Below, one piece after another: positions 1-64,000 of a stretch of DNA of 64,000 nt. Each line of letters opens with the position of its first letter. Positions within the stretch are counted from its first letter, which is position 1. A program made the translations under genes and the position numbers. Under the pieces are notes generated by a model. The model made no database searches. It was not told the origin of the DNA and saw nothing but the letters and a program-made list of their open reading frames with translations. The stretch is from Podarcis liolepis (taxonomy: Eukaryota): assembly GCA_965112155.1 (NCBI GenBank), contig OZ218098.1. One strand, written 5' to 3'.

Positions 1-110
1 GATCATGGGGTACCTTACACCTAGATAGTTGGATAAGAAAAACATTTGCAATTGCATGTTTTACTGCATGGAATTTATCTGGTCCATGGGAGGCTGTAGC
101 AGAAAATTAA

Positions 111-27873
<27,763 letters not shown>

Positions 27874-29155
27874 AGAGCCCCACCTCTTCCATCTATATGG
27901 ACATGTGTAGGGAGCAGACTGGCTGGACCAGTAACCCCGCTGTGAAGTCCTACTGAACTGAACTCATCAGAGGATCAAACCGTGATGTTGCTTACATGTT
28001 GCTGTTCTCTAACTGTGCCAACACTGACAAGACATGGACAGGAGAACATTTAGGGGCTCTGCGTGTTTTTAAGGAAACTCTGGAACTTACATTATGTTTA
28101 CAGTCCTCTGTGTGAAACCGCTGCAAAGCTGATGGGTAGTTTGAATTGTTGTATCCTACAGCTCTGGTGGGTTCTTTGAAGTGACTTAAAAGGTTCTTTA
28201 AAGTGGTTTATGAGACCTGTTTTCTTTGATGTTCTTCCAAAGTGGTCCACACGAAACTTGAATTGTTGCCATTGTTGTTCTCTCCCTACCTCTCATGTAA
28301 CAAAACAAATATGGAACAGCCCAGCCCTTCAGTGGGTTTTGTGTGCTGACATTAGGATATATACCTGGACTTTGACTCTATCACTGATTTTAGCTTTGGT
28401 TGTTGCATTCTTCCATCCCACCCCCTGCAAGACAAAGTTCTCCGACATATTCAGAATTCTGTATTGTGCAGATATTGAGCAAACTGCAAAGCAGTCAGAA
28501 AACTTCCTGTAGCATGCAAATCTGTATTGTCTGAACGGCTATAAATGATAGATTTGAATGGCTATATAACATTTGATTTGTCCAGTATCACCAAAACTTT
28601 GAGATTATAGCACAGCTAGACCTAGCCAATTCACATATAAAAGGCCAGCTCGTCTTGCACAAAACACCCTCTTATTTACTCCTGAGGAGAAACTGAGAAG
28701 ACTGCACTGTGTCTACAGTGCATCATTTTAATTTTCACATATCTCAGTTTGTTTTCCACCCCCACCCACTTCACTCCATAAAATAAATGATAAAACATTC
28801 TCTCATATCTCCCTGCAAGAAAGAGCTCAGCACTATCAGTAATCAAATCAGTAAAACTAATACTTTATAAAGAGTTTACAGCTCTGATTTCGTGCTGCCA
28901 GAAATAAGCAAGAAGGTGCAATTGTGCGTTTCACTTTATTCCTGCAAGGGAATTGATTTGAAAGCAGCACCTTCCTGAGTGTTAAAATTGCAGGATATAA
29001 AATGAGCATTGGTTTTAGGCCATATTCGTTCGTATAAAAGGAAGAACATTTTTGGGAGTCGGAGGAATGTTGCTGATATTGATAGCACTTGCCATTTTCT
29101 TTCCAGTGTCTTTCCTGGTCCTCGTATTTATTTATAAATTTGCATTATACTTAAA

Positions 29156-29179
29156 AATAAACTTAATAAAATAAATAAA
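29156..29179 (+). terminator. Cluster of AATAAA hexamers, candidate DEAF1 polyadenylation signal (alternative AATAAA at 28782)
   Basis: aataaacttaataaaataaataaa contains four AATAAA about 1.3 kb after the stop, preceded by AU-rich tatttatttata. Confidence 0.5.
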
Positions 29180-32100
29180 GAGTGGCTGCGCACAATCAGA
29201 TGCTCCCCAAATAGGGTCGTGCTGACTTTTGCTTCAGTGCAGCATTGGAAAGCATAATGTTACTCTGGCATTGCAAAGACATTCACGAGTGCTTTGCAAA
29301 TGCATTCTATATATAGACTTTCAATTGCACTTTGGTGTAATTTTAGGGAGGAAGGTTGTTCTTGATCATGCCAAATAACTCTGTTGCCAAGTTTCCAGTC
29401 CTGGCTGCAAAGCTTTGAAAACTTCTAAGCAATGAAACAGCCCATCAGAAAGTCTTAAATAACAACCAAATAGTGCATTTTTCTTTCATCCAGGGAAACA
29501 GAGCTTTAAAAATCATGTCTCTGTGGTAAAGGAATTTTTCTTGCACCTTTTGCAGGTTAAATGTAATGAGCAGTATTCTCCTCAGTAGACAGTGTAAAGT
29601 AAGAGGAACTTGTGTCATCACCATTTTGGTCCTTATGCTGAGAGTAATATAGTTCATAATCAGAATGTGGGGAAGTTATACATCTTTGTGTACTTGACGC
29701 ACATCCCACACAAAAGGAATGCTTCAATGTCACCTTGTCCATTTTGTGTTGACGACTCTTAGGGATATATATGGCAATAACGTTACCTTGGTCTCCATTT
29801 CAGTGGGGTCTTTTGCAAGAAATGTTGGCTTGTGTCCAGTGCAGTTTCATGATTAGCAGTCAATGTGAGCAAGCAGTATGTCTCTGGTGTGAGAGGAGGA
29901 GGTAGAAACTAGGAAATGCCCTTAATTTGGCTAAGGTAGGAGCTTTTTTTCAAACTAGAATGTGAGCTCATGGGTGAATGGGAAAGATATCTGCAAATGC
30001 TTTTAACCGGTGTCATCACTTTGTGGTGAATCTTGAGGCTAAACTGGGCTTGTGATCCCAAATCACGAGGCAAAGGGCAAGATGGCATCTGCCCAGTTAT
30101 AAAATCAAACAGGACTAGCAGTTGAAACTTACTTGAACATGGACAGTGGGGCAGCATCCTCTATCACACCTGGGACAGCAGGTTGTCAAATGTTTGATGG
30201 TGGGGAAAGAGGGAATGGAAGAGAAGAGAGTAGCAAGGGAGGAACGTGTGCCAACACATTTCCTTGGATTCAGATGAGGAAACATGGGAGAGTTAAGCAA
30301 GTGCTTCATGGCAAAACCAGGATTTGGAGGTTGAAAGAATGGAGAGTCCTGATATTTCCTACCTCTTTGGGGTTGTCTTGGTTATCATCTCCCTTCTGAA
30401 TGGAAAGGCCACCAGTGCTATCTGCCGGTTTGTGCCACCCTGACCTTTATCTGATGAAGATAAGAGCTGACTCGACTCTTAATGGGCTGCAAAAGGAGAT
30501 GGTCTTGGAAAAAGGAGCTGCTTCTTTTTCAGTCCCTTTCACATTCCTCATGTCTTCTGCTAGACTTTGGCCTTTTGTCAGAGGAGCAGTGCAATTCAGC
30601 AGGGAAACAAGACCTTTGCAAGGAGTAACTGGGTTCAATAGCATCAGGGTGACTGGGAAAACTGAGCTCAGCAGGGTTGCTTTGCAATGGTGCAAACCTA
30701 AGGGTCAGATTTAGAGCACAGATGAAACAAAAATATGTCCCAATACCAGGTGTATGCCTACATCTCCCAACCTCTTCCATGGGGGCAGGTGCCTCTCTTC
30801 TCCCTCACAACCACTCCTAGCTGGGTATGGCAAAGGATCTAGATGGGCAGTTCAAGTTAGACACATGGAAGCTTTTTTTAAAAAAAGAGAGTGAGTTGAG
30901 TTGTTCTCTGCAAGAATCTTATTGTGCTGTCAGTTCTGCTAGAAGATCTGATGTGGGAGCAATGAGCTTTGAGGCATTTCAGTGTTCTACCTCCAACAAT
31001 GCACAACCAATATATTGGTAAATAAATGCAAATACTTCAAAATGGCAGTTAGCCTTCAGTAACCTCATTCCAATGGAAGCCAAGCCCAGGGAAGTGCTAG
31101 AACCTCTTAAACATTTTGCCGCCAAGAGAAGTGTAGCATGCAGAACAATATACTCCATGGCAGTTCAATCTTCCTTCCTTTCATGGTCAAGCATTTTAAG
31201 GCACCTCTGGCTACTGACTTCCTTCTTACTTTCCTCTCCCCTCCTCTTTTCCCCAAGGCCCAACTTTTTCTTATCAGACCAGTTTAGCGGACAAAATGTC
31301 AGGAAGCGCCATGTAGCTTTGCCTAATCGCAACTCAGCGGTGCACAGCCTGTTCAAGAGGCTAAGCCTGCTCGGGAACACACTTTGTGACTCTTCAAGAT
31401 GTCTACCCTGCTGCTGCTGTCCTGCTGTGTAGTTCCTTGCTTACACTATCATGCTAGTTGCCATTAGTTGTACAAAAAGGCAAGGCATGGGAGGGAGCTG
31501 CAGAATTATATGAGGCATGAATGTTGGCCATTAACAGAGGCAAATATTACCCAGCTTGTGTGCTGCTAGTTCTGCAGACTCTCCTCAACAGGACTCAACG
31601 GAAGCAAATAAACTTACGATTGCTGTTACCACCACCCAGTCTTGGGCTATGTAGACATTCATGTCTTAAAATGCAGCGAGACTCCTCTATTTCTCAAGTT
31701 GCATTTGCAAGTCAGTGTGCACACCAGAGAGGAGGCAGGGATGTCTTTACCTGAAGTCCCCTGGAACTCCTATTCATGAAGCTGTCATCTGCACATGTGC
31801 AATGGCTGTCTCAAAGGGTTTAGCCGTCAAGTGAATGTGGCTTCCATTTTCAAATTGGATGGAAGCTGGTTTAAGGGGAAATGCACTGAATTGCTGGCAA
31901 TTTGGATACAACTCAGCTTGCAGAAGAGAAGTTTGCATGGGGTTAAGATAGCATAAAGGACCTCCACATTCCCATACCATCCCTGATCCTTTAACCTATC
32001 ACCTTATTTATCTCCTTGCAGAGTGATACATCTTACGTTTCATTCTGTTTACAGCTTCCTCCTCCTCACACTTCCACTCCTGGACCTCAATATTAGAAGT

Positions 32101-33196
32101 AATCTTTAACTAACTATGGCTACCTTGTTCAGCTCTACACTAGTTTGACCAGAACTGGAAACTTTTCTATCCAAGATATGTATCTCCTACAATAAACCAC
32201 TTTATTATTTTCTTACCAATGAGCATCTCTCTGTGTGTGATTGCAGCAGGTAAAGTGTACATTCTAATCAAGATTCCCCAGATGAACATTGCTCACTCTG
32301 CACACTAAAGGGTAACTGGACCCTGTCACCCCAATACAAACATTAGTAGTTCTCAAGAAACTACAGGATAGATGTGGATTGTGGCTAATGTGTACACCAG
32401 GGGTGGGAACATGCTACAGCCATAGCAGACAGTCTTAATTTCTCAGTATGGCACTCAGTTTGAAGCTATTCAGGATAAATGTTGAGAAACTGGAACAGAT
32501 ATAACCAAAATAATGTGCCAATTATTTGCCTGTAGTTTTTCCTTACATTTCTCCTTCTCCCCTTTAAATGCAGTCGTGGAAGCTGCAACAGGAGACCAAC
32601 AGCTAGAGAAGGAAAGAAGGAAGTCTTACTGCCTCTTCCTGTATTTTTCTGCTAATAATCTATCCCTCTGCAGTGCTGCTTTTCACCCTATATATTTTTC
32701 TCCGTGGAGGGAAAATAGGAAGAGCAGTTTTAAGCTCCCACCTCCCAACACCAAAAAGAAAGCAAAAAAAAAAAAGGGGGGGGGGAGGCTGGGTTAAGAA
32801 GCTCTACACCCACTTACCAGTCTTCCACTCCAGTCTCCACAGCTACTTTTTGTAATTTCCAGCAGGGAACTGACTTCAATGTTAATTAGAAATCCACGTC
32901 AAATTGTCTTTTGATTCTATCCCATTGGTACCATTGTGACACCTAAGCAATTCAGGAATCATCTCCAAAAGAATTCCCAAGGTAGAAGTCTTCATGGCTA
33001 CAGGATTCTGTGCACATCTTTACATGATTCGTGAACTGCCTTGGGACAACAGTCCTTGGTTAAATTTCACTTGGCTGGCACATTCAAAGTTTAAAATTAG
33101 AACAGCAAATGTATTACAAAATAGCGAGTTGATTTAATCATCTGCCTCTTAATTAATATCATTAGATGAAAATAACTGAATATATTACCTGGAGCT

Positions 33197-33199
<3 letters not shown>

Positions 33200-33239
<40 letters not shown>
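33200..33239 (+). repeat. (GT)n microsatellite
   Basis: Direct reading. Confidence 0.95.
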
Positions 33240-33246
<7 letters not shown>

Positions 33247-34789
33247 CGCACTGGTGCTATTTAGGGAGGAGAGAGAAATTCAGTTCAGTTGCCTTTGAAG
33301 ATTAATCTGCTGAATTCAGACTTTTTGAAACAATAGAACATAGCCATCTTTTGAAGTTTACATTCTTCCTATTTTGCAATGCTGGTCACCAGCCAAGTAA
33401 TATGTACAGAAATACAAGTAGTGGAGTATCATGTGCATTAAAAAACCTAGTGGGGGGAAAAAACTTACAAACTGCATTATTTTAGGGGGAAATGCTCTTC
33501 AAAATGTATATGTTAGGCAAAATGGCATACAAATGTGTAAGTATGAGAAATTCACACTAAAATTATGATGACTTTTCATGAAGACTTAAAAAAACCCACA
33601 AACTGATGTGAACTTGAATGGGAAACTAAGAGAAACCAGAATTGACAGATTCAGCCATCCCAAGCATAATTCCAGCCAAACTGTAACTCCTATGTACGTA
33701 TATTATCTGGAGATATTAGTTCCTGGGTGTACAAGAAATCCCTGCCAGGCTCTGTTTAAATAACCCCTGCTGTGCATGCAAGGAAGGTAATGAAGCGTAA
33801 GATTGGCCCAGCCTGAAAATTGGCTTGCTTCCCTTCTTTATTACCCTTTTGGACAGTCATGAATCAGCAGGAGGTCTCTTACAAGTGGATTGCAAGAGCT
33901 TATTGGGAAATAGAAACAATAATTTTGAAATATTCAGCAGGAAGCAGTACATGCCTGGGTTTATATGGAGTTAGTTCAGCAAAGCATGTCTTATAAACTG
34001 TGTGTGTGCGCATGAGATTTTTATCTTTAATCAGGCAGACATCCTGTTTGTGTTTTCATTTTGTCTGGAGCATCATTATATAAACTGGATGGGTTGACAT
34101 AAATTGTAGGGATAGGGATTCCAGGGATGAATGGAGTTTGTTGTGTGGATTTGGGCCTTAGGAGAGCAGGGCAAACTCTAGAAGGGCTTTTTCCTATATA
34201 CTTTCAGTTTCTCAGCTCAGGTCAAAATTCTCTGCTCTTGGTATATGGAGACCTTTATTTCTATATGGGAAAAAAAATTAAAACTATTTTTAAAAATATT
34301 ATTTATTGATTCATCTGTTGAGTTCCTTTTTTTGCCCAGATTTTTCACATAATTTGTCTGTCATCATCAGGAAAAGCTTTAAAGATGCTAAGAAAAGTTT
34401 CCCTGTAGGCTTTCATGATGAACTGGAATTCCTTGCACTGGGTGGGCTGAGAATAGGGCTGGCTCCTCGCTCAGTTGTTTTGATTCTTTGGTCCCAGCCT
34501 ATTAACTTCCCAAATGGGATGATAGATGCGATGGAAAGATGTCAAGAGGCAGAAATTAGAAGGAACTTTAAATTCTCCTAAAAACCAAGCTAATGGAATA
34601 TTGCAAGGGGGGGGGGGGCTTTATTAAGTATGCTCTGCAGGTGGCTTTCACAATGCTGGGTTTTCAGTATAGTGAAAATATTGTGCATTTTAAAAAGAAA
34701 AATCAACTTTGTAGAGCTACCTGCACAGCGTACTTCATACTAGATGTCATCAGAGGGGTGCATCTGTCCAAGAAGCTGCTCCTCTGACA

Positions 34790-34945
34790 ACCTCTGTGTT
34801 GCAATGGGCCAGTGCATCTGGCTGTTAACCAGAAGACTGGTGATTCAAGCCCACCTAGGGATAGCTGTGGGCAGGATTCCTGCATTGCAGGGGGTTGACT
34901 AGATGACCCTCAGGGTCCCTTTCAACTCTACAGTTCTATGGTTCT
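34790..34945 (+). mobile_element. tRNA-Asn(GTT)-headed SINE with CR1 3' tail
   Basis: CTCTGTGTTGCAATGGGCCAGTGCATCTGGCTGTTAACCAGAAGACTGGTGATTCAAGCCCACCTAGGGA resembles vertebrate tRNA-Asn, followed by GATTCCTGCATTGCAGGGGGTTGACTAGATGACCCT...CTACAGTTCTATG. Confidence 0.8.
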
Positions 34946-35051
34946 TTAAGAGAAGGCATTCAATCATTTCCCTGGTCCATCTCAGGTTCTGTTCACCCAC
35001 CAATTTTTTTTTGTCTTGCCTAGAATCATTCTGATGAGATACCCAGGCAAA

Positions 35052-35252
35052 GGGAAGGGAAGTGGGTGGCCCATAGCTCAGTGGCAGAGAACATCTTTAG
35101 CAGGTAAAAGATCCCAGCTTCAATCCCTGATGTCCCCAGGTGGATTTGGGAAAGTCTCCTGCCTGAATCCCTGGAAAGCCACTGCCAATCAGGGCCAACA
35201 ATAGATGGACCGATGAGCTGACTCAGTATAAGGCAACTTCCTGCATTCCTAT
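35052..35252 (+). mobile_element. Squam3-like tRNA-derived SINE
   Basis: ATAGCTCAGTGGCAGAG (A box)...CTTCAATCCCTG (B-box-like)...CCTGGAAAGCCACTGCCA...GATGGACC...CTCAGTATAAGGCAACTTCC; family name recalled, not searched. Confidence 0.7.
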
Positions 35253-35530
35253 GAACGAATTGCTCTCCAGCTACCCTGCTCCAAGGATCATTAGCAATTA
35301 AGTGTCATGTCTGCTCCATTCCCATAACATGTTCCACAGACTTGCCTCGTGGAGATCAGTACGGGCAAAATAAGCAAAGCATATTGAACTGCAATCTCTG
35401 CTTTTACTGCTGACTGCTGGCCTTCAGTGGCCACAATTTATGCAGAAGTGTACATAAACCCATATCATGCTTATCTGGACTCCACTGAACTAGGTCTTTT
35501 AATCACTGTATGCAGGTCAAACATATAGTA

Positions 35531-36156
35531 CAGTGCTACCTTGGTTCTCAAACTTAATCCGTTCCAGAAGTCCGTTCCAAAACCAAAGCATTCCAAAACC
35601 AAGGCGTGCTTTCCCATAGAAAGTAATGCAAAACGAATTAATCTGTTCCAGACTTTTAAAAACAACAACCCTAAAACAGCAATTTTACTATCTAACGAGA
35701 CCATTGATCCATAAAATGAAAGCAATAATCAATTGTACTATAAAATAAATAAGACAGTATTGTAGATGATAAAAATGATTTTTCCCCCCTCTTCCCTGCA
35801 CTAATGATAGTCATTGTGTGGATGGGGGGCTTTTATCCATTTTTGCAGTCAATCAATCAGTAGCTGAACTGGGTTCCACACAGTCACAAAAACAAATTAA
35901 CCGGAAAAGCCTCAAAAACAAAAACACAAAATAAATAGCAAAAACAAAAGCGCCAAACTTAATCCATTCTGGAAGTCTGTTTGACTTCTGAAATGTTTGA
36001 AAACCAACACACAGCTTCTGATAGGTGCAGGTGCCCCAGAAACAATAGCTGACAGCCGCATTGGATGTTCAGCTTCCAAAAATCGTTCGAAAAACAGAAC
36101 ACTTCTGGGTTTTTGGAGTTTGAAAACCAAGGTGTTTGAGAACCAAGGTACCACTG
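35531..36156. mobile_element. Tc1/mariner (pogo/Tigger-like) non-autonomous element, 626 bp
   Basis: TA TSD; TIRs cagtgctaccttggttctcaaac / gtttgagaaccaaggtaccactg. Confidence 0.88.
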
Positions 36157-36984
36157 TACATACATGACACACATTTTCCTGCCACGTGTATTTCCCATGC
36201 TCAGAGCCTGGTGAAAATTGTGCTATGCTTCTGATCAAAGGGTGTGGAACTGGCCAATGTTGTAGGCTACAGTAGTGGAGGAGATAGATTGCTATAGATA
36301 TAGTGGCTATGTTTGTTTTCTTCCCCCTTTGCTCAATTCCATAGCCCTTGCGAAAGGCCCCAGGCAGAGATAAACATCTATGGGTGACTGTCAGTTATAT
36401 GGTAGTTATGTTTTAAAATTCTTTTATTTTAATGATATAAAATAATAAGCGTTAGAAACTAGGAAAGGTTTTACAGCACCACCAGAAGGTGCTTGAATTC
36501 TTTTCTAGGGGAAAATGGTACCATAAATTGGGTTGGGGGGCAACCACTGCAAATATTTCTTAGCAGATGCTGGAACTTGGCATGTAGATAGATGCACACT
36601 TGAAGGTGGTACACAGGGGTGATGACACGTTTGTTTTAGGCCACATCAGCAGTCTCACCAAAAGTAGTAGCCCCTCTATCAGCCTTCCCCAACCTGGTGC
36701 CCTCCAGATGTTTGCATTACAGCTGCCAGCAGCTTTAGCCAGCATGATGGGAGTTGCATGATGGGAGTTTCTCTTCAAAACTTCTGGAGAGCACAAAACT
36801 GGAGGAAGGCGGCTCCATCTGACAATAAATGAGTTATTTGAAAAGATCATTTGTGCCGTGGATAAATGCCTATGTCCATAATTGTTGTGCATTCAAAAGA
36901 AGAACTGCATTGTTGTAGCATCTGTCTTCACCCAACCGGAGGAAAAAAGACTGAAGCACACAGTAATGTAGCAAGAAATAAAAC

Positions 36985-36990
36985 TTTAAT
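36985..36990 (-). terminator. Candidate DRD4 polyadenylation signal (ATTAAA)
   Basis: tttaat on + reads ATTAAA on -, about 100 nt after the stop. A further AATAAA lies on - at 36423-36428. Confidence 0.3.
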
Positions 36991-37089
36991 AAACTATACA
37001 AAGAAGTTAAATTTGTCTGGTTCTTTGCCTTGTGTAGTACACTCTGTTCTATATTCAGAATCCAGTTCTATGTTTAGAATCCAGCAGTG

Positions 37090-37292
37090 TTAGCAGAAGA
37101 TGTGCAAAACTTTGCGGAAGTAGTTCCTAAATTCAGTGTTGAAGACGGTGTAGATGATGGGGTTGAGGGCACTGTTGACGTAGCCCAGCCATGTCACAAT
37201 GCTGGTTACCTCGCTGGGGATGGTGCAGGAGTGACACAAGGCTCTGGTTATGTGGACCACAAAGAAAGGAGTCCAGCAGAAAAGGAACACAC
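37090..37292 (-). CDS. DRD4: DRD4 exon 4 coding part (203 bp): TM6-TM7 and C-terminus ...FRKVLHIFC*
   Basis: Minus-strand ctgtctgccacAG acceptor; TAA stop; ORF 37090..37323. Confidence 0.96.
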
Positions 37293-38511
37293 CTGTGGCA
37301 GACAGAGAGACAAGGACAAACAAACTTAAGTTCTGATGGCTGCAGGCTCCCCACGAAGCCAGAGGTCAGGTAACTTAAATCTTCAAATCTCTGTGCCTCC
37401 GTTTCTCTGATGCAGAAGAGTTTCATTCAAGAATAACATCGAGTAGCAACTTGGAAAAGTGGAATGGATTCCACAATGCGAGGCGAAGTGTCATTAGTAA
37501 GCTCATGACCCCCAGTGCTATTTCTTTATAACTCCTGAATCAGGAGAGGCAGGGAAGCCCTGGCTCAGTGTCTGGACCCAACACTGGGCTGGATGAGAGT
37601 GAAAAAGCTGAGCCTGAACCCTGACAAGAAGGAGGTGTCTGTGGGTGAGTACAAGGCTGCCAACAGGTGGATATAAAGGGCTGGATTTGGTGGAGAGGGG
37701 AGCAGACCAGCAGAGGCCTCAGACTCTTCGCTTTATTTAATTTTTTAAAGCAAGTCAATCAGGCAAAAATGAAGACAGCTCTAATGCTTCAGCACGCAAA
37801 GGAAATAATGTTGACCCTTCCCAACTGGGAAGCTGATTGGAGGGAGATACTGAGGTGTTTTGTTTTTGTTTTGTTGTTACAATATTGAAAGAATACAATT
37901 TATTTTGTTTAAATTGGTACCACCTCAGCACTCAAATCCATACCTAAATAAGTGCCGAAGAGGCCCCCACACAAGCAGAGCCATTTCTAACTCCCTGCCT
38001 AAGGGAACTCTTCTCACCCCATGTGTGAGATTATTAGAGAATCCTCTGGTGTCTGGTTCAATTATTGCCCTGGGTGTGTAAAACAACAAATCTTTGTTGT
38101 GCATGTGTCTTTCCCACATGCTCAGTGTCATATTCAAACTGAGCCATTGTGCCTGTGCAAACCATAGTTAATTACTTAACTGAGGCAGGAATGGGAAACC
38201 CGAGCCATCCAGACGTGGCTGGGATTCCATGTCTCACATTAACCCCAGCCAGCATGGCAAATGGTGAGGAATAGTGGAACTTTTAGACCAACAACAATTT
38301 GAGGGCCACAGGTATCCCATACATGGGTTAAGGCATTTGTATACTGCCCTTCTTAATATTTAGCCCAGTAAGAGTACATTGGCTTGTACATTTTGGGAGG
38401 CAATTCCCTGAACACCAGCATAGGAATCTTATAAGCAAACAGAGGATATGTGGCCAGGAGGATGCAGTGCTGGTGAACATCAGCATTACAACCAAATTGG
38501 GCTTTGGACAT

Positions 38512-38560
<49 letters not shown>

Positions 38561-40334
38561 GCATAACAATAAATCTTCATTTAATACAAGCCAAGATCTT
38601 TATGCTGAAGCCAGTACACGATGGGGGGAGGGGAGAGATGGGGGAGATGTGGTTGGACCCAATAGTTGTCCCCGGCTTCATAAACCATTCTTTATAATTA
38701 CAGATAGGTAGCCGTGTTGGTCTGCCATAGTCAAAATAAAAAAATTCCTTCCAGTAGCACCTTAAAGACCAACTAAGTTAGTTCTTGGTATGAGCTTTCG
38801 TGTGCATGCACACTTCTTCAGATACACATTCTTTATAAAACACTGTATGGACAATGAAGGTGCACAGGGGAACGGTGACCAGATTACCATTTTCAACTTG
38901 GAGCAGAGCTCCTATGCTTTTACAGGAGGGAGATGTAGTTTCAACCTGCCCAAATCACTCTTGGGAGACTTGCTGATGCTGTACACTGCAGGGCTTCGTG
39001 GGAGAGGCATCGTGACAGGTCGTAAAGGCTTCACCCAACCCCTGTGTTTAGCTTGAGAGCTCTTCAGCAGACAGGTACTCTTTACTACTCAACAGGAGGG
39101 AAGCCGGTTATAATTTTTACAAATGCCTCAGAAAGCCTGCAAGTTTAGTCTACAATTAGCAGAAAAGCCTCCAAAGAGGCAAATTGCTGGTGGAGGAGAG
39201 GAAGCCCTTAAGCACTGAAGAGAAAGAAAAAGATTTCACAGCTGCAAGGGTCCATTATGTGACCATTTAGTTCGACCTGAATAAAGCTGGTCACAGAAAA
39301 AACACATAGCCAGTTCTGGTACTGAAGGCGGGCTTCTGGCACAGCTTCTCACATAATTTCAAAAGGTTTTTTGACAATAATGGGTTCTATCACCACTGCC
39401 CCACTCCAACCTCTTGGCCCACCATTCTGCTGAATTTTCTCCTGAGATTGCTGAAATATGCTATTGGATTTCTCATTAAACACCTCCATTAAAATGAAAT
39501 TTCCATTAAAACTTTCCTAATATAGCATTGTTGCTTGCCACCCCAATCTCTGAGCAGTGCAAGATTCCAGGGGTTCCAAGTGCTTACCCAGGGTTCGTCT
39601 TTCTTTGGAATGAGGCACAGCAGAGACTGTGGTATCTTTAGAATAGATGGTTTATTTACACATATAAACAACCTGAGCCTACGATGGAGGGAGGTCACAG
39701 CATTAACACCCCAAAGGGGCCTTGCTTCTCCCAGAACCACAGCCTTTGATTGCAGCAGAGGTCAGCCATGGCTCTCTGACCCTTTCACTGAGATGCAGAG
39801 GCTGTTTAGGAGAAGCTCCAGAGCTCAGTGGTAGAGCACATGTATTGCATGCAAAAGGTTTCGGGTTCAATTCCTTGGATCTCTAGGTACGGCTTGGGAA
39901 GACTCATGCCTGAAATCTGGAAGAGCCCCTGCCAGTCAGATGGACCTGTGGTCTTATTCAAAGTTTTGGTGCTGACCTTTAAAGCCCTAAACGGCCTCGG
40001 TCCAGTATACCTGAAGGAGTGTCTCCACCCCCATCGTTCTGCCTGGACGCTGAGATCCAGCGCTGAGGGCCATCTGGTGGTTCCCTCATTGCGAAAAGCA
40101 AAGCTACAGGGAACCAGGCAGAGGGCCTTCTCAGTAGTGGCGCCCGTCCTGTGGAACGCCCTCCCATCAGATGTCAAAGAGATAAACAACTACCTGACAT
40201 TCAGAAAACATCTTAAGGCAGCCCTGTTCAGGGAAGTTTTTAATATGTAACACTGTACTGTTTTTAACACTTGATTGGGAGCCGCCCAGAGTGACTGGGG
40301 AAACTCAGCCAGATGGGCGGGGTATAAATAATAA

Positions 40335-40379
<45 letters not shown>

Positions 40380-43300
40380 ACATCAAAAGAGCAGTTCCAG
40401 TTCCAATTCAAATGGCCTGGTCATGGCCACCTTTGATGCTACAGAAATAACGTGGACGGCACATGAAGGAGTTCCTAGTCACAGGGGTACCAATGCCTGC
40501 CACAAAGGAGGGCCCATTTAGAGTACTCAGGGTGGAATATATAGGAGAAGTAACATTTCCTGCTAGTGTCTGACAGTGCTCTTTACATTTCATGCATTAC
40601 AGGGGGGAAATCTAAACTTTGTATGCTCTCCTCAATTTCCCCCCACTAATCATGCTTTATGGAAGTTAAGTGCACTGATTCCAATTTGCAAAAGCTAGTG
40701 CACCCTCTGATAACAGGATGTAGATGCTCTAGTGCCTCAGTCAAAAGTCTCATGTATGCAGCAAAGCAAACACTGTACACAGCTTCCTCTGCGTGGCACA
40801 GCCCTTTCCATGTACAGAACTATTCCCTTCACCACAGTGAATGTGGCAGCCCTTGTAGAAGAGGGAGCACCATGTGGGTACCCCATATATACCCTCACCA
40901 GATGAGGTTGCTTCTCTGTAGCAGTTCTGAAATTCAGGCAATCAGCCATGTCAAAGGAACTGTTATGACAGACACTTTTTGACAGATTTGCAAGTTGTTG
41001 TTTTTTTAAAGCACACACACCAATTCCCAGGGTGAGTATGGTGTGTGTTCAATACAAGGGTGTACTTTTGACCCAGTACCTATTCTGTACCCACTTGGGA
41101 TATTTCTAATGTCAGATATTATAGCGCACAATCATTGACCACGGGTGCAAGCCAACCTACTATTAATTATACTATCCCTTTACAATAAAAATAAAATAGA
41201 TCCTCAGCTCATCCATATACTTATCTCCTTTGTCAGATAGCAGGTAGAGCTGTTCCCTTGCTCCTCAACACAGCTGGGAATCTCTGCATGTCTTGAATGA
41301 AGCAAGAGATCCTATCAGCCATCCATGGATGAGCCAGGCTAGCACATATGTTCAGAAGCAGAATGCCATTTATGGGTGGGAGCCCTGATTCTTCTCTTTT
41401 GTCAGAGACTTAGACTTGAAGGCGGAGTCTGGATGGAGCCCAGAGGGGATGAGTGAATCATGCAAGAAATTAAGCACAACTGGCATATGTTACTTGTGGA
41501 TAGATTCCTGCTACTTAAAAATTCAAATTGTAGCAACAAAGTTATGCTGTGCACTGCTCTGCCAGTAGGCCAGTTCTATCAGGACAATGCTGGGGAACCA
41601 TTGGCCCTCCAGATGTTGTTGGACTCCAACCCCCACCAGCATGGTCAATGGTCAGAGATAATGGGAGTTGTAGTCCAACAACACCTGGAAGGCCAAAGGT
41701 TCCTCATCCCTGTAACAAGACACCCAGCAGCAAAAGGTGTGTCATATATATTTTTCAAAATTTTCAAACAGGAGGAAGAGTTAGATTAAGATTCAGCTGG
41801 ATTTTTGTGGGTGAACATTATTATGTGAAAAAAGGTGTGTTAGGGAAACTGAAATGTTCTCTGAAAGGTGCCCACAAACGCTTCCCCTTTTTTGTCTTTG
41901 CACATTATGCTAAACCATGGCTTATTAAACTATATTTTATTAAACCATTACTTAGTGGTATGTACAAACCTTGCTGAGTGTGTTATCGTTGGTTTATGAA
42001 CCTTGTTTTATTATGGCTTGGTGCTACACGTGAACCCAGCATCTTACCTTAACTGCATTTTGGGGGGTTTTTGGCTACGCAAAGCCTCCATAGGGCAGTG
42101 GGGTGAAGGCACCCCACTGCCCTGCAGAGGCTTGAAAGGCTGTCCCCGAAGCCAGAACAGCAAGGCGGAGCGCTGCGCAGCCCTCCATCTCGCTGTTCTA
42201 GCTTGGGGATGGCTGCGCAAAGCCTCCACAGGGCAGTGGGGTGAAGGCACCCCGCTGCCCTACGGAGGCTTGAAAGGCTGTCCCCGAAGCCAGAACAGAG
42301 AGACAGAGCACTGCGCAGCGTCTTGCTGTTCTAGCTTGGGGATGCCGTGGCTTTATGGGGAAACCCCGGTCTTCCCCCTTCAGCCCCGACACTGATTTGA
42401 TTCAGAATATTTTTTACTTGTTTTCCTCCTCTAAAAACTAGGTGCGTCCTTTGCTTGGGTGCATCCTATAGAGCGAAAAATACGGCAAATCAGTATAACA
42501 CCACTTTAAATAGTCATAGTTTCATCCTAATAATCCTGGGAATCCCAGTTATTAAGGGTGCTGAGAGTTGTTAGAAGTCCTTGCTATTCTGCTCACAATT
42601 TCCAGGATGGCTTAACAATCAATTCCTCATCCCTGGGAACTCTAGAAAGGTAGGGGCTAGCTGAAGTCAGACTGAGATAGGTGGGGCAATGCCCCATTTG
42701 CCCTAATGAACCTGACTCTGCTGCACGTGGTCATGTAGGGAGATATACAAAGGACCCAGTCTGACACAGCTACTTAGATAAGCAACACTCAGTCCCATCA
42801 ATTTAGTGCTTTTGTTTAAACAGCTATCAGCACTGTGAGGTGAAGAGAGACAACAAGAGTAAAGAAAATTAGGGTAGATGTGCCCTATGGTCTGCATATT
42901 AGAATCCCAAATCCCACAACTGGTTACTGTCTGCTTCCCATTTCTGTTAATACGAGCCTTCTAAATTGTTTCTGATCCCTGTTGATTCTCAGTCCTATTA
43001 AATAACCACTGAGCATTGAATACTCACCAACCACAACCGGCAGCACCTTCATAGCTTTCCTCTCTCTGCCATTGATCTTTGCCTGCTTCCTTTTGAGTCC
43101 TTTATGTGGTGGGTATCTGAGGTGTGGGTAGGACACAGTCTGAATCCCATTGGTCACGTAGTCCCTGGGAAAAGAGCACTCGGAGCAGGTATATCGGTTG
43201 CGCTCCTCCAACTTGACCTCAGCCTGGTTCCTCTCAATGACGGGTGGCGGACAATACAGTGGCCTGTTGCCCAAGTAGATGCTGCTCTTCAGTTTGGCCT

Positions 43301-45571
43301 TCCGGGCTTCCTCCCAACGCCTAAGTCCCTGGAACATGGCACAGTACAGGACCAGCATGACAGGGCAAGGAATGAAGAAGGAGCAAATAGAAGAGTACAC
43401 AATGTAGTTGTTATCCTCCAGCTGACACAATGTAGGGTCCCGGTCTGGAACATTGTTGAGGCCAAAGATGACCGGGGAGGCCACAGCAAAAGCAAAGATC
43501 CATGTGGTGGAGATGAGGACCAGCTGCCTCAGGTCAATTTGCCGCCGGTTGTAGTTCAGTGGGATGGAGACAGCAATGAACCTGGAATGACAAAGAAGAA
43601 GGTGAAGCTGGGAGTAGTTTTGTGGAAGTGAATGGCCTAGAGCATCTCAATCTCTACCATCAGGTGGCCAACACAGTTGTTGCTGCTGACTCCAACTCCC
43701 ATCACTTCTGACTGTTGGGAATGTTGGTGGGAGATCCAGCAGTGTATGGGGGCACCAAGTTGGCTACCCAAGCTCTAGGAATCCAGCCAGGATCTTTGAA
43801 TGCACACACTGTCAGAGGTAAACAGCTTTTGCCTCATTAACCTGTTCTTATATCCTTGACTTTGTTTCTCCTGCTCCCATCAATCTATTCCCTGAAATTT
43901 GTTTTCTCCCTTGCTGCCCTTATGCTGGGAAGTGTTTCCTAGAACATCTTACTTCCTTCAAAACCCACCTTTTCTTTGAAGTCTTTGTCTGTACCCACTA
44001 GTCTCCATTGCCTGTTGTAGCTTGCCCCAACCTGGTGCCTTCCCGATGTTGTTGAACATTCAACCCCAGTCAGCACAGTCCAAGCTTATGATCACCTAGA
44101 GAAGCCCCTTTCAGATGTTATCCCTCCACACACTGAAAGAACAGATGGAGAGGAAAGAAGGTCCATGGGCACCAGGCCTATGCCACAACCTCCTTGCCAG
44201 CACCACAGTAGTCTGTCACTTATTGAGTGGGAGATCTGATGGGGGACTCTATGTGTGTTTGGCTGATTGTTTCTCAGGTTTCCTTATGTGATCAGGAGCC
44301 AGCCGCCTTGAATGGATCAAAGCTTCATGTTGGACTGTTGAAAGTGATTAAAAAACAAGCAAACCAGCATGTGCTGGACCAATTTATAATATATGTCAAG
44401 GAATCAATGCAGAGTAATTTGCTAAAACTATTTTCAAGTGGATTGTCAAACAAAACAGTAAATTAACACTGGGAAATCTGTATCAATCAATGACCTAAAA
44501 TGACTTCTGAACAGGGCATATTTGCTAATGGAATAGTTGTATACTAGTTCAACAAAATTATAGCTTTTCAGTCTTTAGACAGGAGTTCTGTGGTCCAGAG
44601 GTAATACGGACAGATGCAGGCTCAGCACAAGCTTGGTTGACAGCCAGCAGTCCAGGGAACAGTTCTACTGAACAAAGGCTTTTGCTTTCACAGGACTCAA
44701 ATTCCTTCTTTCCATTTGTGAAATCTGTGGAAGAGACATAATTGGTGCAATTGGTGCAATTGTATCAGACCAGCCAGCTCAACAGCCAGCACAACTGACA
44801 CCAGCACCAACCGTACGGGATCAAGCTTCAGCACCAAGATCTCAACCAGCTCAGAGAGGGGACCCTATTCCCTACTGGATAGATCACTGGTTTAACTAGT
44901 GGACTGGGACCCATTGCCGGGACATGGCATAATCTAAGATTGGCTGCAGCAATAGCAACACCATCATACAAATACATGGGTAAAAAGAAAAAGAAATGCG
45001 TCCCCAAATACATGTTTGGGTTAAATGTGAGTCCTGGATCTGAAAAGGCTGAAGACTACTGGGGTAGACAGACCAGGATATATCAAGTTCAAAATATACA
45101 GTGCCAGAACTCAGGATTGTCTTGATCAATCTAAGGATTTGAAAATGCTCCAAAATATATCAGACCTCCACTCTTGAAGCTACCTCATCAGTTGTACCCT
45201 GGGGACAAGGTTTTTAATCTGAAAGTGATGGTATGTATCCAAACTGTATTATTATAGGATGGCAAGTTATTCCAAACGCCTTCTGAGGCCCCTACTGCAG
45301 TTCATGTGTTGTTGTTTATGAATGAAACTCAAATCCAGCTGGAAGCTGTTCAAGTGTTGAGATGTGAACACATGAATGTGTGGATAGTGGTGGACAGGAA
45401 AATAACGAAGCTGGGGAAATCCCAAAAGCTGAAATCCAAGGCAGGCAAAGGAGCTTACCGATCAACGCTGATTGCACAGAGGTTGAAAATGGAAGCTGTG
45501 CACAGCATCACATCCATGGTCATCAAGGCATCGCACAGGACTGTGCTCAAGGACCACACACCTCCTTGAAA
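37090..45571 (-). CDS. DRD4: Dopamine receptor D4, spliced CDS, 5'-partial: complement(join(37090-37292,43028-43581,45459-45571))
   Basis: Class A GPCR motifs: TM3 [22 protein letters not shown]5 [29 protein letters not shown]6 CWTPFF, TM7 [15 protein letters not shown]-terminal Cys. Exon sizes 113 and 203 bp and intron phases as in DRD4; adjacent to DEAF1. Confidence 0.97.
38515..38558 (+). repeat. (AC)n microsatellite in DRD4 intron 3
   Basis: Direct reading. Confidence 0.95.
38699..38827 (-). mobile_element. Penelope-like element terminal (pLTR) fragment
   Basis: ggtagccgtgttggtctg...cagtagcaccttaaagaccaac...tgagctttcg...ttcttcagatac is typical of sauropsid PLE termini and carries the hammerhead motif. 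Confidence 0.7.
38788..38825 (-). ncRNA. Minimal type I hammerhead ribozyme of a Penelope-like element
   Basis: Minus strand reads GTAT-CTGAAGA-A-GTGTG-CATG-CACAC-GAAA-GC-TC-ATAC: CUGANGA and GAAA cores, stem II, palindromic minimal stem III (AGCU), CUC triplet, stem I GUAU/AUAC. Confidence 0.8.
39808..39954 (+). mobile_element. Squam3-like SINE interrupted by an L2 insertion
   Basis: AGCTCAGTGGTAGAGCACATGTATTGCATGCAAAAGGTTTCGGGTTCAATTCC...CTGCCAGTCAGATGGACC, same family as 35052. Confidence 0.7.
39955..40378 (+). mobile_element. L2 LINE 3' end (ORF2 C-terminus, 3' UTR, (ATT)n tail)
   Basis: [19 protein letters not shown]...LRS...[15 protein letters not shown]...[10 protein letters not shown] is the L2 C-terminal signature; tail ggcggggtataaataataa(att)n. 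Confidence 0.9.
42040..42485. mobile_element. One-ended element of the same TIR family with a 138-bp tandem duplication
   Basis: Right end gtgcatcctatagagcgaaaaatacgg matches the TIR of 59420-59936; no left TIR found. Confidence 0.75.
43028..43581 (-). CDS. DRD4: DRD4 exon 3 (554 bp): TM4, ECL2, TM5, third intracellular loop, start of TM6
   Basis: Minus-strand tcattccAG acceptor and G|gtgagt donor; [14 protein letters not shown]...[10 protein letters not shown]; ORF 42924..43484. Confidence 0.96.
44740..45310 (+). mobile_element. Degenerate endogenous retrovirus internal fragment (integrase C-terminus) in DRD4 intron 2
   Basis: [10 protein letters not shown] (about 45183-45212) and PTAVHV (about 45291-45308) resemble the class I ERV integrase tail; upstream Q/P-rich segment. 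Confidence 0.4.
45459..45571 (-). CDS. DRD4: DRD4 exon 2 (113 bp): [38 protein letters not shown]
   Basis: Minus-strand ctctctgtcttcAG acceptor and CG|gtaagc donor; ORF 45455..45652. Confidence 0.96.
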
Positions 45572-48500
45572 CTGAAGACAGAGAGAGAGCATCAGCTGAG
45601 AGGGAGTTCTCACAGCACCAGCCATGACTAAGATGCCTCCCCATATCCTCAAGAGATTCTAAGCTTGCCTCTGCTACTTTTCTCCAAGAAAGTCCTCCTC
45701 AGTGGTTGACTAGAGGTCGCCAGAGTGCAACCAGGGGATCTGAGGTGCAGCTTTAACACTACCAATAAAGTGAGAGGTGAAAGTAGCTTCTCCTGCACGT
45801 TCCTTGCTCAATCCTTTCATTTGGCATCCCATGCCCGCTGTCCATCATACCCGCAAGTCCTACTTCATGCAAGGGAAGGGGTGGGTGAAAGGAATGAGAG
45901 GAAAACAAAGGGGAAGGAACTCTTCCAAAGAGTAGCCATGGCTGTAGTACTGCTTCTCATTTGACCAGTAGCTTTAAAGATGTAAAGCAAATCTCTAGGT
46001 AGCAACCTTCTTAGCTCCGGACAGGTGCCATTCCAGCAAAATGCAACCTTGCCTTGGGGTATATAAACCACTGCATATCACACTTGCTTTGCATCAGAAT
46101 GGGGGAGATTTGTCCCAACAGGGGTACAAGAGGCCATTGATACACTCAGGTGCAGAGAGAGTCTAATGCAATGGCTCTTTAGCTCCCTGCCCCCAACCCA
46201 AGATCAGCTGCAGTGGCACAATACTTCCTTTGTAACCAAGCAACCAACGGTGAGCCCCAAAGCATCACCTCTTCATAAGATAACAGCATCTCAGAACCTT
46301 CCTTTTTCACCTTAATGTGTATTAATAGATCTCAAACATGTCTGCAAAATCTGGGATTGTCCTAGAAAGAAAATAAGTCACAAAACCCTGCCCTAATGTC
46401 AGCTAATCCTTGCTCTGCCGTTACTATATATCTCTCTCCGCAATGACGTTAGTGAGGTGGATTATTCGCACCTTTTGGGCTACAGCTTCCTTATCCCTTA
46501 ACTTTCAAACTGACTTCAGGGTCAGGCTAGGAGAAGGTTAATGTTTTGCATAGCCTCATCAGCTTCCCACACATTTGCAGGTAACGTAAGAGACCTCCAG
46601 GTTTGCTACACGCACATAGCACAACTGCTTGTCTAGAACACACAGGTCTCTGTCAAATTAAAAGAATTAATGGAGCCAAGACAAAAGTGTGGTTTGGTTG
46701 ATATAGTTTTTACTTGTTCTGTAATGTAATTTTTTTTTTTAAATCATATTGTTAGATAAAAGTTTCGGTCTGTGTAGAAGAGCTTTAGGGAATGGAAAAT
46801 TTCCTCTTTGCTTCACCAGTAAACCAATTTTCTATGGCAGCCTTCCTCAACCTGGTTTGGACTGCATTTTCTTGGCCTGGGGCTGATGGGAATTGCAGTC
46901 CCAAACATCTGGAATGTGCCAGGTTGGGGAAGGCCCTTGTGTGGGAGGCAGTTGCTGTGCACATGTTAGGATTGGCGTTATGCTGCTCCCTTGCTTTCTG
47001 TCAGGACAAAAAAGGGAGGCAGTGCATCAAGGAGAGAATGGGCAAATATGTCAGTTTGGGGGGCGTTTCTCAGTTTCTAATTTTTAATTATTGTTATAAA
47101 TTATTATTAATGTATGTATTACTTGCACTTCACCCCAAGTCTGGTTCTCCACATTTCTACATCAGTTTGCAAAAAAGGAAAGAAAAAGTACTCATTCTAG
47201 AGACTCCTCACACTTCCAGAATATGTTCTTGCCAGGAGAACCTAAGTGAAAGAGGCTGCTTTGATGCTCACTCTTATTAGAAATTCAGAATTTCCAAAGC
47301 CAGCTTTGAAAGCGATTTCAAAAGTATTTTGAGCTTTTAAATTAATGCACTGGTAAATGTAAGGCGGTGTGCAGTTTGTGCTAGAAGAAATGACCAAAAA
47401 ATATGTCCCAAGGTAACCCAGCATGAAGCAGATTAGACTTTGCATGTGTCATATGCCCAGAACCACCTCATGAACTTTCCTTTGCTCAACTGAGGTTTCA
47501 GCTTAGTACTTCCCATGTCCAAATTCATCACTTTCTGGTGCTCATTATCAGTTGTAAACCATCAAAGCAATAAAATGATGCTTATAGCAAACTTTCTGCA
47601 CCCAAAAGGAGAAGCGAAATCCTGACAGCTCAATCGCAGAGATCTTTATATCCTTACCATTGCAGCCCTAGGCTTGGAAATCCTTGCAATAAAAACTGCT
47701 GGAACCTGGGCAGCGCTTAAAGGCAAAGTGTAGTGTGGGTCTAGAAGTGAAGCTGCAGACTGAGCCCAAAAATTTAGGGCATGTATAATTATGGAGCTTC
47801 AGTAGCAAAGCCCAATGCGGTTTGTTCATCTGTAGCATGAGTGGAGAACCTGTGGCCTTCCAGATTCTGTTGAACTCCCATCGCACCTGGTCATGGTCCA
47901 TGCAGCTGGGGTTGGAGGGACCATGAGCATCTGGAGAGTGAGTCACAGGTTCCCCACCACTGACTTATAGTGTACAGCCAACAAACAAGCAGCTGAAGAG
48001 AAAACTGCCTAAAGGAGGAAATCTGGTCTCGCTCCTTGCTTTTCTGGAAACCAGTCCAAGAGAATTAAGGACTAAAATGGGCAGGGGTGTGAAAAAATTA
48101 ATGTGCTTGAAGTATAAATCTTCATTCTCTCTTTTTAATCATTGCATTGTTTCTTTCTTCTCAGCAAATAACAGACTTACCCACATTCCAGCTTGCCTAT
48201 CATGAAATACCCACAGCTGCCAAATTCATTTATAGTCAACATTTTTAGAAAAGTACTTGGCAAAGACTGGACTCTTTTTTTGGGATTTGTAAAAGAGAAA
48301 TGGGATCTAATTTGACCCGCATCTGATAAAATAAACAACACAATAGGGTTACATTAAGTTCTATAATTGGTTCTCTTGATAGAGCTATTGTAGTTTTAAT
48401 CTCACCTTCACACTCCCTTCCTTCTTAAATTACATATTCTTTCCTACACTCTTAAAACTGTTAACAGGCCATTTGGTCAAGTCATTATCTGCCTTTCTCA

Positions 48501-48839
48501 TTCTACTTTAAAATCCTTATGCTATCCTCTTAAATGGGAAAGTAAAAATGGTATAGGCCTAGTTCTTCTCTGAGGTAATAAACCTGTGCCTAGCACTATT
48601 TCATTCAGACTGCAGTTGTGGGTTTCAGAAGACCAATTCCTCCACCACAGAAAACTATTTCTTCCAGATAGAAAACTAGATATTAGAGAGATGGGTTTTA
48701 GGCTTCTTCCTGGCATGTTCGTTTCCTGTGGTTTTTTTTTAATTATTTCAAAACATTTTTTATACATCAAAAGTCATGTACAACCTTATTAAGACTAACT
48801 TATTGTTCAACCATATCACAATAATTCTAGTAATAAATC

Positions 48840-49110
48840 CAAATCTTCGGTAGGCAGCAGCATGTTCAGTAAATATCAATTATCAGGAAACGCCAGGGTA
48901 AACAAATCAGTTTTTAACATGCACTTAAAACATACTAAGGACAGTGGGTGCTATATATCCATAACAAGGCTTTTCCATATGCTCGGCGCTACCACCAAAA
49001 AGACCCTTCTTCTGGTGGTCTGGAAACCAGGGGGTGGGGTACACCCAGAAGGGCTTTGTTTGCTAATCTCAATGTATGAACAGGTTTGTAAGGGAGAAGA
49101 TCTCAGATAT
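48840..49110 (-). mobile_element. Old L2 fragment
   Basis: Minus strand resembles the L2 C-terminus (F.V.AP..W.SL...FK..LKT.LF). Confidence 0.5.
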
Positions 49111-50260
49111 ATGAATGTGTTATGTGGGTTTACAAAACATGGTTACTAAGTAACTTATTTTGTGCTAACCGGCATTTGTGTGTGTGCCTATGAAATACAA
49201 AGCTCTGGCTATCACCAAGAATAAATAGTTTGAAATTGCTTTGGAAAGAGAAGAGAGCATAGGCTCACAAAGCTGTTTCCTGCTTTTTGAACCATGGCTA
49301 AACCGCCAAGCATTATCTCTGTCTTTGTGCACCTGCACAGAATTCTGACTCTGTGGCAGCTTCCCCACCACAGGGGCAAAGCAAAAGGACAAGACCATAC
49401 ATGTGTTGATCTGATTAACTAAATCTGGCCTGAAAGGGTTTGGATGCAGCTTGAATTAGCAGAGACTAGAAAACGAGTGAAGGAAGAGGCAAGCAAAGGT
49501 GACTTTGGAAACGCATGCTACTGTTCATCCAAAAACAACCAGACGATAAAGCCAGATGTTCATCGGCCAGGTGCCATAAATGGCAACTGCCAAAACAGGG
49601 AATTGCACACGCTGAGATAATCGGCTCTCATCTCCACAGGCTTAGCATCTGCTCCTCCCTCTAACCCTTCTCTATTAGGGGGGCAGCAGTGGCTGAACTG
49701 GACAGGCGATCAGTTCTGCTGCAGCTTTATTACCTCTGCCCCATTTTATTCTTAACCCAAAAACATTGCTAGGGGGAACAGCTGGTTCCTCACTGGCAGC
49801 AAGCAATTTGTTTCCCCTCATCTCTCTTTCTCCAGGTCTCCTACAAAGATGGCCAGGTGCAGACAAGTCTAAGGCTCCTTTTATAAATCAGTGATGGTGG
49901 TCCCTACTCTCCTTTGCGTTCAAGCAGTATAACCAGTGGTGTCAGTGGAGCAGGGCAGGGCAGGGCTGAAGTGCCACCCCTTATTTCACTCTGACAATCC
50001 AAAAGCAACACAGTGAGCTAATAATATACATACAATACTTTTATATCACTACTGAATTATGTCTTAATTTACAATCAGATAACGTACAATATATACATGG
50101 TGACACCAACTAATATAAGTTAAGAAAGTGTCCCAAAGTGAGGGGTTTTTAGGTTAGTATAACACCAAGAAGAATCACTCAGGCTTGAGGCAACATGCCT
50201 TCCAAGGTAAGTGTCTTATGCAGTGTTTTGCAGGGAGTGAGCTGAAGAACGTTGGTGCTC

Positions 50261-50511
50261 CAAACACAGCGACAGGACAGTCCGTCCAGGATAACTGACT
50301 GTTTCAACGTTCTTCCTCAGCAAGTAAAATGTCCAAAAGGGTACACAGGATACATATGGTTCAGGTAACTGATCTCTAATATTAGAGACTTCATTTTGTA
50401 CAGTGAGAATTTCTGCCTTCGATCTGTGTACCCTTTTGGACGTTTTACTTGCTGAGGAAGAACATTGAAACAGTCTGTTATCCGGGAAGGGCTGCCCTGT
50501 TGCTGTGTTTG
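50261..50511. repeat. 88-bp-arm inverted repeat (50261-50348 / 50424-50511), each arm with a CTGAGGA...GAAAC hammerhead-like core; probable Penelope-like inverted terminal structure
   Basis: Arms are near-perfect reverse complements by eye; the 75-bp spacer contains the palindrome tctctaatattagaga. Confidence 0.75.
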
Positions 50512-52377
50512 CAACACAGCGGATTGTTTTTTGTTATCCCTTATTTCACAGCAGGGAGGAGGATGTTATCTTCTGGGGTGCTATTTACCAGTTCCCTGTA
50601 TGCCAAATAAATAAACTTTTCTCAGAAACAAATCTGCCAAATAAACTTAAGCAGAGGAAGAGGTGGGTTGGTTGCATCAGCATTCATGGGTAATGGTGAA
50701 ACTACCACTTCAGTTTTGAAAAACTCCCAAGTCACTTTATTATGACCAACCAAAATGTCACTGTAATGTCCCTCTAGTGGTCAATCTTGGTGTAACACTG
50801 AGAGATGCATAACTGGACCGCTTGCATTTCTCTCCTAAAAGTAAAAGCAATGGCGGGTGGGGGTGGAATCAGATTAGAACAGCAGTATGCAGAGTTCATG
50901 GGTGGGGGAGGATGACTCCTTCCCGCCCACGGCATTCTCCTGCTTTTATTTTTATTTCCCATAAAATACCTTTATGCAATTGAACACTAAAAACATCAGC
51001 AATAAAAGCAATTACACCATTTCATATGTAACCAATATCGTAGCAATTAAAAAAGCAATTAGAGCACTTTTAAATATAAACACGGTTTCGACTCCAGTAC
51101 TGATACAGGCTGGGATAAAGCTCTCCACTTCAAAGACATGTTGGGAAAGGCAAAAGGTACTGCTGTGCCCAAATGCCTGATGGACCTCCTGGTGAGATGG
51201 TACCTGCTGGAGGCCCTCTTCTGCAGAGCATGCTGATTGGTTGTGGGTGTGCAGGTATCTGAATTGCCCCATTAAAGCTGTTTGCTGTATTGGGGAGGGG
51301 GCAGAGAAAAAGAGATGCAGTTATCTGTGTCTACCCATCCCCACACTGCAAATAGCATCTCTGGGGAAGCAATTGAGATACCAAAAAGAAAAAGTCCTAG
51401 GGGAAAGCCCTGGCCCAGTACTGCAGCCCCATCAGACCCCAGCAGCTTTTGTGGGGGGAGGGGGAATACTGGAGATGCAACCATGGACCTCCTGACTTCA
51501 GTTGGGCCCTGAGACTCAAGCAGAACTAAAAGCAAAAAACACTCAAGGTGAGAATACTGCATTCATTTCCAGTTGCCAGGCTATTGGGTTTCTACGGACA
51601 GGATGCAACTGCTGGAATGTTCAAAAAGACAGGCCAGTTTACACCCTGGGTAAATCATCATCACAGTTTACACCCCCATCATCATTATCAGCAGCGAAGG
51701 CCACTAAATACATAATGTGGGAAAGGCACAGGGGAAGAAAATATGCAGCGACATTACCAAGTTCAGATTCAAGAGATCGTGCCTTTGCTTCCGGGTGGCA
51801 AGAGAACGTATTTCATCTCCTCTCCTGCCTCTGTTCTCAAACAGTCTGGCCACAGTATCAGAGATCAATTGACTTTCCCTCCCACATGCAGCATGGTGCA
51901 ACTACAGCCCAAGAACCTTGTAGGTAAAAGGAACTGCTATCCGCGGGAGATGCTGCAGTTGCATTGTTCCTCTTTGTCCCAAAGTTCTTTAAAGCTGCAG
52001 GCAGGGTCTGTAGGTCTGGACCTGATAATCCTACAAGACAGCAAAAGAACGCCTTGGAGATGCTGAGTCAGTGATCCATTCAGAAGGTGGCAGAGAGCTA
52101 GTAGGAACTTTTCGAGCACAATCAGCTTACGAGTCCTCATGGCACTTCAGCACCCTGCTTTCAGATGCCACAGCAGTGCACCGATACACTGGCAGCATGT
52201 ACTCAGCTCTGCATTACAGTCACACCAGGAGTGTGCCTTAGATATATGCCCTGGAAGATATAGATAGAGGAAGCTTCCAGGTATTTAAAATGGGTACAAC
52301 GTATAATTTTGGCTTCAGGTGCTTCATTTTAGGATACCTGCCAGTGGCATGGTGTCACAAGGCTTGTTCATTTTAAA

Positions 52378-52799
52378 GTAAACAAACAAACCCCTGTGTT
52401 GCAAAATATGAGTCAGCAATAATCAGTAATCGCATGAGCACTGTTCCAGAGTATTTTTCATTATATCTATTCGAAAAAAAGATTGGTTAATGAAAAATTA
52501 CATATCTTTCTAATTACGAGTGTTGAACTAATTGGCTGATGAAGAATTCAACGAAACGGTAGTTGTTATCCAGAAACACTGTTCAGCAGAGTTCAGAGTC
52601 GGACATCAGAATTGGACATTTGCTGATTATACAAAGCTTCACAGCTTGCTCTCCGCTGGGTAAAATCTGGCACCGTGATTTATTTAAGGACTTTCAGAGA
52701 CTTTCAGAGACTTCAGTTTGTTAGTTTTGATGTTTTGAATTATTCCATAAAGTTTTTCACATTGTTATCGTTTCTGGCCATCGTGTTGCTTTTGATATT
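52378..52799 (+). mobile_element. 422-bp insertion flanked by a 16-bp direct duplication, containing a degenerate hammerhead-like core (52536-52557)
   Basis: gcttgttcattttaaa at 52362-52377 and 52800-52815; the paralogous L1 copy at about 62755 lacks the insert. Confidence 0.7.
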
Positions 52800-52905
52800 G
52801 CTTGTTCATTTTAAAAGCAATGTTAGTGGCAAAGAGGCTTGTCATAGGCACTTGGAAAGCTTCACATCCCTCATGCTCTCAAGTCTGGCACAGTTATTTG
52901 ACTCA

Positions 52906-53174
52906 GGGCTCATCCACTCCACACTTCCAGCTGTCCCACTACTTCCTTCTGGGGAAACTCATTCCTTACCACTGAATCAGAGCAAATGTGAACCAGGTTT
53001 TCCATGGATTGGCATTTGCTCCAATTCTATGCTAAAGAGTGGGTTTTCCTGAGGAAAACGATGGGGAAAAGAGAAAATCTCTCAGACTTGTGTACCCAGA
53101 AAGCACATGACAAGTAGAAAATGTCTAGGACCTCTGCTTTCTAGGCATGGGACAAGCAGAGTGTGGATGAGCCC
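52906..53174. mobile_element. PIF/Harbinger-like MITE nested in the L1 fragment
   Basis: TIRs gggctcatccac / gtggatgagccc; flanks tca/tta; absent from the paralogous L1 copy. Confidence 0.65.
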
Positions 53175-53574
53175 TTATTAATAGGAAGGGGAGGAATAGT
53201 CTATAGCAAATCCAATAAACTGCAAACTTGCTCAGATACTGGGAAATCACGGAGGGCAGTTGTGAGGGAGTGGAAATGCAGGTTGCTCTTTTCCTTTTAG
53301 GCAACCTTTAGCCTCCAGCCAGCCAGATATGGTTCATTACACACACTTCATATTTCTCTGTTGTTTCTAATATTTGGAAGGAAAATGCTGGGTTAAGACA
53401 AGGGACTGACTAATGGCGAAGTTACATAGAAAGGAATAACAACAAATGCTGTTATAATGGGGTTTGCTAATCTATCTGAAGCTATTTGTATAATGAAAAT
53501 TCCAACAGACAGTTAATAAAAAAGAGTAGAGGGTTTGTATTATGCTTGGGCATTTTCAAATTTACACAACTGTG

Positions 53575-53957
53575 ATCTCTTTGGTGATCGCTCGTAGCCG
53601 AGTACGATCGTCTTCCATAAACATGGTTTTAACAATGAGTCCTTAAGTGACTGTGGAGGCCAATTCTGGATCCACAGTCCTTCCACAGTAGGGACACTGG
53701 TTTCCACGTGGGAGTTGATCATGGTGTGGATTTGTCAAGCATGCCTTCCTCTTAGCATGTTTCTCCCTTGTGTCCTGAGTTCGAGTGTCTTCAAAGCCCA
53801 TGACACCTTTGGTAGAGGCTGTTCTCCAACTGGAGCGCTCAAAGGCCAGTCTTTCCCAGTTGTCAGTGCTTATGCTACATTTTTAAAGATTTGCCTTGAG
53901 ACAGTCTTTAAACCTCTTTTGTTGACCACCAGCATTACACTTTCCATTTTTAACTGT
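53575..53957 (-). mobile_element. RTE-clade LINE 3' end
   Basis: Minus-strand translation approx. GGQQKRFKDCLKANLK..STDNWERLAFERSSWR...QCPYCGR, the RTE C-terminal signature. Confidence 0.85.
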
Positions 53958-54361
53958 GATAAGGATGGTACAGATGCCTCAATAGTGTTTTGTCCCTACC
54001 TAATGCTGGCAATTAGAGAGTCATCAGAGTCCTGCTGCTCATTAATGTTTAGCGGTCAATTCTACAGACATTTATTATCATCTTCACTTATTATACACTG
54101 TTTTCATTTGTTTCAAGTGCATTTTTAATAAATAAATGTCGAGCTGTGTACTGGAGTACTGAGCCATTGCACGTCCATCCTAATCCACAATAATCCAAAA
54201 TAACCCCCTATCCAGCCGAGAAAGGATGGAAAGATGGATCTGAGGAGGAAGAACCGGGTTCCCAACCACAGTCACTGCAAGTGCTGCTCTTGCTACTGGA
54301 TTCCATACCACATTATAGGACTCTATGAAAGTGCTTTTCTTGTCTTAGAACACGAGAGCAT

Positions 54362-54619
54362 GCAGCTCATGGACTGGTAACAGCTCTCCAGGGTTTCAAA
54401 CAGGGAACATTCCCAGTCTTACCTGGAGATGCAAGAGACTGAACCTGGAACCTTTTGGATACAAAGCATAGAATCGTAGAGTTGGAAGGGACCCTGAGGA
54501 TCATCTAGTCCAACCCCCTGCAATGCAATAGGGGGATTGAACCTGCAACCTTAGCGTTATCAGCACCAAGCTCTAACCAGTTGAACTATCCAGGCTGACA
54601 CTGAGCCACAGCCTTTCCC
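54362..54619 (-). mobile_element. Squam3-like SINE split by the tRNA-Ile/CR1 SINE
   Basis: cagctctccagggtttcaaacagg...acctggagatgc...gaacctggaacctt before the insert and ctgagccacagcctttccc after it. Confidence 0.65.
54467..54595 (-). mobile_element. tRNA-Ile-headed SINE with CR1 3' tail, nested in an older SINE
   Basis: Minus strand: GCCTGGATAGTTCAACTGGTTAGAGCTTGGTGCTGATAACGCTAAGGTTGCAGGTTCAATCCCC followed by TGCATTGCAGGGGGTTGGACTAGATGATCCTCAGGGTCCCTTCCAACTCTACGATTCTATG. Confidence 0.8.
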
Positions 54620-54652
54620 TGCACTAACACCTCCTCCACCCACAGAGATGGA

Positions 54653-54930
54653 TGTTAGTATTTCATGCTTCTGATGCTGCAGATGTGATTGGTGTAATTC
54701 ACATGCCTGTCTGGGAAGACCATGGGAATGGAAGACAGACTTATCTCTCTTCCGTTGTGGGTACTGTTGGACTGTATTTTTGCTTTTACTTCTGTTCTGT
54801 TCTCTCCCGGAGCTGATGAGAGAGGACGCCATAATTCTTTGTCTGTACATTTTGTGTAAATAAATACATAGATGAGCTCTACGATGTCTCACACTTCTTG
54901 CTGCTAGAAGACTAGTGTGCATATACCATC
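54653..54930 (+). mobile_element. Solo LTR-like relic
   Basis: Starts tgtta, has ggacgccat and tgtaAATAAA layout typical of gypsy LTRs; boundaries uncertain. Confidence 0.35.
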
Positions 54931-55099
54931 TGGTATATGTCACTGAGCATGCTGGAGAAGAAGGGAAATTACTTTTCCAGAGCTGCGCAGGACAGCAGGG
55001 GCTGCAGGAGCACCTCAGGGCGTTTTCCAATCAGCATAGGAGAGGGGCTGGAAAGACCTGCAACCAAATGCTAAATTCCTACTTGTGGTGAGTCAAAAG

Positions 55100-55552
55100 C
55101 AGGGTTTGAAATTAGCAGGGCGCCAGGCACATTTTGCCCCTAAAGGTTCTCGATTTGCGAGTACCTCAAAAAGTCTGGGTGCCATTTTTTGCACTTGGCT
55201 GACACTCAAGAATTACTGAAATGTATGTGCTTTGAAGCCTCAAAGTATATGTTAAGGATAGACAATATGTTAATGAGTTTAACAATAAAGAGTAGAGTGT
55301 TTTGAAAACTGAAGTACAGTACCAATTTGCAAGCACCAAATTAAACTAACAATTTCTTCTAAAAATGTGATATTGACAATGTGTCACTTACGTGAATTGT
55401 GTATTAGTTCATGCTTATCAAAATAATAAATAGAAAGTTTTGCCACACACACATCCCCCAGTGGCAACTAGGCATTCTGTTTGGGTGCCCACAACCCAGG
55501 TCCCAGAAGCCATTTGGCTCCTAGCTTTACTATCCCATTTTCTAACCTACTG
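55100..55552. mobile_element. hAT non-autonomous element
   Basis: 8-bp TSD gtcaaaag/gtcaaacg; degenerate CAG...CTG TIRs. Confidence 0.6.
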
Positions 55553-56625
55553 GTCAAACGTTCCTTGCTGCTTCCAATAAGAGAGGATGGCCGTGTGCTC
55601 CTGAGTGTCTGCTTTCTTTTCCTTGCACCATTGTGACTGGCACATCACATTTCCTGGATTCTCAAAGTAAAGTATGCACTCACTGAACTAGCAGTTGGGT
55701 GGGGGCAAGCTTTCATAAATTTTATCTGGAAAGCTGAAGGAAATAATGAAACAATAATTGAGGACCTGACAAGCATTTTGTGTGAGCTGCTGAACCGATT
55801 TTAATGGCACATTTTGGCATATTACTAATCCATTCCTGCAAGAAGTACTAAAAAGTAGCCCCAAATGAATGGCCTGGTAGCAATTCATTTATGATACATT
55901 AACTCAAGCTGTTCTTCTGCACATTTCCTTGATGCTGCACTATTCCAGGGTGACTTAATCGTATTCATATTTAGGATTGCATACACAGATCTCACTGCCT
56001 CATTCTCAGGGTCCTGGATGAAATTCTCTCCCGATAATTGATTTTAAGTTACAATTAACTTACACACTCACCGCACTCTGGTAGTCCTCTTTAGAGGAAC
56101 TGTTCATTGTGTAATGCCATCACTCAGGAAGATAATTAACAGAATTTGCCCCTTACCTAAGACAGAAAACACAGGAATTGGTTCGGCGCTGAATTGGTTC
56201 ATTGCCTTTTTTAGTCTTCCCTGTTCAGAATATGAGTCCATGGCAACTGTATGATTAATATCTATGGGTTGATAAAACTAACTATTCAAGTCAGAATCCA
56301 TAATTATGGTGATAATAGGATAATAGTGAGTGCAGGCTTGGAGATTTTTAATCAGAGCTTAAGGATAAGAGTTCAGAGTTAGTTTCCTATCAAAATATTG
56401 TGTCTGCAATGATCATCTAAAAATCTGACAAACATTAATTTCTATACACTACAGTCAGTATAAATCCCAAAATACTTCTTAATAAGCAAATAAGGAGATA
56501 GGATCTCCTAATTTTATTAGTTTTCATGATCAATAGAGAACAGCTTAGTTTTCAGATATAAATTCCAGTTCCAAATCTATGCTTCGGTACGTATACAAGG
56601 TTGTTGTTTTTTGCACACAGTGCAA

Positions 56626-57673
56626 AATGTGGTAAAATGTGGACTGGACGAGGTAACTGTGAGGTGGATTTGTAGTTGGTTGACCGACCAAACCCGGAGA
56701 ATGCTCACTAATGATTCTTCATCAACCTGGAAAAACGTGACAAGTGGGGTGCCACAGGGTTCTGTCCTGGACTGTTGTTGTTCAACATCTATATAAATTA
56801 CTGTACTTGAATGAAGGAATTGATGGGGTGCTAATCAAATTTGCAGATGACGCCAACCTGGGAGGGGTAGCCAATGCTGCAGAAGACAGAATCAGGAATC
56901 AATATGACCTTAACAGATTGCAGAACTGGGCCCAAGCTAACAAAATGACTTTCAGTAGGGACAAATATTAAGGTTCTACAATTGGCAGGAAGAACCAGCT
57001 GCACAAATATAAGACGGGGACACGTGGTTTGCCAGTAGTACCAGGGGTCTTGGTGGACCACAAGCTTAACATGAATCAACAATGTGATACAGCAGCAAAA
57101 AACACTAAGCTTTTTCGAGGCTGCATCAACAGAAGTATAGTTTCCTGATCAAGGGAAGTCAAAGTACCACTCTATTCTGCCTTGGTCAGACCACATCTGG
57201 AGTACTGTGTCCAGTTCTGGGCACTACAGTTAAAGAAGGATATTGACAAGGCTGGAATGTGTGCAGAGGAGGGTGAACAAGATGATCAAGGGTCTGGGAA
57301 CCAAGCCTTATGAGGAATGGTTGAGGGAGTTGGGTATGTCTGGCCTGGATAAGAGGAGACTGAGAGGAAATATGACAGCCATCTTCAAATGTCTAAAGGA
57401 CTGTCACATGGAAGATGGAGCAAGATTGTTTATTCCTGCTCCGGAAGGCTAGGCCGCAATCCAACGGCTTAAAGTTACAAGAAAAGAAATTCTGACTAAA
57501 CATCAGGAAGAACTTTCTTGGAAGGTGTAGGACTCTTCTTCCTTGGAGGTTTTTAAGCAGAGGTTGGATAGCCATATGTCGTGGATGCTTTAGTTAAGAT
57601 TCCTGCATTGCAGGGGATTGCATGAGATGACCCTTGGGGTCCCTTCCAATTCTACAGTTCTATGATTCTATGA
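56626..57673 (+). mobile_element. CR1 LINE, 5'-truncated, degenerate RT/C-terminal ORF2 plus 3' tail
   Basis: VTSGVPQGSVL, LIKFADD, DLNRLQNWA, LECVQRR..KMIKGL, RRLRG peptides in ORFs 56611, 56744 and 57243; ends in (TTCTATGA)n. Confidence 0.93.
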
Positions 57674-58661
57674 TCAAACTGAAAAATTAACAGCAGCCTT
57701 CAGAAACCTCTGTTGTAATTATGCAGAAAGCACAGGAAAGGTGGTGGTTTGTATATTTCTAATTTCGTCACTGTTTGTATCAAGGAACCAGAAACAGCCA
57801 CACTGCAAACCAAATGTACACATTACTCAATCTGTGGTGTTTGAACAAAGATCCAGCAAAGGCAGAAGTTTATTCCCAGTGTCAGTACACTAAATTCCTC
57901 TTTCAGTCGCAAGATATACATCCCTATAATGGGTTCAATTATTACAGATACAAAGCCAAGTCACAGATACTGGATATCAACAGGTCTTAAATGCAAACTA
58001 AACTGGACAACATTGCTCCAGATTGCATTCATTCAGAAAATGGTGCTAAGTGTATTCTGGGGGGGAAAGGATGAACATTTAAAAGGCCTGAGACAGATAT
58101 ACAGAACACAGCAGTTAGTTTTGAAAATCTTGGTTTGAGTTTTTGGACACTAATTCTTTCCAAGAGGCTTTTCATCAACCACCTAAAGCAAAGCAAAGTT
58201 AGATCCCTTTTACCAAATATCACATATCCCCATTTTCCATGTTGTCTTTGTGGCTTTCAGGCAAGAAACTGTTTTATGCTTATTGCACTAAATGTATTAC
58301 ATGCTAACCAAAGCCACAGCCGTCTCTTCAATGCTTGACTAACTAGATTAACAGAGGCCAAACCCGCTTCAGCCTGGTCACAAGGTTAATTGTTGCCTGA
58401 TTATACTGAGTTGCTGGAGATTAGCTTGCCAAGGTACACAGTGTAAAGCTTTAGAGATCTTAAATGTGCCAGGCCTCCTTTAAATAGTGCTCCAGAGCAA
58501 GAGATCCACCAGAAGCTCTTCTTTATCTTCTATTTTGTACAGCCAGAGTTTTCAGTGTTTCCATGACAAGCACCAATGGTACAGAGGCTAAAATTAGAAG
58601 GCTATAGCAAATATTTCTCTGGGGAAAGGCACTCAATGAGACTCTTATACAACAAACCTTC

Positions 58662-58790
58662 AGGGAAGGGCCATAGCTCAACAGTACAGCAAACATCCTT
58701 CATGCAGAAAGGTCGCAGGTTCAGTTGTCAGCATCTCCAGGTAGGACTGGGGGACGGGACTTCTTTCTGAATCCACAGAGAGCCATTGCT
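58662..58790 (+). mobile_element. Squam3-like SINE fragment
   Basis: GGGAAGGGCCATAGCTCA...CATGCAGAAAGGTCGCAGGTTCAG...CATCTCCAGGTAGGACTGGG. Confidence 0.7.
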
Positions 58791-59040
58791 GAGTTAAATG
58801 TGTTTGCTTCCTCTTGGTAAGAAGATCTACCACGCTGGTGTTTTCTTCCATTCAAGCCCAAATCCTAGAATATGATATCTCTGATACCACATCATGCAAA
58901 TCCAAATCATAGTTCTCCTGATGCAGTTTGTGGATGTCACCATTGCTGGCTGGAAGATTTCATCTTTGCCACCTTGCCCAAAGCAGCTAGTCCTCTCTGG
59001 TTCTACTGCATCTTCCAGACTCACGCAAACCAGCCATAGG

Positions 59041-59221
59041 GAAGGCTGGCCCATCCATGAGGCGAGGTGAGCTGACTGCCTTGGGTGGCAGGATCCACAG
59101 GGGCAGCAGATCCCAATGAATACCTTTATTCCCCACTAGTTCCTGATACAGATCTCACCCTTTCTTGGGGGCACCATTTTGCAGTTTGCCACAAGTACCA
59201 AAATGTCTTGGGTCAGCCCTG
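59041..59221. mobile_element. hAT MITE
   Basis: 8-bp TSD gccatagg/gtcatagg; TIR-like aggctggccc / gggtcagccctg. Confidence 0.6.
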
Positions 59222-59419
59222 GTCATAGGCAGCTTCAGGGTTTTGTGTTCTCTCTCTAGCAGAGGGGTAAGAGAGCTCCAGTTAGTTTCTTAGGACCCCA
59301 AACTTATTTACCTCCCAACATCCGAAGCACATGCTCCTCTGGGCAATGCCTAAAGCTGACCCTCTTGCTGTCATGTGCCTACCTTGGGATTACACAGTGA
59401 ACTATATATCCAGGAAGTA

Positions 59420-59936
59420 CCGTATTTTTCGCTCTATAGGGCGCACCTGACCATAGGGCGCACCTAGTTTTCAGAGGGGGAAATCAAGGAAAAAATATGA
59501 TTTCCCCCTCCCCAGCTCTGGGAGCAGTGGACAGGCTGCACGCAGCCTGTGTGCTTCTCCCAGACCTTCTCCCTGCTTTTGCAGGAGGTGGGGGAATTCC
59601 CCCATCTCCCACAAAAGCCCACAGGAGGGAGAAGGGACTGACTCGGCCAGTCAGTCCCTTCTCCCTCCTTGGGGAAAAGCCCCCAAGAGTGGCGCGCTCT
59701 TTAAAGGCTGCGCGGCTCCTGCGGGCTTTTCTACGAGGAGGGAGAAGGGACTGACGTGGCCAGTCAGTCCCTTCTCCCTCCTGGGGAAAAGCCCACAAGA
59801 GCAGCACCGAGCTTGTGTGCAGCTCTTGGGGGCTTTTCCCGCCTGCCTCCCCCTGCATTCGCTCCATAGGACGCACACACATTTTCCCTTGCTTTTTAGG
59901 AGGGAAAAAGTGCGTCCTATAGAGAGAAAAATACGG
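59420..59936. mobile_element. Tc2/pogo-like non-autonomous DNA transposon with internal hairpin repeats
   Basis: TA TSD; TIRs ccgtatttttcgctctatagggcgcac / gtgcgtcctatagagagaaaaatacgg. Confidence 0.88.
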
Positions 59937-62419
59937 TATGTGCCCCATATTGTATTTCCCAATTCCCCACATGCTGAGGCGATCCTCAAGCACCAAAGTT
60001 TTCTCCTCAGACAACAAACAAAGAAATCTTATTTTCCCAAACCTTTCCTTCCCACCCTTAAAAAAAAAAAGAGCAGGCTAGGAGCAAAGAGAACATGAAG
60101 TATCTGTGAAAGAATTCATTAAGACTGATATTTCAGGTCATAATAAAAATTAGGCCATGCCACTAAAGAGAGCAACTAACTTATAGCTGTTGTCTTGCAA
60201 ATAAAACAACTGCATGCACCTATAAATTTTGATGTCTAGTGACTGAATCTTGTTAATTTCAGATGGTTGATTAGTATATACCACCTCTTTTTGATCTCAA
60301 CTGGCACAAGAGTCCTTCTCCCTTCTGTCGTCAGACCAAGTGTGTATATAGTATCTTAAACCTGAAAAGGCTGCCCTGCGCATCCCCCCCCCCCACTCAG
60401 GGAAGTTTGAGGAAAGCAGATGAATAAAGATGGCACTGATGGATTCTCAGATGTGTGCTGAGAGGGAGAGACAAAAGGAAAACAAGCAGAAGCTTTGAAA
60501 AATGTGACTCTTTGAAATTTCAGAAAGTGCATCACATATCGTCAGAAAAATGGTTGCACCAAAAAGTAAGAGAACATGACTATTCTCAAAGCCATGACAA
60601 CTATTTACCAAAGACGTTCTGCAAACAATACAGATGATAAACCAATGAGAACACTAGGATGGTTAACTCATTTCATACTTCTTCAGAAGCAGAATGGAGA
60701 ATCATTTGTAGACGGTGGCTATAAATCCCTTTCAATGCCTCTTTCTTTCAGGAATGTGTTATTCCTATTAATCTTCTTTGAATCTTCTATGAACTTTTAA
60801 TCATTTGAGTTCAATCTGAAAGCTGTGGCTCAAAAGACTGTAATCCAAAAGTGAAGAAATTTAGAGTCCCAGGCAAGGAGTAAGTTATACCAGTATGCTG
60901 TTGTATGCTGTTCAGTATGCTGAAGGAAGTACTAAAGGAAGTGGCAGAAAATTTGTATTTGCAATTTTGTAGTCCATATACAAATATCTACACATGTCCA
61001 CATGTATAGCTGTTCATGTTGTTATAACTATTATTAATGATATCATTCATTTTCACTTGGGTTCCTGTAACTTTGTCTTTATATATATAACTTTGTTATT
61101 TATATGAACAGTAATGGAACAAATCACCAAAAGTACCTAATCTCCAGGAAATAAGTTCATTTTTTAAAATTCTGTACATAGAAAAACCCATACTAGGTGA
61201 GAAAGTGAATGGATTGGCTAAAGGAGAACCATGCCGATTCTTTATTTAGGTTTTCCAGAGATAAATCTTGTCCAACATGATGAATGAGCAATACGTGCCC
61301 TTAAAAGGTTCCCTCTTATAAAAAGTAATAAGAATAGTTGATGAGAGCTTTGTTTAGAGCCTGCAATGAGATAGAGGAATATGCAGCTATTGGTTTAGAA
61401 ACACATTGTCCCAGGTATCTGTTTTTAGTAGATAGCAGTCATGACAGATATTCAAAAGCAACTTGGAAAAAGGTCATTTTTGAAGGCCTATCTTCAGCCA
61501 TGCTGAATGAAGCAATCTGTTAGAAACATTTCCTTTTCTCTTCATTCAGTGACTTTTTAAACAGATGTTTATGCAATAAAATTTGATACGAATGCAGTTA
61601 GCAGATCTACTTCAAAGCATGGTCACTTATAGGTTAGGAAATGGGCTGATCAAGTGAGTTTTCTTGCAGATAAAGACTTGCAGAATGCTATAACATGGCT
61701 GCATTTGTACATCATACTTAACTAAAAGTGAAAAACAACAACTGTGGAGCCAGGCATACACTTAGAATTAAGGAACAAGACACCTTAGAACACATGCTCA
61801 GCTCAGGGATTTGTTTGCAGTGCCAGAACTGAGCTCACAGTTTTTGTCACTCACAAAACTCCTCATTTCCTCCCCAAGTTTTCTTCAATTCAATGGCCTA
61901 ATTTGTGCTGGAAGAACCTTTCTCATTCACTGTCACTGGTAAACAGTTGGGACTCAGAAACTCTTACCTAGGTAAGCCCAGGTGAGCCTTGGACTCACAC
62001 CCTCCTCCTTCTCTGCACTGGTGCAGCTTTTGCATATCAGATTGTCATGTTATCTGAATTGACAAACTATGGTCAATGTTCATTATGATTTGTTTGAAAC
62101 AAGCCGTACTGAAGTCACTGAGTCAGCAGCTGGCAAGGCTTACTGTCACCTCTCAGTTAAGAACCCTCAGTTGACCCTTTATAAAGGTTTGGAGGAAGAT
62201 TTGCACATGGGGGGAGTATTAGTGAGAACTTTTCAAGGCAGCTCAACAGATTGCCTGTAGCCATTTCAAGCATTCAACAGACTTTTGAAGCCATTCCAGA
62301 AGAGCAGGACAGCAGATAAATAGATTCACTGGAAGGTACAAGTTGAACCTTTTTGTTTAAACTAGCTCTCAGCTCTTAGGGTACCATACATTTTTGTAGA
62401 AGAGGTGTGGCTTATGAAG

Positions 62420-62925
62420 TCTTGGAGATGCTGATTCTGCCCTCCATTCAGAAGCTGGCAGAGAGATACTAAAAACCTTTTGAGCATAATCAATTTATGA
62501 GTCCCCATGGCATTTTGCCACCCTTCTTTTAAGATGCCAGAGTAATGCACGGAGACACTAGCAGCATATGCTCAGATATGCATTACATTCACACCTGGAA
62601 TGTGTTTTAGACATGCATTCTAGAAGGGTACAGTTGTCCTTCTCTTTGGGGATGAAGTTTGCAGGTATTTAAAAATGTCACATTGGGTATAATGTATAAT
62701 TTTGGCTTCCGATGCTTCATACTAGGACACCTACCAGTGGTATGATGTCACAAAGCTTGTTCAGTTTTAGAGCAATGTCAGTGGCAAAAAGGCTTGTTGC
62801 AGGCACTTGGAAAGCTTCACATCCCTTAAGGCACTCAGGTCTGGCACAGTTAACTGATGGAAAGAGGAGGAATGGTCTATAGCAAATCTGATAAGCTACA
62901 AACCTGTTGAGATACTAGGAAACAA
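62420..62925 (+). mobile_element. Second copy of the same old L1-type fragment, uninterrupted
   Basis: Shares long blocks with 52030-53250, e.g. ggcacttggaaagcttcacatccct, ttggagatgctga, ccattcagaag. Confidence 0.6.
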
Positions 62926-63355
62926 CTGAGGGAATGGATTGGGAACCCGTGGCCCTCCAGAGCTTGCTAGGCTACATCTCCCATAATTCCTGACATCTGT
63001 CTATGCTGGCTGTGGCAGATGGCAGTTGTAGTTCAACAGCATCTGAAGGGCCAGAGCTTCCTCACCCCTGACTATGAAGGGCACCAGAACATAAGAGACT
63101 GATAAATTCCTCATTTATCAACTTTGATGCAACCGTGCTCCCTTTGTAAGAGAAAGTTTGCATACAGAGGGTTGCAAACTGCACTCCTCAAAATTATTTT
63201 TTTCCTGTACAGTACAAGCATTGGGGGAGGGCCACAACCCCAAAACTGGAAGTTAATTTTAAAAAGGACAATACCCTGTATCAAATTTTGATTGCCCTTA
63301 TGCAAACACACCTGATATTATTTTGTGTACATCCTATTGTCCTATCATGATAAAG

Positions 63356-63657
63356 CAGGTAGGTAAAACAGATAAACGACCCCTGGATGGTTAAGTCCTG
63401 TCAAAGGTGACTATGAGGTGCGGCGCTCATCTCGCTTCAGACCAAGGGAGCCGGCGTTTGTCCACAGACAGGTTACCTTCCCACCACAGTGGTACCTATT
63501 TATCTACTTGCACTGGTATGCTTTTGAACTGCTAGGTTGGCAGAAGCTGGGATAGACCAACGGAAGCTTACCCCGTTGCACGGATTCAAACTGTTGACCT
63601 TCTGATCAGCAGGCCCAAGAGGCGCCGTGGTCTAAACCACAGCGCCATCCTCTCCCC
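63356..63657 (-). mobile_element. Sauria SINE with internal deletion
   Basis: Reverse complement of the 16915 element but lacking the central about 80 bp. Confidence 0.85.
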
Positions 63658-64000
63658 AAATCTATAGGTGAGCCAGGAGGGTGCACTTCAGCAAGGGAAG
63701 CAAGTGAGAGCTGTTTCAGGACCCTGGACAGAGGACAAGGAGCAGATTACATGTTCCACAGAGAACATCAAAAACAGAAATGATTATTTCTAAGACAACA
63801 TAGAAAAAGTCAGGACCATTCAAACACAAACACACACACACTGCAAATTGTGCTCATTATGTAAACATACACAGAAATAAAGTAAAATAAAATAGCCATA
63901 AAACAGCTTCTGAACACAATATTAAAGCGCAATGAAAAAAATCTAACTTGACAACCTAACACAAATAAGCAAAACAATTGTTGAGTCAGACTATACTTCT

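What the first reader, a model, noticed from the sequence alone, without database searches (positions are those of the whole stretch)
38788..38825. Intact minimal hammerhead ribozyme on the sense strand of DRD4 intron 3
Seen on - (the DRD4 pre-mRNA strand): GUAU CUGAAGA A GUGUG-CAUG-CACAC GAAA GC UC^AUAC, with catalytic core present, predicted cleavage between 38792 and 38791, inside a Penelope-like terminal fragment. Known: Penelope-like elements carry minimal type I hammerheads with a palindromic, nearly absent stem III that cleave efficiently mainly as dimers. Inference: DRD4 pre-mRNA could be cut co-transcriptionally if the motif dimerises in trans with another DRD4 or PLE transcript, giving a concentration-dependent effect on intron 3 processing.
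Basis: partly seen in the sequence, partly recalled or inferred. Interest (0 to 1): 0.75.

Follow-up and report, generated by a model that had tools for sequence, protein, structure and literature searches.

The report
Common transposon ribozyme in DRD4 intron
A short piece of a very common reptile jumping gene, carrying a known kind of tiny self-cutting RNA motif, sits in an intron of the dopamine receptor gene DRD4; with over eleven thousand identical copies of the motif's core in the genome it is likely a harmless passenger rather than a regulator of that gene.

Summary
The motif is real, at the stated coordinates, on the DRD4 sense strand in intron 3. It lies in a 129-nt insertion (38826-38698, minus) between 12-bp target-site duplications, identical to the pseudo-LTR end of a Neptune-type Penelope-like retrotransposon (RT plus GIY-YIG). 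The genome holds 11,672 exact copies of the 34-nt core, one per 135 kb. Such minimal hammerheads are a published PLE feature, need a partner, and cleave weakly or only with the element's protein. No second family copy lies in DRD4. Nearly all genomic copies read through the cut site, so they were made from uncut RNA; starts at the cut are rare (at most a twofold excess). Family-wide RNA reads from a related organism span the site without a pile-up of ends and show strand-specific A-to-G changes typical of editing. Side result: many copies begin just upstream of the ribozyme, about 30 nt after a TATA box, so this copy is likely a promoter-less copy of the transcript's first 130 nt. Verdict: new instance of a known kind, likely inert for DRD4; cleavage itself is untested.

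The parts
38698..38826 (-). 129-nt solo pseudo-LTR fragment of a Neptune-type Penelope-like element, from the probable transcript start to the 3' tail end
   Evidence: 133 of 133 bases (38827-38695, including short matches to the flanks) identical to the pLTR end of L024; 98.5% over 137 bases to L104
38788..38825 (-). minimal type I hammerhead motif; predicted cut between 38792 and 38791
   Evidence: sequence; descriptor scan; stems I and II predicted with probability 0.64-0.98 when folded alone
38800..38813 (-). stem II hairpin, a perfect 14-nt palindrome
38793..38796 (-). 4-nt palindrome A15.1-G-C-U16.1; no stem III possible in a monomer
38827..38838 (-). 5' copy of the 12-bp target-site duplication (its last base also fits the element)
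38686..38697 (-). 3' copy of the 12-bp target-site duplication
37293..43027 (-). DRD4 intron 3 (5,735 nt), host of the insertion
   Evidence: GT donor after 43028 and AG acceptor before 37292
43028..43581 (-). DRD4 exon 3
   Evidence: 7tm_1; best hit D4 receptor; acceptor read
37093..37292 (-). DRD4 exon 4, coding part
   Evidence: 7tm_1; frame; acceptor

Best explanation
This is a 129-nt passenger copy of the terminal repeat of a young, very abundant Neptune-type Penelope-like retrotransposon, carrying that family's standard minimal hammerhead, and it likely does not cut DRD4 pre-mRNA to any meaningful degree. Shown: boundaries, target-site duplication, identity to the pLTR of an RT plus GIY-YIG element, copy number, and no second family copy in the gene. 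Inferred origin: the parent element is transcribed from a TATA/initiator promoter in its pLTR, starting just before the ribozyme. Its protein nicks AT-rich DNA and starts reverse transcription internally at the tail site about 130 nt into the uncut RNA, then runs off the RNA's 5' end. That leaves a promoter-less copy that begins at the ribozyme. Inferred behaviour in DRD4: stems I and II can fold, but stem III needs a second molecule. With no partner in cis and about 1.5 kb to the next exon, the intron would be spliced first.
For: 11,672 exact 34-nt cores (5,902 forward, 5,770 reverse), one per 135 kb; about 0.13 sense copies expected by chance in a 35-kb gene. Parent ORF with RVT_1, GIY-YIG and a C-X4-C-XX-C linker. 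One family match only in the window plus 30 kb upstream. 15,109 rows keep C17 before the cut and 719 do not; 21 of the first 30 of the latter still carry the core, with a changed base 17. 715 rows break in the 18 positions around the cut; 11 of the first 100 start exactly at it (my count by eye; 9 of 98 after merging pairs, p=0.09). 13 of 30 copies end 3-8 nt upstream of CUGA and none 9-34 nt; 3,544 of 11,672 cores keep the 14 upstream bases; a TATA box lies 30 nt before an initiator-like site there. RNA run X23: 1,204 family reads on both strands, no pile-up of starts or ends. Secondary-structure energy: productive double hammerhead +3.5 kcal/mol against two monomers, non-productive stem II duplex -16. 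Literature: monomer inactive, dimer low (PMC4209133); anole PLE ribozyme inactive without protein, uncut RNA is the main template, no reads at the cut site (PMC11167929).
Against: The core is intact and 100% identical to the family, so chemistry is possible. Starts at the cut are in twofold excess before merging pairs (11 of 100, p=0.023; 7 of the first 30 rows). Depth of inferred sense reads falls 17% from 38774 (365) to 38790 (302) while antisense stays flat (364 to 382), which fits a small cut fraction. Cut RNA may be degraded and so be missed in both genomic copies and RNA-seq. Family RNA is present, so partners exist in cells. X23 is from another organism and has no reads on the DRD4 intron flanks. 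ViennaRNA ignores tertiary and magnesium effects. The start-site reading rests on sequence motifs and end positions only.
Confidence: 0.85

Rival explanations
1. The motif cuts a measurable share of DRD4 pre-mRNA in trans, pairing through its AGCU palindrome with family RNA or helped by the element's own protein, and so lowers or reroutes DRD4 output.
For: Intact core and palindromic stem III; family RNA on both strands in a related organism; protein-assisted cleavage shown for an anole PLE (PMC11167929); slight excess of copies starting at the cut and a 17% dip of sense reads near it; tandem retrozymes are under-represented in Xenopus introns (bioRxiv 10.64898/2026.07.22.740005).
Against: No partner in cis; the productive dimer rests on 4-bp helices and is unfavourable in the energy model; about 1.5 kb to exon 4, some 25 s at the mammalian elongation rate quoted in PMC10919898; much family RNA is in edited double-stranded form; nothing marks this copy out among 11,672.
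Confidence: 0.07
2. The insertion affects DRD4 by a route other than cleavage, for example pairing with antisense family RNA and A-to-I editing, or a cryptic splice signal.
For: Family reads carry strand-specific A-to-G changes of 9-29% at several sites; Penelope is reported as heavily edited in a lizard (PMC5625713).
Against: This copy is solo, with no inverted family partner in the gene, so no hairpin forms in cis; it lacks the promoter and the upstream pyrimidine-CAG stretch; its own fold is no more stable than shuffles (z 0.09).
Confidence: 0.05
3. The 5' boundary shared by many copies marks a splice acceptor (or another processing site), not the transcription start, so solo copies derive from a spliced RNA. 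This changes the origin story, not the verdict on DRD4.
For: The upstream sequence ends in a pyrimidine run and CAG right at the boundary; in Drosophila virilis Penelope the intron end abuts helix I (PMC4209133) and lies 46 bp after the start site (PMC2377424).
Against: No shared upstream exon beyond 1-2 bases is seen in solo copies; ends scatter over 3-8 nt rather than one base; TATA-to-initiator spacing is 30 nt.
Confidence: 0.2

Closest known systems
Minimal hammerheads (min-HHR) of metazoan Penelope-like elements, Cervera and de la Pena 2014 (PMC4209133)
   Same: Type I, 4-bp helix I, extra base between 9 and 10.1, G10.1-C11.1, palindromic 15.2-16.2, location in the pLTR, thousands of dispersed single copies; reported in turtle and snakes.
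   Different: Helix II is 5 bp with a self-complementary loop (7-8 bp in Schistosoma); copies here are highly uniform.
Poseidon element PAc of the green anole, Frangieh et al. 2024 (PMC11167929)
   Same: Lizard PLE, hammerhead near the pLTR-ORF junction, two 3' ends about 35 nt apart (tail), AT-rich targets, copies made from uncut RNA.
   Different: This family has the Neptune-type zinc-finger linker; the DRD4 copy has no ORF; protein assistance is untested here.
Non-LTR retrozymes (bioRxiv 10.64898/2026.07.22.740005)
   Same: Non-coding, pLTR-derived, type I hammerhead.
   Different: Retrozymes are defined as tandem arrays with two or more ribozymes; this is a single copy with a target-site duplication.
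Host-conserved intronic ribozymes (CPEB3 HDV-like, PMC10919898; amniote intronic hammerheads, recalled)
   Same: Self-cleaving motif on the sense strand of an intron of a neuronal gene.
   Different: Those are single-locus, conserved and active as monomers; this is a recent repeat insertion that cannot form stem III alone.

Membership tests
PLE minimal hammerhead | Core C3-A9, G12-A14, A15.1-U16.1, H17 | tested here: met
PLE minimal hammerhead | Extra base between 9 and 10.1; G10.1-C11.1 pair; 4-5 bp helix I | tested here: met
   A38814; G38813-C38800; 4 bp
PLE minimal hammerhead | Absent helix III with palindromic 15.2-16.2 | tested here: met
   AGCU at 38796-38793
PLE minimal hammerhead | Located in the pLTR of a PLE | tested here: met
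   same motif about 190 nt after the ORF stop in L104, L105, L106
PLE minimal hammerhead | Self-cleavage as dimer or with protein | not testable with these tools
   indirect signs weak
Rfam hammerhead families | Covariance-model match | tested here: not met
   no hammerhead hit at E<=10
Neptune-clade PLE | Single ORF with RT and C-terminal GIY-YIG | tested here: met
   L103 ORF, 700 aa open: RVT_1 E 3.8e-12, GIY-YIG E 3.2e-05
Neptune-clade PLE | CX2-5CxxC linker between RT and EN (PMC8557442; shared with Nematis) | tested here: met
   C-X4-C-XX-C in all four long ORFs
Neptune-clade PLE | Inverted pLTRs and 30-40 bp tail | tested here: met
   13 of 30 loci with both orientations; 3' ends cluster at 82-96 and 120-126 nt from CUGA
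Neptune-clade PLE | RT phylogeny with reference Neptune elements | not tested
   no reference set fetched
Non-LTR retrozyme | Tandem repeat with at least two ribozyme units | tested here: not met
   single copy
Host-conserved intronic ribozyme | Single locus, conserved, monomer-competent | tested here: not met
   11,672 exact cores, intact target-site duplication, no stem III

The most novel reading that the evidence does not exclude
A recent burst seeded this lizard lineage with thousands of identical, promoter-less, dimer-dependent hammerheads inside host introns. When the parent element's RNA or protein is expressed, it switches them on in trans and clips many host pre-mRNAs, DRD4 among them: a transposon-tuned, genome-wide layer of RNA cleavage.
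Probability: 0.06. Interest if true: 0.7.

Novelty: new member of a known kind. Interest (0 to 1): 0.15.

Why it matters
As it stands it matters little for DRD4: it is one of many thousands of copies of a described ribozyme type. The family is a good natural test bed for an open question, what PLE hammerheads do in vivo. With over eleven thousand identical cores, orientation bias in introns and the map of copy ends can measure how often they cut. The pile-up of 5' ends at the ribozyme's edge also gives a genomic read-out of the start site and supports, for a second PLE clade, the internal-initiation model shown in vitro for the anole element.

Tried and rejected
Rfam scans: no hammerhead match. 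Insertion polymorphism from public contigs: inconclusive. X7 and X5 gave almost no flank coverage; one X3 contig (organism B) joins the unique 5' flank to about 25 element bases, short of the tool's 31-base bridging rule, so sharing between species is only suggested. No RNA holder was listed for the locus, and the RNA run had no depth on the intron flanks: no evidence on DRD4 intron expression. Orientation bias by strand-skew proxy: 28 single-orientation loci of 101 (8 without intact core and 65 with both orientations dropped), mean T-A skew -0.008 +/- 0.011, too weak to tell. Long-context folding: stems I/II fall from 0.40-0.58 (351 nt) to 0 (601 nt), which I do not trust either way. The idea that non-C17 copies are all cleavage products was rejected: 21 of 30 are base-17 variants, mostly a C17U subfamily. 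The first descriptor scan was faulty (it missed the known hit) and was redone. Lunse et al. (PMC5785218) is not held; only its title was seen. Earlier scan findings: none.

Full report
Observation. A minimal-hammerhead descriptor finds only this hit in the window and none in 200 simulated windows. Rfam has no matching hammerhead model at E<=10. The gene is DRD4. Exon 3 matches D4 receptor structures far better than D2 or D3, exons 3 and 4 match 7tm_1, and a SAND-domain exon (DEAF1-like; the name and the human synteny are recalled) lies on the other strand. Exon 2 begins at 45571, exon 1 lies beyond the window in L107, and intron 3 spans 43027-37293. The cut lies about 1.5 kb before exon 4.

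What it is. The motif opens a 129-nt insertion (38826-38698) flanked by a perfect 12-bp duplication at 38838-38827 and 38697-38686, identical over 133 of 133 bases to the end of locus L024. Upstream of that end, L024 carries a GIY-YIG frame. [quoted passage not shown] By the linker criterion in PMC8557442 this is Neptune type; no tree was built. Typical PLE structures are present: 13 of 30 loci hold the pLTR in both orientations, and 3' ends fall in two groups about 35 nt apart, the known tail. The genome has 11,672 exact copies of the 34-nt core, one per 135 kb, so about 0.13 sense copies are expected in a gene of this length by chance. No other family piece lies in the window or the 30 kb upstream.

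How the copy arose. Shown: 13 of the first 30 exact-core loci on contig C1 end 3-8 nt upstream of the CUGA, none end 9-34 nt upstream, and 17 extend 35 to over 500 nt. Genome-wide only 3,544 of 11,672 cores keep the 14 upstream bases (point changes and subfamily variants add to that loss). Contigs of three other runs also show loose ends at 38825. In longer copies a CCAAT-like box, a GC-rich box and a TATA box precede this point, the TATA 30 nt before an initiator-like site (consensus spacing recalled). Inferred: this is the start site, and solo copies are start-to-tail copies made by the internal initiation shown for the anole element (PMC11167929). A splice acceptor at the same spot is the rival, since the Drosophila intron ends at helix I (PMC4209133).

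Does it cut? Not testable here; the indirect evidence is mostly against. (a) Copies are made from RNA that spans the site: 15,109 rows keep C17 and 719 do not. Of the first 30 of those, 21 still carry the core with a changed base 17 and 9 start at the cut. (b) 715 rows break somewhere in the 18 positions around the cut. By eye, 11 of the first 100 start exactly there against 5.6 expected (p=0.023), or 9 of 98 after merging pairs (p=0.09); 7 of the 30 rows checked by script start there. This is at most a twofold excess, on the order of 1% of copies. (c) In RNA run X23 (organism D, about 12% of the run read), 1,204 reads lie on the element, 98% from other loci. Both strands are present and there is no pile-up of ends. 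Inferred-sense depth is 313 at 38792 and 302 at 38790, but 365 at 38774, while antisense is flat; that dip would fit a small cut fraction. Cut RNA may also be lost before sequencing. (d) Stems I and II fold locally, but stem III needs a partner. The productive double hammerhead scores +3.5 kcal/mol against two monomers, whereas the 14-nt stem II palindrome gives a -16 kcal/mol duplex that leaves stem III unformed; tertiary energy is not modelled. (e) Published: no monomer activity and low dimer activity (PMC4209133); no activity without protein, uncut RNA as main template and no reads at the cut in anole (PMC11167929). The CPEB3 ribozyme matters because its 2-3 min half-life matches 9.9 kb of transcription (PMC10919898); here the distance is 1.5 kb and the reaction needs two molecules.

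Editing. Family reads show T>C almost only in first-mate-plus reads (92 of 381 against 6 of 410 at 38763; 106 of 365 against 8 of 364 at 38774) and A>G almost only in first-mate-minus reads (49 of 382 against 1 of 302 at 38790), p below 1e-11, while these changes are under 0.5% in the three DNA runs. No DNA of the same individual was laid, but the strand dependence points to A-to-I editing of inverted pLTR hairpins. Heavy Penelope editing in a lizard is already reported (PMC5625713). The DRD4 copy is solo and was not seen in these reads.

Comparison and novelty. It meets every sequence criterion of the PLE minimal hammerhead that I could test, and the ORF and structure criteria of Neptune-type PLEs; it fails the retrozyme (tandem) and host-conserved ribozyme criteria. 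Paper searches (listings only, and only part of the hits listed) showed no title on a hammerhead in DRD4. Seen: PMC4209133 and PMC11167929, parts 1-2 of 4 each; bioRxiv 10.64898/2026.07.22.740005, part 1 of 5 and passages; passages of PMC8557442, PMC6765202, PMC2377424, PMC5625713 and PMC10919898; Lunse et al. by title only. No supplements were read; those of PMC4209133 list reptile motifs and may already show this family.

Verdict. Observation confirmed; interpretation partly supported. New member of a known kind, likely inert for DRD4 (0.85). Interest 0.15.

Noticed in passing
window 38698-38828, family-wide reads of run X23: Strand-specific A-to-G changes of 9-29% at several sites on both strands, near absent in DNA runs: likely A-to-I editing of inverted pLTR hairpins; one edited site (38789) lies in stem I.
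   Followed up: partly
L031-L060; L024:1410-1530: Strong pile-up of 5' ends 3-8 nt upstream of the ribozyme core, 30 nt after a TATA box; likely the transcription start of the element, or a splice acceptor.
   Followed up: partly
L061-L090: A subfamily with U at the cleavage-site base 17, linked to a second change about 40 nt downstream (23 of 29 U17 rows against 1 of 37 C17 rows).
   Followed up: partly
L071/L072, L088/L089, L080: Copies that start exactly at the predicted cut, two as head-to-head palindromic joins; possible traces of rare cleaved templates.
   Followed up: partly
L103:1798-3897, L104:2007-3899, L105, L106: Long uninterrupted RT plus GIY-YIG frames (587-700 aa) that are nearly identical, so the family is young; no copy with a full start was sought.
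   Followed up: partly
window 41606-41694: Short inverted-repeat element in DRD4 intron 3 scoring below threshold to mir-5408 and mir-1267; probably a MITE-like repeat.
   Followed up: no
window 39814-40247: tRNA-like SINE head followed by a LINE-like 3' fragment in the same intron, on the strand opposite to DRD4.
   Followed up: no
window 42072-42344 and 38515-38558: A 138-bp two-copy tandem repeat and an (AC)22 microsatellite in DRD4 intron 3, possible polymorphic markers.
   Followed up: no
window 50320-50302 (-) and 50452-50470 (+): Inverted pair of similar sequences with a CUGAGGA...GAAA string but no hammerhead stems; probably another repeat with an inverted end.
   Followed up: no
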